In this document: one piece after another, positions 1 to 64,000 of the stretch
Layout: every line of letters begins with the position of its first letter
Position numbering within the stretch: position 1 is the stretch's first letter
Assembly: GCA_048940925.1 (NCBI GenBank)
Contig: JBHLOC010000002.1
Coordinates: 192,001 to 256,000, forward strand
Source: Promethearchaeota archaeon
GTDB taxonomy: Archaea; Asgardarchaeota; Lokiarchaeia; Sigyniarchaeales; SOKP01
Direction of reading: 5' to 3'
DNA: 64,000 bases
Notes under the pieces: generated by a model
The model's input: the letters and a program-made list of their open reading frames with translations, nothing else
Database searches by the model: none
What the model was told of the DNA's origin: nothing
Program-made: the position numbers and the translations under genes

Positions 1-297
1 TTTCATTGGATTGAATTTCCCTCTAAAAGTTTCATGGGAGAGATTTGTAAATTACATTATCCTAACCTCAAGCAAAACCTTTTAGACCAGTGTTTACAAC
101 ATTTTTATGCATTAAGAGCAATCACAAAATTAAGAAAAATGCCATCAACTTCCGAACTTCTTGATTGGATTGGAGTTTTGCTTAAGAGTGGCATCACAAT
201 TGAAGAACTAAAACAAGCGGTACCATTTTTGGGAGTCCTCATAAAGAAAGAAAAGGATTTCGAGATCGCTTCTGAAAAGCTTAGATTTCCAACTTAA
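1..297 (+). CDS. MoxR-family AAA+ ATPase (CoxD-like), 3' end; gene starts before the window
   Basis: Frame open from base 1 (FHWIEFP...); C-terminal motif LRKMPSTSELLDW typical of MoxR/CoxD ATPases; vWA partner at 4181. Confidence 0.8.
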   Translation, partial: FHWIEFPSKSFMGEICKLHYPNLKQNLLDQCLQHFYALRAITKLRKMPSTSELLDWIGVLLKSGITIEELKQAVPFLGVLIKKEKDFEIASEKLRFPT

Positions 298-450
298 TCA
301 ATAAACCTAATGAATTACATCTAAATTTTTTTTGAATTTTTCTTCCAAATCTCTAATAATTTTAACTAATGTAATTGTACTACCTAAAACGGGATTCATT
401 CTAAGAAGTTCATACGTTTCTCTCTTTTTAAATTGAAGAAAGACTGTAGC

Positions 451-469
451 AATGTAACTATGTTACATT
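451..469. repeat. Perfect 8-bp inverted repeat AATGTAAC-tat-GTTACATT between convergent genes (terminator or protein-binding site)
   Basis: Seen directly in sequence; function is inference. Confidence 0.4.
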
Positions 470-553
470 CTGAGAGGATTGAGTAAATATTTGATATCAA
501 TTTTCTAATCAAATTGATAAAAACTATGCTAAAAAGAGAAAAAAAAATTAGTT

Positions 554-3049
554 TTATTTTTGTTTTAATTTTTTAACTAAAAATATACCAATTCCAAATA
601 CGATACTGATAATTATTATCAAATTATATCCAGGGATTGCCCTGTCTCCTTCTGGTTTAGGTTCTGGCTCTGGTTCAGGCCCTGGTCCTGACTCTGGCTC
701 TGGTTCTGGCTCTTTATCGCAAAAATTATTATTAAAAATATTACCTATACAATCAATTTCAACGATACATTCATTATTCCCAATTAAGATATTTCCCGAA
801 ATATTATTATAATTACTATGACGCAAATATATCCCATAATAATTCTCATTTACTCTATTTTCTAAGATGCAACAATAATTAGCATAAAGTAAATAGATAC
901 CCTGATAATTATTTTCTACAAGGTTTCTCAAAACCATGTTATTATAGCTCGAATATTGGTCTGAATAGATACTTCTTAACATTATTCCAATTTGATTATC
1001 AGATAAAATGTTTTTTGACGCTATAGAATCATAACAACGTTCGATGTTGATTCCAGACTCGTCATTTAAAATTGATGTATTATTAAATATTTTACAATCC
1101 TTGTTATTATAGAAATTCATACCGTCTCCAGAATTTTCTATATGATTAAAGGAGACAGTTATATTTCGACTAGCTTGTACAGAAATCCCACTCCCAACAG
1201 AGGGGTAAACTCCATTATTTATAGCAGTATTATTTGAAATCACAGTATTGTTAACGAATACTATTGACAGTCCAGCATCTATATTATAACTAGCATTATT
1301 ATTGAGTATTAAATTATTATATCCATTATAAAAAGTATATCTATCTTTAATTACAATACCACAATGAGCATTATAACAAGCAGTATTCTCTATAATTTTA
1401 GTATCATTACATTGATCATATAAAGTTATCCCATTAATCGTATTGTTCTTAGCGGTATTTCCAGAAATGGTATTATTATTTGAGAATGTTAAATAAATAC
1501 CGTGTTTATTGAATGAACAATTATTATTGATTAATCTTCCATTAGTAACGTTTTCTAATCTGATTCCGCCAGAATGCCAATATTCATCTCTCCCATTTAT
1601 TATTGTACAGTTTCTAATCGTAAAATAAACATCAGAGTTATCTATACGAATACAGTTATGATTGTTTAGCCCATCAATTTTTACATTCTCAATAATATAA
1701 GGATCGTTCCATGTTCCATTACCGGAACACCAGTCATACATGCTAGCTTTCGACCAATTTTTTAGGGGATCATCATCATCAATTTCTATTGGCCCAATTT
1801 CCTTGCCTCCTGCAGTTATTTGGAATAGATATACTAAACTCACACCATCTGTTGCACCCAGATTCCCTGCAGTAAAATATTGTCCATCAGACGAAATAGC
1901 TACACATTCTATAGAAGATATAGTATTATAACTCCAAAGCGGAATGGAACTATTTGTATCAAAGAGATAGACGTTATCATCCCAACTTCCAGCAACAACA
2001 TATTGACCATTAGATGAAATTGCTACAGAACTTACGTCTTTTCCAGCATTAAAGCTCCAGAGCGGGATGGAATTGCTTTTCTCGAAGAAATAGACCTGAG
2101 TGCCTGTATATCCAGTTCCAATAACAACGTATTGCCCATCTGAGGAAATTGCTACAGACCAGACGGGGTCTCCTGAAATGTAGTTCCAGAGTGGTGTAGA
2201 ATTGTTTGTTTTAAAAAAATACATTCCATCATTACCATCCCCATCAGTGGTTCCAACAAGAGCATAGTTTCCATCAGAAGAGATCGCCACATAAGTTGCC
2301 CAATTTGGTGTTGTATAAGTCCAATTTGGAGTTGAACTGGTCCTTTTAAAGAAATATAGCTTTCCATTATTACTTCCCGCTACAATATAATTCCCATCAG
2401 AAGAAATCCCTACAGAAGCAACATATCCATAGACAGATCCAGTGCTATATATCCAAAGCGGTGTGGAACTCTCTTTCTCGAATAGTAATATGTTATTATT
2501 CTCTCTACCTATTCCTGCAACAAAATATTGTCCATCAGCTGAAATTGCGAGGGAGGCTACAATACCTCCAGTAGCATAGCTCCAGAGTGGAGTAGAACTA
2601 TTTTTATCAAAGAGATAAACTTTATCACTACATGTTCCAGCAACAATGTATTTACCATCGGACGAAATTGCTACAGAATGCACACTTCCTCCAAGATTTG
2701 AACTCCAAAGTGGAGTGGAATTATCTTTCTCAAATAAATATAAATTACAATCATAGCATGCGACAGCAATATACTGCCCGTTGGATGAGACCGCTACTTC
2801 TCTATTACGTGATGCTGTATTGTAACTCCAAACTGGTTTGACAAGTATACTAGATATTGCTAAATTTTCTATGTCATAAGGATCGGAATATGTAGCTTGA
2901 TCTGTATATAATCTCATATTCTTGGATTCCTCAGATAGAAGTTCAAAATTTCCTTGATAGTAACTAATATTAGAACTAAAAAGAATAGAAAATACAATTA
3001 TAATTCCTATACTTATTAAAATTGTCTTTACTTTTGTTAATTCTCTCAT
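554..3049 (-). CDS. Cell-surface protein: signal peptide, WD40/PQQ-like beta-propeller, NosD-like right-handed beta-helix, Pro/Glu linker, Loki-CTERM-type anchor
   Basis: About 8 repeats of VAISSDGQY.VAG...YLF...STPLW; N-rich beta-helix repeats; EPEPEP linker; C-terminal IPGY-TM-KKLKQK. Confidence 0.85.
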   Translation of the reverse strand: MRELTKVKTILISIGIIIVFSILFSSNISYYQGNFELLSEESKNMRLYTDQATYSDPYDIENLAISSILVKPVWSYNTASRNREVAVSSNGQYIAVACYDCNLYLFEKDNSTPLWSSNLGGSVHSVAISSDGKYIVAGTCSDKVYLFDKNSSTPLWSYATGGIVASLAISADGQYFVAGIGRENNNILLFEKESSTPLWIYSTGSVYGYVASVGISSDGNYIVAGSNNGKLYFFKRTSSTPNWTYTTPNWATYVAISSDGNYALVGTTDGDGNDGMYFFKTNNSTPLWNYISGDPVWSVAISSDGQYVVIGTGYTGTQVYFFEKSNSIPLWSFNAGKDVSSVAISSNGQYVVAGSWDDNVYLFDTNSSIPLWSYNTISSIECVAISSDGQYFTAGNLGATDGVSLVYLFQITAGGKEIGPIEIDDDDPLKNWSKASMYDWCSGNGTWNDPYIIENVKIDGLNNHNCIRIDNSDVYFTIRNCTIINGRDEYWHSGGIRLENVTNGRLINNNCSFNKHGIYLTFSNNNTISGNTAKNNTINGITLYDQCNDTKIIENTACYNAHCGIVIKDRYTFYNGYNNLILNNNASYNIDAGLSIVFVNNTVISNNTAINNGVYPSVGSGISVQASRNITVSFNHIENSGDGMNFYNNKDCKIFNNTSILNDESGINIERCYDSIASKNILSDNQIGIMLRSIYSDQYSSYNNMVLRNLVENNYQGIYLLYANYCCILENRVNENYYGIYLRHSNYNNISGNILIGNNECIVEIDCIGNIFNNNFCDKEPEPEPESGPGPEPEPEPKPEGDRAIPGYNLIIIISIVFGIGIFLVKKLKQK

Positions 3050-3085
3050 TAATTTATCACCTAAAATATATAATTTTTTTTTGGA

Positions 3086-3232
3086 TTAAGACGCATCACT
3101 TATTCTTTTTTTTTTACGTAATAAGACTATTGTCACAGTTGCTACTCCCATTCCCACTGCTGTTGATGCGATTGCAATAATAATTATGTCTATTTCGCCA
3201 ACAGGATATAGACTGATATGTAAAAATATCAT
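3086..3232 (-). other. 48-aa small ORF or orphan C-terminal membrane anchor (MIFLHISLYPVGEIDIIIIAIASTAVGMGVATVTIVLLRKKKRISDAS)
   Basis: Manual translation; one TM helix followed by RKKKR; not in ORF track. Confidence 0.45.
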
Positions 3233-3436
3233 TATTACCTATTTAAGATTTTTTATCGAAATCTTATCTAACTTCCTAGTAGGTATTATGCCATTCTTTA
3301 CTTTAGAAAATTATTCAGGGTACAAATTTTCGAAAGTCTTACTAAATAACTTAAGGTATTCCCACTTTTTAGTTTTGTATTCCATATTAAATTCTATAAT
3401 ATATGAGGCTATATATTGAATTTTAAATTCAATTGT

Positions 3437-3955
3437 TTATGTTATCTTGTCATAAAATTTTTCTTGACAATAAATTGCGGTGTTAGGATGCATTCTAACG
3501 ACTTCGGTTTCAGGTGTATGATTGATTACAATTAGGTCCACTCGTTCACTCCCAGCTTGAAATGTAAAGATATATCCTTTAGATACTAATTTATCATTTA
3601 ACTTTTTTCCCAATGCTTTCGGATTCTTTAATATAATCCCTTTTTTATAACCTGCGAAAGAAACTTGTTGAGCTAATGCTATTTTTGTCTTTTTGATGAT
3701 AACGATATCATCGACAGATATACCTATATTTCTTCTTTTGAAGGCATCAATTCTTATTACTTTTTTTCCCTTATCTTTAAGATCACTGGGATAGACTTTT
3801 GCTGCGGTGGAATTTTCATTGAAACTATCAGTTATTTGAATTATATCGTCAGTATTTAGATTGAATTCTGTAAAAACAGCAGGATCGACCCGAGCAATAT
3901 CTTTTCCTTTATCTTCTTTAAAGATATCTCTAACTCTTAATTTTAATTCTCTCAT
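3437..3955 (-). CDS. Stand-alone CDC48/VAT N-domain protein (no ATPase module)
   Basis: LKLRV...DKGKDIARVD, IRIDAFKRRNIGISVDDIV match the Cdc48 N-terminal double-psi barrel; no Walker motifs. Confidence 0.8.
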   Translation of the reverse strand: MRELKLRVRDIFKEDKGKDIARVDPAVFTEFNLNTDDIIQITDSFNENSTAAKVYPSDLKDKGKKVIRIDAFKRRNIGISVDDIVIIKKTKIALAQQVSFAGYKKGIILKNPKALGKKLNDKLVSKGYIFTFQAGSERVDLIVINHTPETEVVRMHPNTAIYCQEKFYDKIT

Positions 3956-4180
3956 TTTAATTCAAATATAAACAATTTTAAATACATTTAAATAAAAAAA
4001 ATTTTTGTGAAATACAAAAACTAAAGATTGGGTGTAGTTTTATTTGCTCTTCATAATATACTCCCCTTTTTTTTAAAAATACTATTGTAAATAAATAATT
4101 ATCATAATATATGCGAAAACTATAATTATTAATTTAGTTTTATCTAAAGTAGGAGCATTAAAATTCTGAAGTTTTAGTAA

Positions 4181-5605
4181 ATGTTTATCGAATATTATTA
4201 TTATTTAAAAGAAAGACTGCCGGTTAGTATTACAGAATACATGACTTTAATGGAAGCTCTCAATAAAGGGCTAATCCATAATATGGTTGAGTTTTACTAT
4301 GTTTCAAGATCTATTTTATGCAAAAACGAACACCATTTTGATGTTTACGACATCGCTTTTGTTAATTTTTTTAAAAATGCAATGATAAAATTCCCTGATG
4401 ATTTTAAACAAGAGATTTGGGATTGGCTTAATAAGGATATTACACTTCCTGAATTAATTGAGGGATTACAATTATTATTGAGAGAATATCAACAATATCT
4501 CACTGCAATAGATTTCCAAGAATTACTTGAGGAATTATTAACAAAGTATAGGGATAAACTTGAAGATACACTTTTAATAAATGCACCTGAAGAACTAAAA
4601 GAAGAAATATTAAAGTGGTTACAAGATAAGCTTAATATTGCTGAAATTGATAGTATTTCCCAGCAAATGTTAAACCAATTTTTTAATCTCGAAGAGATGC
4701 AAAAACAGTTTGAAGATTTAATGCAAAGGCAAGATGAAGAGCATAATTTTGGAGATCATTGGATTGGAACCCAAGGTACATCACCATTCGGTCATTCAGG
4801 AGAAAATCCAATGGGAATGAGAATTGGTGGCTCATCAGGTATGCGAACTGCTGTACAAATTGCCGAAAAACGGATTTTTAAAGATTATCGTAAAGATGTA
4901 GTCTTGGATACGCGACAAATCAAAGTTGCTCTGAAAAAACTAAAAAAACTTGAGGAGATTGGCAAAAGAGACGAATTAAATTTAGATGAAACTATTGATA
5001 AAACGGCTAAAAACTGTGGCGATATTGAGATAGTATTTGATAAACGCAGGAAAAATGATGTAAAACTCCTTCTATTAATGGACGTTGGAGGTAGTATGAC
5101 TCCCTATGCCCACCTCGTTAATTTACTTTTCTCTGCAGCAAACAATATGTCTCATTGGAAAGATTTCAAATATTATTATTTCCACAATTGTATCTATGAA
5201 ACACTATATTTTAATGCAAAACGTAATCCTGATGAAGCTATTGAATTCAACGATTTTCTTAGAAAATTTGATAATAAATATAAGGTAGTTATTGTAGGTG
5301 ATGCGGCAATGGCATCTTGGGAATTAACTGAAAAATACGGTTCGATATATTATTATCACAGGAATGAATTACCGGGTATCTATTATATCAGAGAAATTGC
5401 AAATCATTTTAAAAATGGCATTGTATGGTTAAATCCCGAACTTATAAAACCTGAATGGTCTCCATGGACTAGAAAAATCATTTCTAGTATTATTCCTATG
5501 TTTGATTTAACAATTGAAGGTATTGAAAAAGCTATGGATTATCTTAGAAAAGGTGGAAAAAATATGTATACAACGGTAAATTATTTTAAGGGATTAAATT
5601 ATTAG
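4181..5605 (+). CDS. vWA-domain protein (CoxE-like partner of MoxR)
   Basis: WIGTQGTSPFGHSG, LLLMDVGGSM (MIDAS-like), YYYFHNCIY, IVGDAAMA, VWLNP. Confidence 0.85.
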   Translation: MFIEYYYYLKERLPVSITEYMTLMEALNKGLIHNMVEFYYVSRSILCKNEHHFDVYDIAFVNFFKNAMIKFPDDFKQEIWDWLNKDITLPELIEGLQLLLREYQQYLTAIDFQELLEELLTKYRDKLEDTLLINAPEELKEEILKWLQDKLNIAEIDSISQQMLNQFFNLEEMQKQFEDLMQRQDEEHNFGDHWIGTQGTSPFGHSGENPMGMRIGGSSGMRTAVQIAEKRIFKDYRKDVVLDTRQIKVALKKLKKLEEIGKRDELNLDETIDKTAKNCGDIEIVFDKRRKNDVKLLLLMDVGGSMTPYAHLVNLLFSAANNMSHWKDFKYYYFHNCIYETLYFNAKRNPDEAIEFNDFLRKFDNKYKVVIVGDAAMASWELTEKYGSIYYYHRNELPGIYYIREIANHFKNGIVWLNPELIKPEWSPWTRKIISSIIPMFDLTIEGIEKAMDYLRKGGKNMYTTVNYFKGLNY

Positions 5606-5927
5606 TATAAAACGTCATCCAAATTGTTGAGTTCATTAACTTATATCAAACTATTTCATCTGGGAAAGATAATTATAAGATGTTTTAACATAGATTATCC
5701 TAAATATATTTGCTCTTTCTCTTTTTCTCCTTTTGTTCTAGGATCAGTAACAAATAACTGATCTATAAGATAAAAATAAATTTCTAAAATATCTTTATGG
5801 TAGTACCTTTTAAATTTTATACAAAATTTTAAACTTTTAATAAAAGATAGATCCAACTTTATCTAATGAGCCAATCATCCAATTTTAAGGATTTCAGATA
5901 AAAGCTATTTAAAAAAGAGTATGAGTC

Positions 5928-7451
5928 ATGAGCAAGTTTAATAATGAATTAAAAGAATCTGAAACCAAATATCTTAATCTCATAAATAATATTCTAGATA
6001 TTCTGGTTGAACTCAATTTAGACTTAACTATTACTTATATCAATTCTCAAGTTTATGACTTACTTGGTTATTCATCTGAAGAACTTATAGGAAAAAATTT
6101 TATTGATCATATACATCCTAATGAAATGACAAAAATAAATGAGATAATTAATTATGCCATCAAAAAAAATAAACAAATATCTATTGAATTAAATGTTAAG
6201 CACAAAAAAGGACAATATATTCAATTTTTAGGAAAGGGTCAATTGTTTAACGATAACACTCATGTTAAGATCGTGCTATTGCTAAGACCTGTAATAGGAT
6301 TAAAAGAAAACCAACAATTGTTAATGGAATCTTACAAAAAATATAGAAAAATAATTGAGAATATTGAGGATGGATATTTTGAAGTAGATCTACGCGGAAA
6401 TTATACTTATGTAAATGATTACACTTGTAGATATTTAGGGATTCCAAAAAAAGAACTATTAGGAAAAAATTATACTACTCTAGTAGATAAAGATACAATA
6501 GAAGAGATATATAAAATCTTTAATAATGTATATGAGAATGATCTTCCAAAAGGGACTTTTGAAAGTCAAGTTCTAAGAAGTGATGGTTCACTCCGTACTT
6601 TTGAAGGATCTTTTTATTTAAGATATGACTCCAGTGGAAGAAAAGTTGGTTTTTATGGTTTTACTCGAGATATAACTGAGAAAAAGGAAGCAGAAAAGAA
6701 ATTAAAACAATCCGAGAAAAAATTTCGAGAAGCATATAATCGAGCTGAACTTTATAAAGATTTATTCTATCATGATATTAATAATATACTTACTAATATT
6801 GGTATTTCAATTGAACTTAGTGAGAATTATCTAAATGATCCAGAGAGAGAAACAGATATTAAAGAAATTTACGATTTACTTAAAAAACAATTCGTTAGAG
6901 GGAAAAAATTAGTAACCAATGTTCAAAAATTATCTTCTTTAGATGCAGCCGAAAAATCTCTTAAATCCATTGATGCTATTAAAGTATTAAAAGATGCGAT
7001 TAATATTATTAGGACTAACAAGAGAATAAGAGATATTGATATTTCAATTGATTCATTTAAAGATGAAATCTTCATCCAAGCCAACGATCTCCTAATGGAT
7101 ATTTTTGAAAATCTATTAATTAATGCTTTAAATTATAATGATAAATCTAAAGTGGAGATTCTCATAAGAATTTCCAAAAAATTAGAAAAAAGTATAAGCT
7201 TCATTAAATTTGAATTTATAGATAATGGTATTGGAATTTCTGACGAAAAGAAAAGAGGCATTTTTCAAGAAAGATTCTTCAAAGAAAAAGGTTCAAAAGG
7301 AATGGGATTCGGATTAACTCTTGTAAAGAAAATATTAGAAAGTTATGGTGGCAAAATTTGGGTTGAAGATAGGGTGAAGGGGGATTATACTCAAGGTGCT
7401 AATTTCATTTTTTTAATCCGTGAAATTGCATCAAACTTAGAACTCAATTAG
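5928..7451 (+). CDS. Cytoplasmic PAS-PAS sensor histidine kinase
   Basis: Two PAS repeats; H-box FYHDINN; N-box ENLLINALNY; DNGIGI; GMGFGL. Confidence 0.9.
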   Translation: MSKFNNELKESETKYLNLINNILDILVELNLDLTITYINSQVYDLLGYSSEELIGKNFIDHIHPNEMTKINEIINYAIKKNKQISIELNVKHKKGQYIQFLGKGQLFNDNTHVKIVLLLRPVIGLKENQQLLMESYKKYRKIIENIEDGYFEVDLRGNYTYVNDYTCRYLGIPKKELLGKNYTTLVDKDTIEEIYKIFNNVYENDLPKGTFESQVLRSDGSLRTFEGSFYLRYDSSGRKVGFYGFTRDITEKKEAEKKLKQSEKKFREAYNRAELYKDLFYHDINNILTNIGISIELSENYLNDPERETDIKEIYDLLKKQFVRGKKLVTNVQKLSSLDAAEKSLKSIDAIKVLKDAINIIRTNKRIRDIDISIDSFKDEIFIQANDLLMDIFENLLINALNYNDKSKVEILIRISKKLEKSISFIKFEFIDNGIGISDEKKRGIFQERFFKEKGSKGMGFGLTLVKKILESYGGKIWVEDRVKGDYTQGANFIFLIREIASNLELN

Positions 7452-7511
7452 GCTATAACTAAATTGTTAATTGTTTAATAATAAAGTCATTAAAATATTA
7501 ATAAATTAATT

Positions 7512-7782
7512 CTAAGTTGATTTCTTAATATGAACTATACCATATACAGCACCAACAGTATAGTCATCTGCACCAAATTGCTTTACTAGCATTAAATTTG
7601 AAGGAGTACCACTTATTATTAATTTCTCTTTATTTCATAATCCAACATCTCGTAAAGCCTTATGACTAACCCCAATTTGACCAATAATCACAGTAGAAAT
7701 AGTTATTAATTCCCTCAGAAAAACACTTTAGCATTCAGAGCAGCTATAGAAAAATAACGAAAATATCTATTAAACTTATCAT
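7512..7782 (-). pseudogene. Degenerate corrinoid (B12-binding) protein remnant
   Basis: Manual translation ...ALRDVGL*NKEKLIISGTPSNLMLVKQFGADDY... resembles the LR.AGLRDKVKVIIGGAP....A..IGAD.Y end of corrinoid proteins; internal stops. Confidence 0.6.
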
Positions 7783-7845
7783 AATTCTTAAATAATTTAT
7801 TTAAAAAAAATGAAAATAAAAATAATTATTTAAGTTAAAGATTTC

Positions 7846-8313
7846 TTACCTTTCTTTTAAACTCTCAAAAAATTTTTCATCCGTTTCTTTGTCTACAATT
7901 ATTCCTCTTTTTTTACGAGCGAATAAGAAACCTAATAAAATACCAACAGCTAAACCAATGACGATTGCTTCAATAAAGAATATGATAATGACAAAAAATA
8001 AAGATATTGGTGAATTTTGAGCGTAAATCATCCATTCAAAAAAACTTAATGAGATAGCTGTAAAAATTGTTCCAGTAATTCCAACAGTTAAGCCTGTCAC
8101 AATTTCTGATTGACCCTGTTTTTTATGAGATAATGAAAAATATACCCCCAAAAGGGAACCAATAATCATTTGTAGGTCTCCCGAAAAGAAAATCCCTGCA
8201 GGAAAGATTAAGAATGCTATAAATGCGATTAAATCAGTAATTATCATTCCTGCAAGTAGATTATTTTCTTTGGCATATTGATATAGATTAGCAATGAAAG
8301 GAATTATTATCAC
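7846..8313 (-). CDS. Hypothetical 4-TM membrane protein, last gene of the ABC operon
   Basis: Hydrophobic segments; co-oriented 25 nt after malK. Confidence 0.7.
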   Translation of the reverse strand: MIIIPFIANLYQYAKENNLLAGMIITDLIAFIAFLIFPAGIFFSGDLQMIIGSLLGVYFSLSHKKQGQSEIVTGLTVGITGTIFTAISLSFFEWMIYAQNSPISLFFVIIIFFIEAIVIGLAVGILLGFLFARKKRGIIVDKETDEKFFESLKER

Positions 8314-8338
8314 CGGATAAATCCTAATAATGCACTAA

Positions 8339-9430
8339 CTAGGATTTATAAATTAAATTTATTTCAGTTTCTTTATCAAAAACGTGAATTTTATCTGAAG
8401 AGAATGAAATATATGCTTTATCTCCTATTTTTGCTCCATAGTAACCAGATGCAGTGATCATTCCACTAATGCCATCTGGAAATTCAAAAGTGACAATAGT
8501 TTCAGCTCCCAGAAATTCTATTACAACAATCTCAGTTTCATAAGCTTGATCATGAGGTTCGGGGGTAATTTTAACATGCTCTGGTCGAATCCCTAAGATT
8601 ATACCATGAGGACTTGCACTCTTGAGTTTTTCTGCTATTTCTGGAGGTATAGGATATTCTTGTTGACCGAAAATTAATTTATTTGTATCAAATTTTGCAT
8701 CCCAAAAATTCATAGTTGGTGATCCTATAAAACCAGCAACAAACTTATTAAATGGTTGATTATACACTTCACTTGGAGTCCCAATTTGCTGAAATTTGCC
8801 ATCAAACAAAATAGCTATTCGATCTGCCATAGACATTGCTTCCACCTGATCGTGAGTAACATATACCTGAGTAATTTGCAGTTTTCTTTGTAATTTAATA
8901 ATTTCTCCTCTCATTTGAATACGTAATTTCGCATCTAGATTACTTAATGGTTCATCAAAAAGAAAAACTGTTGGATAACGCACAATTGATCTCCCTAAAG
9001 CAACCCTCTGGCGTTGTCCTCCACTTATTTCCCCAGGCTTTCTGTCTAACAAATGATCGATATCTAAAAGCTTAGCAGCCTCTATTACTCTTCTATTTAT
9101 CTCGTTTTTATCCATTTTGGATAATTTTAAAGCAAATCCCATATTTTCTCGAACATTCATGTGAGGATATAAGGCATAACTCTGAAACACCATCGCAACT
9201 TTTCTTTCTTTTGGGGGAATAAAAGTAACATCTACATCGTCAAATAAAACACGTCCATCTGTAACATATTCTAATCCGGCAATAATATTCAGGCAAGTTG
9301 ATTTACCACAACCAGATGGACCAACAAGCACCATAAATTCTTTATCTTTGATCTCAAGATCTATGTTCTTTAAAACATGGACATCGGGAGCAAAAATTTT
9401 ATTTACTTTTTCTAATGTTATTCTTACCAT
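8339..9430 (-). CDS. malK: Sugar ABC transporter ATP-binding subunit (MalK/UgpC family)
   Basis: GPSGCGKST, VFQSYALYPH, ISGGQRQRVALGR, DEPLSNLDAKLR; ATG at 9430 preferred to TTG at 9442. Confidence 0.93.
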   Translation of the reverse strand: MVRITLEKVNKIFAPDVHVLKNIDLEIKDKEFMVLVGPSGCGKSTCLNIIAGLEYVTDGRVLFDDVDVTFIPPKERKVAMVFQSYALYPHMNVRENMGFALKLSKMDKNEINRRVIEAAKLLDIDHLLDRKPGEISGGQRQRVALGRSIVRYPTVFLFDEPLSNLDAKLRIQMRGEIIKLQRKLQITQVYVTHDQVEAMSMADRIAILFDGKFQQIGTPSEVYNQPFNKFVAGFIGSPTMNFWDAKFDTNKLIFGQQEYPIPPEIAEKLKSASPHGIILGIRPEHVKITPEPHDQAYETEIVVIEFLGAETIVTFEFPDGISGMITASGYYGAKIGDKAYISFSSDKIHVFDKETEINLIYKS

Positions 9431-9447
9431 TTTTATAACCAACTCAT

Positions 9448-11472
9448 TTAACCTTTTACTGCCCCTCTCGTTAAACCACTAATAATTTTCTTTTGAAATA
9501 TTAACACGGCTATTACAAGAGGAACAGTTGAAATTGATGTTGCTGCCATTAAAGCTATATCGGTATTCCATCTTGCTGTTAAACTCTGAGGATTCCTTAC
9601 ATATCTCAGTATTGCCCGAGGAACTGTATGATGTGCTGGTGAAGTTAGAAATATTTGTGCAAATAATAATTCATTCCAACTAGCGATGAAAATTAGAATT
9701 GCACATGTAAAAATGCCAGGAATAGTTAATGGAAGAATTACCTTACGAAAAATTTGAAAATTACTAGCCCCATCAACTTTAGCTGCTTTCCATAAATCCT
9801 CAGGTATTTCATGGAAGAATGCTACTAAAATAAAAACTGCTAAGGGTAAATTAAATGCAGTATAAGGTAACACTAATCCAAGTAGATTATCACGTAAATC
9901 AAGTGGTGGTAAAAATGTGCCAATAAAAATCATTTGTAAGTAAAACGGTATTATTATAATTAAAGGTGGTAAACTATTCATAGAAAAAATAAAACTATTC
10001 AAACCGCTTTTAAAAGGAAAATCAAATTTTGCTATAGCATAGGCAATAAACGACCCCACCACTATTACAACAATAACTGTGAGTCCTGCTAAAATACTAC
10101 TATTTAAAAGAGCTCTATCAAAAGTTATTCCATACACCTCTGCATGAACAAAAATTACTTGATATGCTCTCAATGATGGATAAGCGGGAAATAATTCAAA
10201 CTGTGTTTGGACTATATAGGGATCTCTGAAAGATCTACTTACAATCCAAATAAAAGGTACAGCACAAAATAAACACATCAATATTACAAGAAGCGCAAAG
10301 ATAATTTTGTGCAGATATCTTCGAATAATAAACATTTTAACTTTCGATTCTGAAATTGGTTTAAATTCTGTTTTAAATTGCGTAATATCAGAAGATTCTT
10401 CCTTATCCTCCTGTTTTAAATCATATTTTTCTTCTAGATCATTATTTTTCAATTTTGAATTAGATTTTTCAGTTGTCCCTGTTTCTCTCCTAGTAAAATA
10501 CACTATAACAAGAGCGAAAATCCCTACAAATACTAAAAGCATGACAGAAACTGCAGAAGCTAATCCATAATCACCACTTAACCATAACAAGACTGCATGA
10601 GATGTCATTGAATTAACACTTACATCATTAAAGACAACAACAGCATCATACACTCTAAGAGCTTGCATCATTCGAAATAATAATGCAACTCCAATTCCAG
10701 GTTTTATCAATGGCAAAGTAATATATCTAAATTTTTGCCATCCACTCGCTCCTGCTACTTCTCCTGCTTTGTATAAATCTTCAGGAACAATTTGTAATGC
10801 GGCCAAGATTAATAATGTGATAAAGGGAGTAGTTTTCCACACATCAATTATAATTACTGAAAACATAGTTAAAGTAATGGGTATGTCGGTGACGAAAGGA
10901 GAATATGGTACAAGACAAGGTAAGAAAAATAATGTTGGAGCATCAGCGCCATAAAAGGATACTGGTCGACCGCCAAATAGTATTAAAAGGCTATTAATCA
11001 ATCCATACTGATCTGCTGAATTGAGGATCTCAAACCTATAAAGTGTTGCAGAAGCTACCGTAGGTATCGCCCATGGTATTAAAAGTGTTGCTCGGGCAAT
11101 ACTTCTTCCTTTAAATGATTTATTGAGAAGGATTGCAAATAGTAAACCAAGTAAAAATTCTAAAGTTAGAGAGACAATTGAAAAAAATAGTGTCTGGTAA
11201 GTATAACGCCAAAAATCACGTGTATTGTAATTTCCATAGAAAAGAAGTTCATAATAGTTAGAAAGTGTGAATTGTTGGCCAAAATATTGTCCTCCAGAAG
11301 CATTTCTAAAACTAATAAAGATTCCTATAAAAATGGGAAATAGAATAACGAGTACAAATATCAGTAATGCGGGTAATAAGAGTGAAATAACAAATTTAGT
11401 ATCTTTCGGGGGCTGCTCTTTATGTTTAAAACTTTCTGGAATTTCAAATTCTTGTACCGTCAAAACATCCAT
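9448..11472 (-). CDS. Fused MalF+MalG sugar ABC permease
   Basis: Two EAA loops (DLYKAGEVAGAS; DLWKAAKVDGAS) joined by a charged linker; C-terminal GLTRGAVKG. Confidence 0.9.
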   Translation of the reverse strand: MDVLTVQEFEIPESFKHKEQPPKDTKFVISLLLPALLIFVLVILFPIFIGIFISFRNASGGQYFGQQFTLSNYYELLFYGNYNTRDFWRYTYQTLFFSIVSLTLEFLLGLLFAILLNKSFKGRSIARATLLIPWAIPTVASATLYRFEILNSADQYGLINSLLILFGGRPVSFYGADAPTLFFLPCLVPYSPFVTDIPITLTMFSVIIIDVWKTTPFITLLILAALQIVPEDLYKAGEVAGASGWQKFRYITLPLIKPGIGVALLFRMMQALRVYDAVVVFNDVSVNSMTSHAVLLWLSGDYGLASAVSVMLLVFVGIFALVIVYFTRRETGTTEKSNSKLKNNDLEEKYDLKQEDKEESSDITQFKTEFKPISESKVKMFIIRRYLHKIIFALLVILMCLFCAVPFIWIVSRSFRDPYIVQTQFELFPAYPSLRAYQVIFVHAEVYGITFDRALLNSSILAGLTVIVVIVVGSFIAYAIAKFDFPFKSGLNSFIFSMNSLPPLIIIIPFYLQMIFIGTFLPPLDLRDNLLGLVLPYTAFNLPLAVFILVAFFHEIPEDLWKAAKVDGASNFQIFRKVILPLTIPGIFTCAILIFIASWNELLFAQIFLTSPAHHTVPRAILRYVRNPQSLTARWNTDIALMAATSISTVPLVIAVLIFQKKIISGLTRGAVKG

Positions 11473-11546
11473 AATTACGTACTCTTCTGATAATTAGAAT
11501 AAATTTATTTAATTATAAAAAAAAAAAAAAGGTTTATATTAAAATT

Positions 11547-13088
11547 TTACTTGAACTTTTTTCTAGAGATTATAATAATTCCAATGATACTTGCAATTGA
11601 AAGTACTATAATAGCTACACTATAACCTGGGATTTGAGTTGGTGCTCCAGCAACAATTTCTTTTACATCTTTTTGCATTCCTGCTAATTGATCAGCAACA
11701 CTTTTCCCCGTTAATATAAGGGTAAAATAGTCTCCGATTTTATTAGAGATTTCAGGGTATTTAGGTTGAACAGGTCTTGATAAAGTTAACGATGCTTGAT
11801 CTGTCCAATTTTTAATCCATTCAAATCCACTTGGAGGATTAGCATATACTGATAATAATGCCGGGAAATTTGCTAATGCCTGTACTCCTGGTGTTTCCTT
11901 GTCAGTATCAGCTATAAGTTCTGCTTCTTGAGCTTTCTTATCCCCAAGATATTTAATAAGATTAACAGCTGCATCTCTTGCATCTCCAGTTGTAGCTTTA
12001 GGAATGGCTAAAATGGCACCTCCTACACACGAAGTTTTATATCCGGTAACTCCTTCAAAATGAGGTAATGGTGCTACGCCAAAATCCATACCTGCAGTTA
12101 TAGATCCCCCATAAGCAAAAGGCCATTGTCGCATAAATATTGCATTACCTGCCAACCATGCTCCTACAGAAGACCCTTCATCATAAGTAAGAGCAGCACG
12201 AGGGATGATATAATTATTATAAGCACTATTTGGTGCTCCGCTAAGCCCGGTTTCATTAAATTGTGTTAAATTACCTTGAACTCCTGTGTATTGAGGTGGA
12301 ACTAATGCTTGAACAAATTCCATTGCTTTTGTAACTCCTTCTGTATCAATATTAACGGCTCCTTCACTTGTAACAACATCTAACATGCCGTTACTCCCAC
12401 ACCATTCAAAGAAATTTACTACACCACCTTCATAATTATCGAACTGACCAACATATCCTCCGAGATCTCCCTCAGATCTTAGCAACATACCAGAACCATT
12501 GTTAAGGATAAAATTAGCTGTTTCATTTAATCCCTCCCAAGTACTAAAGTCTGCTTCTGACCATTTTCCAACACCAAAAAATCGATCCATCAAATCTCTT
12601 CGATAAAATAAGATCCCAAGATTCATGAAATAAGGATAAGCATAAGTCTTTCCTTTATATTGACCAGCAGCAACTATCCCGGAACCATAATCATTTAGTT
12701 CTCCACTGGTTAGATATGAATCGAGCGGAATAATCCATCCGTTAGAAGCAAAAAGAGCTGTCCAGACCACATCTAATCCAATAACATCAGCAGTTGCAGT
12801 TCCACCTTGCATCAATGTTTGCAAATTTATTAGCTGATTATCAGCAGTAGTTCCTGTAGATTTAACTGTTACTGAATTTACTCCTGTACCTAAATCTGAA
12901 TTCAAGAAATCGTCAGTAACATTTGTAACACCAGGTAATTGTTGATCTGTGACCCAAATTGTTAAATCGACACCTGCAGAAGGTTTCAAATTTGAGGCTC
13001 TAATAGGAAACACAAACATCGCAGTTGAAAATAACATTAAAAGTCCAAGTAAAGCAACTAAAGCTTTGTGGTTTACATTTTTTCTCAT
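11547..13088 (-). CDS. Trehalose/maltose-type ABC substrate-binding protein with Loki-CTERM-type anchor
   Basis: DVVWTALFA, LFYRRDL, FMRQWPFAY, SRPVQPKYPEIS; IPGY-TM-RKKFK tail. Confidence 0.85.
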   Translation of the reverse strand: MRKNVNHKALVALLGLLMLFSTAMFVFPIRASNLKPSAGVDLTIWVTDQQLPGVTNVTDDFLNSDLGTGVNSVTVKSTGTTADNQLINLQTLMQGGTATADVIGLDVVWTALFASNGWIIPLDSYLTSGELNDYGSGIVAAGQYKGKTYAYPYFMNLGILFYRRDLMDRFFGVGKWSEADFSTWEGLNETANFILNNGSGMLLRSEGDLGGYVGQFDNYEGGVVNFFEWCGSNGMLDVVTSEGAVNIDTEGVTKAMEFVQALVPPQYTGVQGNLTQFNETGLSGAPNSAYNNYIIPRAALTYDEGSSVGAWLAGNAIFMRQWPFAYGGSITAGMDFGVAPLPHFEGVTGYKTSCVGGAILAIPKATTGDARDAAVNLIKYLGDKKAQEAELIADTDKETPGVQALANFPALLSVYANPPSGFEWIKNWTDQASLTLSRPVQPKYPEISNKIGDYFTLILTGKSVADQLAGMQKDVKEIVAGAPTQIPGYSVAIIVLSIASIIGIIIISRKKFK

Positions 13089-13334
13089 TTTTTAAATTCG
13101 ACCCAAATTTTTTTGATTTTTGTTAAATTTTTATTTTTTACCTCTAAATTGGGATAAAAGAGGCAAAAAATTATAGAAAAAGATTATAATTATATTTAAA
13201 AACTTTACGCTAAATTTTTAAAAATCTTCGATTTTTCTTTGAATTTCTAAACAAAAATGTAATATTAGAAAAGAAATATCAATAAATTAAATGAAAACAT
13301 ATTAAAATAAAATAAATATGGTTGAAATTAAAAA

Positions 13335-14543
13335 TTGAATGCAAACTCTATTTTAGATCAATATCTTAAATTATTAGGAAATAACGTTATAAAAAGAATT
13401 AAGAAAAAAGGAAAAGAATTTGAAAACCATAAAGTTTTCCATGTAAATGCTACCAAGTTTGGAGGAGGGGTAGCTGAGATCTTACATAATATGATTCCAT
13501 TAATGCAAGAATTAAAAATTGATGTGGATTGGAAAGTCTTTACTGCCCCTGATAGTTTTTTTGAAATATCCAAGCGAATGCATAATGCATTACAGGGTAA
13601 TATGGATATTAAATTTTCTAATGAAGAGATTTCCTCATATATTTCCCAGGCTAAATCTTCATATGAACAAATACAGCCTGATGGTGATTTTATAATAATG
13701 CATGACCCTCAACCATGTCCTATTATTAAATTTGCAGAAAAGAGAATAGGAAAATGGATATGGCGGTGTCATATTGATACTTCTAACCCAAATCCTCAAG
13801 CATGGGGAATTATTTCAAAATATCTTCCATTATATGATGCTCTCATTTTTACTAAGAAAGAATTTGCCAAAGAAGATATAACCACACCTATATTTCAAAT
13901 AACACCTTCAATTAACCCATTTTCGAATAAAAATAAACATATAGAAGAAAATGAAGCAAAAGAGATTGTGCAGAAATTTGTTCCCTTAGATTTGCCTCTT
14001 ATTACTCAAGTTTCCCGATTTGATCCATGGAAGGATCCTTTAGGTGTAATCGAAGTCTATAAAAAAGTTAGTGAAAAAATACCAATTCGTTTAGCATTGA
14101 TAGGTAGCTTAGCTCATGACGATCCAGAAGGCATAAAGTGGTTAGAACAACTAAAAAATTATGCAGGTGATGATCCAAATATTCATATATTATCAAATTT
14201 AGATGGGGTTGCAGATTTGGAAGTAAATGCGTTCCAACTAATTTCTAGTATCATATTGCAAAAATCTATTAGAGAGGGCTTTGGCCTCACTGTCACTGAA
14301 GCACTCTGGAAAGGCACACCTGTGATTGGAGGAAACGTTGGAGGGATTAAACTACAGATTGAGAATGGGGTCAATGGTTTCCTAGTAGATACAATCGAGG
14401 AAGCGACAGAAAAGGTCCTTTATTTGTTAAAAAATCCCAAAAAAGCAAAAGAAATGGGTCAAAATGGTTATGAAAAAGTAAAAAATGAATTTTTATTAAT
14501 TCACCATGTAGAAAAATATTTAGATCTTTTTAAAAGCATCTAA
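13335..14543 (+). CDS. treT: Trehalose synthase (GT4 glycosyltransferase TreT)
   Basis: HVNATKFGGGVAEIL, HDPQP, WRCHID, QVSRFDPWKD, QKSIREGFGLTVTEALWK. Confidence 0.9.
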   Translation: MNANSILDQYLKLLGNNVIKRIKKKGKEFENHKVFHVNATKFGGGVAEILHNMIPLMQELKIDVDWKVFTAPDSFFEISKRMHNALQGNMDIKFSNEEISSYISQAKSSYEQIQPDGDFIIMHDPQPCPIIKFAEKRIGKWIWRCHIDTSNPNPQAWGIISKYLPLYDALIFTKKEFAKEDITTPIFQITPSINPFSNKNKHIEENEAKEIVQKFVPLDLPLITQVSRFDPWKDPLGVIEVYKKVSEKIPIRLALIGSLAHDDPEGIKWLEQLKNYAGDDPNIHILSNLDGVADLEVNAFQLISSIILQKSIREGFGLTVTEALWKGTPVIGGNVGGIKLQIENGVNGFLVDTIEEATEKVLYLLKNPKKAKEMGQNGYEKVKNEFLLIHHVEKYLDLFKSI

Positions 14544-14579
14544 TACTTAGCAAATTGATATAGAATTAGTGAATTTAAA

Positions 14580-15713
14580 TTGAAAGCGCCCGAGAGAGTG
14601 TTAACTACTATTAAACACAAGGAACCTGATAAAGTTCCTGCGTTTGAAAGTGCTTTTACAAATAATAAAATAATGAAACATTACGGGCTTACTCCAAGAG
14701 AACAGGATACTAATCTCTTCCAAGAGATTTTAGAAAAGAAGCAAAATTTCAAGAAATGCTATTTGACTTCTCATGAACTTTTCTGTAAAATTGGTATCGA
14801 TATTATAACAACTCTTTCTAGTCTTTTCCCACTTAAAAAGCTAAAAAAAGGAGAGGGATTTATTGATGAGTATGGAAGAATAATGAAATATGAATACTAT
14901 AAAGATAATACAGTTATTTTAGGTTACTATGGTGGAGTTTTTAATAATTTTGAAGATTATGAGAGTTGGGAAAAACCTGAGCCAAATTGGGAACCAAGAA
15001 TTAATAGTTTTTTAGCAGGAAGAGAAATTCAAAAGGATTTAAAAGATAATGTTTTTTCTATTCCATCAACAGGAGCTTTAATGGAAGATGTATGGCAGGG
15101 CTTCGGACTAGAAACATTCTCAAAAATTCTAGCAAGACCAAAGCAGGCAAAAAAACTTTTTGATGAATATGGGGGCTTTACTCTTGAACTTGTCAAAATT
15201 TTAGCAGAGCTAGATGCCCAAATAGTATTACTTTTAGATGATTATGGTTATAAAAATGGATTATTTATGAAACCCTATTATTTTCATAAATATGTTTTTC
15301 CTTGGTTAAAGCGAATATGTGATGTTGCTCATAAACGTGATTGTAAAATAATGCTTCACTCTGATGGGGATTTATTGGAAATTTTTGAAGATATTATTAA
15401 TTGTGGAGTTGATGTTATTAATCCTATCGAACCCACAACAGCAAACCCAGATTATGATATTTTCAAATTAAAAAGAAAATACGGAGATCAAATTACTTTC
15501 GCGGGTAATTTAAGTCCAATGATGTTAGCAACAGGAACGATTGATGAAATAGAGATCTATGCTAAAAAACTAATAAAAGAATTAGCACCTGGAGGAGGAT
15601 ATATTTTTAGTAGTGGTCACTCAATAAATCCTGCTATAACAGTAGATCGATTTGAAGCAATGCAAAATATTAGAAGAGAGTATGGAATATATCCTATTAA
15701 TATTCCTGATTAA
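14580..15713 (+). CDS. Uroporphyrinogen decarboxylase-like / MtaA-CmuA family protein
   Basis: ERVL..IKHKEPDKVP, DDYG, HSDGD, PGGGYIFSSGHSI. Confidence 0.85.
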   Translation: MKAPERVLTTIKHKEPDKVPAFESAFTNNKIMKHYGLTPREQDTNLFQEILEKKQNFKKCYLTSHELFCKIGIDIITTLSSLFPLKKLKKGEGFIDEYGRIMKYEYYKDNTVILGYYGGVFNNFEDYESWEKPEPNWEPRINSFLAGREIQKDLKDNVFSIPSTGALMEDVWQGFGLETFSKILARPKQAKKLFDEYGGFTLELVKILAELDAQIVLLLDDYGYKNGLFMKPYYFHKYVFPWLKRICDVAHKRDCKIMLHSDGDLLEIFEDIINCGVDVINPIEPTTANPDYDIFKLKRKYGDQITFAGNLSPMMLATGTIDEIEIYAKKLIKELAPGGGYIFSSGHSINPAITVDRFEAMQNIRREYGIYPINIPD

Positions 15714-15729
15714 TATTTTAAATAAAAAC

Positions 15730-15876
15730 TGTTTTCTAGTGGATACAATCGAAAAAGTTATAAAAAAAGTATTTTATTTATTATGTCATCCAAAAATTGC
15801 TGAAAAAAGGGTAAAAAAGGAGTTTAAAAAGTAAAAAAAGAATTTCTATTAATAATCTATGTAGAAAATTATTTAG
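15730..15876 (+). pseudogene. Degenerate duplicate of the treT 3' end (copy of ~14376-14523)
   Basis: FLVDTIEKV.KKVFYLL.HPK.A matches treT FLVDTIEEA.EKVLYLL.NPK.A; nucleotide similarity continues through a frameshift to ...TGTAGAAAA.TATTTAG. Confidence 0.8.
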
Positions 15877-15971
15877 TTTTGTCCATATACTTGTCAAATC
15901 CTAATTAATACACCTTCTAATAAAAAATACTTATTATTTGATATATTATTCTTTCGTGCTTAGGATAAAAA

Positions 15972-16226
15972 TTAATGTCGTTTTTTACGATAAAAGAACA
16001 ACATCTCTGCAAGGAACATGAAAATTAAGGTGAATATTAGGCTAGTAATTATACCATATATCCAACTAAATTCTACTGAATAATTCAAATTCATTCTATA
16101 AACATTGTAAAAACCCAAAAATGAAAAATAGAAAACTAGGATACTGATGAGTATTAACCTTTTAAGACCTGTCTTTAGGTAACCAGCAAAATCGCTAAAA
16201 AATTCTTTAAATTCCATAAATATCAA
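15972..16226 (-). CDS. Small 2-TM hypothetical protein
   Basis: Two hydrophobic helices and a basic tail. Confidence 0.6.
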   Translation of the reverse strand: MIFMEFKEFFSDFAGYLKTGLKRLILISILVFYFSFLGFYNVYRMNLNYSVEFSWIYGIITSLIFTLIFMFLAEMLFFYRKKRH

Positions 16227-16427
16227 ATCTTAATCATTTATTTTTAATATTCAAATGTAGAATAATTATGTAAATATAATAACAGAATTATTTTTAAATC
16301 TCTCTACCTATGATGTGGATGTAATTTAACTCTATTTATTATAGATTATAAACTTTATATAATAAAGAACATATTTTTGCTTGTTTAAATTCATAATTGA
16401 TTATTTCAAAAATATGAGGAAATTTAT

Positions 16428-17978
16428 ATGAATCTTAAAGAACTAGTAGAAACTCAGGCAGAAACGTATAAAGATAAAACATTTTTATATTGGGAAGATA
16501 AAACTGTTTCTTACTCTCAATTGAATGAGCTTACAAATAAAGTAGCTAATTTTTTATATGAATTAGGAATCAGAAAAGGAGATAAAGTAAGTGTTTACCT
16601 CCCAAATATGCCTGAATATGTATATCTTTATCTAGGTATTCCTAAAATCGGTGCGATTACTGGTCCTGTAAACGCACTGTTTAAAACTCGAGAGGTAAAA
16701 TTTGTAGTAGGGCATTCAGAAGCAAAAGTTTTGATCACAATCCCAAATTTTATGGATTTAGTAAATGAAATTAAAAGTGATCTACCTAATTTGAAACACA
16801 TCATAGTAATCGGAGAACCTATGGAGCATACATTAAATTTTTGGGAATTAATGGATAAAGCTTCAACAAATACTCCTCCTGAAGTGATTATTAATGAAAG
16901 AGAGGATCCCGCGGCAATTATCTATACATCAGGAACCACAGGATTTCCTAAAGGAGTATTACAAACCCACTTTAACATCAGGAGAAATGGTGAAATGATT
17001 CAAGAGTTTTTAAAAGCGAGAGAAGATTTTCGATTTATGTTAATTTTACCACTTTTCCATGTTAATGCTCAAGTTGTAACAGTCATGGCGCCTTTAACTA
17101 TCGGAGCTAGTTGTATATTAACTCCTGGATTCTCAGCTCAAACACACTGGGAAATTGTAGCAAAATATAAAGCATCTACGTTTAGTGCAGTGCCAACAGT
17201 GCTTTCTATATTACTTAGAATGCCACATGAAAATCTCGATCTTTCTTCATTAGAATTTGTTATTTGTGGGGCGGCTCCTTTACCTGTGGAGGTGTTCAGG
17301 GAATTTGAGAATACATTTAATTGTAAAGTTATAGAAGGGTATGGTCTTACAGAGGGCACATGCGCTTCTTCAGTTAACCCTTTGCCTACTGAAACAGAAG
17401 ATAGACGAAAAATTGGTAGTATCGGCTTACCTCTCCCTGGGAATGAAATGAAAATTGTAGACGATAAAGGTAATGATGTTCCCCCTAACACTAAAGGTGA
17501 AATTGTGATTAAAGGTGATAATATTATGAAAGAATATTTTAAAAATCCAGAAGCAAATGCTGAGACTCTCAAGGATGGCTGGTTATATACAGGCGATATT
17601 GGACATATGGATGAAGACGGATTTTTTTATATCACAGATCGTAAAAAAGATATGATCATTCGAGGTGGAGAAAATATATATCCTAGAGAAATAGAAGAAG
17701 TGCTTTATGCTCATCCTGATGTGTCATTAGCAACTGTTATTGGGGTACGAGATGAGATCTATGGAGAACTTCCCAAAGCATTTATAGTATTAAAAGAAAG
17801 AAAATCTCTAACTACCGATGATATTATTGAACATTGTAAGAAAAATCTCGCTAATTTTAAAGTTCCAAAGTATGTAGAGTTTAGGAATGATCTTCCTAAG
17901 ACACCGACAGGGAAGATAATGAAACAACCTCTCCGAGAAGAAGAAGAAGAAAAAACTGGAAAGATCTTTAATTCTTAA
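16428..17978 (+). CDS. Long-chain fatty-acid--CoA ligase (AMP-forming)
   Basis: YTSGTTGFPKG, EGYGLTE, TGDIG, DRKKDMIIRGGENIYP, LPKTPTGK. Confidence 0.92.
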   Translation: MNLKELVETQAETYKDKTFLYWEDKTVSYSQLNELTNKVANFLYELGIRKGDKVSVYLPNMPEYVYLYLGIPKIGAITGPVNALFKTREVKFVVGHSEAKVLITIPNFMDLVNEIKSDLPNLKHIIVIGEPMEHTLNFWELMDKASTNTPPEVIINEREDPAAIIYTSGTTGFPKGVLQTHFNIRRNGEMIQEFLKAREDFRFMLILPLFHVNAQVVTVMAPLTIGASCILTPGFSAQTHWEIVAKYKASTFSAVPTVLSILLRMPHENLDLSSLEFVICGAAPLPVEVFREFENTFNCKVIEGYGLTEGTCASSVNPLPTETEDRRKIGSIGLPLPGNEMKIVDDKGNDVPPNTKGEIVIKGDNIMKEYFKNPEANAETLKDGWLYTGDIGHMDEDGFFYITDRKKDMIIRGGENIYPREIEEVLYAHPDVSLATVIGVRDEIYGELPKAFIVLKERKSLTTDDIIEHCKKNLANFKVPKYVEFRNDLPKTPTGKIMKQPLREEEEEKTGKIFNS

Positions 17979-18182
17979 TCTTTTTCAAATTTTACTATTT
18001 TTTTTTAGATTAGATTTCAATAATTAGAGAATTTATAAAAAACCTGCATTCCAATATGAATATTTAAAAGCTTAGTTTTATATTTAAATTCAAAAGAAAT
18101 TCAATATTAACATATTTTAAATTAAGATATGCATTAAATATATTACAAAAATTAATCTAATGTCATTAGGAGCTGTGTTAAA

Positions 18183-19862
18183 ATTATAAAAAAGAGAACG
18201 ATTTTAATTGTAGTTTTCGCAATAACATCTGTTATTGTTCAGTTATTTGGAATTCCATATTTAGGTATTAAATCTACATCTCATGACCTTGAATTCGAAT
18301 ATGTCTATAATTGGGACTTAACAGGAACAGGAGGATGGTACGACGGATATAAAGAGACTTTTAGAGCAAAAGGACATTACACTATTGATTTTAATGGGAA
18401 TTTTGCGAATGTAACTGCTCGCGTTTCATGGAAATTTTCTGAAAACTATTATGGTTCTTCCCAAAAAAGCGTAGATACTTATGAGTTTTCATATTCGCTA
18501 GATAATGGTGCGTATATATGGGGAACTGACCAAGATGTCCTTAACACAACTAATATGAATGTTTGGTTTCATATTCCTGGAGGGATTAAAGCTCCTCAAT
18601 ATGATATTCTCGATACTTCATATAAAGTAATCAGTGGAGAACATCTTATTTGGGTTGGATATTTAATGCCTTTTAGTGGAAAGAAACTTCATAGTGAGGG
18701 CCAATATTTTCGAGATGATGAGCTTGGGAAATTTGATGCTAAATATAGAGTAGATAATTTCTTTACGAAAAATGGTTATTTAATTGGAGAGATTTATACA
18801 GAAACAGATGATGGTTACGATAGAGACACGGGAGATTGGTCCGAATTTAAATTGAATTCCTATGTCTTCATTACATCTTCTAGTTATCTAAGACCTTTTA
18901 ATTTTGGAATGTACTTTTTAGCATACTGGGGACCTATATTATTTTTTATGATTCTTTTTTACGTAGTATATGAAAACCTCCGCTGGAAATCAAGGATAAT
19001 TCCCAAAGGAGATATAGAAATTGTTGTTGAAAGAAATCTTCCTAACTTTGTGAAATTTGAAATACAATCTGCTTATTCAGAAATGATACCATCCTATTTA
19101 GTTAGAGCAAGATCTCATGATAAGAGAATTATTAGTGCTCATAAAAATGGAGTAGTAGAAGGAATAGGATTTATTGAACCAAATGGGAAAATCGGTACAT
19201 TTTATGGTAACTACATCTGGGATATGATAAACTATACAAAAGTAAAATACGCATTCACTGAAATTGGAAGGAATTTAAAAGGTTTTCGCACAATCGAAAA
19301 ATATAATATCCTTGAAATTAATAATCTCCAGCAAAGAGATTTAAGTTTTGACACTGCTCATATTAAACCTGTTGAGGAGAAACATCTAGATGCCATCATG
19401 AAAATGGTCGCAAATGAAGATAGAGGTAAAAAAAGCAAGAAATATGCAAAATGGGTTTCTAAATCTTATGAGGATGATATCGCAGTTATAGCTACTGCTT
19501 CAAGCACAGAAACATGGGTTCAGTCTATAATGTCGGATTTATATCAGAGTAAATATCCTAAACCAGAATCTATAGCTAATGAAATAATATTGGGTGTAGG
19601 TTTTACTACTCCTGGAGAAGAAACTGGATGGTTATATGGACTTTACGTCCATCCTGCTTTTAGAAATCATGGGCTAGGGAGAACACTTGTATTAGCCCGA
19701 CTTTCAGCGCTCAAGGAAATAGGATGTATACGAGCAATTACAGAAATTGCTGAATGGAATAGTCCTGCTAAAAAGATATATGATGATTATAATGCTCAAA
19801 TAGTAGGTACAATATATCTTTTAGGTAAAAAGATGCCAAAAGTTAAGGTGAGACACTACTGA
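18183..19862 (+). CDS. Membrane-anchored protein: signal peptide, extracellular beta-rich domain, TM helix, cytoplasmic GNAT acetyltransferase; longer than the ORF track call
   Basis: Frame open from 18156; KIIKKRTILIVVFAITSVIV signal-like N-terminus behind AGGAG; GNAT motif LYVHPAFRNHGLGRTL; exact start uncertain. Confidence 0.75.
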   Translation: MIKKRTILIVVFAITSVIVQLFGIPYLGIKSTSHDLEFEYVYNWDLTGTGGWYDGYKETFRAKGHYTIDFNGNFANVTARVSWKFSENYYGSSQKSVDTYEFSYSLDNGAYIWGTDQDVLNTTNMNVWFHIPGGIKAPQYDILDTSYKVISGEHLIWVGYLMPFSGKKLHSEGQYFRDDELGKFDAKYRVDNFFTKNGYLIGEIYTETDDGYDRDTGDWSEFKLNSYVFITSSSYLRPFNFGMYFLAYWGPILFFMILFYVVYENLRWKSRIIPKGDIEIVVERNLPNFVKFEIQSAYSEMIPSYLVRARSHDKRIISAHKNGVVEGIGFIEPNGKIGTFYGNYIWDMINYTKVKYAFTEIGRNLKGFRTIEKYNILEINNLQQRDLSFDTAHIKPVEEKHLDAIMKMVANEDRGKKSKKYAKWVSKSYEDDIAVIATASSTETWVQSIMSDLYQSKYPKPESIANEIILGVGFTTPGEETGWLYGLYVHPAFRNHGLGRTLVLARLSALKEIGCIRAITEIAEWNSPAKKIYDDYNAQIVGTIYLLGKKMPKVKVRHY

Positions 19863-21067
19863 ATGAAAATGTAACTTACCATTCACTTTATCATCAAAAA
19901 TTACTAAATTCTGTTAATTTTAATTTATTCAAGATTGAACCTGAGGCGATTGAGATTAATAAGCAATTTAAATTACCGGAGGAATGGTATTCTGCCTATT
20001 TAGGACCAGCTACTGCTGAATTTCATGGATTAACTCATAAATCTCAACCAGCACTTAGAGACGAAAATAGAAATGCAATTATCCCAGAATATTTTATTGA
20101 GATTGGAGGAAAAATTATCTATTTATCAGTGAAAGGGTGTGGAGCTTATGAGGATATGTTTTTTGGAGGAAAATTAAACCAGAGCAAAATAAAAAATGCA
20201 TGTCGAGATTCAAAACATCTAGCTAAAATTGAGACATTATCTACGAGTCTAGGTTTCATAATGGGAGAGTCTTGGATGGGTGAAAGTCCATATGGTGCCC
20301 AAGGTTTTATAAACGGATATGATGAGCTTAAATTTTCTAGAATTGCCGAATTGGATAATATTAACGGAGCTTATATATGCCCCTCAATAGCAGTTATTAA
20401 GCTACCAAAAGAAATTGAAAAAGTGGCTAGAAAATTCTTTTGGTTTAGAACATATAAAGATCATTTTTATCAAGTTCTGCGCCTAGTTCCATCAAATATA
20501 CGTTTGTATTTTGAATCATCTCACAATATTGCTAATCCAAGTCCAGTTTTTCAGTTATTCGAGATTGACACTATAGAAAGAGCAGAAAATTTTGAATTGA
20601 ATTTTATAAAAAGTGGAATCGCACTTTTAACACTTTATACACGATCAGCAATAATAGAAGGAAATGAAATTAAGGGTATTTATTATCAAGATGTATGGTT
20701 AGATAAAGACTGTGTAGTAGCACCGAATGGAATAATTCATTTTGCAGATATTGAAGGATTTATTTGGAAAAAAGTGACTATTGATGAATATAAAGAGATT
20801 CAGAAAAAAGAATGGCAGAAATTAGTATATGAGTTTCTATATGCATTGGTTCAAATCGATTCTTATCGCCATTCATTGGACGAACGTCAAATTTCTTGGG
20901 AACGACAAAGAGAAGAACTAGAAATCCTTATTTATGAAGCTTTAAATAAAGATTTTTTTACTAATGTAGAAAATATTAATGGAAATTTAACTATCATAAT
21001 AGAGGGCAAAGATTTACCCTCCATTGAAATGCCAATACTAGAAAAGGTGATCAAGTTTGATATGTGA
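19859..21067 (+). CDS. SelO/YdiU-like kinase-fold protein, probable CTG start
   Basis: Frame open from 19847; GGTGA then CTG overlapping the upstream TGA; motifs DENRNA, LSVKGCG, RLVPSNIR, ADIEG. Confidence 0.6.
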   Translation: MNENVTYHSLYHQKLLNSVNFNLFKIEPEAIEINKQFKLPEEWYSAYLGPATAEFHGLTHKSQPALRDENRNAIIPEYFIEIGGKIIYLSVKGCGAYEDMFFGGKLNQSKIKNACRDSKHLAKIETLSTSLGFIMGESWMGESPYGAQGFINGYDELKFSRIAELDNINGAYICPSIAVIKLPKEIEKVARKFFWFRTYKDHFYQVLRLVPSNIRLYFESSHNIANPSPVFQLFEIDTIERAENFELNFIKSGIALLTLYTRSAIIEGNEIKGIYYQDVWLDKDCVVAPNGIIHFADIEGFIWKKVTIDEYKEIQKKEWQKLVYEFLYALVQIDSYRHSLDERQISWERQREELEILIYEALNKDFFTNVENINGNLTIIIEGKDLPSIEMPILEKVIKFDM

Positions 21068-22568
21068 GAGAGCTTTAGAGATATTAAGTTCTATAAAAGA
21101 TAAACATAATCTTATGACTTCATTTGAAGAGATTTCTGAATTAAAAGAAAACAATTTGATTTCAGAATTCAAAGCTAATATCCCCAAGACGTCAAGAGAT
21201 TATGACTTAACTAGTCTAAAAAGAAAGTATGTGAAGTTATCTAATGATATAAGACAAGCTTATCAAAATTTAGTAACATTAGAGGGTGATTTTAATCATG
21301 TATCAACGTTGTCCCGCTTTTTTTCTTATCTAAAAATGGGAAGAGGAGCAACACTAAAAAAAGATATATCTGATTTACATCAATTCATCGAAAATAAAGA
21401 AGCTGATCTGAAAAAATTGAAAAATGAACTGTTAAAACTTAATAGAGAAATTGAATCTCATGAAAGAGCAGTTAAGGTAAATGGTATTAGAGTTTTTCTT
21501 ACCCCCATAGGTGAGACAATTATTGATGAAATAAAAGCTCGAAGGAGATTCTATACTCGAGAATTAAAAGAGCTAATTATTGTATTAAAGAATTTAGATG
21601 ATACATTCACCATGCTTATCGACAATATTGGTACTATTATGAGAACAAATAATTTCTCACCCATATGGGCGTTATATCTTCTTAATACAAATATGCTAAA
21701 TCTATCTAAAATTCTGAATATAATTACGCTACGTGAACGTAATTATAATAACGCACAAAAAAGAATGATGAATTTATCATTTTTTCTCATGAATCATCCA
21801 GAAATAATGATTCCAAGGAATAATCGTGAAGCAAAGATTACTGAGAATGAATTTAAATATACGTATCCCGAAAACGAATATAAAAGAATGTTTCATGAAA
21901 TCCTTAATAATGCAAATATATCAACTTATAAAATAAGAACAGCTATCTCGTTATTGGGTAAATTTTTCACAATATGGGGTTCAAAAAATGAGGTAAATAG
22001 AAATATTATTAAGCAATATTATGAAAATCTTAGAATCTTCATAGATTTTCAAAGAGATTTACCAATGATCGGAAAGAAGACAATTCTTTATCAGCATTTA
22101 AAGCAAAATATTGATGAGGAAATGATATTTGTCTTGTTAATTTTAGCTTTTTCCACTAAATTGGATTCTTATAATTATTTCTACGAAATTATTGAAGATA
22201 TACCTGAAGGTACGAAATTTTTTTCAGCAATCTCCTCATTATTCCCATGGGACCCTGAAGAGACATGGAGAGTATTATTGCGCGCACAATCAAACATACT
22301 AAAAGCTCAAAGTGCAAAATTTATTCCAGAATTAATGGAATATGCTATTCTAATGTGTTTAAATCCCAATGTATTATTAATAGAAAATAATATCTCACAA
22401 GAGCAACTGGCTAAATGGAAATTTTTAATAAATCCTGTTATACATCTTAGCATATACTCTTTCTTCGAACAAGATTTAGAAACTTACATAAGGAGAAGAC
22501 CTTTAGCATATATTATAGCACCAATGTATTATCATCATTCTATGCTTCATTACCACTCTATAGGTTAA
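21057..22568 (+). CDS. Hypothetical protein with N-terminal coiled coil and His-rich C-terminus
   Basis: TTG start behind GGTGA, overlaps previous gene; heptad-rich aa 50-140; ends YYHHSMLHYHSIG. Confidence 0.7.
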   Translation: MICERALEILSSIKDKHNLMTSFEEISELKENNLISEFKANIPKTSRDYDLTSLKRKYVKLSNDIRQAYQNLVTLEGDFNHVSTLSRFFSYLKMGRGATLKKDISDLHQFIENKEADLKKLKNELLKLNREIESHERAVKVNGIRVFLTPIGETIIDEIKARRRFYTRELKELIIVLKNLDDTFTMLIDNIGTIMRTNNFSPIWALYLLNTNMLNLSKILNIITLRERNYNNAQKRMMNLSFFLMNHPEIMIPRNNREAKITENEFKYTYPENEYKRMFHEILNNANISTYKIRTAISLLGKFFTIWGSKNEVNRNIIKQYYENLRIFIDFQRDLPMIGKKTILYQHLKQNIDEEMIFVLLILAFSTKLDSYNYFYEIIEDIPEGTKFFSAISSLFPWDPEETWRVLLRAQSNILKAQSAKFIPELMEYAILMCLNPNVLLIENNISQEQLAKWKFLINPVIHLSIYSFFEQDLETYIRRRPLAYIIAPMYYHHSMLHYHSIG

Positions 22569-22665
22569 AATTAAAGTAAGATTGACACTTTTTTTCTCTT
22601 GATTATTATTTGATTTTGTATAGTTAAAAATGATTAGTTTGAATAGAAATTTCTTATTTTATATT

Positions 22666-24336
22666 CTATTCAATCAACCTTAAATAGTCACTATTAATTG
22701 AAGTAGCTAAGGAATCATAGAAAAAAGAATAATATTTTTGATAGAAATCTTTCTTTTGTTTCAAAATGATTGAGCTCTCATCTTTTTCTATGATACCCTT
22801 TGTCCAAAGAATCTTACCTTGATGTGACAAATCTAACCTATCTCGATTTTTTATAATTTCACCAGATTTTATAACATATTCAATATCTTTTAATGAATTT
22901 TTTATTACTTCATACTGTTTAGCTGTATCGATATTATTAAGATCGATATCTAAAATATTGATATCAGCATCAGCACCAATACCCAAATTTCCTTTTATAT
23001 TTCCTAAACCAAGAGATTTAGCTGGACTAGCTCGACTTAAAATAATAAATTCGTAAAACGATAAAATATTATTTGATTCTGATAAAAACTCTTTGAATTT
23101 AAAACTTCTCGTCATGTCTTTCATAAATTTTATTCTAGCATCACTACTTAACAACCATGTAGCAACTTCCGCAATATCATTTATATTCCCATAATTTGGA
23201 TAGTTAAGAGATAGTTGAACTTTCCACTTATCTTTAATATTTAGAGCAAGACCTATTCCATTTGCCCACATTAAGCAATGATTTTCATTATTCTTATCAA
23301 AATTCCTAAATTTTACAAATGAATCCCCTTCAAATTCTACAGCAGATCTAATTAGTATATTATGTTCGTTTTCAAATTTTAATTCTTTTGCAATTAACTT
23401 TCTATCAGACGTGATCAAGGGATTAATTTTATTAAATGTAAGAAATCCAATATCTAGGTCTATTTTATTGGATTGATTGATAATATTAATTAGTTCAGCA
23501 TTATCCTCCTCGATAATATATGCAGAAGCATGAGCAAGATGAAAAATTTGGGATCTTGGATTTTTAGATTTTTCCTTTAATTGGGGAACTTTGTCTAAAG
23601 AATTTATTTTGTCTAGTATAAGGGAATAATTACCTTTTGCATACTCGGTCTCATAACCTTCAATATGAGCATGAATTGAATGCGGTAATCCCATATGTTC
23701 ATTAGCTTTTGCTAAGTTTTCATAAACATCTAGAGCTGAGAAATTGTAGAGTCGACCTGAGGCTTTGAGATCATTTCTTATCTCTTTAAAGTTCCAATCT
23801 TCAGACTCAAAAGGATTATAGACTTTAAGACCAAAAGCTTTAGTTTTTTGCATTAAATCAGATAAAAATATACTTAACTCATCTATTTTCCCTCTCTGAA
23901 ACTCTAATTCTAAAGCCCAAAAATTACTGACATTTAATAACATCCCCTTATCAAGAACAGGTAAATGGGTAAAGTCAAATAATGTTTGTTTTGATAAGGA
24001 GGGGAAAACATTCGCTTCAAGAATAAAAGTGTAACCATTATTTATATAATCCCGAGCTATTTTTTCAAGTGTTAGACCCTGCCATATTTTTTTAAATAAG
24101 GAATTTTTTGTTCCGATTAGTCTAACCCAATTTACTTGTTGAGATGCAATATGAGTATGAATATCCAATGCACCAGGAATAACTGTTTTACCTTGAGCAT
24201 CTATTTCTTTTACATCACTTGGATTAGAAAATTTTTCGACAATAAATTCGCCCTCAATTAGTATATCCTTCTTTTCACCCTCAATATTGTTAAGAGGATC
24301 AAATACCAATCCATTCTTAATAATTAATTTAGACAT
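22666..24336 (-). CDS. fwdA: Formylmethanofuran dehydrogenase subunit A-like amidohydrolase (divergent)
   Basis: IIKNGLVFDPLN, DIHTHIA, GLPHSIH, GNLGIGADADI; adjacent fwdD/B. Confidence 0.8.
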   Translation of the reverse strand: MSKLIIKNGLVFDPLNNIEGEKKDILIEGEFIVEKFSNPSDVKEIDAQGKTVIPGALDIHTHIASQQVNWVRLIGTKNSLFKKIWQGLTLEKIARDYINNGYTFILEANVFPSLSKQTLFDFTHLPVLDKGMLLNVSNFWALELEFQRGKIDELSIFLSDLMQKTKAFGLKVYNPFESEDWNFKEIRNDLKASGRLYNFSALDVYENLAKANEHMGLPHSIHAHIEGYETEYAKGNYSLILDKINSLDKVPQLKEKSKNPRSQIFHLAHASAYIIEEDNAELINIINQSNKIDLDIGFLTFNKINPLITSDRKLIAKELKFENEHNILIRSAVEFEGDSFVKFRNFDKNNENHCLMWANGIGLALNIKDKWKVQLSLNYPNYGNINDIAEVATWLLSSDARIKFMKDMTRSFKFKEFLSESNNILSFYEFIILSRASPAKSLGLGNIKGNLGIGADADINILDIDLNNIDTAKQYEVIKNSLKDIEYVIKSGEIIKNRDRLDLSHQGKILWTKGIIEKDESSIILKQKKDFYQKYYSFFYDSLATSINSDYLRLIE

Positions 24337-24353
24337 TTTTAAACTTAGTTTGT

Positions 24354-24728
24354 TTATGTTACCTTAATTGAACTTATAATATCTTCAAAACTTAATATCG
24401 GTTCTTGGGTTAATTCCACATTTACTTCAATATTTTTAAAAATTAATTCACCATTTTCAACACCTGTAATTTGATTAGACCAGATTGATACTGGCATTAT
24501 AATAATCCCATTTGGAACATCTTCTTTCTGTCTAACATTTACTGTAATCTGACCGAATTTACTACTCAATTTTACATTTGATTTCTCTGTTAATTTTAAT
24601 TTTTCCATATCTCTGGGATTAAATAAACCTATTGCCAAATTTTCTTTGAGGGAATCATTATCTCCAGCCATAAATTCCCTTAATTGATCATAATCAACCA
24701 TTCTTACAGTATTTACAATCATTTTCAT
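24354..24728 (-). CDS. fwdD: Formylmethanofuran dehydrogenase subunit D-like
   Basis: NPRDMEKL, SKFGQITV, VPNGIIIMP..IWSN; position between fwdB and fwdA. Confidence 0.8.
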   Translation of the reverse strand: MKMIVNTVRMVDYDQLREFMAGDNDSLKENLAIGLFNPRDMEKLKLTEKSNVKLSSKFGQITVNVRQKEDVPNGIIIMPVSIWSNQITGVENGELIFKNIEVNVELTQEPILSFEDIISSIKVT

Positions 24729-24743
24729 CTAAAACACTACTTT

Positions 24744-26042
24744 TTATGACTTTTTTATTTCTTCTAATAGTAAGGTCAATATCTCTTCATCAGTCTTAAC
24801 ATTACTTGGCGCATTTATAACTTTCTTTAATTCAATAGGGATATGATCTAATCTATAAGCTAATCCCGAACATTCTATACCTGTAATTGCCGATGGTAAT
24901 ATCACATCAGCTATTTGAGAGGTAGCAGATTTCTTATTATCTATCAAAATTAATGGTTTTGCAGCTAATTTTTTACTCAATTGGATTGGTAAATGCGAAA
25001 TTGGATCAGTCCCTACAATTAACGAACTATCAAAATCTTCATTCTTGACTTTTGCGATAACATTATCTGAGGTCTCTGAAAGTTTGTTGTTAATAAATTG
25101 TAAACTATTATTTTTCCCATAACTTGATAATGCGACATGTTCGAATCCTGCCATGTTATAATGCCCACCCAGCATAACGACTGAAATGCGACCTTTTTGT
25201 TGTTTTTCATTAATTATCTGAACCAGTTCTAATAATGCATGGATTACACTGGAACCTGATTGAGTTTTTAATATTCCTTGTCCTATAAAAATAACTCCAT
25301 ATTCTGATCCAGTTAGATGAAGTAATATCCTTTTTAAATCATTAGTATCTATACCTGCAACGCTATGTTCTGGAATACTTCCTTCAGTACAACATTCCTC
25401 CTTTAAAACTTTGATTAATTCAATATCTTTTCCTGGCTCAATATTTAAAGCAATATCTCTGACACCCATGACACCGAAAGAAGCTGTTTTCATTGGATCC
25501 AAAGCTATTAACGTTTTTATTTCTCTTCCTGTCATTCTAAACTTACCACGCGAAAATAGAACCTTATTTAGTAGACGTGGAATTGATTCAGCGACATTTG
25601 CACCCCACAAAATTAATAAATCTGCTTTATTTATGAGTTCAGTGATTGTTGTTAAAGTAATCCCTGTTTCTTTTGCAGTATCTAATACTTTTCCTTGACA
25701 TATAGTAGAATTTGAATCAATAAAGCCATTTATAAGCTTTGCCAATTTAATTCCTTCAAATTGTGCTTCACAACTACTCGTTGAGAATCCATATAATACT
25801 GGATTGGTTGATTGTTTAAGAATATCAACAGTTTTATCGATTGCCTCATCCCAAGAGCTTTTTTCTAATTTTCCATTTTTACGAACCATGGGTGATAATA
25901 TACGATTTTTTGCTGTAACTTGATCAAATCTTTCTTTTCCTTTTAAACATGCTCCTACAACCTCATCAATATATAGTCCATCGCTTCTTATAATTATATC
26001 ATCACATAATAAAGAACAACCTGAACAAGGTATTCTTTTCAT
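24744..26042 (-). CDS. fwdB: Formylmethanofuran dehydrogenase subunit B-like (divergent)
   Basis: CSGCSLLCDDI, ADLLILWGAN, GHYNMAG, GIECSGLAYRLD. Confidence 0.85.
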   Translation of the reverse strand: MKRIPCSGCSLLCDDIIIRSDGLYIDEVVGACLKGKERFDQVTAKNRILSPMVRKNGKLEKSSWDEAIDKTVDILKQSTNPVLYGFSTSSCEAQFEGIKLAKLINGFIDSNSTICQGKVLDTAKETGITLTTITELINKADLLILWGANVAESIPRLLNKVLFSRGKFRMTGREIKTLIALDPMKTASFGVMGVRDIALNIEPGKDIELIKVLKEECCTEGSIPEHSVAGIDTNDLKRILLHLTGSEYGVIFIGQGILKTQSGSSVIHALLELVQIINEKQQKGRISVVMLGGHYNMAGFEHVALSSYGKNNSLQFINNKLSETSDNVIAKVKNEDFDSSLIVGTDPISHLPIQLSKKLAAKPLILIDNKKSATSQIADVILPSAITGIECSGLAYRLDHIPIELKKVINAPSNVKTDEEILTLLLEEIKKS

Positions 26043-26082
26043 AGATTTTACCTCTTATTAAAAATTAAATAATTAAGATATT

Positions 26083-26568
26083 TTATACGTAATCAATTTT
26101 TACAGCTTCGCGAGGACAATAAGTTTCACATACACGACATTCTCTTTCTCTTCCCTCTGCTTCAATTCTCCTACAGTGCTCTAAATTTAACAATTCGCAT
26201 TTACCTGCTTTAATCTGAAATAATTGATGCTTTTCAGGAGGATAATCAGGTGCTTTTCCACTTAGAGTTGGAGGGCAATATCTAGCATTCACAGGACAAA
26301 CTGTGACACAAATTCCGCATCCATCGCATAAATCTGTATCTACATCAATTCTTAATTCTTTTTCTTTACCCTCCTCAGTGCCTAACATCTCCTTTAGGGT
26401 ATCATAATTCTTTTTATATTTCGGTTCTAAAAGAGGAGTACAATCATCAATTTTTACTTTACCTTGTAGTAAATCTAATGCGAATGCCATACATGTTGGC
26501 TTTCCACATTTTTTGCAATTAGTTTTTGGCAGAAATTTATAAAGTTCCATAAAGTTATTAACGGGAAT
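26083..26568 (-). CDS. Fe-S protein (LPKTNC..CG..TC domain plus 4Fe-4S ferredoxin domain; FwdG-like)
   Basis: CKKCGKPTCMAFA, CDGCGICVTVCP, CRVCETYCP; start is either ATG 26550 or ATT 26568. Confidence 0.8.
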   Translation of the reverse strand: MPVNNFMELYKFLPKTNCKKCGKPTCMAFALDLLQGKVKIDDCTPLLEPKYKKNYDTLKEMLGTEEGKEKELRIDVDTDLCDGCGICVTVCPVNARYCPPTLSGKAPDYPPEKHQLFQIKAGKCELLNLEHCRRIEAEGRERECRVCETYCPREAVKIDYV

Positions 26569-26804
26569 GTTGATAACACCTTAGAATTTAATTTTTCTTT
26601 CTCTTTTCAGTATTGAATAATATTAGGAAATTTATTAATTTCTTTAGTATATTTAAAAAAGAATTCTATTAATGAAAATTGTTTTATAACTGAAATTAAG
26701 GAAATATTCATAAAATATTAACATAAGAATTATTACAAATTAAAAGTATGATATACTAAATAGAACTATTGAAGTATCCTAAAAAACAAATGTGATTTGG
26801 AAAG

Positions 26805-27659
26805 ATGTCGGAAGAAAATATACCGGATATCAATTTAAAAGAAATGATGATTGACGAAAGAGAAAAGAATATTAAAATAAATATGGAACAAATAAAACAT
26901 AAAATAGTCATAATTTCAGGAAAAGGAGGAGTTGGAAAAACTACAGTAGCAGTTAATTTAGCTATGAGTCTAGCAAGTTTAGGCCTAAGAGTAGGAATTC
27001 TTGATGTTGATATCACAGGACCTAATGTAATAAAAATGTTAGGTGTTGATCCTGAGTTAAAACCAAAAGTTGATGCTGAAGCTAAGAGATTCTATCCTAT
27101 TGATGGTCCTTTCAGATTAAAAGTAATGAGTATGGCATTTTTAACTCTTTCATCAGATGATCCAGTGATTTGGCGAGGTCCTATGAAGATGAGTGCGGTA
27201 AGGCAATTTCTGGGAGATGCAGTATGGGGTGAACTTGATTATTTAATATGTGACCTACCCCCAGGAACGTCTGATGAAACCTTAGACATTTTACAACTTA
27301 TTCCTGATGAAAATGTTGTAGTTGTAACAACTCCACAAGAAGTAGCTTTAATGGATGCCCGGAAGACAATAAAAATGTCAATAGTAATGCAAAGGAATGT
27401 TCTTGGGATAATTGAAAATATGTCAGGTTTTAATTGTCCGCATTGTGGAGAATATATCGATTTATATCCTCCTGGTGGAGCAGAAAAAGCTGCAAATGAT
27501 TTTAATATTCATTTATTAGGTAAAATTCCTTTTGAAACTGAAGTAAGTCAGCAAGGGGACCAAGGGTTACCCTTTATTCTAAAATATCCTGAAAGTAAAT
27601 CTGCTAAAGCCTTTAAAGAAACAGTTAAGAAAATCAGAGAATTATTAGAAAAATCATAA
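26805..27659 (+). CDS. mrp: Mrp/NBP35 (ApbC) Fe-S cluster carrier ATPase
   Basis: SGKGGVGKTT, VIWRGPMK, DLPPGTSD, ENMS..CPHC. Confidence 0.93.
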   Translation: MSEENIPDINLKEMMIDEREKNIKINMEQIKHKIVIISGKGGVGKTTVAVNLAMSLASLGLRVGILDVDITGPNVIKMLGVDPELKPKVDAEAKRFYPIDGPFRLKVMSMAFLTLSSDDPVIWRGPMKMSAVRQFLGDAVWGELDYLICDLPPGTSDETLDILQLIPDENVVVVTTPQEVALMDARKTIKMSIVMQRNVLGIIENMSGFNCPHCGEYIDLYPPGGAEKAANDFNIHLLGKIPFETEVSQQGDQGLPFILKYPESKSAKAFKETVKKIRELLEKS

Positions 27660-28544
27660 TTAAAAATCCTTTATTTTCTTTTTAAAAATTAAATCACCAA
27701 TCTTAGCCTTAAAAATTCGTTCCATTAATGTACATTTAACTTTCAATAAATAATATACATCTTTATCTGGAATCTCCATTCCATACAGACATTCAAAATT
27801 TCCTTGTCCTTTGGATAATATTAATCCTCCTTTTCGATAAAAATGCCTTTTGAATTCTTTTGGAGATGTAGTCATGTCTACTCCTGGAATTGGACCTGAT
27901 TCTATAACTGGAACCAAGTCTGTTAAACCGATGTATTTTGCATCTTCTATTGTGGCATCATTTACAACGGGTTCTTCTCTAACTGAATAAATTATTTGCA
28001 ATTCTGGATAAATTCTTATAAGGGTTGTGATTAATACCTTATCAAATACAATTTCTCCGGAATTATCTCCTATTATTAAAAGATGATTTGTCTTTTCTAA
28101 GGATTCCTTGAAACTGATATAATCATTGATAACAAAATCTTCTTTTTTAAAGTTTTTAATATCAGAAATGAGATCTATTTTATGCTGGCTAGCAAAATCA
28201 ATGGTATTTCCAAGTGCTGCTACAAATATCGCCTCTAACAATGGATCATCTGAATTCTCAACAATACTTCTTATTTCATCGTAATATTCTAATGCGAGAT
28301 CATTGTATTTTTGTTTTAAAGCCTGATATGGATCTTGCTCTCCCACTACTTCTGCTACTATAGAATAGACAACTTTACCCAAAGCTGGTGCGGCTTTATT
28401 TGCTATATCTATATCCCTTAGGGTTTTTATGAACTTTTTTTGGGCTTCTAATACACTTTTACGGGAGATATTCGGTTTCAGCAATCTCAATCCATTTGAA
28501 ATCTGATTAAACAAGCATCCTACACATTCAGGTTCTAATTTCAT
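27660..28544 (-). CDS. ARMT1/DUF89 damage-control phosphatase
   Basis: ECVGCL, GNTIDF, DNSGEIVFD, PVVNDAT, SKGQGNFE. Confidence 0.88.
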   Translation of the reverse strand: MKLEPECVGCLFNQISNGLRLLKPNISRKSVLEAQKKFIKTLRDIDIANKAAPALGKVVYSIVAEVVGEQDPYQALKQKYNDLALEYYDEIRSIVENSDDPLLEAIFVAALGNTIDFASQHKIDLISDIKNFKKEDFVINDYISFKESLEKTNHLLIIGDNSGEIVFDKVLITTLIRIYPELQIIYSVREEPVVNDATIEDAKYIGLTDLVPVIESGPIPGVDMTTSPKEFKRHFYRKGGLILSKGQGNFECLYGMEIPDKDVYYLLKVKCTLMERIFKAKIGDLIFKKKIKDF

Positions 28545-28660
28545 ATTATCATAATATTATGTTTAATTTTAAAAAAAATAAAAAGAAATTAAAACTCTTT
28601 TAAAAAGATCTTAAATTGGAAAGAAATAAATAGAAAAAAAAATTCAATATTTTTTAGATT

Positions 28661-30001
28661 TTATAGTTCTGCTATTGCTTTTTGTTTTGCTAGCTTTTCC
28701 TCTTCAGTAAGCTCAATTTCCCCTCTTCGTACAAAAAACATAAATATGAAAGCTAAAATTAAGAATATGGCACCATCAAGAAGTAACGATGTTTTTCCAA
28801 AAAGATCTCTTAGTCCACCTACAGAAATAGGTCCAAGAATCATTGCTAAGACACTAAAAAAGTAATAAAGCCCTGTATATGTTCCAATTTTCTTTGTACT
28901 AGGTGCTAGTTCCCAAACTACCACAATAGTATTTACATTTACTAAAGCAAAACCTATTCCATATAACACCAAAATAATAGTTGTAACCAATAATGTTTGA
29001 ATAGCAAATCCTATTAATAATGCTATAAACATAACTGCTAAACCTATCTTTATACATTTTCTTCTGCCAATTTTTGATGCTAATAGTGATAACGGGAAAG
29101 CTGCTATAATAAATGGCACTGCAACAAAATTAAATAAAAAACCAGCAAAGCCAGCACTTACATTAAGTACTCCATTAGGGCCAGATCCAGCATAAATTGA
29201 AAATAAAGCTTCCAATCCATTATGGGTTAAAAATAATGCAAAAATAGTTAATAATATAAATAGAGTACTTTTATCTTCTTCTTTCATAATATCTCTAACA
29301 CTACTTATTAGACCAAGTTTTTCTTTCTTTGTTTCGCTTTCAATTCCTTTTGTTTCTGTTTTTAATAGTAGAATGTAACTATAGGCTTCATTTTCATCTA
29401 CTTTTAAAAAAAGTACTATTAAAGCAAGAATCATAATAATTGAAGCTATAATAAACGTAAACTGCAATCCAATATAATCCGACACTAAACTCATTGTATA
29501 AGCCACTATGGAACCAATTCCCCCCATTATATTTATTATAGCATTCGCTTTGCTTCTATGAACTGGTCTAATAAAATCAGGCATTAGTGATACAGCTTGA
29601 GATCGATAGAAACCCATACTTACGCTAAATAAGAACATCCATAAAATGAGAATAACTAAAGATGTACCAAATCCTGTGGGGATAAGAGCAAAGAATATTG
29701 CAGATGATATCACCCCCACTATAATGTACGGCATTCGACGACCATATCTCGTCCTTGTTTTATCAGATACAGATCCCATTATTGGTTGAATAATTACACC
29801 AACAATATTATCAATTGTCATTAAAGCGCCCACTATCAAACCTGCTATAGCAATTCCCGTAAAGTAAAGATCTAATTGTTGGTTGACTTGAGTATTATAT
29901 AGACTCCATGAGATTCCTGTTGTGAAAAAAGCTAATCCTATAAAGAAGGTTTTTTTTATATCAAGTTTTTCCTCAATTTCTCTTTCAGACATTTTTTTCA
30001 C
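28661..30001 (-). CDS. MFS sugar transporter (MalT/GPH-like)
   Basis: 12 TM; SDKTRTRYGRRMPYI, RSKANAIINIMG, GTYTGLYYFFS. Confidence 0.88.
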   Translation of the reverse strand: MKKMSEREIEEKLDIKKTFFIGLAFFTTGISWSLYNTQVNQQLDLYFTGIAIAGLIVGALMTIDNIVGVIIQPIMGSVSDKTRTRYGRRMPYIIVGVISSAIFFALIPTGFGTSLVILILWMFLFSVSMGFYRSQAVSLMPDFIRPVHRSKANAIINIMGGIGSIVAYTMSLVSDYIGLQFTFIIASIIMILALIVLFLKVDENEAYSYILLLKTETKGIESETKKEKLGLISSVRDIMKEEDKSTLFILLTIFALFLTHNGLEALFSIYAGSGPNGVLNVSAGFAGFLFNFVAVPFIIAAFPLSLLASKIGRRKCIKIGLAVMFIALLIGFAIQTLLVTTIILVLYGIGFALVNVNTIVVVWELAPSTKKIGTYTGLYYFFSVLAMILGPISVGGLRDLFGKTSLLLDGAIFLILAFIFMFFVRRGEIELTEEEKLAKQKAIAEL

Positions 30002-30147
30002 ATAAAAAGCAATTTTCTTTTAAGATTAAATTGAAATTTTAAAAATTATTTAGATGTTTTTATTTAAATAGATTTAGATGATAAAAAAATTAACGATGCA
30101 AATCGTAGAAATCTTCTTTTTGAAAAACTTAATAAATAGAAAAAAAA

Positions 30148-30339
30148 TTATAGATTAATTTCGATTTTTATAGTCTTAATGTTTTCAGGTACTTTTTTAG
30201 TAGAATTCAAATAACCTAAAATAATGTTCGCAAGCATCTCCTGCATAAAATCTTTTAATGGGATTTTTTGTTCGTTAACAATTAAAGTTGCATCAACCAT
30301 ATTTAACTCTAAATCGCTTAATTTTTTAAAATTTTTCAT
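30148..30339 (-). CDS. Small protein resembling the C-terminal extension domain of archaeal MobB
   Basis: VNEQKIPLKDFMQEMLANIILG pattern. Confidence 0.55.
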   Translation of the reverse strand: MKNFKKLSDLELNMVDATLIVNEQKIPLKDFMQEMLANIILGYLNSTKKVPENIKTIKIEINL

Positions 30340-30439
30340 AATAATTTGAAAATAACTAACTAAAAAGCAAATAATAATAAAGAAAGAGTATCAATCTATA
30401 ATCAATTTTTATTTACCATTTAAAATTTCATATAAAGAG

Positions 30440-30904
30440 TTGATTAATTCAATGCCAAATGAATTTTTACTCTCTAATTCAGAGAATGAATTTTTAACCA
30501 AATCTCGCGTAGCTAGGATTGCAACAATAGACGCTGCTAGTAATTTTCCGCATATAATACCAATCTGCTATAGTTTTGATGGCAACAATTTTTTTACATC
30601 ACTACGTAATACTAGTAAGCGCTTGCAAAATATTAATAAAGGAAGTAAAGTTTCATTGTTATTTGATGAATATGTTGAGAATAATGGAAAATGGATAACA
30701 CTTCGAGGAATTCTTATCAACGTGACAATTTCTATTCTAAATTACCACGATCATTCAGAACAATTCAAGCAAGGATGGAAACAACTAATTGAAAAATATC
30801 ATCAATATAAAACATGGGCACAAGAAGATTTAAGTCCAACAGATTCAAATACACGACGTATTATGAAAATGACTCCAATCCATAAAATATCATGGGGATT
30901 TTAA
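30440..30904 (+). CDS. Pyridoxamine 5'-phosphate oxidase family (PPOX-class, possibly F420-binding)
   Basis: FL..SRVARIATID...PHIIPICY, KRLQNI....KVSLLFDEY. Confidence 0.8.
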   Translation: MINSMPNEFLLSNSENEFLTKSRVARIATIDAASNFPHIIPICYSFDGNNFFTSLRNTSKRLQNINKGSKVSLLFDEYVENNGKWITLRGILINVTISILNYHDHSEQFKQGWKQLIEKYHQYKTWAQEDLSPTDSNTRRIMKMTPIHKISWGF

Positions 30905-30948
30905 AAAAAAAGAAATAAAAAACATACTTTGAAAAAAATTAAAGATAA

Positions 30949-31017
30949 AACCAAAACCCTTGCAGGGGTTGTCCTTTTACAACTATCTTTTCTTTGTAAA
31001 AATCATTCAATTTGGTT
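30949..31017 (-). promoter_or_regulatory. SECIS-like element in 3' UTR
   Basis: RNA: AACCAA-AUUGA-AUGAU-UUUUACAA-(AGAAAAGAUAG)-UUGUAAAA-GGAC-AACCC(CUGCAA)GGGUU-UUGGUU; AUGA/GA core, 8-bp upper stem, A-rich loop, side hairpin. Confidence 0.8.
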
Positions 31018-31026
31018 ATAATCGAT

Positions 31027-31263
31027 TTATGTAACCTTTATGGTACTTATTATAAAATTTAAATTCTCGAACAAGCACCCTTCTTTTTGTGATAAAGAAC
31101 CAAATATCATACAAGGTGAAGATCATGAGGTTCCTCCCTCGAAACTCAACATTGTTATTACTATTGCTACTATGAATGTCACGATGATTGCTCCAACTAA
31201 AATCCACATGATAATTCTTTTAATTTTTCTTCTTTTCAAGTGTTTTATCTCAGAATCACTCAT
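31027..31263 (-). CDS. Candidate 78-aa single-TM selenoprotein (UGA at codon 47, 31123-31125)
   Basis: MSDSEIKHLKRRKIKRIIMWILVGAIIVTFIVAIVITMLSFEGGTS-U-SSPCMIFGSLSQKEGCLFENLNFIISTIKVT*; SECIS-like element ~10 nt after the TAA. Confidence 0.7.
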
Positions 31264-31322
31264 TGTAACTAACGAGAATTAAAAATCAAATAAAAAAGAT
31301 TTCTATTCTTCTAAACACTTTG

Positions 31323-31742
31323 TTAATTTTTGATATTTAATAATAAAAAGGCATATATATCAGTTATTAAGAGAAAACCACCAATAATTATAAAAGAGTA
31401 GATAATAAAGAACGTAAGATTTTGGTGAATTATATAAATGCCAATCACACCCCCTAAAAAGAAAAACACCATGTCCGTAGCTACATTTATTTTACTATCT
31501 CTTCTATGTCTATATTTAATTTTGAATTTGTAAAGAAGAAAATTTTCTAGAACTTCCCAACTAATTGAAGCAATTACATTTAGCAATAAAAGTAAATAAT
31601 CAAAAGATATTTTAAGACTTATATTTAAAATAGTATAATTAGTTAATAGGATCAAATACCCAAGAACTATATGAGTAAAACTAAAGAAATCAATGGCAGA
31701 AATTCCTACTTCTTCTTTATTTTTTGCTATTATTAACATCAT
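31323..31742 (-). CDS. Hypothetical membrane protein (DxxSxxH...WE..EN...DS..N...D motif family)
   Basis: 4 TM; DFFSFTH, WEVLEN, DSKINVATD suggest an intramembrane metal site. Confidence 0.65.
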   Translation of the reverse strand: MMLIIAKNKEEVGISAIDFFSFTHIVLGYLILLTNYTILNISLKISFDYLLLLLNVIASISWEVLENFLLYKFKIKYRHRRDSKINVATDMVFFFLGGVIGIYIIHQNLTFFIIYSFIIIGGFLLITDIYAFLLLNIKN

Positions 31743-31763
31743 GTTGAATCTCTATAATCATAA

Positions 31764-32231
31764 TTAATGATTTAGCTTAGCAGTAATTAGACCTAAACAT
31801 ATTATGAAAAAGCTAAAGAGAAATCCTAGCCCCAGACAAAATCCAAAATTTTGATAAAAATAGGATATGAAATTTGTACCATCAGATGCTCTAGCTATTG
31901 TTCCCCCTGCTAAGGTAATAATTATTAAACATAAAAATGTTAATATAGTAATAGTAATAAACCAAGCTAAAACAGATCTCTTATATTTTATAATAGGTGA
32001 GGTTTTACTTGTGTATATTAAATAAATTGCAGGAAGAATAAAAAGTAGGAAAGAGAAAAAAATAAACCAAAGACTGATCGTGATTGCTAAATCTGCCCAA
32101 ACTCTAGCAGGATTTATAATATTATTGCTGATCCAAATTAATAGAGGAATTATTATGAATAATCCAGCACATATCAGGCAGATTCCACCAATTTTTTTTT
32201 TACAATCACTTTGCATAATTCTTTTACTCAC
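31764..32231 (-). CDS. Hypothetical 4-TM membrane protein
   Basis: Four hydrophobic helices. Confidence 0.65.
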   Translation of the reverse strand: MSKRIMQSDCKKKIGGICLICAGLFIIIPLLIWISNNIINPARVWADLAITISLWFIFFSFLLFILPAIYLIYTSKTSPIIKYKRSVLAWFITITILTFLCLIIITLAGGTIARASDGTNFISYFYQNFGFCLGLGFLFSFFIICLGLITAKLNH

Positions 32232-32409
32232 ATAATTTAGTATATAAAGGATTTTTAAATTCCAAAATAAAAAATTGACTCTATATTTATATCTTTATAT
32301 TAAATTATACTAAGAGACTCAAATTAATAAGCATAAGTCAAGTTTCTTTTTTCCCATTACAGAGATCCTCATAATCAAATTCTTAAATCTTTTTATTTTT
32401 TTATTATTC

Positions 32410-33582
32410 ATGGAACTTTCCAAAATTACAGAATCTTTTACGGAATCAGTTATACGTGAAATGACACGGATTGCATATCAACATCCTGAAAGTGTTGATC
32501 TCGCACAGGGATTTCCAGACTTTCCCGCACCAGAATCCATAAAAAATGCCGCAATAAATGCGATTAAAAATAATATTAATCAATACTCAATTACATGGGG
32601 CGCTCTATCTTTACGGAAGGCTATAGCAGATAAAGTTTCCCACTACAATAAAATCAAATTTGTAGATCCCAATAAAAATATTACTATAACTTGTGGTGCA
32701 ACAGAAGCGATGATTTCCGCTATGAAAGCAATAATAAACGCGGGAGATGAGGTAATCATATTTGAACCTTTTTATGAAAATTATGGCCCAGATTGTTTAT
32801 TATCAGGAGCAAAACCTCGGTTTTATAAATTAAATCCCCCAGATTGGGATATTGAAACTAATGAACTTGAAAATCTTTTTAATAAGAAAACAAAAGCAAT
32901 CATTTTGAACACTCCAAATAATCCTACAGGTAAAGTGTTTAACCAAAAAGAATTAGAATTTATCGCAGACTTGTGTATAAAAAACGATTGTATAGCTATT
33001 ACAGATGAAATTTATGAGCATATAATATATAATGATCAAAAGCATATTTCAATTGCCTCATTTCCAGAAATGGAAAATAATTCAATCACAATCAACTCAA
33101 TTTCTAAAACTTATGCCCTTACTGGTTGGAGAGTAGGATGGGCAATAGCATGTGAAAGAATAACTAATGAAATAAAAAAGGTGCATGATTTTTTGACTGT
33201 GGGTGCACCTGCACCACTCCAAGAAGCTGGTGCTTTTGCATTATCACTAGGGGATGAATATTATCAAAAACTAAAGGATTATTATCAGAAAGCACGAGAT
33301 ATTCTTTATAATGCTTTGAAAAACACAGATCTCAAGCCAATTAAACCAAAGGGAGCATACTATATGATGACAAATTGCAAAGAATATATGAGAAACAGGA
33401 ATCTTAAAAATTCTATGGATCTGGCCATACATTTAGTAAAAGATATCGGTTTGGTAGCAGTACCAGGTTCCTCTTTTTATGCGAATCCTAAAGATGGGCA
33501 ATTTCAAACTAGATTTTGCTTTTGTAAGAAAGTTGAAACGCTTCAAGCAGCAATAAAAAAATTAGAAAAAATTAATTATTGA
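32410..33582 (+). CDS. PLP-dependent class I/II aminotransferase (YbdL/kynurenine aminotransferase-like)
   Basis: DLAQGFPDF, NTPNNPTG, DEIYEH, SISKTYALTGWRVGW, RFCFCK. Confidence 0.92.
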   Translation: MELSKITESFTESVIREMTRIAYQHPESVDLAQGFPDFPAPESIKNAAINAIKNNINQYSITWGALSLRKAIADKVSHYNKIKFVDPNKNITITCGATEAMISAMKAIINAGDEVIIFEPFYENYGPDCLLSGAKPRFYKLNPPDWDIETNELENLFNKKTKAIILNTPNNPTGKVFNQKELEFIADLCIKNDCIAITDEIYEHIIYNDQKHISIASFPEMENNSITINSISKTYALTGWRVGWAIACERITNEIKKVHDFLTVGAPAPLQEAGAFALSLGDEYYQKLKDYYQKARDILYNALKNTDLKPIKPKGAYYMMTNCKEYMRNRNLKNSMDLAIHLVKDIGLVAVPGSSFYANPKDGQFQTRFCFCKKVETLQAAIKKLEKINY

Positions 33583-33792
33583 CTTTAATTAATTAAAAGA
33601 TTTTCCTCGAGTCAAGAGTAAATCACCTTTTCCCTCTTTTTAAATATTTTCTAATACCTATTAATTTGAATTATCAATAGTTTTCCTATACTATTTCATA
33701 TTTAATACTTTTAAAATAAGAAAAATAACGAATAACAATTGTATGGGCAAAATAACTATAAGAAAACATAAGATGAAGCTGTTTTAGAAACT

Positions 33793-34707
33793 TTATAATG
33801 CACGAAGATAGTCAGGTCGACGTAGGTTTGGATACTTAATAGCTCCCTCAACGACCTTTAGGAATGTTTCTTTATCTTCTGCTAATTCTCCTTTTAAGCT
33901 TACATAATTTGAAGCATGATTTGAATTAAAGATGCACTTCTGTAAATCATCGGACGTATATTCTATCAATGTGTGTAATTCTTGAAGAATTTCAGTACTG
34001 CTACATGGCTTGAATTCCCCTGTTGATGTTTGAGTCCACAACTCAGTTCCGGGAGTAACACCTAAGGTTAAAGGGGATATATACCATTCAATTGGAGTTG
34101 GTGGAGCCATTCTATTAATTAACTTTGCGGATTCGATAGCATGCTTTCTACTTTTCTCTGGATCATTTCCTGCTAGTCCTAATAGAAAAATGCCGGACCA
34201 TGCAATACCTACTTTGTAACATTTTTGAGCTGCTAGGGCAAAATCATCTTGTGTAGCTCCTTTTTTACAAGCTTTTAGAACCTCATCATCTCCGCTTTCA
34301 ATGCCCACATAAACCATTGTAAATCCGCTGTCTGCTAGAATCTTTAAATCCTCATCTGATTTACTTAGGATATCTTTAACATGAGCATATGCACTCACTT
34401 TCCTGAGATTCGGATGAATTTTGTAAGCATATTCAGTTAACTCAGTAAGAATCTCAGGTTTAACTACAAAGGCATTTCCATCTTCGAAAAATATTTTTTG
34501 TATTCGATTTCCATAAACAATAGCGGCTCTTTTTATATCTTTTTTGATCTCTTCGATATCTTTACGAATAGAGAAGATTTTTGATCTATACATAGAGCAG
34601 AATGTGCATTTACGAGTGCATCCATTTGTTACTGCAATCAGTAGTGCGTTATGTTCTGATGGGGGACGAAAACAGGGTTCTGTTATGTTTCCAACTACAT
34701 AATTCAT
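33793..34707 (-). CDS. Radical SAM protein
   Basis: RPPSE, CTRKCTFC, GIESG, SNHASNY. Confidence 0.88.
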   Translation of the reverse strand: MNYVVGNITEPCFRPPSEHNALLIAVTNGCTRKCTFCSMYRSKIFSIRKDIEEIKKDIKRAAIVYGNRIQKIFFEDGNAFVVKPEILTELTEYAYKIHPNLRKVSAYAHVKDILSKSDEDLKILADSGFTMVYVGIESGDDEVLKACKKGATQDDFALAAQKCYKVGIAWSGIFLLGLAGNDPEKSRKHAIESAKLINRMAPPTPIEWYISPLTLGVTPGTELWTQTSTGEFKPCSSTEILQELHTLIEYTSDDLQKCIFNSNHASNYVSLKGELAEDKETFLKVVEGAIKYPNLRRPDYLRAL

Positions 34708-34959
34708 AGTTTCTTCTATTTATAATATGTTTTTTTCTAAACTTTAACTTTTTCATTAAAAATTATTAAAATTGGTTAGAAATTTTGGGGCAAAACTAAA
34801 AATTCTATATTTGATTTTGAAGGCAATACTCTAGTTTGTATTTCAAGCATTATAGCTAAAAGTATAAATTTATATATTGTCTGAAAGTTTAGTATATAAT
34901 ATTTAATCAAATTAAAGCTTTTACGATTATGTAGTGGTGAAAAAATCATCAATAAAATA

Positions 34960-35871
34960 ATGTCCATGAAAGAGGCGATAGAAAAATTTGTTCACAATGG
35001 AGATTTCATTTTTTTTGGTGGATTTGGCAATGGTATGACCTTTTCTGCAAGTCATGAAATTATTAGACAAGGTTTAAGAAATCTTAAGGTGACTAAATGT
35101 GGTGGGGGAATTCTCTTTGATCAATTAATAGGTGCAGGAGTTACTAATCATATTGTGACTTCTCATTGTTGGAATGGTACTGGTCCGCAACCAGCATGGA
35201 ATCTAAAAAGAGCTATGGAAGAAGGAATACCTCAAAAAATAATTTATAATGAACAATCGTTATTTATGATAAACATGTCCTTTTTTGCTGGTTACATGGG
35301 CATCCCTTTCGTGCCTATTCGTTCAATTATTGGAACTGGTATTTATAATCATCCAAATGAAGTGGGATTAAAAGCTGCTAAAGTGAAATGCCCTTTTACT
35401 GGGGAAGAAATATGTGTTATTCCTGCTATTAATCCTGATGCCGGTATAATCCAAGTTCAACGAGCAGATAGCGAAGGAAACGCTCAAATGTGGGGATTAA
35501 TTGGTGACACCAAATACGGTATCAATGCATGTAAAAGAATTATTGTTGCTGCAGAAGAGATTGTGGATAAAAAAGTTATTATGGAATCTCCTGAACGCAC
35601 GATAGTAGGCGCCCATAAAGTTGATGCTGTTGTACATGAACCTTGGGGTGCTCATCCAAGTAGCATGCAAGGTTTTTATTACACAGATTTAGAATATAGA
35701 TTTAATTATGCTAAAGAAACTAAAACAATAGAAGATTGGGAAAAGTGGCTTGAGAAATGGGTAACAGGCGTGGAAGATCGACAAGAATATTTGAAAGTTC
35801 TTGGGGATGAAAGAGTAAATTTTCTAAAAGCTAAAAGTATAATACAAGGAGCTGTTGATTATGGGTATTGA
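34960..35871 (+). CDS. CoA-transferase subunit A (glutaconate CoA-transferase-like)
   Basis: HEIIRQG, DQLIGAG, CPFTGEE, QRADSEGN, EPWGAHPS. Confidence 0.88.
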   Translation: MSMKEAIEKFVHNGDFIFFGGFGNGMTFSASHEIIRQGLRNLKVTKCGGGILFDQLIGAGVTNHIVTSHCWNGTGPQPAWNLKRAMEEGIPQKIIYNEQSLFMINMSFFAGYMGIPFVPIRSIIGTGIYNHPNEVGLKAAKVKCPFTGEEICVIPAINPDAGIIQVQRADSEGNAQMWGLIGDTKYGINACKRIIVAAEEIVDKKVIMESPERTIVGAHKVDAVVHEPWGAHPSSMQGFYYTDLEYRFNYAKETKTIEDWEKWLEKWVTGVEDRQEYLKVLGDERVNFLKAKSIIQGAVDYGY

Positions 35872-36697
35872 TGATAGAGAGTTTTGTACAGAATATACCG
35901 GTTTTGAGATGATGTTAGTGTCAGCGTGCAGACAAATTAAAAATGAAGATATCGTATTTAACGCTTTTCACTGGCCTTTTCTTGCCGTTCACATGGCTAA
36001 ATTGCTACATTGTCCCGATCTTTTCTCTGTGCTCGAAGTAGGATTATTTCAAGATGAACTTCCAAGACCAATTAAAATGCCTTACTCGATTAGTGATCCT
36101 GTTTTAGTACCAAATTCATTATTCGTTGGAGACTCTATTGATGCATTATCCATACTTCAAAGAGGTGAAATAACTGTAGCATTGTTGAGTACTTCCATGG
36201 TTGATAAGTATGGAAACTGTAATACTACAGTTGTGGGTCCATATGAAAAGCCGATTTATCGTTTACCAGGAGGTGGTGGGGCGACAGAAATAGCGGGTAT
36301 GGCAAAAAGATTAATATGGCTTATAGATGATCACATAAAACGTAGATTACCAGAAAAATTAGATTTTATAACAGATCCTGGTTATTTAGAGGGATTTGAT
36401 AGTAGAGTAAAAGCTGGTTATCCTCCTGATACTGGTCCAGATGCTATTGTCACACCTTTCTGTATTATGAAGTTTGATCCTGAAACAAAAGAAGCATATC
36501 TAGATGCTTTACATCCAAATATTACAATAGATCAAGTGAAAGAGAACACGGGCTGGGATTTAAAAGTTGGTAAAGAACTGAGACAAATTGAACCACCAAC
36601 CCTAAGAGAAATAGAAATTTGTCGTAGAACTATGAAAGATGCTATTGATCAATATTTCATACTAAAACCAGAATGGACAATTTATTTAGATAAGTAA
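35861..36697 (+). CDS. CoA-transferase subunit B (glutaconate CoA-transferase-like)
   Basis: VLEVG, DKYGNCNTT, RLPGGGGA, LDFITDPG, ENTGWDL. Confidence 0.88.
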   Translation: MGIDDREFCTEYTGFEMMLVSACRQIKNEDIVFNAFHWPFLAVHMAKLLHCPDLFSVLEVGLFQDELPRPIKMPYSISDPVLVPNSLFVGDSIDALSILQRGEITVALLSTSMVDKYGNCNTTVVGPYEKPIYRLPGGGGATEIAGMAKRLIWLIDDHIKRRLPEKLDFITDPGYLEGFDSRVKAGYPPDTGPDAIVTPFCIMKFDPETKEAYLDALHPNITIDQVKENTGWDLKVGKELRQIEPPTLREIEICRRTMKDAIDQYFILKPEWTIYLDK

Positions 36698-36732
36698 CTG
36701 TATGATCGATTCCAATAACTTGAGAACTAAAT

Positions 36733-37161
36733 CTATACTATCACTTGAAACATTAATCCTGTTACTTCACCTTCAAGAAACTTTTCGTCTTTTTTATTGT
36801 AACATTTCATTGAGAAGTTTAATCTGCGATTTTCGCGATCAACCATAGTAATCTCAGCAATAGCTTTAATAGTATCTCCGAAATATACTGGTTTTAAATA
36901 TTTAAATATCATAGTTTCAGCAAGACAGCCTGGTCCAGGAAATATATCACCTCCAAAATGACAACTCATTCCTGCTACAAGTAAACCATGCACAATAGGC
37001 TTTTTAAAGTGTGTATTTCTTATAAATTCACCATCGTAATGAAATAGGTTATGGTCGCCTATTAAATCTGCCATTAATTCTGTTTCTTTTTGAGTAAATG
37101 TATGTGAGAATTCTGCTTTCATTCCAACTCTAAATTCATCAATCGATCGACCTAACTTCAT
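36733..37161 (-). CDS. MaoC/PhaJ-family (R)-hydratase
   Basis: GDHNLFHYD, PIVHGLL, PGPG, KPVYFGDTI. Confidence 0.88.
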   Translation of the reverse strand: MKLGRSIDEFRVGMKAEFSHTFTQKETELMADLIGDHNLFHYDGEFIRNTHFKKPIVHGLLVAGMSCHFGGDIFPGPGCLAETMIFKYLKPVYFGDTIKAIAEITMVDRENRRLNFSMKCYNKKDEKFLEGEVTGLMFQVIV

Positions 37162-37238
37162 AAGTTTTTAAATTATTGATAATATTTTAAATAAACTTGA
37201 TAAAAGCTTTAGTATATAAAATTTAAGGTTAAAAGTTT

Positions 37239-38030
37239 ATGGAAAAACAAATTGATATAGTTATAGAGGGGAATATTGCTACAATCACATTTATAGATTC
37301 TGATAATCTTAATCCTTTAAATAAAGAAACAGCGAAACAATTATTCGATACATTAGAATCTCTGAAAGAAAATGATGAAATTAGATGTGTTATAATTACT
37401 GGATCAGGAAGAGCATTTTCTGCTGGCGGAGATATTAAGTTGTTTAAATCGAGTATAGAGAACGGCACTTCTGGGAAAGTTATGGATGAACTAACAAAAG
37501 TTCTATATAAAATCGCTATATTTTTACGTAAGTATCCAAAACCAGTTATAGCAGCCGTTAACGGATGGGCTGTGGGAGCAGGGATGAATTTAGCCTTCTC
37601 ATGTGATTTTGTCATTGCTTCTGAAAAAGCAAAATTTAGACAATCATTTTGTAAATTGGGTTTAATTCCTGGATTTGCAGGTACAATTATTCTTAGTCGT
37701 CAACTAACATGGCAACAGGCCACTCAAATGGCATTTTTTGGAGATACTTATTCTGCAGAGGATTTGAAAAGACTTGGTTTAATTAATGAGATTGTACCTC
37801 ATGAAAAATTAGGAGAAATTACAATGCAATGGGCAGAAAGGTTATCAAACGGTCCCACATTAACATATGCACGAACTAAAGAACTATTCTTCGAAGCATT
37901 AAGCACACCACTGGAAGAACACCTCGAAAATGAACGTCAAATGCAGATAAAGTCTGCAGAAACGGAGGATTTTAAAATAGGTGTTTTTGCTCTAATAGAG
38001 AAAAAAGAACCCGAGTTTATCGGGAAATAG
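37239..38030 (+). CDS. Enoyl-CoA hydratase/isomerase (PaaG-like)
   Basis: AFSAGGDI, PKPVIAAVNGWAVGAG, EKKEPEFIGK. Confidence 0.9.
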   Translation: MEKQIDIVIEGNIATITFIDSDNLNPLNKETAKQLFDTLESLKENDEIRCVIITGSGRAFSAGGDIKLFKSSIENGTSGKVMDELTKVLYKIAIFLRKYPKPVIAAVNGWAVGAGMNLAFSCDFVIASEKAKFRQSFCKLGLIPGFAGTIILSRQLTWQQATQMAFFGDTYSAEDLKRLGLINEIVPHEKLGEITMQWAERLSNGPTLTYARTKELFFEALSTPLEEHLENERQMQIKSAETEDFKIGVFALIEKKEPEFIGK

Positions 38031-38162
38031 TATACAATATTTTTTTATTAAAAAATTTTAAAATTATTATTTAACATTATATAAATAATTCTGATAACAA
38101 ACATTAAATATATAGATTTTTTTTATTGATTTAAAAATTTATTATAGAAAAATTCTACTGTA

Positions 38163-38615
38163 ATGCCAAAAAATAAAGATATTTTAAAGTTTTTTCAGGC
38201 TTATGTTAAAGAAATGATTGATATTGGGGGAAATAATTTACCCAAAGCCGTTTCAGTCAAATCTGGTTCAAAGTTAGGAAAATTTTATAAAGGACGAGAG
38301 TCGGTATTAACTATGGAAGCCGTTTTAAAGCATTTTTATTCCGCTTTTAATGGAAAACCAACGATAAAGAAATTAAATGATAATAATTATGATGTGAGTG
38401 TAAAATTTCCTAAAAAATTTTGTCCAATAGGAGGGATTCATAATCCTTCTCGAGGTTCTGTTTTTCAAGAAAATATATGTATTCCTTACATGAGAGGATT
38501 TTTAAGTGAAATATTTCCTCAATTAACAACTGAAGCTGATTTTATAAATTGTATCCCTCTTAATAACCAAAGAACTTGTCATTATATTTTAAAAGTGAGG
38601 AAAAAAATAAATTAG
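38163..38615 (+). CDS. V4R/MetOD1-like small Cys-containing domain protein
   Basis: FCPIGG, ICIPYMRGFL, CI......CHYIL. Confidence 0.55.
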   Translation: MPKNKDILKFFQAYVKEMIDIGGNNLPKAVSVKSGSKLGKFYKGRESVLTMEAVLKHFYSAFNGKPTIKKLNDNNYDVSVKFPKKFCPIGGIHNPSRGSVFQENICIPYMRGFLSEIFPQLTTEADFINCIPLNNQRTCHYILKVRKKIN

Positions 38616-38663
38616 TCTATCAAGTATTCAATTTGTTGATTCTTGATATCTTCATAATTTTAT

Positions 38664-39137
38664 TTATTTTTGAAGAGAATAAAATCGTGAAAGTTTTGAA
38701 GCTACAAAACATGGTTTTGATTCCCCCTCAACATAGATTTTAAAATCAAATTCAACATCATATGCATTACTTTCTACTTCTTTAACATTTACTACGGAAA
38801 CAACTAGTCTAATACGTTTACCCACAGGTGTTGGTGCAGGAAACCGAATCTTATTCCATCCATAATTAATTGTCATCCGTGTGTTAATCGATTTATACAT
38901 GTTAGAAAATAATTTGGGATAAACTATAGAAAGTAACCAATTACCGTGAGCAACTGTGGTTCCATACGGAGATTCCTTTTTAGCTTGTTCAGGATCCACA
39001 TGAATTCATTGCAGATCACCTGTGATTCTTCCAAATTCAGTTATTTCCTCTTGAGTTACTTCATACCAATCAGAAGTTCCAAATTCTTTTCCAACATAAC
39101 TTTTCCAATCAGTTGGGCTAATTTCTAATTGATCCAT
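38664..39137 (-). CDS. MaoC-family dehydratase (NodN-like) with in-frame TGA at codon 44; pseudogene or recoded
   Basis: ATG at 39137 directly after the ACAD stop; ...ITGDLQ-TGA-IHVDPEQA where the family consensus is GD.QWIHVDP. Confidence 0.8.
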
Positions 39138-39139
39138 TA

Positions 39140-40360
39140 TTATTTACCCCACATTCTAATCATTTCTCTTGAAATTAAATATCTCATAATTTCTGCGGAT
39201 CCCGCGCTTATTTGTCCGATTTTTGCATCTCGATAAAATCTTTCTACAGGATACTCTTCGGAATATCCCAATCCTCCAATCACTTGTACAGCATTTTTAG
39301 TAATTTCAACAGCCATATCTGAGACTCGAGCTTTTACAGCAGCTACTGATGCTCTACAATATTTTCCATCATCCAACATTCTAGCTATTTGAGCTATCGC
39401 AATTCTATTTAACTCTAGATCCATAAACATATCACTAAGTTTAAAAGAAATCCCTTCAAAGGAATAAATTGGTTGACCAAATTGCTCACGTTGGTGTGCA
39501 TATTTATAGGCAACCTCGAAGGCACTCCGTGCTAAACCAAGATATTGAGAAGCAGTAAATGTTCGTTCACCATCGAGACCAAACAATAGCACTTCAAGTC
39601 CTTCATTTTCCTTATATAATAAATTTACTGCGGGGACTTTACAATTGGTAAATCGAAGGTGAGAATTTGGCATTCCTCGACGCCCCATATAAGTATAATC
39701 CTTTACAACCTCAAATCCGGGAGTAGCTGTTTCAAAAATGAAAGCTGAAATTCCCTGGTGTCTTCTTACTTGGTCATTAGTTACTGCATATAAACAAATG
39801 TAATCTGCTACACTTCCATTAGTAATAAAACATTTTTCTCCATTTAAAACGTAATAGTCTCCTTCTCGAACCGCTCTTAGATTCATTCCTCCTATAGCAT
39901 CAGATCCTCCAGTTGGTTCTGTTATCCCTATCGCCCCTATTTTTGTTCCATCAGCAATTCCAGAAAGATACTTCTTTTTTTGCTCACGTGTTCCATATTC
40001 GATAATAGGTGCAGCAAACAAACAGGAAGATGCTCCAAATATTGTTGCTATGGCATAACTATATGCAGTTATCTCCTCACCAAAAATAGTGCGATACAAT
40101 ACTCCCTTTCCTAAGCCTCCAGCCTCCTCAGGAATTACCATAGGTAAATAAGGTTTCATTTTTTTTAACGTCTCAACCGCTAATACTTTGTTTCTTTCTC
40201 GATCTATCTTTCTAGCCACAGGTTCAATATTATCTTTACACCAATTCCGCACTTCCATTCTAAAGTCGTTTTCCTCTTTACTATAATAATGTAATCTGTC
40301 AGACATGCATGAGTACCCATATTCAAAATCTAAATCTTCAAAATTAATATGTCCTGCCAT
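39140..40360 (-). CDS. Acyl-CoA dehydrogenase
   Basis: ITEPTGGSD, LNGEKCFITNG, REQFGQPI, VERFYRDAK; ATG 40360 preferred. Confidence 0.92.
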   Translation of the reverse strand: MAGHINFEDLDFEYGYSCMSDRLHYYSKEENDFRMEVRNWCKDNIEPVARKIDRERNKVLAVETLKKMKPYLPMVIPEEAGGLGKGVLYRTIFGEEITAYSYAIATIFGASSCLFAAPIIEYGTREQKKKYLSGIADGTKIGAIGITEPTGGSDAIGGMNLRAVREGDYYVLNGEKCFITNGSVADYICLYAVTNDQVRRHQGISAFIFETATPGFEVVKDYTYMGRRGMPNSHLRFTNCKVPAVNLLYKENEGLEVLLFGLDGERTFTASQYLGLARSAFEVAYKYAHQREQFGQPIYSFEGISFKLSDMFMDLELNRIAIAQIARMLDDGKYCRASVAAVKARVSDMAVEITKNAVQVIGGLGYSEEYPVERFYRDAKIGQISAGSAEIMRYLISREMIRMWGK

Positions 40361-40508
40361 TTTAATCATCTGATAATTTAATAAATCTTTAAACACTAAA
40401 ATTAAATATTTATATTTAAGTTAATGTCTACGCTTTTAGCGTAATATGTAAAAGAATAAAAGCAATTCAAATTTACTAAAAACAATTATTTTAAACTTCA
40501 ACTTTATC

Positions 40509-41441
40509 ATGGAATACACTATACTGGGACGCACGGGCTTGAAAGTAAGTGTTATGGGATTAGGATGTGGGGGACCCAGTGGTATTGGATTGCGTACTGG
40601 TAAAAGTCAAGAAGAATCTATTGAGATTGTTAAATATGCTGTTAATTCCGGTATAAATTTCATAGACACCGCAGAAGTATACAGAACTGAGAAAATTGTT
40701 GGAAAAGCAATTAAAGATTTTAATCGTGAATCTCTTATATTATCAACTAAAAAATCAACCTGGAGTAATATTAAACCTAAAGATGTGATAAAAAGCATTG
40801 AAAGAAGCCTTAATAATCTTAATACTGATTATATTGATATTTATCATCTACATGGTGTAATTTTAGAAGATTATGATTATCTGATCGCAGAAGTTGTCCC
40901 CACACTCCATGAGATGCACGATGAAGGCAAAATCCGTTTTATAGGAATCACAGAACGATTCAATCCAGATCCTCAGCATAACTTGCTGCAACGTGCATTA
41001 GAAGATGATATCTGGGACGTTATGATGGTAGGTTTTAATATTTTAAATCAATCTGCGCGTGAACGTGTTTTTAAAAAAGCTTTAGAAAAGGATATTGGGA
41101 TCTTAATAATGTTTGCTGTTCGACTTGCTCTAAGTAGACCTGAAAGACTTAAGCAATGTATCGACGAATTAATCAAAAATCAGCAAATTAATCCAGCAGA
41201 TATTGATAAAACGAACCCTCTTGGATTTCTTATTCATAAGGGAGGCGCTAAAAGTTTGGTAGATGCTGCCTATCGATTCTGTCGGTCTGAAGAAGAACCT
41301 CATGTAATTCTTTCTGGTACTGGAAATCTTGAACATTTAAAAGAGAATTTTAAATCATTTTCAAGACCACCTCTTCCTCAAGAGGATATTATTAAGCTCA
41401 AAAAGATTTTTAGGAATGTTGATTCTATTTCAGGACAGTAA
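40509..41441 (+). CDS. Aldo/keto reductase
   Basis: LGRTGLKVS, FIDTAEVY, DYIDIYHLH, GKIRFIG. Confidence 0.9.
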   Translation: MEYTILGRTGLKVSVMGLGCGGPSGIGLRTGKSQEESIEIVKYAVNSGINFIDTAEVYRTEKIVGKAIKDFNRESLILSTKKSTWSNIKPKDVIKSIERSLNNLNTDYIDIYHLHGVILEDYDYLIAEVVPTLHEMHDEGKIRFIGITERFNPDPQHNLLQRALEDDIWDVMMVGFNILNQSARERVFKKALEKDIGILIMFAVRLALSRPERLKQCIDELIKNQQINPADIDKTNPLGFLIHKGGAKSLVDAAYRFCRSEEEPHVILSGTGNLEHLKENFKSFSRPPLPQEDIIKLKKIFRNVDSISGQ

Positions 41442-41475
41442 AAAATTCAATAATTATTGTTAAGAGTGAATAAAA

Positions 41476-42363
41476 TTGATTTGGAAAACAAGAATAACCG
41501 AAATGGTAGATGGTCTTCAATACCCCATTATAATGGGAGCATTTGCTATAATAGGAAGAGCTGAATTTACTGCTGCATTTTCAGAAGCAGGGGGTCTAGG
41601 TATTTTAACTGCCTTAAATTTTGGAACCTCTGAAACATTTCAAGAAGAAATTAATAAAATGAAACAATTAACAAATAAACCATATGGTGTTAATTTTACA
41701 GTATGGCCACCACAAGTGAAAAGTGCAACTGGTAGAGACAGAACAGAAGAATCTTATTTTGATTTTTTAGATATTGCTCTTGATGCAGGTGTTAGAGTAT
41801 TTACTACATCCGCTTATAAAGCAGCTGAACTCGGAAGGAAAATACATAACGCAGGAGGTGTATGGTTTCATAAATGCGCAACAGTAAAACATGCAATATC
41901 TGCTGAAAAAGCAGGAGCTGATGGAGTGACGATAGTAGGTCTTGAAGGAACGGGTTTTAAAAACCCAAATCAAAATACTACACTTGTTAATATGACTATG
42001 GCAAGAAAATTGTTAAAGGTGCCACTTATAGCAGCTGGAGGGATTGGTGATGCTAGAGGATTTCTCGCTGCATTAGCAATGGGTGCTGATGCAGTATGCT
42101 TTGGGAGTGCTATAATGGCAACGAAGGAAAGTCCTGCTCCAGATGTATGGAAAAAGCAAGTTTTGAATCAAGATATATTTGATGAAAAATTTTACAAAAA
42201 GATTTTTCACCTTGAGCTAAGAGACTCTGGTATTGGTTCAATGGCTGTTGGTCATATTAATGAAGAAACTACGATTGAAGAATTCATACAAAATATTATT
42301 ATAAACGCAGAGAAAATTCTTAAAAATTGGGGAGTAAGAGACGAAATATTCAATCATACCTAG
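41476..42363 (+). CDS. Nitronate monooxygenase / FabK-like flavoenzyme
   Basis: SEAGGLG, GLEGTG, IAAGGIGDARG, GADAV. Confidence 0.85.
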   Translation: MIWKTRITEMVDGLQYPIIMGAFAIIGRAEFTAAFSEAGGLGILTALNFGTSETFQEEINKMKQLTNKPYGVNFTVWPPQVKSATGRDRTEESYFDFLDIALDAGVRVFTTSAYKAAELGRKIHNAGGVWFHKCATVKHAISAEKAGADGVTIVGLEGTGFKNPNQNTTLVNMTMARKLLKVPLIAAGGIGDARGFLAALAMGADAVCFGSAIMATKESPAPDVWKKQVLNQDIFDEKFYKKIFHLELRDSGIGSMAVGHINEETTIEEFIQNIIINAEKILKNWGVRDEIFNHT

Positions 42364-42394
42364 ATTTAATAGTAATAATATTTAAAGATAAAGA

Positions 42395-42742
42395 AGGGAC
42401 GAGAAGGTGCAACAAATACCCAAGGGTGTTCATTGCGTGGTATTGTTTTTCCTTACTTGGAGCAAGGAAGTCTCAACGTATTATTTCAAGCCACGTCGTG
42501 AAAAGAACCATAATTCATTGAATAAATTTTTATCCTATAAAATATATTACCGTTAGATAATCTCACTAATCCTTGCGGATTAGCCGGATTGAACACCGAA
42601 TATAAACCATAAGGCTTACATTTTAGTTCAGATTATGCTTTTACACACAACCTCCTTTCATATCGTTTCTGATCAACCGATGGTTGTAATACATTGAGGT
42701 AAACATTACCTCTTCTCGACGTTCATACCGTAAGATATGAAC
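42395..42742 (-). ncRNA. Putative ~350-nt structured non-coding RNA of unknown class
   Basis: Multiple helices, GCAA tetraloop, 12-bp long-range helix, 8-bp pseudoknot pairing, upstream TATA-like box, U-rich 3' end; G-U pairs favour the minus strand. Confidence 0.7.
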
Positions 42743-42764
42743 AATATATGATGTGAAGAAAACC

Positions 42765-42775
42765 TATTTAAATAA
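42765..42775 (-). promoter_or_regulatory. TATA-like box (TTATTTAAATA) ~25 nt upstream of the putative ncRNA
   Basis: Archaeal TATA consensus and spacing; AT-rich genome lowers specificity. Confidence 0.45.
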
Positions 42776-43065
42776 AACTGTTAAGGGGTTATTATGACCT
42801 TTTTGTCGGTTTACAACTATTACAGAATTTTTTAGTCGGAATCAAGTTTCATTTAAATATTTCATTCCATTTAAATCTAGATTTCATGTGAAAGGAAAAA
42901 CGAAAAACGATAAAAAGTTAATTTTAGGATTGAATCTTGAAAAAAGCTTAAATTATTTCAGCGTTAAGGTTAAATTCGACAAAATTTATATATACAATTA
43001 AATAAGTTGTGATTATCAAGAGAAGTACAATAATAATAACAATTTTGAAAAAAAAGGATTAAATT

Positions 43066-44913
43066 ATGATTACAGATCGAATTTTGTTAACAACTCCTTG
43101 TTACCCTTATCCTTCTTTACCTGCGAATGATTCACTTACAGATGCGACTGGACAAAGATTTACTCATGGAGATGATATCTTTACACTTGTCTCGCACACT
43201 CATTGTTATGCAAATCACATTTTAGCGCAAAATGTTAATCTTCCAGCAACTTTACTTGAGTACCCGCGCTGGAATAATTTTGTTGAAGAAGTAGATAAAG
43301 AGTATGCCATTATTGGGATCAGTGCTTTTCCTGTACATCTTGATATGGTTATGAAGATGTGTAAATATATTCGTGAAAAATCTCCCGAAACGAAAATTCT
43401 CCTTGGAAGCTATGGAGCTCAGGCTTTTGCGGCACAATATGATGAAGAAACTAAAAAAAAATATGTAGATCATGTTGTTCTAGGCGAAGGTGTAAATTTT
43501 CTTCGTGAACTATTAAAAGAGGACACAAATCGTCCTATCCAGCAGAAATTAATGCCTAAGTGTGGTGGAGCGCCACCATTTCTTAATAAATATCCCCGAG
43601 GAGGTATTGGGTTTTTAGTTACAGGATTAGGATGTCCTGGAGGCTGCGATTTTTGTTCGACAACGGAAATGTTTGGAAAAAAAAGGATTGAACTACTCTC
43701 CCCAGAAGAGTTTGTTAACCATGTTGAACTTTATCGTAAACACTTTAAACAACTTTCTTCAATTTTTGTAATCGAAGAAGATCATTTCCGTCATCCGCGG
43801 TGGATGGTAAAAACCAAGGAAAAATGGGAAAAAAATCTGGATCTCGTGGAAAACGTTGACTGGACTGGTTTTGGTTCAGTAGATTTCATCTGGCATTTTG
43901 CTAGTAATTATGGATGGGATGCCATTCCTGAAACAGGAATAGGCGCGGTTTTCATTGGTGTAGAATCTAAATTCGCAGGAGAGCATGGCTACAGAAAAGT
44001 TAAAGAAGCTGATGCTAGAGAAGTTTTTCATAAACTTCATTCAATGGGCATTCGTACGCTTGGAGCATGGATATGCGGGTGGGATTATCATAACCATGCA
44101 AACATGTATGAGGATCTTAATTATTTTATTGCATGTAAGCCTACTTATCAGCAATTAACACGTTTATCTCCATTTCCTGGGACTGAATTATGGCGTAAAC
44201 TTAAGGAACAAGGAAGAGTTTGTGAAGTACCATGGGAAGATGTACATTTCTGGAGTGGAGCACAGAAAAACATATCTTTAGAAACTCATGAAACCTTGAA
44301 TCTAACAGAATATGGATATGATTTGATGTACCGAACATGGGGTCCATCGATGCTTAGAAGGCTTGAGGTTACATTGAATGGGTATGAATATTGTATGAAT
44401 TCTGATAATCCATTAATGCGGGAACATAGATCTCAATTATTCAAACGAGGTTCTGCAACATCTTGGAGTATGTTAGGTGCTATGGATCGTTTTGCTCCTA
44501 ATGGTGTTGTGCGGAGGAGAGTTCAAAAAGCAGATGAAAGATTTAGAGATCTTATTGGTGAACCTACTCCAATGATGGAGTTGATAAGTAAAAATGTTGA
44601 ACAGAGTGCAGTGAAATTTAAAATGAAACACTTATTTGATCCGTTTGATCGAAAACCAAGAGAAGAACCCACTAAACGATATCTTTATAACAAAGATAAA
44701 TCAATAAAAGATGATGATATCCCCTATATTACTGAGTATCCTAATAAGATTCCAAAAAAGGTTCGCAGGGATATGAAGAGAAATAATTTTAAATATAAGC
44801 TCATTAACAAATTCCTTAGCACTAAGTATAGAGTCAAATCCACTAAACGTTTGAGTGAATTAGATGAAATTATTTTAAATAATATAAGAGGACAAAGCTA
44901 TGGAGGTTTCTAA
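43066..44913 (+). CDS. B12-binding-domain radical SAM protein
   Basis: N-terminal Rossmann-like domain (IIGISAF...ILLGSYG...VVLGEG), CPGGCDFC, GVES, PFPGT. Confidence 0.85.
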   Translation: MITDRILLTTPCYPYPSLPANDSLTDATGQRFTHGDDIFTLVSHTHCYANHILAQNVNLPATLLEYPRWNNFVEEVDKEYAIIGISAFPVHLDMVMKMCKYIREKSPETKILLGSYGAQAFAAQYDEETKKKYVDHVVLGEGVNFLRELLKEDTNRPIQQKLMPKCGGAPPFLNKYPRGGIGFLVTGLGCPGGCDFCSTTEMFGKKRIELLSPEEFVNHVELYRKHFKQLSSIFVIEEDHFRHPRWMVKTKEKWEKNLDLVENVDWTGFGSVDFIWHFASNYGWDAIPETGIGAVFIGVESKFAGEHGYRKVKEADAREVFHKLHSMGIRTLGAWICGWDYHNHANMYEDLNYFIACKPTYQQLTRLSPFPGTELWRKLKEQGRVCEVPWEDVHFWSGAQKNISLETHETLNLTEYGYDLMYRTWGPSMLRRLEVTLNGYEYCMNSDNPLMREHRSQLFKRGSATSWSMLGAMDRFAPNGVVRRRVQKADERFRDLIGEPTPMMELISKNVEQSAVKFKMKHLFDPFDRKPREEPTKRYLYNKDKSIKDDDIPYITEYPNKIPKKVRRDMKRNNFKYKLINKFLSTKYRVKSTKRLSELDEIILNNIRGQSYGGF

Positions 44914-44951
44914 CCTTTTCTAAATATTCTTAGGTATAGTTGGTGATTTAA

Positions 44952-46040
44952 ATAGTCAAAAAATCAAATTCTAAACCCATCCCAAGTAATACACCAGTTA
45001 AAAATGTTCCATCTGACTACTATCCAGAAGGATGTGGATTTTGGTATGAGCTATCAGATGGTATCGATGCAGGGAAAAAAATATTTTTCAGAGATAGCAA
45101 TCATGGAATAGGCAACCCTAAGGAAATAATAGTTTTTGTTCATGGAAATCCTGAATCTTCATATACTTTTAGAAAAGTTATTGATCATCTTATAAAAGCT
45201 GCTAAGAAACCTGTCAGAATCGTAGCGATGGATCATATTGGTTTTGGTTTGTCTGATCAAGCTTCATTTGAAATGGTTTGTATGGATCATGCTGATAATT
45301 TAACCCAACTTATAAAACATCTTGATTTGAAGAAGGTGACCCTGATAATACATGATTGGGGTGGCCCAATTGGTATTGGAGCGTTTTTAAGATTTCCTGA
45401 TCGTATATCTAATCTTATTATTTTAAATAGCACAGTCTTTCCATTTCCAAAATCAGGTATGACTTATGAAAATTACCCATTAAAACAGTTTTCATGGGCT
45501 AATACCCCAAATATTATTCCAAACAATTTATGGGGTGCCTTTACTTCTTTTGCTATATTCTATAATCCTGAAGATCCACAAGAATTAATATCTGCTTTAC
45601 CCAATTTGCTTGCAACATCAAGAGAAACGGGTAGTTTCTCAGAAAATGAAACCCCTACTCAGAAATTTTTTAGAGAGCAGTTCCAATCAGAAAAAAATGT
45701 AATGAGTTCAAAACGTTTAGTACTTCAAACACCAGTTTGGGGTCATGGAAATACATATAAAGACCCTGATCTTGGCGAAAGGGATACAACCGCCTTTTAT
45801 CGTTTTATACAGGACAATATTAGTAATTATTGGAGTCCTAATGGGCAAAATATTGGTGTTCGTGCTGTGTTAGGAAAATGGGATCCTTCAGCTAAAGATG
45901 AGGTTATACAACAATGGATTGAAAATCTTCCTCAGCTTGAGGACCATGTTAAACTTTTTGAAAATGCAGGACACTTCATTGAAGAAATTGAACCAGAAGC
46001 TATTGCTAACACGATAATTGAAGTTGCTAGTTTAAAATAG
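44952..46040 (+). CDS. Alpha/beta hydrolase, haloalkane dehalogenase/OleB-like; probable ATA start
   Basis: Frame extends 92 codons above the track start and contains VFVHGNPESSY; IHDWGGPIG nucleophile motif; AGHFIEE. Confidence 0.85.
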   Translation: MVKKSNSKPIPSNTPVKNVPSDYYPEGCGFWYELSDGIDAGKKIFFRDSNHGIGNPKEIIVFVHGNPESSYTFRKVIDHLIKAAKKPVRIVAMDHIGFGLSDQASFEMVCMDHADNLTQLIKHLDLKKVTLIIHDWGGPIGIGAFLRFPDRISNLIILNSTVFPFPKSGMTYENYPLKQFSWANTPNIIPNNLWGAFTSFAIFYNPEDPQELISALPNLLATSRETGSFSENETPTQKFFREQFQSEKNVMSSKRLVLQTPVWGHGNTYKDPDLGERDTTAFYRFIQDNISNYWSPNGQNIGVRAVLGKWDPSAKDEVIQQWIENLPQLEDHVKLFENAGHFIEEIEPEAIANTIIEVASLK

Positions 46041-46077
46041 AAGATATTCTTATTTATTACACAATATAAAAGATGTC

Positions 46078-47574
46078 ATGGCTTTAAACCCTAAAAAAAT
46101 CTATGAAGATTTAAAGAGGAAAGACATTAATAAATTAGCAGCTGTAGATTCATTAATTTTTCTAATAGGAAATAATGACAATATAGAAATTAGGCGAGCA
46201 AGTATTAAAATTCTGCAAAAAATTGGGATCAAAAATGAAAAAATTTTTTCCCTTTTGGAAGATCTCTTAGTATCAGATCCTAATCAAGAGATAAAGGAGC
46301 AAGCTGCTGATTGCTTAAAAGTTCTATTCCAAGAGAGAGCTCTTTCTCCTTTAAAATGGACATTGGATCACGAATCATCATGGCAGTTTTTATTACTAAT
46401 TGTTTCAATTATAAAGGAAATAAACAATCGAAAAGCTAAATCAATTTTTATTGAAAAGATTAAGAAATTTGATAATTATAAATTTATCAAGAGTCTTAGT
46501 CCTTTATTTAAAACTGAAGAAATTCAAAGTTTTAAAACTAGTGAACTAGTAGAAATTATTAACAACCATATTGTCATTAAATTTTTTGAAGATATATTAG
46601 AAAAGGTTAAATTTAAGATAGAAAAAGGAGTATTAATAGAGCTAGATTTATCATTTATTAGTAATAATAATTTTGGATGGAAAATTTTAAAAACTCTCTC
46701 AGAATCCATCAGAGTTATAAACAAACTTACGAAGTTAGAATTAAGAGGTAATAGACTTGGTAACCTTCCAAATTCTATTTTTTCTTTACCTTTCCTTAAA
46801 TTTTTGGATATGAGCCATAATAATTTAGAAAAATTATCTGATAGATTTGATGCCCTAAAATCCTTGGAGTACTTAAATCTAAGATATAACAATTTAACTG
46901 AGATTCCTAATTCGGTTGGGTCATTAGAAAACCTAAAAACTTTAGATCTGAAACATAACCGATTAACAACTCTTCCTATCTCATTTGGAGATCTAATCTC
47001 CCTCGAATCTTTAAATTTGCATGGTAATCAATTCACTACAATACCATCAATTATAGAGAAACTTACTTCACTTAAGAAATTAAAAGTAGGACTTAATCAT
47101 TTGAAAAATGTTCCAGAATGGATAAAAAATCTAAGGTCTCTAAAGAAGTTAGGCTTAGGAGGGAATAAAGATTTATCAAAAGCAGAAGAATGGATTTGTT
47201 TTTTACCTTCGATATTGGAATTAAATCTCTATAACAATAACATTAAAGCATTACCTGAGTCTATTGGGTCATTAGAATCTTTAGAAGTGTTAATTTTACA
47301 CAATAATCACCTTACTACCCTACCCGAGTCGTTTGGAAAGCTTATTTCCCTTAAAAAACTTGATTTAAGTTGGAATAATATAACAAATCTTCCTGAATGG
47401 ATTAGTTCGCTTTCTTCTTTAGAAGAACTAAACTTAAGGGGCAATAAATTATCAAACCTTCCTGAATCGATAACTTCTCTTCATTCTCTTAAAGTTTTAA
47501 ACATAACCTTAAATAAGAATATCATACAACTGCCTAAGGAATTAGAAAATAAAGCATTACATATTATGAAATAA
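46078..47574 (+). CDS. HEAT-repeat plus leucine-rich-repeat protein
   Basis: N-terminal HEAT-like helices; about 12 LxxLxLxxNxLxxLP repeats. Confidence 0.9.
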   Translation: MALNPKKIYEDLKRKDINKLAAVDSLIFLIGNNDNIEIRRASIKILQKIGIKNEKIFSLLEDLLVSDPNQEIKEQAADCLKVLFQERALSPLKWTLDHESSWQFLLLIVSIIKEINNRKAKSIFIEKIKKFDNYKFIKSLSPLFKTEEIQSFKTSELVEIINNHIVIKFFEDILEKVKFKIEKGVLIELDLSFISNNNFGWKILKTLSESIRVINKLTKLELRGNRLGNLPNSIFSLPFLKFLDMSHNNLEKLSDRFDALKSLEYLNLRYNNLTEIPNSVGSLENLKTLDLKHNRLTTLPISFGDLISLESLNLHGNQFTTIPSIIEKLTSLKKLKVGLNHLKNVPEWIKNLRSLKKLGLGGNKDLSKAEEWICFLPSILELNLYNNNIKALPESIGSLESLEVLILHNNHLTTLPESFGKLISLKKLDLSWNNITNLPEWISSLSSLEELNLRGNKLSNLPESITSLHSLKVLNITLNKNIIQLPKELENKALHIMK

Positions 47575-47690
47575 CTAATCAAAAGCTTTATGATAATCAC
47601 CATTTTTAAGCAAAAAATGAAATCAAAAAAAATTTTATATACTACAAAATCTAATTAACAATAATATTATACATAAGAGTGTTATGAAAA

Positions 47691-48698
47691 ATGGCCACTA
47701 ATTTTGTTGAAATACTTTCAAAAATCCCCCTAGCTGTTGATCCAGCAAAAATGACAAAATGGTATAATGAAGAATTAGGACCAGTATTTTATTTAATGTT
47801 TGGTATAACTTATGAATGTCAATGTAACTGCAGACATTGTTGTACTGGTAATTATATTAAAGAAAAGCATCGTGATCTTACAACAAAAGAGATAAAAAGT
47901 GTGCTAGATCAAGCTGCCAAACCTTTGATCGTAAATTTTTTCGGAGGTGAACCAACATTAAGACCAGATTTAATGGAATTAATTAATTATGCTGCAGAGA
48001 GATCAGTGTATGTTTTCACAGATACCAATGGTATTGTTGTAACGAAGAATTATGCCCACCAATTGAAAGAAAATGGTCTAGCTTTACTTTATGTTAGTAT
48101 CGACAGTCCAGTTCCAAAATTACATGATCAATACCGTGGATTTAAAGGATGCTTTGAAAAGGCTGTTGGTGCAATAAAAAATGCACTTGAGGTTGGATTA
48201 AAATGTGTAATTTCTACCTATATGACAAAAGAAAGTTTAGCCAATGGTGATTTTGAAAAAGTAATAAAAATGGCAAAAGACCTAGGTGCTCATGGAGTAA
48301 GATATTTATTACCGACACCTGCAGGTAAATGGTTACGCGAAACCGAGGTACTACTTACTCCTGAAGAAGAAGAAAAAGTTTGGGCGCTCACAGATTTTCC
48401 TTATGTTTGTAGAGATTTTTATTTTCAGACCCAACTTTCAAGTCAATGTGCAGGAGTTGCAGGAAAAGCTTATATATATGTTTCACCTTATGGTGACGTC
48501 CAACCTTGCTGTTTTATGCCTCTTTCTTTTGGAAATATCAGAGAAGAACCTTTAAAAACAATTCTAGATAAAATGTTTGACCATCCGATGTATAGACACG
48601 AGTGTTTGTCAAAACAATGTCCAATGATAGATCTAAATTTTAGAACGAAATATATTGACACCATCCCCGATGATACAAAATTACCCTTCAGAATGTAA
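47691..48698 (+). CDS. Radical SAM/SPASM-domain protein
   Basis: CQCNCRHC, GGEPTLR, C.......YVSPYGDVQPC...GNIRE. Confidence 0.9.
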   Translation: MATNFVEILSKIPLAVDPAKMTKWYNEELGPVFYLMFGITYECQCNCRHCCTGNYIKEKHRDLTTKEIKSVLDQAAKPLIVNFFGGEPTLRPDLMELINYAAERSVYVFTDTNGIVVTKNYAHQLKENGLALLYVSIDSPVPKLHDQYRGFKGCFEKAVGAIKNALEVGLKCVISTYMTKESLANGDFEKVIKMAKDLGAHGVRYLLPTPAGKWLRETEVLLTPEEEEKVWALTDFPYVCRDFYFQTQLSSQCAGVAGKAYIYVSPYGDVQPCCFMPLSFGNIREEPLKTILDKMFDHPMYRHECLSKQCPMIDLNFRTKYIDTIPDDTKLPFRM

Positions 48699-48803
48699 TC
48701 TTCTTTTTATTTTGCCTATTTATAGTTTTATGTATTTATAATTTTAGAGAAAGATATATAAATCTCTTTAGCATACATAATTATAAATTATAAATTTGAA
48801 ATA

Positions 48804-49937
48804 TTGACTACAATTATGTCTATAATGGAAAAAATCGAGCAAGCTGTTCCACTTTTAAACGATTGGGTGCATAATTGGAAAAATGAAGGAAAAAAAGTTT
48901 TAGGATATTTTTGTTCTTACATTCCTGAAGAAATCATATATGCTGCAGATGTTTTACCAATAAGAATGAGAGCAAGAGGGTGCTCAGATACACCAATGGG
49001 TGATGCTTATATGAACCCTACAACCTGTAGTTACACTCGATGTTGTCTGGAAATGGCAAATAGAAAGGAGTATGACTTTCTTGATGGGATTGTATCATGT
49101 AATTGTTGTGATCAAGTTCGCCGCCTCTATGATAATCTAAGATATAAGACTCCTTTTCCCTACCATTATATTATGGGTATTCCGGGGTATGTAAGTGATG
49201 TAACCATCGAATGGTTCAAACATGAAATTATCAAATTTAAGAAAAACTTAGAACATGAACTTAAAATCAGCATAGGAAATGATGACCTTAAAAAAGTAAT
49301 TAAAATATATAACCAAACCCGTACACTCCTAAAAGAATTATACACACTTAGAAAGCGAGATGATCCTCCCATTTCTGGATCAGATATAATGAAAATTTTA
49401 TCAGCAGGGATATCTATTCCAAAAGTAGAATATAATAAACTTTTAGAATTACAACTCAAGCAAATTATTGACAAAAAAGGTATCTCGGATTATAAAGCAA
49501 GAATTATGTTAGTCGGAAGTATGCTAGATGAACCAGAATATATAGAAATTATCGAAAATCTTGGTGGATTAGTGGTAACAGATTCATTATGCCTGGGAAC
49601 TAGATATTTTTGGGATTTTGTAGATGAAACCTTAGATCCTTTAGACGCACTCGCAAAACGTTATTTATCAAAGATATCATGTCCTCGCATGACAGATGGG
49701 CATTTAAAAAGAGCAGAATATATGGTTAATATGATAAAGGAATTTAATATTGAGGGAGTTATTTTTCAAAGAATGAAATTTTGTGCCTTATGGTGGGCTG
49801 AAATCTTTTTGCTCAGGAATAAATTAAAAGAAGAGGGTATTCCATTTCTTGATTTAGAAAGAGAATATGTATTAAGCGGTGCTGGAGCAATGAAAACACG
49901 TGTTCAAACTTTTATAGAAATTTTAGAGGCGAGGTGA
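48804..49937 (+). CDS. 2-hydroxyacyl-CoA dehydratase subunit (HgdB/BcrC family)
   Basis: GYFCSYIPEEII.A, CCDQVRR, MKFC, TRVQTFIE. Confidence 0.88.
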   Translation: MTTIMSIMEKIEQAVPLLNDWVHNWKNEGKKVLGYFCSYIPEEIIYAADVLPIRMRARGCSDTPMGDAYMNPTTCSYTRCCLEMANRKEYDFLDGIVSCNCCDQVRRLYDNLRYKTPFPYHYIMGIPGYVSDVTIEWFKHEIIKFKKNLEHELKISIGNDDLKKVIKIYNQTRTLLKELYTLRKRDDPPISGSDIMKILSAGISIPKVEYNKLLELQLKQIIDKKGISDYKARIMLVGSMLDEPEYIEIIENLGGLVVTDSLCLGTRYFWDFVDETLDPLDALAKRYLSKISCPRMTDGHLKRAEYMVNMIKEFNIEGVIFQRMKFCALWWAEIFLLRNKLKEEGIPFLDLEREYVLSGAGAMKTRVQTFIEILEAR

Positions 49938-49943
49938 AAAAAA

Positions 49944-51260
49944 TTGGATAATGAAATATATATGAAATATAAAAGACTTGGGAGAGGTAATTGGGGAAAA
50001 GATCTCTCTATGTTGAAAATGATGTATATGGGATTATTAAATCAAATGAAAGATGAAGAAGCAACACCAATTACAGAAATGTTTTTAGAATATTTCCTTA
50101 ATATTCCTAAGGCGAGAAAGGAAGGGAAAACTATTATAATGCACCCATTTAATTATGGACCTGAATTATTTTATGCGATGAATTTAGTACCTCTGATGCA
50201 AGAAACCTATAGTGTTGGTCTGGCACCTCTACGTTTGAACGAACCTTATCTTGACATTACTAATAAAATTGGATACGGAGATAACCCAACATTATGCAAT
50301 GCCCAAAGACCCCTAATTGGTTCTTATATGCAAGGAGTAGCTCCCATTCCTGATCTATTATTCTTTCTTTCAACACCCTGCAATTCTCTAGCTATGACTT
50401 ATCAGGTTTTTGAACAGTTAGCTAAAATACCTACGTTCAATATGGACATCCCATATTGGTCATATAATAAATCTGGAGAGTTTAATGATGACCTTGTTAT
50501 TGATTATATGATAAATCAAATAAAAGATTTAATATCATGGATAGAACAACAAACAAAACAGAAATTAAATTTTGAAAAATTGCAGGAGATAATGATAAAA
50601 GTAAATCAAGCCAGAGAATATATTTTAGAATTTAATGAACTCTTAAAAACAATTCCATGTCCAGTTAATAGCCAAGCAGGTTTTGGAAATTTTATTTCTA
50701 TGGTAGGTGTAGGGGGAACTGATGAAGCTATTAAATCCACAAAATGGTTAAGAGATGTTGCTGCCAGTAATGTTAAAAATGGTGTTGCTGGTGTGCCTGA
50801 TGAAAAGATAAGAATTGCTTGGCCTTATACTCATATTTTCTTTGATGGAGATTTACTATTGTGGCTGGAAGAGACATTTCAAGCGGTAGCTATAATGGAT
50901 ATACTAGGATTTTATCAAGTTCTACCTCATGATGTTTCTACGATTGAAAAAACTTTTGAGAGTTTAGCAAAAGGAACTCTGGATTTTTCTATGATTGGAA
51001 CATGTCGGGGGCCAGTCGAGTATTACATTGAATTCTTGTTAAATTATGTAAAAGATTATAAAATTGACTGTGTGATTATGCCAATGCAGTTTGCGTGTAA
51101 ACATGCTTATGCTATGGCTAGAATTAGCACGGAAGCAGTGCGAGAAGAAACTGGAATTCCTATTTTTATTTTTGGATGTGACCCTTACGATTCACGAGAG
51201 GTAACTTCAGAAGCAATAAGGGGACAGATTTCGGATTTTCTTACTCAAGTTGTTTTATAA
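49944..51260 (+). CDS. 2-hydroxyacyl-CoA dehydratase subunit (HgdA/BcrB family)
   Basis: PELFYAM, LCN, PIPDL...TPCN, FACK, D..DSR. Confidence 0.85.
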   Translation: MDNEIYMKYKRLGRGNWGKDLSMLKMMYMGLLNQMKDEEATPITEMFLEYFLNIPKARKEGKTIIMHPFNYGPELFYAMNLVPLMQETYSVGLAPLRLNEPYLDITNKIGYGDNPTLCNAQRPLIGSYMQGVAPIPDLLFFLSTPCNSLAMTYQVFEQLAKIPTFNMDIPYWSYNKSGEFNDDLVIDYMINQIKDLISWIEQQTKQKLNFEKLQEIMIKVNQAREYILEFNELLKTIPCPVNSQAGFGNFISMVGVGGTDEAIKSTKWLRDVAASNVKNGVAGVPDEKIRIAWPYTHIFFDGDLLLWLEETFQAVAIMDILGFYQVLPHDVSTIEKTFESLAKGTLDFSMIGTCRGPVEYYIEFLLNYVKDYKIDCVIMPMQFACKHAYAMARISTEAVREETGIPIFIFGCDPYDSREVTSEAIRGQISDFLTQVVL

Positions 51261-51276
51261 AGGAGGTTTAGTGTAA

Positions 51277-52056
51277 TTGATTGTAGCTGGATGTGATGTT
51301 GGTTCTCTTACAGGTAAAGCTGTGATTCTAAAAGATGGTGAAATTTTGTCCTATAGTATTGTTCCAACAACACCTAAACCTGAAATAACAGCTCAAAATG
51401 CTATGAATGAAGCACTTGAAAAAGCAAATTTCTCGTTAGAGGATATTGAATATCTTGTTGGGACTGGATATGGTAGAGTTAAAATCCCGTTTGCAAATTC
51501 TGAAACATCTGAATTAACTTGCCATGGAAAAGGAGCTCATTCATTTGTACCATCAATTAGAACAATAATTGATGTGGGTGGGCAAGATTGTAAAGTAATT
51601 AAAGTTGATAAAAATGGTAAAATCCTTGATTTTGCAATGAATGATAAATGTGCTGCCGGAACAGGTAGGTTCCTCGAAGTTATGGCTAGAACTCTTGAGT
51701 TAAAACTTGAAGAACTAGGACCAATATCGCTGCAATCTAAAAATCAGGCAAAAATCACTGCTCAATGTAGTGTTTTTGCAGAGACTGAAGTTGTAAGTCT
51801 AATGGCAGATGGAATAGAAGTAGCTGATATAGTTGCTGGAATACATGATGCTATTGCTTCTAGAATACTGTCACTGGTTTATAGAGTAGGTCTTGAAGAA
51901 GATTTAACTATAACTGGAGGAGTGGCTAAAAATATTGGTGTAGTAACTTATTTAGAAAAAAAAATCGGTATAAAAGCACAAAAATTGCCTGTAGACCCCC
52001 AAATTATTGGCGCTTTAGGGGCTGCTTTAATAGCAAAGGAACAACTACAAGTTTAA
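51277..52056 (+). CDS. 2-hydroxyacyl-CoA dehydratase activator (HgdC/BadF-type ATPase)
   Basis: GCDVGS, TGYGR, CHGKGA, DVGGQD, MNDKCAAGTGRF, CSVFAETE. Confidence 0.93.
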   Translation: MIVAGCDVGSLTGKAVILKDGEILSYSIVPTTPKPEITAQNAMNEALEKANFSLEDIEYLVGTGYGRVKIPFANSETSELTCHGKGAHSFVPSIRTIIDVGGQDCKVIKVDKNGKILDFAMNDKCAAGTGRFLEVMARTLELKLEELGPISLQSKNQAKITAQCSVFAETEVVSLMADGIEVADIVAGIHDAIASRILSLVYRVGLEEDLTITGGVAKNIGVVTYLEKKIGIKAQKLPVDPQIIGALGAALIAKEQLQV

Positions 52057-52118
52057 TAAATATTTTTTTAAATTTTACTCTTCAATATTCTAAAAAAATA
52101 AATAGAGTTTAAATTTCA

Positions 52119-53360
52119 TTAGATTGCATTTCTTATCAATTCAGAAAGGTCTAATGCTTGAATTTCGTTATTTTCAATATTGTTTTTAAATTGATTTAAA
52201 CAGAATGGGCAACATGAAACAATAGCTTCAGCTGTAGTTTCTTTTGCTTCTTCTATCCGTTCTTTTGCAGCAAAAGAAGATAAATCTTTAAATGCTGATC
52301 TAACTCCCCCTCCCGAACCACAACACCATGCATTATGTCTATTTCTTGTCATCTCTATTAATTCAATACCTGGAATTTTTTCTAAAACATCCCGCGGTGC
52401 TTTATAAATTCCCATATGTCGTCCTATATGACAAGGATCATGATAAGTAATTTTCATAGCTAATTTATTATTAAAGTTTAATTCACCATCTTTTATCTTA
52501 CGTCGCAAAAATTCTGGCAGATGTTTAACTTCTATACCATGATTTAATCCAAATTTATTTGGGTAAGTATCTTTCCAAGTTCTATAACATCCAGCGCACG
52601 AAGTTAAAATCCTATCAATTCCAGCATCTTTAAAAACTCCTATATTTTTTTCTGCTAATTCTTTGGCTTTTTCTACTTGACCTGTCATATAAACAGGTGA
52701 GCCACAACATCCTTCATCTTTAAGAATTTTAAAATCAACATTTAAGGCATTCAAAATTTCTGCGGTAGCAATAGCAACCTCTTGTTCTCTATAACTGGAG
52801 GTACAACCAACAAAATATGCCAAATTTGCTTCAGGAGATTGTCTAATATGACGTGGTAACCATTTTAATCGTTCTTCATGTTTTTCCATATACGGATTCT
52901 TTTCTATTATTGTATGCTCAGTATAACGACTCTGTTCAGGCATAGGTCCATATCCCACTTTAACAGCTTCTTCTCTCATTGCCATTAACCATTCTCCCGC
53001 ATAAGTATGAATTTCAGGAATCTGACATTGCTGTATGCATGCCATACAAACTGAACATTGGTAAAAAATCTCTGCTAATTCTTTATTCCATTTTAGTCTA
53101 TCTGTAGATATAGCCCATGTTAATAGATTTTTCCCACCAAGGTAATATGCTTCAAACTTACCAAATTCTCCAGATGGACAAACTCGTGACCAAAAAGCTT
53201 CTCTATATGCTGTTCTACAGGTTCCACATTTACCACACTGAAAAAAGACTTCCTCATAATGTGTTAAATCTTGATTTCTATCAAGTTTCTGGTTTTCATG
53301 TGCTAAAGTTATCTTAGAAATCCCTTTTCCTGGTAAATATCTTACTCTTTTCTCAGGCAT
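52119..53360 (-). CDS. Fe-S oxidoreductase with CCG domains (HdrD/GlcF-like)
   Basis: CGKCGTC, CSVCMAC..QC, CCG twice, YHDPCHIGR. Confidence 0.9.
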   Translation of the reverse strand: MPEKRVRYLPGKGISKITLAHENQKLDRNQDLTHYEEVFFQCGKCGTCRTAYREAFWSRVCPSGEFGKFEAYYLGGKNLLTWAISTDRLKWNKELAEIFYQCSVCMACIQQCQIPEIHTYAGEWLMAMREEAVKVGYGPMPEQSRYTEHTIIEKNPYMEKHEERLKWLPRHIRQSPEANLAYFVGCTSSYREQEVAIATAEILNALNVDFKILKDEGCCGSPVYMTGQVEKAKELAEKNIGVFKDAGIDRILTSCAGCYRTWKDTYPNKFGLNHGIEVKHLPEFLRRKIKDGELNFNNKLAMKITYHDPCHIGRHMGIYKAPRDVLEKIPGIELIEMTRNRHNAWCCGSGGGVRSAFKDLSSFAAKERIEEAKETTAEAIVSCCPFCLNQFKNNIENNEIQALDLSELIRNAI

Positions 53361-53361
53361 A

Positions 53362-54789
53362 TTAATCTTCTCCTCTTCCTTGTCCGGGGTTCATTATTTT
53401 ATTAGGATCAAGAAGTTTTCTAATTTTTTCAATCAAATCACCGGTAGCGGGAAAGATATTCGCTTTGTGCGTCTGATAGGCCCATTTTGGTGATTTATAC
53501 ATAATTGCTCCGTCAATTTGTTGAACTTCCTCATGAATTTCTTTTAAAAGCTTCCGTGCCATTTTAATATCATCAGGATCATTTTTATTAAAATTAATAT
53601 TCGTTCGCGCAACACAATAATGCCCACCAAACATTATTCTACTATAAAATTGAGGGGGTTTATCATATTTCAAAGCTACTTTCCTTGCTGAATTATAATA
53701 ATTTACAATATCTCTTGTTGAGCAGTAAGAACCAATCCATTCACCTCCACCTCCCCTAGAAAAATTCCAGCAACCCCAAACCTGAGTTGGAGGTGCATCT
53801 ATAGCTTCTACGCCTTGTTCGCTTGACATAAGCTGTATTTTGCCTTTTTTACAAATATCTTTAATAGCTTCGCATTGAGCTTCATGTTGTTTAGCGGTAT
53901 ATGCTTGAGTTGCAATTATACATACAAAATCAGGCATACCTCCTTCTATAGCATCTTTGGGTACTTTTTTCTCATTTAAATGTTGGAATGATTGGCTCCA
54001 CCCGAGATTAACTACAACTATATCAATTATTCCAAGACCTGCTCTCGCAAGTTTTAGCATTACAGGAATTCCATCATCTATTCTAAGCGCGGCTCCAGTA
54101 AAAACTTCATTAAAAGGTAATCTTGGCCACAATTTTATAGCAGCTTTCGTTACAATCCCAGTTGTACCTTCCCATCCTATAAATAATCCAGCTAAATCTG
54201 GTAATGGTTGTCTGCCATACCAATGTTTAGAAAGGGCACAAGAACCTATTTTAACAAGTTCTCCTGATCCTAGTACTGCTTCTAATCCGTTAAGAAACTC
54301 TGCGCCAGATCCACCAATCATACCTAAATCAAACATTCCATAACAAAGACATGAGGGAACAACCCCCGTTCCTGGAGGTGACCAGGTTATTCCCGCTCTT
54401 AGATCAGGATGATTTTTTTCGAGGTAACCTTGCAAATCTGCCCATGTTATTCCTCCTTCAACCAAAGCATACATATCATCTTCATTTACTTCCAACACTC
54501 GATTTAATCTTCTTAAATCAACAACTATTCCTCCTTTTCTGGGGGTGGCAAGAGAACCAAAATTTATACCAGAAACCCATGGAACTATAGGAATTTTATA
54601 ATTATTAGCAAGTTTGACAATCTCCTGAACTTCTTCTGCAGAATTGGGCATTATTACAATATCACATTTTCCTTCTGGCTCAGCTGTTATAAAATCATAA
54701 TGATATAGAAATTGCATTTCAGGTTGATCTGAAACATACTTTTCACCAACTATACCTTCTAATTCTGCGATTATCTCACTATTTATCAT
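53362..54789 (-). CDS. FAD-linked oxidase (GlcD/LdhD-like)
   Basis: VDLRRLNRVLEV, GLEAVLGSGE, GWEGTTGIVT, DPNKIMNPG. Confidence 0.9.
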   Translation of the reverse strand: MINSEIIAELEGIVGEKYVSDQPEMQFLYHYDFITAEPEGKCDIVIMPNSAEEVQEIVKLANNYKIPIVPWVSGINFGSLATPRKGGIVVDLRRLNRVLEVNEDDMYALVEGGITWADLQGYLEKNHPDLRAGITWSPPGTGVVPSCLCYGMFDLGMIGGSGAEFLNGLEAVLGSGELVKIGSCALSKHWYGRQPLPDLAGLFIGWEGTTGIVTKAAIKLWPRLPFNEVFTGAALRIDDGIPVMLKLARAGLGIIDIVVVNLGWSQSFQHLNEKKVPKDAIEGGMPDFVCIIATQAYTAKQHEAQCEAIKDICKKGKIQLMSSEQGVEAIDAPPTQVWGCWNFSRGGGGEWIGSYCSTRDIVNYYNSARKVALKYDKPPQFYSRIMFGGHYCVARTNINFNKNDPDDIKMARKLLKEIHEEVQQIDGAIMYKSPKWAYQTHKANIFPATGDLIEKIRKLLDPNKIMNPGQGRGED

Positions 54790-54866
54790 TTTTATTCACC
54801 TTATAAATTATATTAAATTTTTTATATTATTTATAAACTTATTATATTTTCATAGTAATCAATTTA

Positions 54867-55976
54867 ATGGCAAAAAACTTGACAAAATTAATAAAAGTAT
54901 TTGGAGCAGCTCTAGATGCAACAGATTTTCCTGTTAGTCTTCAAATGAAACAAAATTATCTAAATCAATTGGCTCAAAAACTCATAATTGACCCTACTTT
55001 TTTAGATCCTTATGAGGGTTTCTTATTGTTTAGTCATTTGTTATCAAAAGATAAATATCTAAAAATTGGAAAATTTCCTATTGAATCTTGGTTAACTCCT
55101 AAACCAAATCTAGAAGATTTACCATTGATAAATCAATTAGAATTTCAAAAATTTACAAATAAGGGGACTATTAGAAAATATTCAGAGAGACTTGAAAAAT
55201 ATGTGAAAAACAAAATTTTACCAGATTTTCCTTTAATGATCGGAGTAGATCATTCTCTAACAGGAGGCGTCTTAAAGGCAATATCTAATGAATATGGACC
55301 CGAAGATTTACTAATCCTTATTTTTGATGCCCATTTTGATGGATTGCCCGCTCATTTATCATTTAATATAGCAAAATATATGAAAGAACACCCTGAAAAA
55401 ACAAACCCATTGATTTCTGAGCATATAGATGCTATAAATGAAAGATTAAACATTGTAGATATATACTCATGTGCCTCTTTTTTATTTTATTTATTGAAAG
55501 AAAAAACAATAAATCCTGAAAATTTGATAATTTTTGGGTGCCAAGATTATCCAGATGTAAAATATCGATCATTAGATGACCCCAAAATAGTAGAATTTGT
55601 CGAATTTTACAATGAAATGGAGCGATCAGGTGTTACATTTATACCAAAATCTGATACACCAATTATGATTAGAAAATTAGTAAAAATCTTAAAAGAAACT
55701 AAAAAATCAAAATTGTATATTTCATTTGATGCAGATGTAGGTGCCTTAAAAGAAATAATTGCAACTCGGTTTAGAAATGCTATTGGAATCGATCAAACAA
55801 CAATAATAAATGTAGCTAAAATTATTAAGAATATAATGCGTTCAAAAAATATAGAATTAATAGGGCTAGATGTAATGGAAATTGAAACGCATTTACTTAA
55901 TAAAATATTTCCTAAATCAGGAAGAAAAGATCAAACCATTAAGGTTGTTGATAGTTTTTTAGATGTTTTTATTTAA
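54867..55976 (+). CDS. Arginase/ureohydrolase family protein
   Basis: GVDHSLT, FDAHFD, YISFDADV, GLDVME. Confidence 0.82.
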   Translation: MAKNLTKLIKVFGAALDATDFPVSLQMKQNYLNQLAQKLIIDPTFLDPYEGFLLFSHLLSKDKYLKIGKFPIESWLTPKPNLEDLPLINQLEFQKFTNKGTIRKYSERLEKYVKNKILPDFPLMIGVDHSLTGGVLKAISNEYGPEDLLILIFDAHFDGLPAHLSFNIAKYMKEHPEKTNPLISEHIDAINERLNIVDIYSCASFLFYLLKEKTINPENLIIFGCQDYPDVKYRSLDDPKIVEFVEFYNEMERSGVTFIPKSDTPIMIRKLVKILKETKKSKLYISFDADVGALKEIIATRFRNAIGIDQTTIINVAKIIKNIMRSKNIELIGLDVMEIETHLLNKIFPKSGRKDQTIKVVDSFLDVFI

Positions 55977-56101
55977 AAAATACTATTTTTTGTTTTTCGA
56001 GATAAAATTGGAAAAAGACAAAACGATTTGACACCTTAAACTAAATGATCAAAAATCCTTATATTGATATAATAAAAAGTGATAATAACCTTATTAGTAA
56101 T

Positions 56102-56326
56102 CTAATTTGATGATTTTGAAAAGTAATGTTTTTTCTTTCTAATTACTAGTAATCCAAGAAGTAAAAAAACCAAGTCAAAATACAAATCTTTAGCGATAAT
56201 AAATGTTCTCAAATTTCCAAATATTAAATTTATTATTAATGATGTAATGCTATAAATGGTAGAGATCAATCCAAATGAGAGTAATAAAATGCCAAAAACT
56301 AGTCCAAAATCAATTTTTTTTTTCAA
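56102..56326 (-). CDS. Small 2-TM hypothetical protein
   Basis: Two hydrophobic helices and a basic tail. Confidence 0.55.
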   Translation of the reverse strand: MKKKIDFGLVFGILLLSFGLISTIYSITSLIINLIFGNLRTFIIAKDLYFDLVFLLLGLLVIRKKKHYFSKSSN

Positions 56327-56516
56327 ATTTATAACACTGAAGTTTTTTTATTTGAAGGTCTACTTATTTAAAGATTTTAAATAATTATATGTGATTTTAC
56401 TATTTAATGTATATGGATCTCATATAACTTAGTTGATCATTTAAGTGCAATTTAAATAAATGATAATAATTGAAAAAAAAAGGAAAAAGATAGTAGATTA
56501 AGGCTAAATGTGTATT

Positions 56517-57548
56517 TTACTTTATCATGGCATGATTTTTCTTTATAGTAGCTTCTGCATCTCTTACTATTCTTTTTATTATATCAACGACATCATCAAT
56601 ACTTTCAATAATGCCAATTGATTGACCAAGTAATACTGCACCCGTTTCAGTATCTCCCTTATAAACCCTGTCATATGCTCCTGCATCTTTTGCCATTTGT
56701 TCCATAGTTAATGATTTTTCATATGCAATCATTTCCTCTTTGCTGCTTGGTGCTGGATGTTCTAAAGCATATTTATTTTTGTATAAACGAATGGGGCCAA
56801 ATGCTCCTGTGTAAAGTGCAGTATCTTGAGGTTTACCTGGGGGTACTAAAGCTTTATATTTCTCATGAAATTCACTCTGTTTTGAGGCAATAAATCGAGA
56901 ACCCATAGCTATTGCTCCTGCTCCTAATGATAAAGCTGCTGCTAGACCTTCACCAGTTGCAAAGCCACCACATGCTATCTTAGGTAAATCAGGAAATGCA
57001 TTATTAATTTGCTGGAGTAAAACGAGTGTTGTAACTCTCTCATAAGATTGATGACCACCTCCTTCAGTACCAGTAACAACTAATCCATCCACTCCTGAAT
57101 CTATGCATTTTTGGGCTAACCAAACGGCTGGAGCTACATGAAAGTGTTTAACTTCCGAATTTTTTCGTAATTCTTGAAAAGACTGAGAACTTGGTAATAT
57201 CCTTGAGGAACCAGCTGAAGTTAACCAATATTTACATTGTTCTCTCATTTTAGGATTGTTCATTACAATCTTTGGTACATCTGTAACCATTTCTTTAACT
57301 CCTACATTGTTTCGAGATGTGAGGATGTTGAGACCAAATGGTTTATCTGTATGTTCAACCATGTATTCTATGCTTTCTTTATGCTCTTTTACAGGATTTG
57401 TGCCCACGATATTTACATTTGATAATACTCCCAAACCTCCCGCTTCACTTACAGCAAGAGCCAAATCTCGTGTGAAAAATGGACCCATAGGAGCATTAAA
57501 AATTGGAATTTTTATTCCAAACATCTTTGTTATGTTTGTTTCTAACAT
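56517..57548 (-). CDS. Nitronate monooxygenase / FabK-like enoyl reductase
   Basis: AVSEAGGLG, GTEGGGH, ACGGFATG, MGSRFIAS, GQSIG. Confidence 0.88.
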   Translation of the reverse strand: MLETNITKMFGIKIPIFNAPMGPFFTRDLALAVSEAGGLGVLSNVNIVGTNPVKEHKESIEYMVEHTDKPFGLNILTSRNNVGVKEMVTDVPKIVMNNPKMREQCKYWLTSAGSSRILPSSQSFQELRKNSEVKHFHVAPAVWLAQKCIDSGVDGLVVTGTEGGGHQSYERVTTLVLLQQINNAFPDLPKIACGGFATGEGLAAALSLGAGAIAMGSRFIASKQSEFHEKYKALVPPGKPQDTALYTGAFGPIRLYKNKYALEHPAPSSKEEMIAYEKSLTMEQMAKDAGAYDRVYKGDTETGAVLLGQSIGIIESIDDVVDIIKRIVRDAEATIKKNHAMIK

Positions 57549-57871
57549 TTTTCAAACCACCTTTTGATGTAAAAATCTTCAGAATTTTTAAAAGTAATTC
57601 TTTATAGAAATCTTTTTTAGTTAGTATTTATAGTTAGATTTATTTTATTGTTTGCTTATAATGTGTTATATAGAACATTTTTGATTATGAGGCTCATTGC
57701 GAAAACACCTAAATGTATTAACTCCCTATAATTATTAATTTTTGATTTATAACTAATTGGGATTACAAATCGTATAATTATAAATTTGTAATATTATTAT
57801 TATTATCTCGTGCGGAGTATTGGATTATGAAAATTTTATTTTATAAAAAAATATAGCTTCAAGAATCGAAA

Positions 57872-58156
57872 ATGACAAAGAAAATATGGAAATACCCCCT
57901 AGATATGATTACTGATGAATTCACTTTAGAAATGCCTGAAGGAGCTATATTATTAAGTTTTAAAGTTCAAAGAGGAGTTCCCACTTTATGGGCTTTAGTT
58001 AATCCTGATAATAAATTTGAAAAAAGGTTTTTCCGTTTAGTAGGAACGGGACATTCAATAGAAGATGATAACTTAAAATACATAGATAGTGTCCATCTAA
58101 ATCAAGGAAACTTAATTTTCCATTTATTTGAGTCAATCAAGATAAACAAAGTTTAA
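57872..58156 (+). CDS. Small hypothetical protein (IWKYPL...MP.GA.LL...LWALV...VGTGH...FHLFE family)
   Basis: Clean 94-aa ORF; pattern recalled from small uncharacterised proteins. Confidence 0.7.
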   Translation: MTKKIWKYPLDMITDEFTLEMPEGAILLSFKVQRGVPTLWALVNPDNKFEKRFFRLVGTGHSIEDDNLKYIDSVHLNQGNLIFHLFESIKINKV

Positions 58157-58174
58157 AAAAAGAATTATAGATAA

Positions 58175-58498
58175 GACAGCATGAAATTGATTTAAATCAA
58201 TGTGAGTAGGTCCAAGAAGCTCTAATGAGATATTGAGATGTCTCCATGCCTTTCTCTTGGTTCTTTTAAGTGTTTTTCAGATAAAAAAAATTCATTTCTG
58301 TATTTTTGAATCCAAGGATTAAGACGAATTTCTGCATTTATCATAAGTAGGAGCAACGTCAATTATGTTAACTCCATTATCAATTGCGAGTTTTATAGCT
58401 TTATTGGCTTCATTTTGATCCACATTCCCAATACCACATCCTCCTATCGTAATTTTGGATATATTTGCTCCTTTCTTGCTAAAAATACGAGTTTCCAT
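58175..58498 (-). pseudogene. Truncated, frameshifted aldo/keto reductase
   Basis: GGTGA + ATG; METRIF...ITIGGCG...GVNIIDVAPTY then frameshifts to AEIRL...FFLSEK and SLELLG.THIDL.QFHAV. Confidence 0.8.
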
Positions 58499-58646
58499 TT
58501 TTTCACCTTTATTTCTTTTTTAAGATACTATTTAATTCTTTTTAAATTCATATCCTTTTTAAACTAAAAGAGAAAATATTTTAAACTTCCATAGCAATAA
58601 CTACTTTAAAAATTAAATCTTCCTAAAAATTAAAGAGGAATTTAAA

Positions 58647-59081
58647 ATGTCAACTGAAAGAAAAGTAGATGTTTTTGCCGCATTGATACTAGTTCTTAGT
58701 CTTATTGGTTTAATCCTTTTAGCAGCTTTGGATTTTGCAGCGTTTTATTTGCCTAATTATGGTACTAGATATTCTTGTTTAGGTTGTGAATATAGTACTA
58801 GCGGTGATCTAGCAGCTCAGATTATAATATTAATTCTATTAATAATACAGATTCTAATAGCCTTAAATGACTTGCTTCCAAACAAATTTATTAAAAAGGA
58901 TCTTGAGAAATATGGTATGTTTCTAGCAGTAGCAACAGTCCTTTTTGCAATTATTGGAATTAGTTCATTTGGCGCGGAATATGGCGATTATGATTGGTGG
59001 GCTGCAGAAGGTTTCTGGGGAAGCATTATTGCAGGACTTCTCAACACAATCTTATTTTTCTTAAAATATAGAAATAAATAA
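58647..59081 (+). CDS. Hypothetical 4-TM membrane protein with loop CxxC
   Basis: Four hydrophobic helices; CLGC in first loop. Confidence 0.7.
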   Translation: MSTERKVDVFAALILVLSLIGLILLAALDFAAFYLPNYGTRYSCLGCEYSTSGDLAAQIIILILLIIQILIALNDLLPNKFIKKDLEKYGMFLAVATVLFAIIGISSFGAEYGDYDWWAAEGFWGSIIAGLLNTILFFLKYRNK

Positions 59082-59175
59082 TTTACTTTTTTTTTATTTA
59101 ATTTCTAAATTTTCTTGTAGTTTAAATAGATTTCATAAAACATTATTAGTACAAAATTTTAAATATTTAATATAA

Positions 59176-59373
59176 ATGACTGAACTTATTCTTAAATTAA
59201 AAGAGAAAAAATTTGAGAAAAAAAGAAAGTTATTTGCTAAAAAATATAGACATTGTAACCATTGTGAAAATCACTTAAATATTAACATGGATGAAGAAAT
59301 CATATGTGCTTTATGTGGAGAAACATTTTGCAAATCCTGTATAACTAACCATCAAAAATATTGTTGTTATTAA
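59176..59373 (+). CDS. Small zinc-finger protein
   Basis: CNHC...CALCG..FC..C...H...C. Confidence 0.7.
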   Translation: MTELILKLKEKKFEKKRKLFAKKYRHCNHCENHLNINMDEEIICALCGETFCKSCITNHQKYCCY

Positions 59374-59528
59374 AAGAAATTTAAATTCTATTTTTTTATT
59401 AATCCTTCAATCATCATAATAGTTAATTATTTTAATTCTAATTTATTTGAAGAAAATTTGGGAGAAAAGTTATATAAATATCAGACGAAAATACTATATT
59501 AGATCAAACTATAAAAATAGGGTAGAAA

Positions 59529-60317
59529 ATGTCATTTGTAGAAGTAAGTAAAGAGTTTTCTGAATATGGTCATAAAATGAAATTACTGGGCGTATTGGTG
59601 CTTGCAGATTTCTTCGTGTCAATAGTATCCCTCTTTATTCTTTATATTAGTTATATCTCTTGGGCTTTTATTATCCTTCAGTTATATTTTGTCTTTTCTG
59701 CATTGAAAAATATTAAATACGTGGCTGAGTCTTTAAATAATCCAAATTTGCATGAATATCGCTTTAAATGGATTAATGGATTTATAGTACGCTTTATTGG
59801 AGGTATTCTTACTGCAATAGGAGGAGTGAGTATTCTCGCTATACTTTTATTTAGCATTTCGATAATCTTTATAATAATATTTTTAATTGGATTAATAACT
59901 ACAATTGTCGGTGCTTATTTCGAATGGCAGGCTTGGAGAGAATTGATATTATTTTTTGAGCAAAATAGAAGGATGTTTCCTGAAATGATTTCTTACGATG
60001 CCAGAAGGGGTGCTAATTACATGAAAAATGCCGCAATATGTGACATGCTATTTTTCTTAATAATAACAGCCCTTATCGCATTCATATTAAGAGTTGCAGG
60101 TTATTTCAAGTTAGCCAAATTGGAAGATATGAAACATATAACAGTACAACCTGAAATATATCAACCTCAACCTTCGCAGTCTCTAGAACAATCAATAGAT
60201 CAACCGATTCCAATAGGAATTTCCACTACAGAGGTAAAATATTGTCCTCACTGCGGATCTGAAATTTCAGCTCTTGCAAAATTTTGTGGTTCATGTGGTT
60301 CAAAATTAGAGCAATAA
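59529..60317 (+). CDS. Multi-TM protein with C-terminal double zinc ribbon
   Basis: TM helices; CPHCG...FCGSCG. Confidence 0.8.
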   Translation: MSFVEVSKEFSEYGHKMKLLGVLVLADFFVSIVSLFILYISYISWAFIILQLYFVFSALKNIKYVAESLNNPNLHEYRFKWINGFIVRFIGGILTAIGGVSILAILLFSISIIFIIIFLIGLITTIVGAYFEWQAWRELILFFEQNRRMFPEMISYDARRGANYMKNAAICDMLFFLIITALIAFILRVAGYFKLAKLEDMKHITVQPEIYQPQPSQSLEQSIDQPIPIGISTTEVKYCPHCGSEISALAKFCGSCGSKLEQ

Positions 60318-60472
60318 TACATACTTTTACATATAGGTATGTTTTTAATCTTAGATTCTATATATAAAATTTTTTTAACTAAATCCCCTTCTGGATTAGA
60401 GGATTGTCTGTTTCTCTTTATAACTATTTTGCGTTAAAGAAATTTTAAAAAACATTTTTAATTTGTAATTTT

Positions 60473-61903
60473 ATGAGAATCTTCCTAGTTATTTTTGACT
60501 CTTTAAGAAAAGATCATACAGGAAAAATCTATGGTAATGATTGGATACACACTCCCAATTTTGATAAATTTGCTAAGGATTCGATTGTTTTTGAGAGAGC
60601 TTATCCTGAATCTCTAGCTACTATTCCTGTGAGAAGAGCAATCCACACAGGGCTTCGCACATTTCCTTTCAATCATAATAAGCCAAAATTGCGGACTGAT
60701 GACGTTGTTAAATTACCAGGATGGGATCCTATACCTCCAGAGCAAATTCATTTATCAGAATACCTAAAAACTGATGGATATTTTTCATCATTCATCACTA
60801 GCACTTATCATCAGTTTAAACCAAATATGAATTTTCATTTAGGATTCGATCAGTGGAATTGGATTAGAGGACATGAGATCGATAAATATAGAGTAAGATA
60901 TAGAGAAGATAAAACTAAATTTAGAGATGTTATTGATGATTATATTATAAAAAATGAATCGATAAATAGAAATCATCAAAAGCAAATCCTGAATGTGTAT
61001 CTTTCTAACATTCAAGATAGAAGAAATGAGGAAGATTACTTTCCACCTCAAACTTTCAAGAAAGCAATTGAATTTGTTAAAGATACTAAGAAAATTAAAA
61101 ATGTTCTATGTGTTATTGATGAATTTGATCCTCATGAGCCATGGGATCCCCCAGCTAATTATTTAGAGATGTATAGTGATAAAGATTATTCCGGTAAAAA
61201 AATAATTACTCCCTCCTACTCCGAAAATATTGATTATCTCTCTAATGATGAATTAAAATATATGAGAGCTTGCTATGCTGGAGAAGTTTCCTTATGTGAT
61301 AATTGGTTTGGATATTTCATTGAAGAACTCAAGAATTTGGAGTTCTATGATAATTCATTAATTATTTTTATAAGCGATCATGGTCATAGCATTGGTGAAC
61401 ATAATGCAACAGGTAAATTACCAATGTTCATGTATCCTGAGTTAGTAGATATCCCGCTTATGATTAAACCTCCAGGTTGTATAAAAGGTCCAAAAAGAAT
61501 AAAAAAATCATATGTCTATTGTCATGATATTTTACCAACAATTTTTGGATTTCTAAGTAAACCTATATCTGAACATTTTCAAGGAATTGATCTTTCAGTC
61601 TTTCAAGATGAAGATGATCACCTAATTAATAATCGCGATTATATTACATGCGGTTATAGCATCTGCACTCTCTATAAAGACGATAATTATGCGTTAATCA
61701 CTACTAATGATAAAAAATACCAAAAACTATTTAATTTAGAAAAAGATCCAGAATGGAATAATAATATAGCAAAAGAGAATCCAGAACTCGATGAAGAGCT
61801 CTTTAAAAAGATTGAAAAAGATGCAAATGGAGACTTATTATTAGAATGGAAAACGAGGATGGATGAGTTGAAAGATTGGTATATCCAAAAAAGTCCTTCC
61901 TGA
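60473..61903 (+). CDS. Sulfatase-like / alkaline phosphatase superfamily hydrolase
   Basis: DSLRKDH, TPNFD, TIPVRRAIHTG, DPHEPWDPP, SDHG. Confidence 0.85.
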   Translation: MRIFLVIFDSLRKDHTGKIYGNDWIHTPNFDKFAKDSIVFERAYPESLATIPVRRAIHTGLRTFPFNHNKPKLRTDDVVKLPGWDPIPPEQIHLSEYLKTDGYFSSFITSTYHQFKPNMNFHLGFDQWNWIRGHEIDKYRVRYREDKTKFRDVIDDYIIKNESINRNHQKQILNVYLSNIQDRRNEEDYFPPQTFKKAIEFVKDTKKIKNVLCVIDEFDPHEPWDPPANYLEMYSDKDYSGKKIITPSYSENIDYLSNDELKYMRACYAGEVSLCDNWFGYFIEELKNLEFYDNSLIIFISDHGHSIGEHNATGKLPMFMYPELVDIPLMIKPPGCIKGPKRIKKSYVYCHDILPTIFGFLSKPISEHFQGIDLSVFQDEDDHLINNRDYITCGYSICTLYKDDNYALITTNDKKYQKLFNLEKDPEWNNNIAKENPELDEELFKKIEKDANGDLLLEWKTRMDELKDWYIQKSPS

Positions 61904-62097
61904 TTTATGGTTTTGGATATCCTTGTTGGAGACTATGTTATTTAGGATTCTTTCCCTGTTTTCTTTTTTAAAATACCTATAATAATCTACAACTCTCAAA
62001 AAACTCCAAAAACATTCCAAAGGGTTTTATAATATCATTTTCACACCATTTAATTAAGTTAAAAAATAAATGTCAGAAAAACAAAAATGTGATGTGA

Positions 62098-62484
62098 ATG
62101 AGTTTTAAAGATGAATTTGATGAGGATTTAGTTGATGAAGAACCAGTAAGATCAAAAACTCCAGCAACTAAAACTCCTTCAGCAGGAAAGAAATTAACAT
62201 TATATTTCATGTCAACTATTGGTCCTGGTGAAAAGAAAGAAAAATTAACCGTTATTGATGATAATCGTGTAAAAGAAATTAAACATACTCTAGGGAATTT
62301 ATTCGGACTTAACCCTAATGATTTTCATATATCATCTGGTGGAGTTACTATGGATGATGAGGATCAATTAAAAGACTGTAGTATAAGGAATGGCGATGAC
62401 ATTCTTTTAATACCTGCGAGTACTGCTGGTATAAATTTCTATCCAATTTATATTTTTTTTATCTTTATCTTTTTAGGTAATTAA
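62098..62484 (+). CDS. Ubiquitin-fold protein with acidic N-terminal extension and hydrophobic post-Gly tail
   Basis: VKEIK..L...FGL......I...G..MDD...LKDCSIRNGDDILLIPASTAG. Confidence 0.75.
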   Translation: MSFKDEFDEDLVDEEPVRSKTPATKTPSAGKKLTLYFMSTIGPGEKKEKLTVIDDNRVKEIKHTLGNLFGLNPNDFHISSGGVTMDDEDQLKDCSIRNGDDILLIPASTAGINFYPIYIFFIFIFLGN

Positions 62485-62727
62485 ATATTTTTACAACAAT
62501 GTACATTAATACAAATTATTCTTCTGTTATTGTTCGTTTAATGTATCCTTGATACATTTGTTTATTCTTTTCCCTTAGCAAAAGAAACTCTTCTATTTAA
62601 TTTAGCTGAAAGATTCATGCGGAGAAAAGATTTATATAAGAATTTATATATTGTTAAACATTAATTTTTATCTTTTTATCTAAGTTTTGTAAATCCTAAA
62701 ATTTGTTAAAAAAAGTTGAGTTCAAAT

Positions 62728-64000
62728 ATGCGTAATAATAGAAATTATAAAATTTTGACTTTTTCTATTTTATTTTTGTATATTGGATCAATCATCGTAT
62801 ATAGTAATGATATTACAACTAATGAAAATATTCCTATTGTTAATGATGTTAAAATAAAAAATATGGGGTATTGGGTGATTTCGCCATTTCTTATTGATGA
62901 TACTGTTCCTGGTAGTGATTGGGCTTGGGCTGTAAGCCAACCTTGGTGTAATCTTATTGATGGTGTGTATGTAATCGAGAATGTAACTGTAGATGGTCAA
63001 AATTCTGGTAATTGTATTCATATTAAGAATTCCAATGTGCATTTTATTATTAGAAATTGTACAATTTATAATGCAGATTTTTATTCTGGAGCTGGAATCC
63101 TCTTCGAAGATGTAAATAATAGCTATTTAATTAATAATGAGCTTTATTCTTGCAAAATCGGATTATCTTTAGCTAGTTATAGTTATAATAATACGATAAA
63201 TAATAACACCTTATATTCTAATCATATATATGGTATTTACCTCAACACATTCTCTGATAATAATACAATAAGTAATAATATAGTGTATAATCATAATTAC
63301 GGGATATCAGTAATTACTTCAAACTTTAATAAAATATGTTATAACAAAGTTTATATGAATACAGATATTGGAATTGAAATCTCCGGAACTGCTAATAGCA
63401 ATAAAATTTTTAAAAACACAGTAATCAATAATACAAATGATGGGTTCCATTTTTATGCTGGCCTTAAAAATGTTATTAAAGAAAACATAGTTCAAAAGAA
63501 TTCTATTGGAATTTTTTTAGAAATGAACAGCCATTATAATAATTTCTCAAGAAATTTTATATATAACAATACAGAATATGGGGTATATTTTTATAATGTT
63601 GCTGCTGAATGTACGAATAATCTCATTTATAATAATAGTTTTAATAATCCAAGTGGGATAAATGCATATGATGATGGAAGTACAACTCAATGGAATAATT
63701 CAATTATCGGTAATTATTGGCATGACTATAATGGTGTAGATTATGATGATAATGGCATTGGAGATACTCCCTATAACATACCTCCTGATATTGGGAGAAT
63801 AGATTATTTCCCAATTTGGCATGATAGTCCTAACATTTTTATCAACTTACCTAAACCTTATGAAATTTTTGGAGATCATATTAACCCTCCAGAATTCAAT
63901 GTAAGAATAAAAGATCCAAATTTAAATAAAATGTGGTATTGTTTAAATTCCGATCCTAAAAAATACTTCTTTTTATCTAATGAAACTATTGATCAAACAG
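62728..64000 (+). CDS. Secreted NosD-like beta-helix protein, runs off the window end
   Basis: Not in track; MRNNRNYKILTFSILFLY signal; YVIENVTVDG..SGNCI.IKNSNVHFIIRNCTI as in 554-3049; GNYWHDY....D.NGIGDTPY. Confidence 0.85.
   Translation, partial: MRNNRNYKILTFSILFLYIGSIIVYSNDITTNENIPIVNDVKIKNMGYWVISPFLIDDTVPGSDWAWAVSQPWCNLIDGVYVIENVTVDGQNSGNCIHIKNSNVHFIIRNCTIYNADFYSGAGILFEDVNNSYLINNELYSCKIGLSLASYSYNNTINNNTLYSNHIYGIYLNTFSDNNTISNNIVYNHNYGISVITSNFNKICYNKVYMNTDIGIEISGTANSNKIFKNTVINNTNDGFHFYAGLKNVIKENIVQKNSIGIFLEMNSHYNNFSRNFIYNNTEYGVYFYNVAAECTNNLIYNNSFNNPSGINAYDDGSTTQWNNSIIGNYWHDYNGVDYDDNGIGDTPYNIPPDIGRIDYFPIWHDSPNIFINLPKPYEIFGDHINPPEFNVRIKDPNLNKMWYCLNSDPKKYFFLSNETIDQT

Follow-up and report, generated by a model that had tools for sequence, protein, structure and literature searches.

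A conserved archaeal gene cassette combining a membrane-bound GNAT, a divergent SelO-like protein and a coiled-coil protein

The window (the whole 64,000-nucleotide stretch of Promethearchaeota DNA that was analysed) carries a three-gene cassette encoding four modules, namely a domain outside the cell, a GNAT acyltransferase, an enzyme with a predicted SelO-like fold and a coiled-coil protein. These modules are conserved together in archaea, and we class the product of gene 2 as a new, divergent SelO-like family within an undescribed cassette. With moderate confidence, we favour a reading in which the GNAT works alongside a SelO-type, AMP-transferring enzyme that has the gene 3 protein as its likeliest partner or substrate.

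Results

The three open frames lie on the + strand (Table 1) and, as the original prediction held, overlap at their stop and start codons. The stop of gene 1 (TGA, 19860-19862) shares the tetranucleotide CTGA with the first codon of gene 2 (CTG, 19859), and gene 3 begins at a TTG (21057) upstream of the gene 2 stop (21065-21067), so that these two genes overlap by 11 nt. A GGTGA sits 7-8 nt upstream of the start of gene 2 and of gene 3. In relatives the first codon of gene 2 is CTG or TTG, and gene 3 relatives begin M-x-C-E-R in the TTG column. Upstream of gene 1, the TATA-like box would be a promoter element.

The start of gene 1 had been placed at 18156. The frame is indeed open from there, but 18156 simply follows an in-frame TAA, and none of ATG, GTG and TTG is found in the frame ahead of 18555. 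Comparison with relatives moves the likely start to ATA 18186, or ATT 18183; an ATG occupies the 18186 column in L013, L024, L026 and L029, which are more distant relatives with upstream stops.

Table 1. Coordinates of the cassette and its features in the window. Residues of gene 1 are numbered on the translation from 18156.
Feature	Position	Strand	Basis or remark
A/T-rich TATA-like box, putative promoter element of gene 1	18115..18130	+	TTTTAAATTAAGATA; near letter-for-letter conservation upstream of gene 1 in close relatives
Shine-Dalgarno-like AGGAG before the gene 1 start	18168..18172	+	Conserved in relatives L005-L011, about 14 nt ahead of the start column
Gene 1, bitopic membrane protein: outside domain and cytoplasmic GNAT acyltransferase	18186..19862	+	Relatives of about 557 aa, full-length alignment
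Gene 1, first hydrophobic segment (signal anchor or signal peptide), preceded by KKR	18192..18269	+	Kyte-Doolittle scan, residues 13-38
Gene 1, outside domain, aromatic-rich, no assigned fold	18270..18902	+	Between the two hydrophobic segments
Gene 1, second transmembrane segment	18903..18974	+	Hydrophobic residues 250-273
Gene 1, GNAT domain, acetyl-CoA motif intact (R503-x-x-G506-x-G508)	19353..19859	+	PF00583
Gene 2, 402-aa soluble enzyme, SelO-like protein-kinase-like fold (predicted)	19859..21067	+	AlphaFold2; first codon CTG overlapping the gene 1 stop
Gene 3, 503-aa soluble protein: split winged helix, coiled-coil hairpin, helical domain, disordered tail	21057..22568	+	AlphaFold2, pLDDT 83.7
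Gene 3, coiled-coil hairpin, residues 44-137	21186..21467	+	DSSP on the model
Gene 3, disordered C-terminal tail, ending ...HHSMLHYHSIG	22473..22565	+	pLDDT <50, residues 473-503

The receptor-like layout attributed to gene 1 was borne out, with an outside domain, two hydrophobic segments and a cytoplasmic C-terminal GNAT. Gly, Tyr and Trp columns are conserved in the alignment of the outside domain, which has no Pfam match. The C-terminus matches PF00583 at 38.7 bits (cut-off, 20.7), and a set of 16 diverse relatives shows no variation at R503, G506 or G508. Weak PDB matches of the GNAT are polyamine and thialysine N-acetyltransferases; against Pfam, gene 1 matched classical GNAT models only, with no match to HlyC (PF02794).

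Examination of 83 loci found all four modules together in every uncut locus. In 34 of these loci a fusion of the outside domain with the GNAT is followed by gene 2 and then gene 3; in 37, gene 2 and gene 3 are followed by the outside-domain protein, with the GNAT on the other strand; the remainder are cut by contig ends. The fused order occurs in Asgard archaea and Methanomassiliicoccales and the split order in Thermoplasmata and Bathyarchaeia, and in half of the lineages the outside domain has a gene to itself, whose product ends in a zinc ribbon. The co-conservation of the three genes spans three archaeal phyla in which the flanking genes are unrelated, and no conserved monooxygenase, decarboxylase or exporter was found in those flanks. 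None of the three proteins matched a PADLOC defence model at E up to 0.1, and neither a paper in the literature nor a model in Pfam, NCBIfam or PADLOC was found for gene 2 or gene 3, in keeping with the original description of the system as undescribed.

AlphaFold2 models gene 2 with high confidence (pLDDT 95.6, pTM 0.93), and comparison of this model with known structures supports SelO/YdiU (PF02696; PDB 6eac, 6k20, 6iii, 6lna) as its nearest fold, as had been predicted from its motifs. The top Foldseek matches in the PDB are SelO/YdiU (E 2e-4 to 1e-3, probability up to 1.0), and an exhaustive VIA-align search put 6eac, the SelO of P. syringae, at the head of 48,161 chains (Z 15.4 over 269 residues at an rmsd of 4.0 A). 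Each of the seven SelO/YdiU entries scores between Z 14.4 and 15.3, the SelO/YdiU matches taken together (Z 14.4-15.4) extend over about 265 residues in the kinase-like core, and a SelO cluster in the ESM Atlas matches at TM 0.53. In profile-profile comparison, hhalign of gene 2 against an alignment of SelO sequences returned a non-significant P of 0.034. No Pfam match was found at E up to 1, SelO PF02696 included, nor any match in NCBIfam or in a profile search of the PDB, and judged by sequence gene 2 is not a member of the SelO family. The PF02696 profile itself found nothing in the genome of the window or in 151 Asgard genomes, with four control genomes positive.

Two other family assignments for gene 2 were considered and found no support, the eukaryotic-type protein kinases (Z 9.9 or less; no H-R-D catalytic loop with a downstream Asn in the gene 2 alignment) and the NIS synthetases (Z 9.5-12.6, below the scores of SelO; no IucA/IucC or FhuF Pfam match). 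Fold similarity does not settle the chemistry of gene 2, the next best matches being the carboxylate-adenylating NIS synthetases.

The SelO-order motifs read from the sequence are present and nearly invariant among 56 gene 2 sequences, with R71 conserved in 56, K92 in 55, G93 in 56, R208 in 55, P211 in 56, S212 in 54, R215 in 55, D284 in 55 and D297, within D-[IL]-E-G, in 56; these relatives are as little as 20% identical overall. A permissive hhalign comparison with E. coli SelO aligns three blocks collinearly: D-x-N-R...K-G-x-G with G-D-G-R...K-G-x-G, E137 with E130, and R208/S212/R215 with R170/S174/R177. K92, R208 and R215 thereby align to K107, R170 and R177 of E. coli SelO (K113, R176 and R183 in P. 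syringae), an equivalence drawn from motifs and a low-confidence profile alignment rather than from superposed coordinates. SelO binds its ATP flipped, with these Lys, Glu and Arg residues gripping the gamma-phosphate and the DFG-type Asp coordinating Mg (PMC8097203). The invariant D297 may be the counterpart of the metal-binding D262 of SelO. The catalytic loop was left unaligned by hhalign. No Asn equivalent to SelO N253 could be assigned in the gene 2 alignment, and D284 (L-D-K-D) may stand in place of this metal-binding Asn.

Gene 3 matches no family in Pfam or NCBIfam, and its hairpin gives generic coiled-coil matches only. Both the coiled coil and the His-rich end foreseen for it are present. 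Relatives share about 15% identity and often have a Gly-rich tail, which ends H-x-H...Gly in all 73 complete relatives, H498, H500 and the last-residue Gly being invariant. A predicted complex of gene 2 with gene 3 scored 0.51 (best of three controls, 0.00), against a mark that 58 of 80 solved complexes attain, along with 2 of 110 mismatched pairs, with scores at the mark but at 0.60 or under coming from 7 of the 80 solved complexes and from both passing mismatches. At least 38% of contacts are shared between runs, the partner has a pLDDT of at least 73, and the prediction weakly suggests that the two proteins form a complex.

Discussion

We propose the following model for the cassette. The first two modules, fused at the present locus, would form a membrane protein that exposes a domain of about 210 residues on the cell exterior and carries its GNAT acyl-CoA acyltransferase on the inner side. 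Gene 2 would encode a very divergent relative of SelO/YdiU; since it keeps the Lys of K-G-x-G, the Arg pair of R-x2-P-S-x2-R and the putative metal-binding Asp, we infer that it binds ATP in the flipped orientation of SelO, and it would transfer nucleotide monophosphate, not the terminal phosphate. The gene 3 protein would be the likeliest partner or substrate of this enzyme, offering as acceptor either a His or Tyr side chain of its tail or its terminal carboxylate. The GNAT would add an acyl group to the gene 3 protein or to a shared target, and the outside domain may couple these activities to a cue at the cell surface.

Gene 2 and SelO/YdiU have a common order of motifs (D/G-x-x-R, K-G-x-G, (S/T)-P-Y, R-x2-P-S-x2-R, D-x-x-G). 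Gene 2 departs from SelO in carrying an insertion of 45 residues behind K-G-x-G, in being shorter by about 80 residues, in lacking the C-terminal domain and the redox Cys/Sec motif (a C-x-x-C/U end), and in reading W-L-D-K-D in the catalytic loop where SelO reads H-G-V-x-N-T-D-N; it is also invariably accompanied by a GNAT, a membrane module with the outside domain, and gene 3. Sensor-linked GNATs, which are fusions with regulatory domains, resemble gene 1, where a GNAT whose acetyl-CoA site is intact is coupled to a putative input domain. However, the input domain of gene 1 is extracytoplasmic and of no known fold, and a membrane helix stands between it and the GNAT.

Gene 2 could instead be an ordinary phosphotransferase, that is, a protein or small-molecule kinase that resembles SelO and forms a phosphorylation-plus-acetylation pair with the GNAT. 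The protein-kinase-like fold, the many kinases that match the model at Z 8-10, and the resemblance of the invariant Lys, the D-K-D loop and D-[IL]-E-G to kinase catalytic and DFG loops all speak for this. Given that SelO/YdiU stand 5 Z-units above every kinase, that the H-R-D...N catalytic loop is lacking, and that the Arg pair of R-x2-P-S-x2-R corresponds to the SelO residues that lie on the adenine pocket side and hold the gamma-phosphate, we consider a kinase unlikely.

We also think it unlikely that the cassette is a C-terminal ligation machine, in which gene 2 would adenylate the terminal Gly carboxylate of gene 3 and the GNAT-fold partner would hand the activated C-terminus to a nucleophile, either the head group of a lipid, an amine on a protein or a membrane-located small molecule. 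The precedent is enterobacterial. MchC/MceJ is a distant SelO subfamily found in complex with the HlyC-like acyltransferase MchD/MceI (PMC3281104), and the MceJ-MceI/MchC-MchD pair attaches a siderophore to a microcin precursor at its Ser/Gly-rich C-terminus (PMC7472721); the fold of HlyC-type acyltransferases is GNAT-like (PMC8339906). As in the cassette, a GNAT-fold acyltransferase is found together with a divergent SelO-like protein; the microcin pair acts on the flexible, Gly/Ser-rich C-terminus of a polypeptide encoded nearby, as the cassette enzymes would on this reading. Consistent with such chemistry, all 73 complete relatives of gene 3 keep a terminal Gly despite the low identity, at the end of a disordered tail, and the carboxylate-adenylating NIS synthetases are the next best folds after SelO. 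This likeness is a functional analogy only, and it has clear limits: the GNAT of gene 1 is of the classical acetyl-CoA type (PF00583) with its CoA motif intact and is no HlyC family member, whereas the microcin enzymes use an HlyC-type acyltransferase; gene 3 encodes a protein of 500 residues rather than a short exported microcin, and the siderophore is a partner of the enterobacterial pair. Furthermore, two His of the tail are as invariant as the Gly, and a side-chain acceptor or a metal site would explain the tail equally well.

A further proposal is that the cassette activates and conjugates protein C-termini by means of a kinase fold, in the place where an E1 fold would otherwise serve. 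Here the SelO-like enzyme would adenylate the invariant terminal Gly of gene 3, the outside-domain protein would position the GNAT at the membrane, and the GNAT would transfer the activated C-terminus to an acceptor bearing an amine or hydroxyl, of which the head group of a membrane lipid is one example. We regard this as quite unlikely; if true, it would mean that ubiquitin-like or Atg8-like logic arose independently in archaea.

Small-molecule biosynthesis, in which the GNAT and an adenylating enzyme resembling an NIS synthetase would make an amide- or ester-linked metabolite, appears improbable to us. Its models are the aerobactin and desferrioxamine pathways, which combine an acyltransferase with IucA/IucC-type enzymes, and gene 3 would then be a scaffold, a regulator or a metal-binding partner, a role for which its His-rich tail could be suited. 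The NIS synthetases (IucA/IucC, AcsD, SbnC, DesD, DfoC) are the second-best fold match of gene 2, covering almost the whole model at Z 10-12.6; they are ATP-dependent and form AMP intermediates, and DfoC, which is among the matches, is a natural fusion of such a synthetase to an acyltransferase. However, SelO is the closer fold, gene 2 matches neither IucA/IucC nor FhuF in Pfam and lacks the extra N-terminal domains of the larger NIS synthetases, and siderophore-pathway genes are absent near the cassette, as are a conserved monooxygenase, decarboxylase or exporter.

Finally, gene 2 could be a non-catalytic pseudoenzyme serving as a scaffold for the GNAT and the gene 3 protein, as its sequence has no detectable similarity to active families and many divergent kinase-fold proteins are inactive, but we find this highly improbable, since the expected nucleotide- and metal-binding residues are kept in 55-56 of the 56 sequences at identities down to 20%, as expected when selection maintains an active site.

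A predicted SelO-like enzyme beyond the reach of profile searches

The 402-aa product of gene 2 matched nothing in Pfam, NCBIfam, PADLOC or the PDB, the last searched both by sequence and by profile, and its family is small: 1.8 billion proteins yield 87 representatives at 50% identity. Given a 56-sequence alignment as input, AlphaFold2 returned a very confident model (pLDDT 95.6) whose best PDB matches by Foldseek were SelO/YdiU. Exhaustive ranking with VIA-align placed P. syringae SelO at the top (Z 15.4), followed by NIS synthetases (Z ~11-12) and then protein kinases (Z at most 9.6), and in a second structural comparison all seven SelO/YdiU entries fell between Z 14.4 and 15.3.

SelO binds ATP in a flipped orientation, in which the gamma-phosphate is held by K113, E136, R176 and R183 while N253 and D262 bind Mg (PMC8097203). 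The original prediction had read SelO motifs in gene 2 from the sequence alone, and this map was borne out and sharpened: K92, within V-K-G-x-G, R208 and R215, which share the R-x2-P-S-x2-R spacing of SelO, and D297, within D-[IL]-E-G, are each kept in 55-56 of the 56 aligned sequences, D297 being invariant. The blocks are collinear with an eight-sequence SelO alignment that we built, in a permissive hhalign comparison whose P value of 0.034 is not significant; the single-sequence version of this comparison was uninformative. The catalytic loop of gene 2 reads W-L-D-K-D, unlike that of SelO, and the Mg-binding Asn of SelO has no assignable counterpart. On the basis of the fold model and the conserved motifs, gene 2 most probably acts in a SelO-like manner, and it is outside the SelO family as sequence defines that family.

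SelO-type AMPylases are bacterial and mitochondrial and are rare in archaea, where a few Euryarchaeota have acquired them by transfer (PMC3281104). Consistent with this published rarity, a profile search for canonical SelO (PF02696) found none in the genome that carries the window or in 151 Asgard genomes, and no paper that we found links SelO or kinase-like families to Asgard archaea. The gene 2 family would extend the known range of SelO, as another branch of SelO-like enzymes, this one archaeal, which profile searches miss.

Non-canonical starts and truncated public records

A frame check confirmed the three open plus-strand frames proposed originally, and the starts assigned from relatives are listed in the table. 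The gene 1 frame has no ATG, GTG or TTG before 18555, and gene 1 relatives (~557 residues) align with the window protein from the first hydrophobic segment on. Across these relatives the start column is ATA, ATT or ATG, and a conserved ATT, an AGGAG and a TATA-like box lie upstream of the ATA. In gene 2 the corresponding column is CTG or TTG, with a constant overlap with TGA and a GGTGA 8 nt upstream, and gene 3 relatives begin with M-x-C-E-R from the same TTG column. Two consecutive genes, 1 and 2, appear from their aligned sequences to begin at non-canonical codons, AUU/AUA and CUG, respectively.

We considered whether a frameshift, a homopolymer error or a single-base assembly error might account for the absent start codons, as genes 1 and 2 each have a +1-frame ATG 4 nt past their first codon. 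The sequences of relatives rule this out, given that these ATGs are not conserved, that the gene 2 start toggles between CTG and TTG, and that the gene 1 column varies among ATA, ATT and ATG. Because of these starts, the public calls of both genes are truncated: the gene 2 product of the window is recorded at 312 aa, and several gene 1 relatives are on record at 435 or 483 aa.

Coordinates (window positions), strands and first codons of the cassette and its flanking features
Feature	Position	Strand	First codon	Remarks
Acyl-CoA synthetase (AMP-binding)	16428-17978	+		
Gene 1	18186-19862	+	ATA at 18186 (or ATT; codons span 18183-18188), likely	Column is ATG in the related loci L013, L024, L026 and L029
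Gene 2	19859-21067	+	CTG at 19859	Within CTGA, overlapping the gene 1 stop
Gene 3	21057-22568	+	TTG at 21057	11 nt before the gene 2 end; GGTGA ahead
Formylmethanofuran-dehydrogenase-like cluster	22666-26550	-		Convergent with gene 3

The membrane module and the gene 3 protein

In gene 1, residues 13-38 and 250-273 (numbered from 18156) form hydrophobic segments, and between them lies a conserved aromatic-rich domain of ~210 residues, which should face outward, judging from the KKR that precedes the first segment. Family searches with this domain and the linker gave no match, and its look-alikes in the ESM Atlas scored low throughout (maximum 0.80; DUF3108 0.76). A GNAT (PF00583) occupies the last 170 residues, and its R-x-x-G-x-G acetyl-CoA motif is invariant.

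Gene 3 gave only sub-threshold rows in Pfam and NCBIfam and none in PADLOC. In its model (pLDDT 83.7) a coiled-coil hairpin, residues 44-137, is inserted into a winged helix; residues 170-470 form a helical domain, and the tail from 473 to 503 is disordered. Foldseek returned no match below E 0.001 for this model and the ESM Atlas no usable look-alike, and VIA-align with the whole model matched the coiled-coil hairpin alone, generically (Z ~10). Identity to relatives from other phyla is ~15%, yet H498 and H500 are invariant, and all 73 complete relatives end in Gly with H-x-H before it, in tails of the types LHYHxIG, HPxHxHTVPxFG and HPxHxHGxGG...G. A Cys at position 3 was dropped as a defining feature, being common but missing in several clades.

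The predicted complex of the gene 2 and gene 3 proteins scored 0.51, against 0.00 for the best of three controls. This value passes a mark that 58 out of 80 solved complexes attained, as did 2 out of 110 mismatches, but it lies in the range of 0.60 or under, which holds only 7 of those 80 solved complexes and both of the passing mismatches. Agreement between the prediction runs is 38% of contacts or more, and the partner pLDDT is 73 or higher. Taken with operon linkage as a prior, we regard this prediction as no more than mildly favourable to contact between the two proteins.

Linkage of the four modules

In a scan of 185,579 species, each represented by one genome, a gene 2 relative was present in at least 269 species-level genomes. 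We fetched 80 loci, to which three from other assemblies were added, and at each locus uncut by a contig end all four modules were present. Two gene orders occur among these 83 loci. In the fused order (34 loci) the fusion of outside domain and GNAT precedes gene 2 and gene 3, and in the split order (37 loci) gene 2 and gene 3 are followed by the outside-domain protein and then by the GNAT on the opposite strand. A tree built quickly from gene 2 sequences grouped the split-order loci in one clade (support 100), in which Bathyarchaeia were nested among Thermoplasmata sequences, while the fused order spanned Asgard and Methanomassiliicoccales branches. At the split-type loci, in Thermoplasmata and Bathyarchaeia, a separate gene encodes the outside-domain module (for example, 7654-8727 in locus L063); its product has a membrane helix followed by a terminal cytoplasmic zinc ribbon in place of a GNAT, and the GNAT comes from a gene of 200-220 aa.

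Proposed mode of action

In our model, the gene 2 enzyme would transfer NMP in the manner of SelO and, together with the GNAT, would act on or with the gene 3 protein at the membrane. We hold the chances for and against this reading to be evenly balanced. At every uncut locus the enzyme is accompanied by an acetyltransferase, a membrane input module and a gene 3 protein, the candidate substrate, with its invariant tail. As the candidate partner and substrate are encoded beside it, the chemistry of this new kinase-fold enzyme lends itself to direct testing with purified components.

An alternative is that the C-terminus of the gene 3 protein would be adenylated and then transferred. Its precedent is MchC/MceJ, a distant SelO subfamily that forms a complex with the HlyC-like acyltransferase MchD/MceI (PMC3281104); the fold of HlyC-type acyltransferases resembles that of GNATs (PMC8339906), and the MchC/MchD pair joins the Ser/Gly-rich C-terminus of a microcin precursor to a siderophore (PMC7472721). 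This precedent, the rank of the carboxylate-adenylating NIS synthetases as the next folds after SelO, and the invariance of the terminal Gly allow such a model by analogy; we consider it improbable. If the terminal Gly were the acceptor, it would represent a new route for activating protein C-termini. Also less likely than our model are the readings that gene 2 is an ordinary kinase, that the cassette serves a small-molecule pathway or that gene 2 is a pseudoenzyme.

Genomic context and distribution

The window (G+C ~30%) belongs to contig 41 of a genome of 4.8 Mb, and for each of the three proteins the closest relatives are found in MAGs of Loki-type Asgard archaea. Its other genes include formylmethanofuran-dehydrogenase-like genes, a TreT-like glycosyltransferase and the acyl-CoA synthetase. 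The latter precedes gene 1 by ~200 nt on the same strand and could feed acyl-CoA to the GNAT; it is missing from the neighbour families that recur across the loci examined. The formylmethanofuran-dehydrogenase-like cluster encodes a FwdA-like amidohydrolase, Molydop_binding and Molybdopterin proteins and an Fe-S protein, and its synteny with the cassette is confined to ~17 Asgard loci. No extra neighbour is conserved across lineages at the loci examined, where flanking genes are lineage-specific.

The cassette is patchy in Asgard archaea, being present in 8 of the 151 genomes searched, all of one taxonomic order, and in one of four other genomes of the same genus. A search with gene 2 for a link to mobile elements found no match in plasmid or phage collections, and the cassette had none in the defence-system collection. 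One locus labelled as the bacterium Candidatus Acidoferrum (L073; DASPTR010000040.1) carries a Bathyarchaeia-type cassette and in the tree falls within the clade of Bathyarchaeia, which probably reflects mis-binning or mislabelling of the contig rather than transfer to bacteria. Submitter-given MAG names look unreliable as a guide to taxonomic range: at NCBI the carriers are named as Promethearchaeota and as Hermod-, Hod-, Odin-, Thor- and Heimdallarchaeota, whereas in the GTDB-based sample all Asgard carriers belong to one order.

What the first reader, a model, noticed from the sequence alone, without database searches (positions are those of the whole stretch)
30949..31263. Candidate novel membrane selenoprotein with eukaryote-like SECIS
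Seen: an ORF missed by the track encodes a basic N-terminus, one TM helix, then EGGTS-UGA-SSPC...C and a TAA. About 10 nt downstream is a hairpin with the AUGA...GA non-Watson-Crick core, an 8-bp stem, an A-rich loop, a closing helix and an extra side hairpin. Established: Lokiarchaeia decode UGA as Sec using 3'-UTR SECIS elements resembling eukaryotic ones, and the archaeal selenoproteins I know are mainly soluble redox enzymes. Inference: a 78-aa UxxxC selenoprotein with Sec probably extracytoplasmic, loosely like eukaryotic single-pass SELENOK/S in design. It may be co-transcribed with two upstream membrane genes. Alternative: GGAGG precedes the ATGA, so two coupled mini-ORFs are possible.
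Basis: partly seen in the sequence, partly recalled or inferred. Interest (0 to 1): 0.92.

Follow-up and report, generated by a model that had tools for sequence, protein, structure and literature searches.

The report
Small membrane selenoprotein of Lokiarchaeia
A tiny gene that annotation cuts short at a UGA very probably encodes a 78-residue, one-helix membrane protein carrying selenocysteine. It belongs to a family found in about 80 related Loki-type Asgard genomes and absent from the archaeal selenoprotein lists I could read.

Summary

**The gene.** It lies on the minus strand:
- ATG at 31263
- in-frame UGA, codon 47, at 31125-31123
- TAA at 31029-31027
- a lokiSECIS at 31016-30950

**SECIS test.** A covariance model built only from SECIS elements of known selenoprotein genes of this genome (HdrA/VhuD, Prx-like) scores the element 74.7 bits (E 4e-19). 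The next hit in the 64-kb window scores 17 bits. The reverse model, built only from this family's elements, finds those known genes.

**Sec machinery.** The genome has tRNA-Sec(UCA), SepSecS, a PSTK-like gene, an EFSec-like gene and two UGA-containing selD genes.

**The family.**
- I collected 46 distinct homologues. They come mostly from two genera of one taxonomic family (44/53 and 31/42 genomes).
- All 46 keep the UGA at the same place, after a basic N-terminus, one TM helix and a Gly-rich linker.
- 41 of the 46 have a Cys within four residues of the UGA (UxC, UxxxC, CxU or UC).
- All 46 have the SECIS 44-121 nt downstream of the UGA.
- No clear Cys-for-Sec form exists among 1.84 billion representative proteins.
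- Public databases hold only 43-58-aa truncations or forms with TGA read as W.

**Limits.** The function is unknown. I infer an N-in/C-out protein with a Sec/Cys site at the outer membrane face. It resembles SELENOK/S in design but is not a member of that family. This scan has already found and followed up the same family on other genomes.

The parts
31288..31297 (-). T/A-rich TATA-like box about 29 nt before the ATG. It suggests the gene has its own promoter and a leaderless or very short-leader mRNA.
   Evidence: Read from the sequence. The upstream 40 nt are conserved in the four closest homologues. This is inference only; no promoter test was run.
31126..31263 (-). Codons 1-46: acidic then basic N-terminal segment (MSDSEIKHLKRRKIKR), a 25-residue TM helix, and the short linker EGGTS.
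   Evidence: AF2 gives a helix at residues 3-42. N-terminal net charge is +5 and the linker -1. Public databases hold exactly this 46-aa truncation as a hypothetical protein.
31123..31125 (-). In-frame UGA, codon 47, read as selenocysteine.
   Evidence: It is the only invariant column in the family alignment. All 46 distinct homologues collected have TGA here, and almost every profile match reads '1 TGA'.
31030..31122 (-). Codons 48-78: SSPC, which gives a U-x-x-x-C motif, then a weakly conserved amphipathic tail with a second Cys.
   Evidence: A Cys partner lies within four residues in 41 of 46 members. Frame 0 shows 61 synonymous to 143 non-synonymous changes, against 38:181 and 21:178 in the other frames. 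The frame-openness test over 23 representatives gives combined p 0.0014. In this gene's own subgroup the tail evolves almost neutrally.
31027..31029 (-). TAA stop codon, 10 nt before SECIS helix I.
   Evidence: In 33 of the 46 members the in-frame TAA/TAG ends 1-20 nt before the SECIS core, and in several others a second UGA just before the core probably ends the frame.
30950..31016 (-). lokiSECIS (Asgard type I eukaryote-like SECIS). Components: helix I 31016-31011/30955-30950; k-turn C-stem 31010-31008/30971-30969; AUGA 31006-31003; helix II 31002-30994/30982-30974; 11-nt A-rich loop 30993-30983; GA 30973-30972; side hairpin 30968-30956.
   Evidence: Covariation across 24 homologues. Model R1, built from the family alone, scores it 89 bits and finds the HdrA/VhuD and Prx-like SECIS elements in the genome. 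Model R2, built from those known genes alone, scores it 74.7 bits, E 4e-19. It meets every feature of the published lokiSECIS.
30932..30938 (-). Run of seven T directly after the SECIS; more T runs follow to 30903. This is a likely archaeal transcription stop.
   Evidence: Read from the sequence; inference only.
30151..30300 (-). Conserved 50-aa protein of unknown function. It is the same-strand downstream neighbour in genus g1 only. In this window a convergent PNPOx-like gene (30440-30904, +) lies between it and the selenoprotein gene.
   Evidence: Present in 22 of 24 loci and in 25 of 26 further g1 loci, but in none of the loci fetched from g12 and other genera. Mean column identity 77%. No Pfam, PDB or fold match. 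Weak match to the C-terminus of the MobB/FeS fusion NF011062, E 4.8e-5.

Best explanation
This is a real, unannotated selenoprotein gene.

How it is made. The mRNA carries a UGA at codon 47 and, 119 nt further on in the 3' UTR, the same kink-turn SECIS that this lineage uses for HdrA/VhuD and the Prx-like protein. I infer that EFSec with Sec-tRNA(UCA) is recruited by that element, so the ribosome inserts selenocysteine and runs on to the TAA. The product is a 78-residue protein.

What the protein looks like. It is a single-pass membrane protein:
- a strongly basic N-terminus, inferred to stay in the cytoplasm;
- one TM helix;
- a short acidic or Gly-rich flexible linker, inferred to place Sec and a nearby Cys (U-x-x-x-C here, mostly GGG-U-x-C in the family) at the outer face of the membrane;
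- a variable amphipathic tail that probably lies on the membrane.

What is shown by computation: the ORF, the SECIS identity, the Sec machinery, the conservation of the UGA, the Cys partner and the charge asymmetry.

What is inferred: actual Sec insertion, the topology and the chemistry.

Most likely function (my odds about 35%). The Sec/Cys pair cycles between selenol/thiol and selenenylsulfide on a flexible arm, acting as a membrane-tethered extracytoplasmic redox site. This works like the C-terminal GCUG arm of thioredoxin reductase and may serve a partner not yet identified. The next most likely function (about 20-25%) is a high-affinity binding or carrier site for a soft metal, metalloid or chalcogen.

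The confidence given below is for 'genuine selenoprotein gene decoded through this SECIS', not for the function.
For: ORF: the ORF, UGA and TAA are as described.

SECIS:
- 90% of cells pair and 13 of 22 pairs are compensatory; 0 of 500 shuffles reach this.
- R1, built only from the family, gives 8 genome hits at E <= 4e-6. One is the gene's own element. Five lie directly behind known selenoprotein genes: three HdrA-VhuD pairs, one HdrA and one Prx-like gene. The other two lie behind other ORFs with an in-frame UGA.
- R2, built only from those five known elements, scores the candidate 74.7 bits, E 4e-19. The next hit in the window scores 17 bits.
- The element matches the published lokiSECIS: AUGA, a 9-bp stem, an 11-nt loop that starts A-rich and ends AG, then GA (PMC4989117).

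Machinery:
- tRNA-SeC with anticodon tca, next to SepSecS at 484.6 bits.
- An EFSec-like gene on the same contig, 240.3 bits.
- A PSTK-like gene and two selD genes with an in-frame TGA.
- SepSecS is present in 130 of 135 genomes of the taxonomic family.

Family:
- The profile matches 44/53 genomes of genus g1 and 31/42 of g12, almost all reading '1 TGA'.
- Among 46 distinct members: UxC 27, UxxxC 11, CxU 2, UC 1, U only 5. The N-terminus averages +2.9 and the linker -1.1.
- 25 of 26 further loci searched for a family member have the SECIS.

Coding past the UGA.

Independent contigs reproduce the sequence.
Against: - There is no experimental evidence of Sec insertion, and no RNA or proteomic data could be examined.
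- The tail after the UGA is poorly conserved between subfamilies. In this gene's own subgroup it shows no third-position bias.
- A few members stop one or two codons after the UGA, so most of the tail is dispensable.
- No Cys-for-Sec homologue was found. This removes the usual Sec/Cys-pair argument.
- Topology rests on the positive-inside rule alone.
- Function has no support from gene context. The neighbours differ between genera: a 50-aa protein in g1 and a TrmB-like regulator in g12.
- AF2 confidence around the Sec is low.
Confidence: 0.87

Rival explanations
1. The protein is a real selenoprotein, but the Sec/Cys site is a ligand rather than a redox catalyst. In this reading it is a membrane-tethered outer-face binding or hand-over site for a soft metal, a metalloid, or sulfur/selenium species, working like the Cys pairs of MerT/MerP-type proteins.
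For: - The Gly-rich flexible linker with a Sec and a Cys one to three residues apart is as good a chelator as a redox pair.
- Five members have Sec alone with no Cys, which fits binding better than selenenylsulfide cycling.
- There is a weak sub-threshold resemblance to the FeoB-associated Cys-rich membrane protein PF12669: E 0.81 for this gene, 0.14 at best in the family.
Against: No transporter, metal-resistance or sulfur-metabolism gene is a conserved neighbour across the family. The PF12669 match is far below its cut-off.
Confidence: 0.22
2. The UGA/SECIS pair acts mainly as a selenium sensor. The short ORF would be a regulatory leader whose read-through or termination, depending on Sec-tRNA supply, tunes expression of the gene downstream. 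The peptide itself would matter little.
For: - The tail is poorly conserved and near neutral in this subgroup.
- A same-strand gene follows the SECIS in most loci: a 50-aa protein in g1 and a TrmB-like regulator in g12.
Against: - The N-terminal motif, the TM helix, the Gly-rich linker and the Cys partner are conserved. A mere sensor would not need them.
- The downstream gene differs between genera.
- In this window and four other loci a convergent gene separates the ORF from the downstream gene.
- T runs follow the SECIS.
Confidence: 0.05
3. The UGA is an ordinary stop. The product is the 46-residue membrane peptide, and the kink-turn element behind it has some other role, such as L7Ae binding, mRNA stability or termination.
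For: - Gene callers and NCBI annotate 43-58-aa products.
- A few members have a stop one or two codons after the UGA.
- The single-sequence fold is unremarkable.
Against: - By reciprocal covariance models, the element is the same RNA that follows the HdrA/VhuD and Prx-like selenoprotein genes. Every strong genome hit follows an ORF with an in-frame UGA.
- None of the 46 members uses TAA or TAG at this column, although TAA/TAG are the usual stops in this AT-rich genome.
- A Cys lies within four residues in 41 of 46 members, against an overall Cys frequency of 1.5%.
- The frame stays open longer than in shuffles, combined p 0.0014.
Confidence: 0.05
4. There are two translationally coupled mini-ORFs. 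GGAGG acts as a Shine-Dalgarno site, and the AUG of AUGA restarts a second peptide in the -1 frame.
For: - In this gene the -1 frame starting at the AUG of AUGA is open for 36 codons, and GGAGG precedes it.
- 45 of 46 members have A, U or G before the UGA.
Against: - The -1 frame stops after two codons (MT*) in four of the five g12 members shown, and after 2-8 codons in 17 of the 46 members.
- Its changes are mostly non-synonymous, 21:178.
- The GGAGG-like words are the Gly codons themselves.
- This reading does not explain a SECIS behind every copy.
Confidence: 0.02

Closest known systems
Lokiarchaeota selenoprotein genes with a lokiSECIS (HdrA-VhuD, VhuU, PrxL; Mariotti et al. 2016, PMC4989117), also called the Asgard type I eSECIS-like element (Huang et al. 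2024, PMC11227280)
   Same: - The recoding apparatus is the same: an in-frame UGA, a 3'-UTR element close to the stop, AUGA, a 9-bp stem, an 11-nt loop that starts A-rich and ends AG, then GA.
- Reciprocal covariance models tie the element to the genome's own HdrA/VhuD and Prx-like elements.
   Different: - The protein is unrelated to any of the 7 Asgard or 11 archaeal selenoprotein families listed in the papers.
- It is tiny and membrane-anchored, has no enzyme fold, and has no Cys-containing homologues. Homology-based searches therefore could not find it.
Eukaryotic SELENOK / SELENOS (single-pass ER membrane selenoproteins; description from my own knowledge)
   Same: - Same design: a small protein with one N-terminal TM helix and a flexible Gly-rich segment leading to a Sec near the C-terminus.
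- A few family members end U-G or U-P-G, close to the Sec position in SELENOK/S.
- A eukaryote-like SECIS lies in the 3' UTR.
   Different: - No member matches any SelK/SelS Pfam family, even at E <= 10.
- The charge distribution predicts the opposite orientation: Sec outside the cytoplasm rather than facing the cytosol.
- Most members have a Cys partner and a further tail of 7-33 residues.
- It works like them at most in architecture and is not a member.
C-terminal Gly-Cys-Sec-Gly redox arm of mammalian thioredoxin reductase (from my own knowledge)
   Same: A Sec/Cys pair lies next to Gly residues on a flexible extension. That pair could form a selenenylsulfide and carry electrons between a partner and a substrate.
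   Different: - Here the arm is anchored to a membrane helix rather than to a flavoenzyme.
- The spacing is U-x-C or U-x-x-x-C, not an adjacent C-U.
- No partner enzyme is identified.
FeoB-associated Cys-rich membrane protein (Pfam PF12669)
   Same: A very small one-helix membrane protein followed by a Gly/Cys-rich tail.
   Different: The match is only sub-threshold (E 0.81 for this gene, best 0.14; cut-off 27 bits). PF12669 is defined as Cys-rich, not Sec-containing, and no conserved transporter neighbour was found here.

Membership tests
lokiSECIS / Asgard type I eSECIS-like element | AUGA immediately 5' of the main stem and GA (or AA) immediately 3' of it (kink-turn core) | tested here: met
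   AUGA is at 31006-31003 and GA at 30973-30972. UGA and the 3' G-A are invariant in 24 homologues. The definition is from PMC4989117 and PMC11227280.
lokiSECIS / Asgard type I eSECIS-like element | 9-bp stem and 11-nt apical loop; the first five loop nucleotides mostly A, the last one G and usually preceded by A | tested here: met
   Helix II has 8 Watson-Crick pairs plus a closing U-G. The loop AGAAAAGAUAG is 11 nt, has A at 4 of its first 5 places and ends AG. Six of the nine stem pairs show compensatory changes.
lokiSECIS / Asgard type I eSECIS-like element | Lies shortly 3' of the coding sequence of a gene with an in-frame UGA | tested here: met
   The core lies 20 nt after the TAA and 119 nt after the UGA. 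Across the family the distance from the UGA is 44-121 nt.
lokiSECIS / Asgard type I eSECIS-like element | Scores as the same RNA as the SECIS elements of accepted selenoprotein genes | tested here: met
   R2, built from five HdrA/VhuD/Prx-like elements only, gives 74.7 bits, E 4e-19. R1, built from the family only, gives 53.8-66.4 bits on those five. The Rfam SECIS models give no hit. Mariotti et al. likewise reported that earlier archaeal, bacterial and eukaryotic SECIS tools miss Loki elements.
Selenoprotein gene (general criteria) | Sec-decoding machinery in the genome | tested here: met
   tRNA-SeC(tca); SepSecS; a PSTK-like gene at 139 bits, below the curated cut-off; an EFSec-like gene at 240.3 bits against a cut-off of 242.25 for the bacterial-type model; two selD genes with an in-frame TGA.
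Selenoprotein gene (general criteria) | UGA conserved in homologues, with conservation continuing past it | tested here: met
   The UGA is the only invariant column. 41 of 46 members have a Cys partner. Frame 0 has the highest synonymous share and is open longer than in shuffles. Tail conservation is weak between subfamilies.
Selenoprotein gene (general criteria) | Homologues with Cys aligned to the Sec | tested here: not met
   None among 400 genomes of the phylum, the 5.8-billion-protein set or the 1.84 billion representatives. The only possible case is one borderline 65-aa protein, P0058 (E 6e-5). This feature usually holds but is not obligatory.
Selenoprotein gene (general criteria) | Selenium shown in the protein | not testable with these tools
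   Needs 75Se labelling or mass spectrometry.
SELENOK / SELENOS family | Sequence membership (Pfam SelK/SelS models) | tested here: not met
   No such family appears among the hits of any of 22 members at E <= 10.
SELENOK / SELENOS family | Single N-terminal TM helix followed by a Gly-rich segment carrying Sec | tested here: met
   AF2 gives a helix at 3-42 and then disorder. 65% of the four residues before the Sec are Gly across the family. This gene's own linker, EGGTS, is less Gly-rich.
SELENOK / SELENOS family | Sec two or three residues from the C-terminus, facing the cytosol | tested here: not met
   Here 31 residues follow the Sec; only about 3 of 46 members end U-G, U-P-G or U-C. The charge bias predicts N-in/C-out. 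The orientation is predicted, not measured.
FeoB-associated Cys-rich membrane protein (PF12669) | Pfam score above the gathering cut-off | tested here: not met
   10.4 bits against a cut-off of 27.

The most novel reading that the evidence does not exclude
An Asgard lineage invented a Sec-obligate 'selenol on a stalk': a one-helix membrane anchor that displays selenocysteine on the outside of the cell. It could be used for redox or chalcogen exchange with the environment or with syntrophic partners. It would also be an archaeal precedent, or even a forerunner, for the SELENOK/S-type membrane selenoproteins of eukaryotes.
Probability: 0.1. Interest if true: 0.9.

Novelty: new variant of a known kind. 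Interest (0 to 1): 0.72.

Why it matters
**A gap in the published lists.**
- Archaeal selenoproteomes are described as small and made of soluble redox enzymes. A May 2026 review counts 11 families and the 2024 Asgard survey counts 7.
- Both lists rest largely on homology to known or Cys-containing proteins. This family has no Cys homologues and is cut at the UGA by every gene caller, so it escaped them.
- Yet it is one of the commonest UGA-containing genes in two Lokiarchaeial genera. I found no membrane-anchored family in the published archaeal lists I could read.

**What it shows.**
- SECIS-first searches with lineage-specific models uncover hidden selenoproteins. The same model also flagged two more candidates in this genome.
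- It gives a compact natural UGA-plus-lokiSECIS cassette, with 44-121 nt spacing, for testing how Asgard archaea decode Sec without SBP2.

Tried and rejected
**RNA searches**
- Rfam, at gathering cut-offs and at E <= 10, gives no SECIS hit on the element. This is uninformative: Mariotti et al. also reported that earlier SECIS models miss Loki elements.
- The single-sequence MFE fold has z -0.55. It is not significant alone and is superseded by the comparative analysis.

**Protein family searches**
- Pfam and NCBIfam give nothing above cut-off for the protein. The sub-threshold hits are generic TM matches.
It was not re-sent.

**Gene context as a guide to function**
- The 50-aa downstream neighbour is conserved only in genus g1. 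It has no Pfam, PDB-sequence, atlas or Foldseek match.
- In g12 the downstream neighbour is a TrmB-like regulator.
- The upstream neighbours vary. No functional inference was drawn from any of these.

**Other**
- Expression: no RNA holder is listed among the public runs.
- Coupled mini-ORFs: rejected.
- SECIS serving another gene: no other upstream minus-strand ORF with a plausible in-frame UGA lies within 2.5 kb.
- The R1 model does not hit the two selD loci. This fits the published statement that SPS/selD genes use a different, type II form.
- No complex prediction was run, because no binding claim is made.

Full report
**What is there.** The feature lies on the minus strand.
- An ATG at 31263 opens a frame whose first 46 codons encode an acidic-then-basic N-terminus (MSDSEIKHLKRRKIKR), a 25-residue hydrophobic helix and the linker EGGTS.
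- Codon 47 is UGA (31125-31123).
- The frame continues with SSPC and 27 more codons to TAA (31029-31027), giving 78 residues.
- Ten nucleotides later an RNA element begins (31016-30950).
- That element consists of helix I, a 3-bp stem, an A-A-U bulge, AUGA, a 9-pair helix II, the 11-nt loop AGAAAAGAUAG, GA, and a side hairpin before the closing strand of helix I.
- A run of seven T follows at 30938-30932.

**Is the RNA element real, and is it a SECIS?**
- On its own the fold is unremarkable (z -0.55), and Rfam finds nothing.
- Comparative evidence settles the question. A six-frame search of the taxonomic order found about two dozen homologous small ORFs, and every one is followed by the same element.
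- In the alignment of 24 elements, 90% of cells form standard pairs and 13 of 22 pairs carry compensatory changes. No shuffle out of 500 reaches this, and slid controls pair at 35-57%.
- Model R1, built only from these family elements, gives eight hits at E <= 4e-6 in the 4.8-Mb genome. One is its own element.
- Three hits lie behind HdrA-VhuD pairs full of in-frame UGAs. One lies behind another HdrA and one behind a Prx-like gene with GNW-U-SHC. Two lie behind other ORFs with in-frame UGAs.
- Model R2 was built only from the five HdrA/VhuD/Prx-like elements. It scores the candidate 74.7 bits, E 4e-19. The next hit in the 64-kb window scores 17 bits.
- The element also meets each published lokiSECIS feature: AUGA, a 9-bp stem, an 11-nt loop starting with A's and ending AG, then GA, close to the end of the CDS (PMC4989117). 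It fits the type I criteria of Huang et al. as well (PMC11227280).

**Can the organism decode Sec?** Yes.
- tRNA-SeC with anticodon tca sits next to SepSecS (484.6 bits).
- An EFSec-like gene lies about 4 kb away on the same contig (240.3 bits).
- A PSTK-like gene and two selD genes with in-frame TGA are present.
- SepSecS occurs in 130 of 135 genomes of the taxonomic family.

**The protein family.**
- A profile of 22 members searched over 400 genomes of the phylum matches 44 of 53 genomes of the window's genus and 31 of 42 of a second genus. A few matches fall in four further genera of the same family and almost none outside it. Nearly all matches read '1 TGA'.
- From the fetched loci I collected 46 distinct proteins. 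The Sec column is the only invariant one.
- The residues before the Sec are 65% Gly.
- The partner motifs are U-x-C (27 members), U-x-x-x-C (11, including this gene), C-x-U (2), U-C (1) and U alone (5).
- R1 finds the SECIS behind 25 of 26 further loci searched for a family member, 44-121 nt from the UGA.
- Public protein sets contain only 43-58-residue truncations named 'hypothetical protein', from Promethearchaeota/Lokiarchaeota-type MAGs. They also hold roughly 80-residue products with W at the Sec place, which are calls made under a TGA=Trp table.
- Among 1.84 billion representatives, only one borderline protein could be a Cys form (P0058, E 6e-5). The family is essentially Sec-only.
- No Pfam or NCBIfam model reaches its cut-off.

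**Is the frame translated past the UGA?**
- The SECIS argues that it is.
- A Cys lies within four residues in 41 of 46 members, and by my count from the motif table in 20 of 23 representatives whose spacers are under 60% identical. The overall Cys frequency is 1.5%.
- Frame 0 has 61 synonymous to 143 non-synonymous codon changes, against 38:181 and 21:178 in the other frames.
- The frame stays open to just before the SECIS more often than in shuffled spacers (combined p 0.0014 over 23 representatives, which are not fully independent).
- The tail is weakly constrained. In this gene's own subgroup the changes are spread evenly over codon positions. A few members stop one or two codons after the Sec. 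The functional core is therefore the anchor, the linker and the Sec(-Cys) site.
The -1 frame is open here for 36 codons, but it stops after two codons in four of the five g12 members shown and after at most eight codons in 17 of the 46 members. Its openness in some members is a by-product of hydrophobic codons in frame 0.

**The sequence itself is sound.** A contig from a run of a different study covers 30900-31245 with one difference, 31209 T>A, which changes M19 to L.

**How it probably works.**
- Shown: the items above.
- Inferred: EFSec with Sec-tRNA reads codon 47 under the direction of the 3'-UTR SECIS.
- Inferred: the basic N-terminus (family mean +2.9) stays inside and the acidic or Gly-rich linker (-1.1) goes outside.
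- AF2 predicts one long helix (residues 3-42), a disordered stretch around the Sec and a weak C-terminal helix.
- Sec and Cys would therefore sit on a flexible arm at the outer membrane face, followed by an amphipathic tail.
- I consider a selenol/selenenylsulfide redox arm the most likely chemistry (about 35%). A soft-metal or chalcogen binding site comes second (about 20-25%).
- Gene context does not help. The conserved downstream neighbour is a 50-aa protein of unknown fold in genus g1 and a TrmB-like regulator in g12, and the upstream genes vary.

**Comparison with what is known.**
- The recoding apparatus is that of the known Lokiarchaeial selenoprotein genes, and the SECIS qualifies as a member of that class.
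- The protein belongs to none of the families in the lists I could read: 7 Asgard families and 11 archaeal families. Full-text searches found no paper describing it.
- It resembles eukaryotic SELENOK/S in architecture. It fails their sequence models, has the opposite predicted orientation, and usually has a Cys partner and a tail. It is not a member.

**Earlier notes of this scan.**
- The scan flagged this same stretch twice, as first-reader notes only.
- On other genomes it followed up three members of the same family and reached the same conclusions. Those notes agree with mine but are not independent evidence.

**Verdict.**
- The gene is a genuine small membrane selenoprotein with a canonical lokiSECIS, previously unrecognised in the literature I could search. 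My confidence in this is about 0.87.
- It is widespread in one Lokiarchaeial family.
- Its function is still open.

Noticed in passing
G000 contig C63:88277-88613 (locus L018:1501-1837, + strand), outside the window: A second, different one-helix membrane ORF with C-K-R-UGA (CxxU) and a SECIS (R1 56.9 bits) whose 3' UGA probably ends the frame. Homologues occur in four other genomes of the genus: three with the TGA and one without a stop, which may be a Cys form.
   Followed up: partly
G000 contig C7:42926-43001 (- strand), outside the window: A SECIS hit (R1 44 bits) lies behind an ORF that reads ...VVHAD-UGA-UGA-ADV..., that is, two adjacent UGAs. First-reader notes of this scan call it a beta-grasp protein in an arsenic-resistance operon (e1-5590896, e1-5590905).
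   Followed up: no
window 30956-30971 (-) and the matching part of loci L049-L054: In this lineage the SECIS is a three-way junction. A 3-bp stem under the kink-turn and a conserved 3' side hairpin (ACCYUGCRAGGGUU-like, with two invariant C-G pairs) lie between the GA and helix I. Both are present in the HdrA/VhuD and Prx-like elements too. The passages of the papers I read describe only the core, stem and loop. Since no SBP2 is known in archaea, this hairpin is a candidate recognition site.
   Followed up: partly
window 30151-30300 (-): A 50-aa protein, highly conserved (77% mean column identity), with a confident beta-hairpin-plus-helix model (pLDDT 88). It has no Pfam, PDB or Foldseek match. 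It gives a weak hit to the C-terminal 45 residues of the MobB/FeS fusion NF011062 (E 4.8e-5).
   Followed up: partly
public protein sets (P0002-P0006, P0008, P0012, P0024, P0027, P0040, P0062, P0063): Full-length members of this family are already in public collections, but with W at the Sec place. Short contigs were apparently called under a TGA=Trp table, so read-through products hide as ordinary proteins.
   Followed up: yes
loci L082, L079, L080: Motif variants in the family. One member has U-P-C-U, with two UGAs two codons apart. Two members have C-G-U-G-G.
   Followed up: no
G000 contig C72:3553-6078 (loci L005, L006): Two neighbouring selD genes each carry an in-frame TGA. Neither locus is hit by the family SECIS model, consistent with the distinct type II SECIS reported for SPS/selD.
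   Followed up: no
window 31209: T>A in contigs of two other runs, which changes Met19 to Leu at the start of the TM helix. Close homologues also vary between M and L at this position.
   Followed up: yes

Follow-up and report, generated by a model that had tools for sequence, protein, structure and literature searches.

A stretch of 64,000 nucleotides from the genome of a Promethearchaeota archaeon (GenBank assembly GCA_048940925.1, contig JBHLOC010000002.1, positions 192,001 to 256,000 of the forward strand) is called the window here. It contains a gap of 700 bp between two plus-strand genes, one for an NMO-like oxidoreductase and the other for a B12-binding radical SAM protein. This gap holds a genuine gene for a structured non-coding RNA on the minus strand. 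The candidate was delimited at 42395-42742, and the gene runs from about 42742 to 42400, a length of 343 nt. Both flanking genes are antisense to the RNA, and no co-oriented gene lies 3' of it at this locus. The lack of such a gene downstream, and of a match to any riboswitch model in Rfam, speaks against a riboswitch or cis-regulatory leader.

A preliminary description, made from the letters of the window, had found no credible open reading frame in the gap, and the relatives bear this out. No ORF is conserved. At least two stop codons fall in every frame of all 35 homologues, and the longest open stretch shifts strand and frame between these species. The G+C content of the RNA is 36%, compared with 23% in the upstream spacer and 31% in the whole window.

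Dense pairing had been reported for the minus strand, and this is what folding calculations give. The minimum free energy of that strand is -117.7 kcal/mol, against -73.8 +/- 5.4 kcal/mol for dinucleotide shuffles (z = -8.1), and none of 100 shuffles folds as well. The plus strand reaches a z of -2.5 only. Such an asymmetry between strands is the expected product of many G-U pairs.

BLAST searches against relatives recover full-length homologues from another 30 species of the window's genus, 71-91% identical, and partial matches from a second genus. The records are metagenome-assembled genomes (MAGs) of Promethearchaeota, which are Loki-type Asgard archaea, and the Asgard origin presumed in the preliminary description is correct. 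Comparison of relatives had been proposed as one check on the candidate, and its outcome is clear. In an alignment of 35 sequences, each from a different species (A2, the type A alignment), the RNAalifold consensus has 121 pairs in 18 helices, and 92.2% of the cells form standard pairs. Counted on this consensus, 52 pairs show compensatory change on both sides, compared with 30.8 +/- 3.3 in shuffled alignments. None of 500 shuffles matches the observed count, and controls with slid partners give 17-28. A second alignment (A4) holds 16 sequences of a shorter form, type S, from three genera. It has 79 pairs, of which 91.8% of cells are paired and 38 pairs are compensatory; again no shuffle among 500 equals this number. 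Since the G-U pairs are strand-specific and the changes compensatory, chance folding and an element acting at the DNA level are rejected.

All helices of the model are present in the window sequence (Table 1). From the outside inwards, the RNA is built of P0, P1, P2, P3, a small GNRA-capped hairpin and an inner domain with P4 and P5 as its closing helices. The inner domain opens into five hairpin arms, namely P6; P7, which encloses P8; P9; P10; and P11. On the 3' side, the hairpins P12 and P13 precede the 3' strand of P1, which thus encloses the remainder of the RNA.

Table 1. Features of the RNA gene and its flanks (positions in the window; pairing and compensatory changes from the alignments of relatives).
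Feature	Positions	Strand	Description
NMO-like oxidoreductase gene (upstream-coordinate flank)	ends 42363	plus	convergent to the RNA
B12-binding radical SAM protein gene (other flank)	starts 43066	plus	
17-nt upstream element, TAATAAYCCNTTAAYAG / TAATAACCCCTTAACAG	42778-42794	minus	about -52 to -36 from the proposed start
TATA box, TTTAAATA	42765-42772	minus	first base 30 nt before G42742; nearly invariant in alignment A3
P0, 5'-terminal hairpin, GUUCAUAUC-UUAC-GGUAUGAAC	42721-42742	minus	8 pairs, 98% paired, 3 compensatory
P1, closing helix, CGAGAAG/CUUCUCG	42712-42718 with 42400-42406	minus	7 bp, 99% paired
P2, long-range helix, GGUAAUGUU/ACAAUACC	42702-42710 with 42439-42446	minus	97.8% paired, 3 compensatory
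P3, long-range helix	42687-42697 with 42473-42483	minus	11-12 bp, 90.5% paired, 4 compensatory
P3a, small hairpin	42675-42684	minus	GNRA-closed ACC-GNAA-GGU in most species
P3b	42669-42674 with 42484-42489	minus	4 compensatory pairs, only 83% paired
Module A, five-way-junction domain	42493-42666	minus	about 175 nt; helices 7-15, each with compensatory pairs
P4	42664-42666/42493-42495	minus	module A
P5	42653-42660/42499-42506	minus	module A
P6, hairpin	42631-42652	minus	module A
P7/P8	42591-42629	minus	module A
Hairpin UGUAAGCC/GGUUUAUA	42599-42622	minus	confirmed across 35 species
P9, hairpin CUAAUCC-GCAA-GGAUUAG	42562-42587	minus	GCAA loop; confirmed across 35 species
P10	42546-42561	minus	module A
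P11	42510-42545	minus	module A
P12, 3' handle hairpin, UUCCUUGCU/AGUAAGGAA	42450-42468	minus	all 4 counted pairs compensatory
P13, 3' handle hairpin	42409-42436	minus	just 5' of the P1 3' strand; helices 17-18, 6 compensatory
3' tail, UCCCUUCUUUAUCUUU	42380-42399	minus	probable termination region; C-rich, then U-rich

Six of the helices listed in the preliminary description are confirmed by the comparison of 35 species: P0, P1, P3, P9, P12 and the hairpin UGUAAGCC/GGUUUAUA. Three other pairings fare worse. One local hairpin, GAGGUAA/UUACCUC, has 79% of its cells paired and a single compensatory change. The long-range helix P2 outdoes it, and just those species in which the hairpin is broken have A-U in place of G-C in P2. 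A helix AUAAUCU/AGAUUAU has no compensatory pairs, and both of its strands are used by supported local hairpins. The third is an 8-bp pseudoknot, GGUGUUCA/UGAACACC. Its strands are complementary in the window species; in 18 of the 35 species the central pair cannot form. The strands also compete with two supported helices, P7 and P13. In an alignment-free comparison, the energy of the duplex is barely better within species (-7.9 kcal/mol) than between species (-6.9 kcal/mol). The pseudoknot may hold for a subset of species, and the label "pseudoknotted" is not supported.

The closing helix P1 is almost invariant in sequence in both alignments. It carries a C-G to U-A change in the type S alignment, and a second change, to A-U, is seen by eye in one type S member. 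In module A, P7 is 100% paired, with eight C-G to U-A switches. Between P4 and P5 lies a conserved 3x3 internal loop, AUA/CGA. Neither this loop nor the AA/AA loop of type S shows a canonical K-turn register by eye, and no other known protein-binding motif was recognised in the same way. A candidate pairing joins the P0 loop to ACCGUU, which lies ahead of P13. Standard pairs fill 82.7% of its cells, and the second genus shows a single switch from C-G to U-A; supported helices take up half of the pairing, and it does not form in the clade of the window species.

P0 is deleted exactly in two species of the same genus (L006 and L036), in which the remainder of the RNA is kept. This precise loss implies that P0 is not essential for the persistence of the RNA.

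The apical junction has almost no linker bases. It combines invariant unpaired stretches (GAUAUGAAA, UCGGUGUUCAAUC and UCACGACG) with GNRA loops, and RNAs whose tertiary folds are intricate typically show such features. These features would suit a ribozyme or a trans-acting ligand sensor, with the five-way junction as its active site or binding pocket. Such a role is nevertheless unlikely. No ribozyme or riboswitch of Rfam matches, there is no downstream gene to regulate, and in sister species the domain is replaced at the same locus by an unrelated one, which would be odd for an active site.

The gene is preceded by the TATA-like box of the preliminary description. From archaeal TATA spacing, transcription would begin at G42742, the first base of P0. 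Further upstream lies a 17-nt element. Both the TATA box and this element are kept in 41 of 41 aligned members (alignment A3), which cover all size types and three genera. Their combined motif is found at this one place in the 4.8-Mb genome, and the promoters of its genes for RNase P RNA and SRP RNA lack it. A conserved upstream motif that is unique in the genome suggests dedicated transcription control, and a transcription factor of its own may bind the 17-nt element.

At the other end, a U-rich tract had been noted downstream, and a pyrimidine- and U-rich tail does follow after 42400. A C-rich and then U-rich tail after P1 is kept in all types, and the 3' end of the RNA probably lies within it. 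Taken together, these sequence signals indicate that the RNA is probably a transcription unit of its own, independently transcribed, with ends that we infer from the signals at either side.

Contigs assembled from metatranscriptomes fall within the RNA, at 42426-42721. They come from two mangrove runs of one study, are of low depth and give neither strand nor ends, and they lend weak support to expression. The flanks at 42100-42405 and 42746-43100 have no contig cover in the two runs, which does not mean that they are silent.

The preliminary description took the RNA to be large, structured and of no known class, and proposed a search of Rfam. Strong covariation and the absence of a match agree with this. 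Rfam 15 yields no family match in the whole window at gathering thresholds, and only noise at the locus at E<=10. Five other loci of the family, which cover all size types, likewise give noise only at E<=1. Full-text literature searches turned up no account of an RNA like this one, and ARAGORN detects neither a tRNA nor a tmRNA in the window. Matches to C/D and H/ACA guide sRNAs are at chance level (snoRNA models, E 4-10).

The absence of RNase P and SRP hallmarks had also been remarked upon, and matches to both are located elsewhere in the genome. The model for RNase P RNA (RF00373) does not match the RNA; it finds the genome's own gene at contig 41, 65126-65448, with 132 bits. That gene lies on the same contig as the RNA described here, at a different place. 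The SRP model (RF01857) has no match in the window and a 43-bit match to its S domain, below the cut-off, on contig 37. At this second place (about 14000-14600, L002) only the S domain is matched, and the surroundings look G+C-rich and structured; in this lineage the SRP RNA may have grown or diverged.

RNase P and SRP RNAs share with the window RNA a length of about 300 nt, a helix closing the 5' and 3' ends, several domains, an own promoter and stability. On the ground of size and closing helix, one could suppose a diverged housekeeping RNA of this or a similar sort, or, at the other extreme, a DNA-level element or a chance fold. It is very improbable that any of these accounts for the locus. 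An RNase P match above the cut-off and an SRP S domain occur elsewhere, while the window RNA itself has no match, even a weak one, up to E<=10. It is also dispensable in many complete genomes, unlike those RNAs. The absence of any RNA is contradicted by the strand-specific compensatory changes and by contigs from RNA libraries that cover the locus.

Y RNAs, including bacterial YrlA, offer another comparison. They share a conserved terminal stem, variable modules, few copies and patchy occurrence. The window RNA is much larger, however, and has no tRNA-like module, and the bulged-helix motif bound by Ro was not seen by eye. The TROVE domain (PF05731) of a Ro60 RNP is absent from the window's own genome, in a search whose positive controls matched.

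The closest analogy in kind is with the large, ornate bacterial RNAs OLE, GOLLD, ROOL and the raiA motif RNA. Like the window RNA, these have a large multi-junction fold, strong covariation and no coding capacity. They are also restricted to lineages and patchy in occurrence, and their function cannot be deduced from context. All four are represented in Rfam, and none matched. They are bacterial and show no match in sequence or structure, whereas the window RNA is archaeal and belongs to a family that is smaller (263-732 nt), is built as a handle with exchangeable domains and is not phage-borne in the data searched. By sequence and by structure, it is an RNA class without a known match, and the combination of a handle with swappable domains is unusual.

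The exchangeable domains came to light in relatives that matched the query at its two ends only; in one of them the match falls into two pieces with about 325 extra bases between. Extracting everything between P0 and the 3' strand of P1 sorts the family into discrete size classes between 263 and 732 nt. Type S measures 263-266 nt and has module B at its apex. Type A, to which the window RNA belongs, measures 320-348 nt and has module A. A similar form in the second genus, with 371-373 nt, also carries module A. Type BA has 658 nt, in which one copy of module B is followed by extra sequence and then by module A. Type L, finally, has 727-732 nt and contains module B repeated, along with further sequence.

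The promoter, P0, P1, P2, P3, P12 and P13 are common to all types, type S included for the last two, and the types differ in what stands at the apex of P3. This helix is the insertion point of the variable domain, and in type S it closes module B. In module B, a helix interrupted by an AA/AA internal loop leads into three hairpins, of which UAUAUC-UUCG-GAUAUA is nearly invariant. The domains of types A and S are unrelated in sequence and in fold. One handle chassis therefore carries exchangeable apical domains.

The handle can also be extended, since some species have gained an extra, second 5' hairpin. One locus (L152, contig 76 of G091, 5050-6400) has two tandem type S genes behind the gene for a family-B DNA polymerase (polB). 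Each has its own promoter and, between P0 and P1, an additional hairpin.

The variation in module number recalls 6S and CsrB/RsmZ RNAs, abundant stand-alone RNAs that sequester proteins. Modules of the window family could likewise serve as a decoy or sponge that titrates a regulator or enzyme, with more sites on the long forms. Module B is repeated inside the forms of about 730 nt (the model finds two copies in the one such genome searched), the number of modules varies between species while the handle is constant, and the dedicated conserved promoter suggests regulated abundance. A sponge is rather unlikely all the same. A protein titrated by the type A domain would hardly also be titrated by the type S domain, which is unrelated to it. 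A single apical domain is carried by types A and S and by the forms of 371-373 nt. The rod that mimics an open promoter in 6S is missing, as are the short repeated GGA hairpins of CsrB; large folded junctions take their place.

The genomic neighbourhood of the RNA differs within the family. At 12 de-duplicated loci, found in two genera, a polB gene of 800 aa precedes the RNA on its strand, and about 130-190 nt (in one case about 650 nt) separate the stop codon of polB from the start of the RNA. These loci hold RNAs of type S, type L and the 371-373-nt form, and often a GyrI-like gene lies beyond the RNA. Further type S copies are found behind PolB, including the tandem pair. At 17 type A loci of the window's genus, the RNA follows a gene for a membrane protein of 126 aa. 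This small protein has no Pfam match and is unlikely to be a partner. In the window genome and its two nearest relatives the RNA stands at a third location; at the window locus, neither PolB nor the 126-aa gene is beside it. The PolB gene of the window genome is on contig 77 and has no RNA behind it, the RNA being on another contig.

Different apical domains occur at the same polB-linked locus in sister species, which indicates one gene remodelled in place and not a set of unrelated genes. The position next to polB is the probable ancestral arrangement. This raises the prospect that the RNA regulates or assists the polymerase, and the 12 adjacent loci, with their two genera and three size types, together with the further type S copies, count in its favour. 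Such a link to replication is nonetheless improbable. The window's PolB lacks the RNA, many genomes retain PolB only, and the RNA has its own promoter. Inheritance of gene order explains the linkage equally well, and the conserved neighbours in general may reflect plain synteny.

Contig 90 of the window genome carries a second, partial PolB at its edge (1-492), 88% identical to the PolB of a relative. This fits the contamination estimate of 8.4%, or a second strain in the bin.

The distribution of the family was surveyed with three covariance models, for the promoter and 5' handle (R1), module A (R2) and module B (R3). The window RNA has the conserved promoter, P0, P1 and an apical domain enclosed by P2 and P3. 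It scores 119.6 bits with R1 and 184.9 bits with R2, matches that follow by construction, as the window is in the seed of both models. R1 matches 58 of 135 genomes of one taxonomic family. By genus, these are 36 of 53, 20 of 42 and 1 of 6, and ten other genera have none. R2 matches 39 of the 135. All strong R2 matches lie at R1 loci, or at an RNA locus defined by blastn whose 5' part is cut by the end of a contig.

Outside the family, R1 has no match in 24 genomes that represent six further families of the class (f2-f7), and R3 has none in 126 genomes from 26 other families of the phylum; these searches are samples (about 150 Asgard genomes) with strict filters. The sister family, which includes two closed genomes, has no match. 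A hunt anchored on polB, which sought the P1 5' strand and a complementary strand downstream and in which a subset was read by eye, found nothing behind PolB in 10 other genera and 2 other families. The RNA belongs to a family not described before, which is restricted to a single taxonomic family of the Loki-type Asgard archaea and for which no cultured host was found.

Within that family, occurrence is patchy. Eight genomes with a completeness score of 100% give no match. Positive genomes mostly carry one match, and six carry two: G019, G081, G084, G091 and G120, and G105 with two copies of module B. One genome has the tandem pair, and two loci are decayed copies. The patchy distribution, the complete negative genomes and the degenerate copies together imply that the RNA is dispensable. 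It is therefore accessory and repeatedly lost, and an accessory role fits better than that of a core RNP.

The decayed members (L148, on contig 3 of G101, and L149, on contig 123 of G084) have a recognisable handle and domain, and lack either the TATA box of the promoter or the 3' closing strand. They fit an ongoing loss of the gene. In G081, a type S gene behind polB (contig 48) coexists with a type A gene elsewhere (contig 4). The type A copy scores 113 bits, compared with about 180 in relatives, and 52 bits with the promoter model; it may be decaying.

Patchiness and duplicated or decayed copies are also what a selfish element would produce. The preliminary description had considered an orphan RNA of a mobile element of the HEARO or omega type, and the window RNA does resemble omega RNAs in its size of several hundred nucleotides and its complexity, as well as in the pseudoknot once suspected. 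That it is the guide or scaffold RNA of an IscB/TnpB or other selfish element is nevertheless highly improbable. A count of copies, also proposed at the outset, gives one in its own genome, whether by BLAST or by nhmmer searches started from each type of the family. The neighbouring genes are metabolic, with no adjacent IscB, IsrB, TnpB, integrase or reverse transcriptase. No HEARO model of Rfam matches, the RNA keeps a syntenic position from species to species, and the comparison lends the pseudoknot no support.

Carriage by viruses was approached with a 19-mer motif, which matches 50 viral contigs and at least 120 metagenome contigs. The promoter and closing helix are found together on none of the 50 viral contigs and on only 7 of the at least 120 metagenome contigs. 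There is thus no sign that viruses carry the RNA.

The reading that we favour, with moderate confidence, is an independently transcribed structured RNA gene that acts in trans, as the RNA of a scaffold or ribonucleoprotein with a handle and an apical domain. In this proposal the handle would stabilise the transcript and protect its ends. The handle is kept in sequence as well as in pairing, P1 above all, and it may provide a sequence-specific docking site for a partner protein. No such partner was identified from conserved neighbours. The apical domain would carry the specific activity, and it probably binds a protein or a small ligand. The whole would be the scaffold of a small RNP acting in trans.

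More specifically, and more tentatively, the RNA could be the RNA subunit of an RNP specific to Asgard archaea, or a ribozyme. A protein would dock on the handle, and the swappable domains would perform recognition or chemistry. In this reading a link to DNA replication may exist, given the probable ancestral position directly behind polB.

Restriction to one family and repeated loss limit the general importance of the RNA, which is not a universal Asgard component or a eukaryote-like RNP component. It has value as a natural experiment in RNA modularity, since at least two unrelated domains, alone or in tandem, occur at the same locus in sister species. The RNA is compact enough for chemical probing and cryo-EM, and the alignments and covariance models are ready for Rfam.

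To our knowledge, large structured RNAs that covary to this extent nearly always have a specific task, and new classes of them now come to light only rarely. Asgard archaea are the closest prokaryotic relatives of eukaryotes, and we know of almost no large structured RNA classes from them. If the RNA is indeed the subunit of an Asgard-specific RNP or a ribozyme, these archaea would have yielded their first functional RNA class that is large, modular and lineage-specific.
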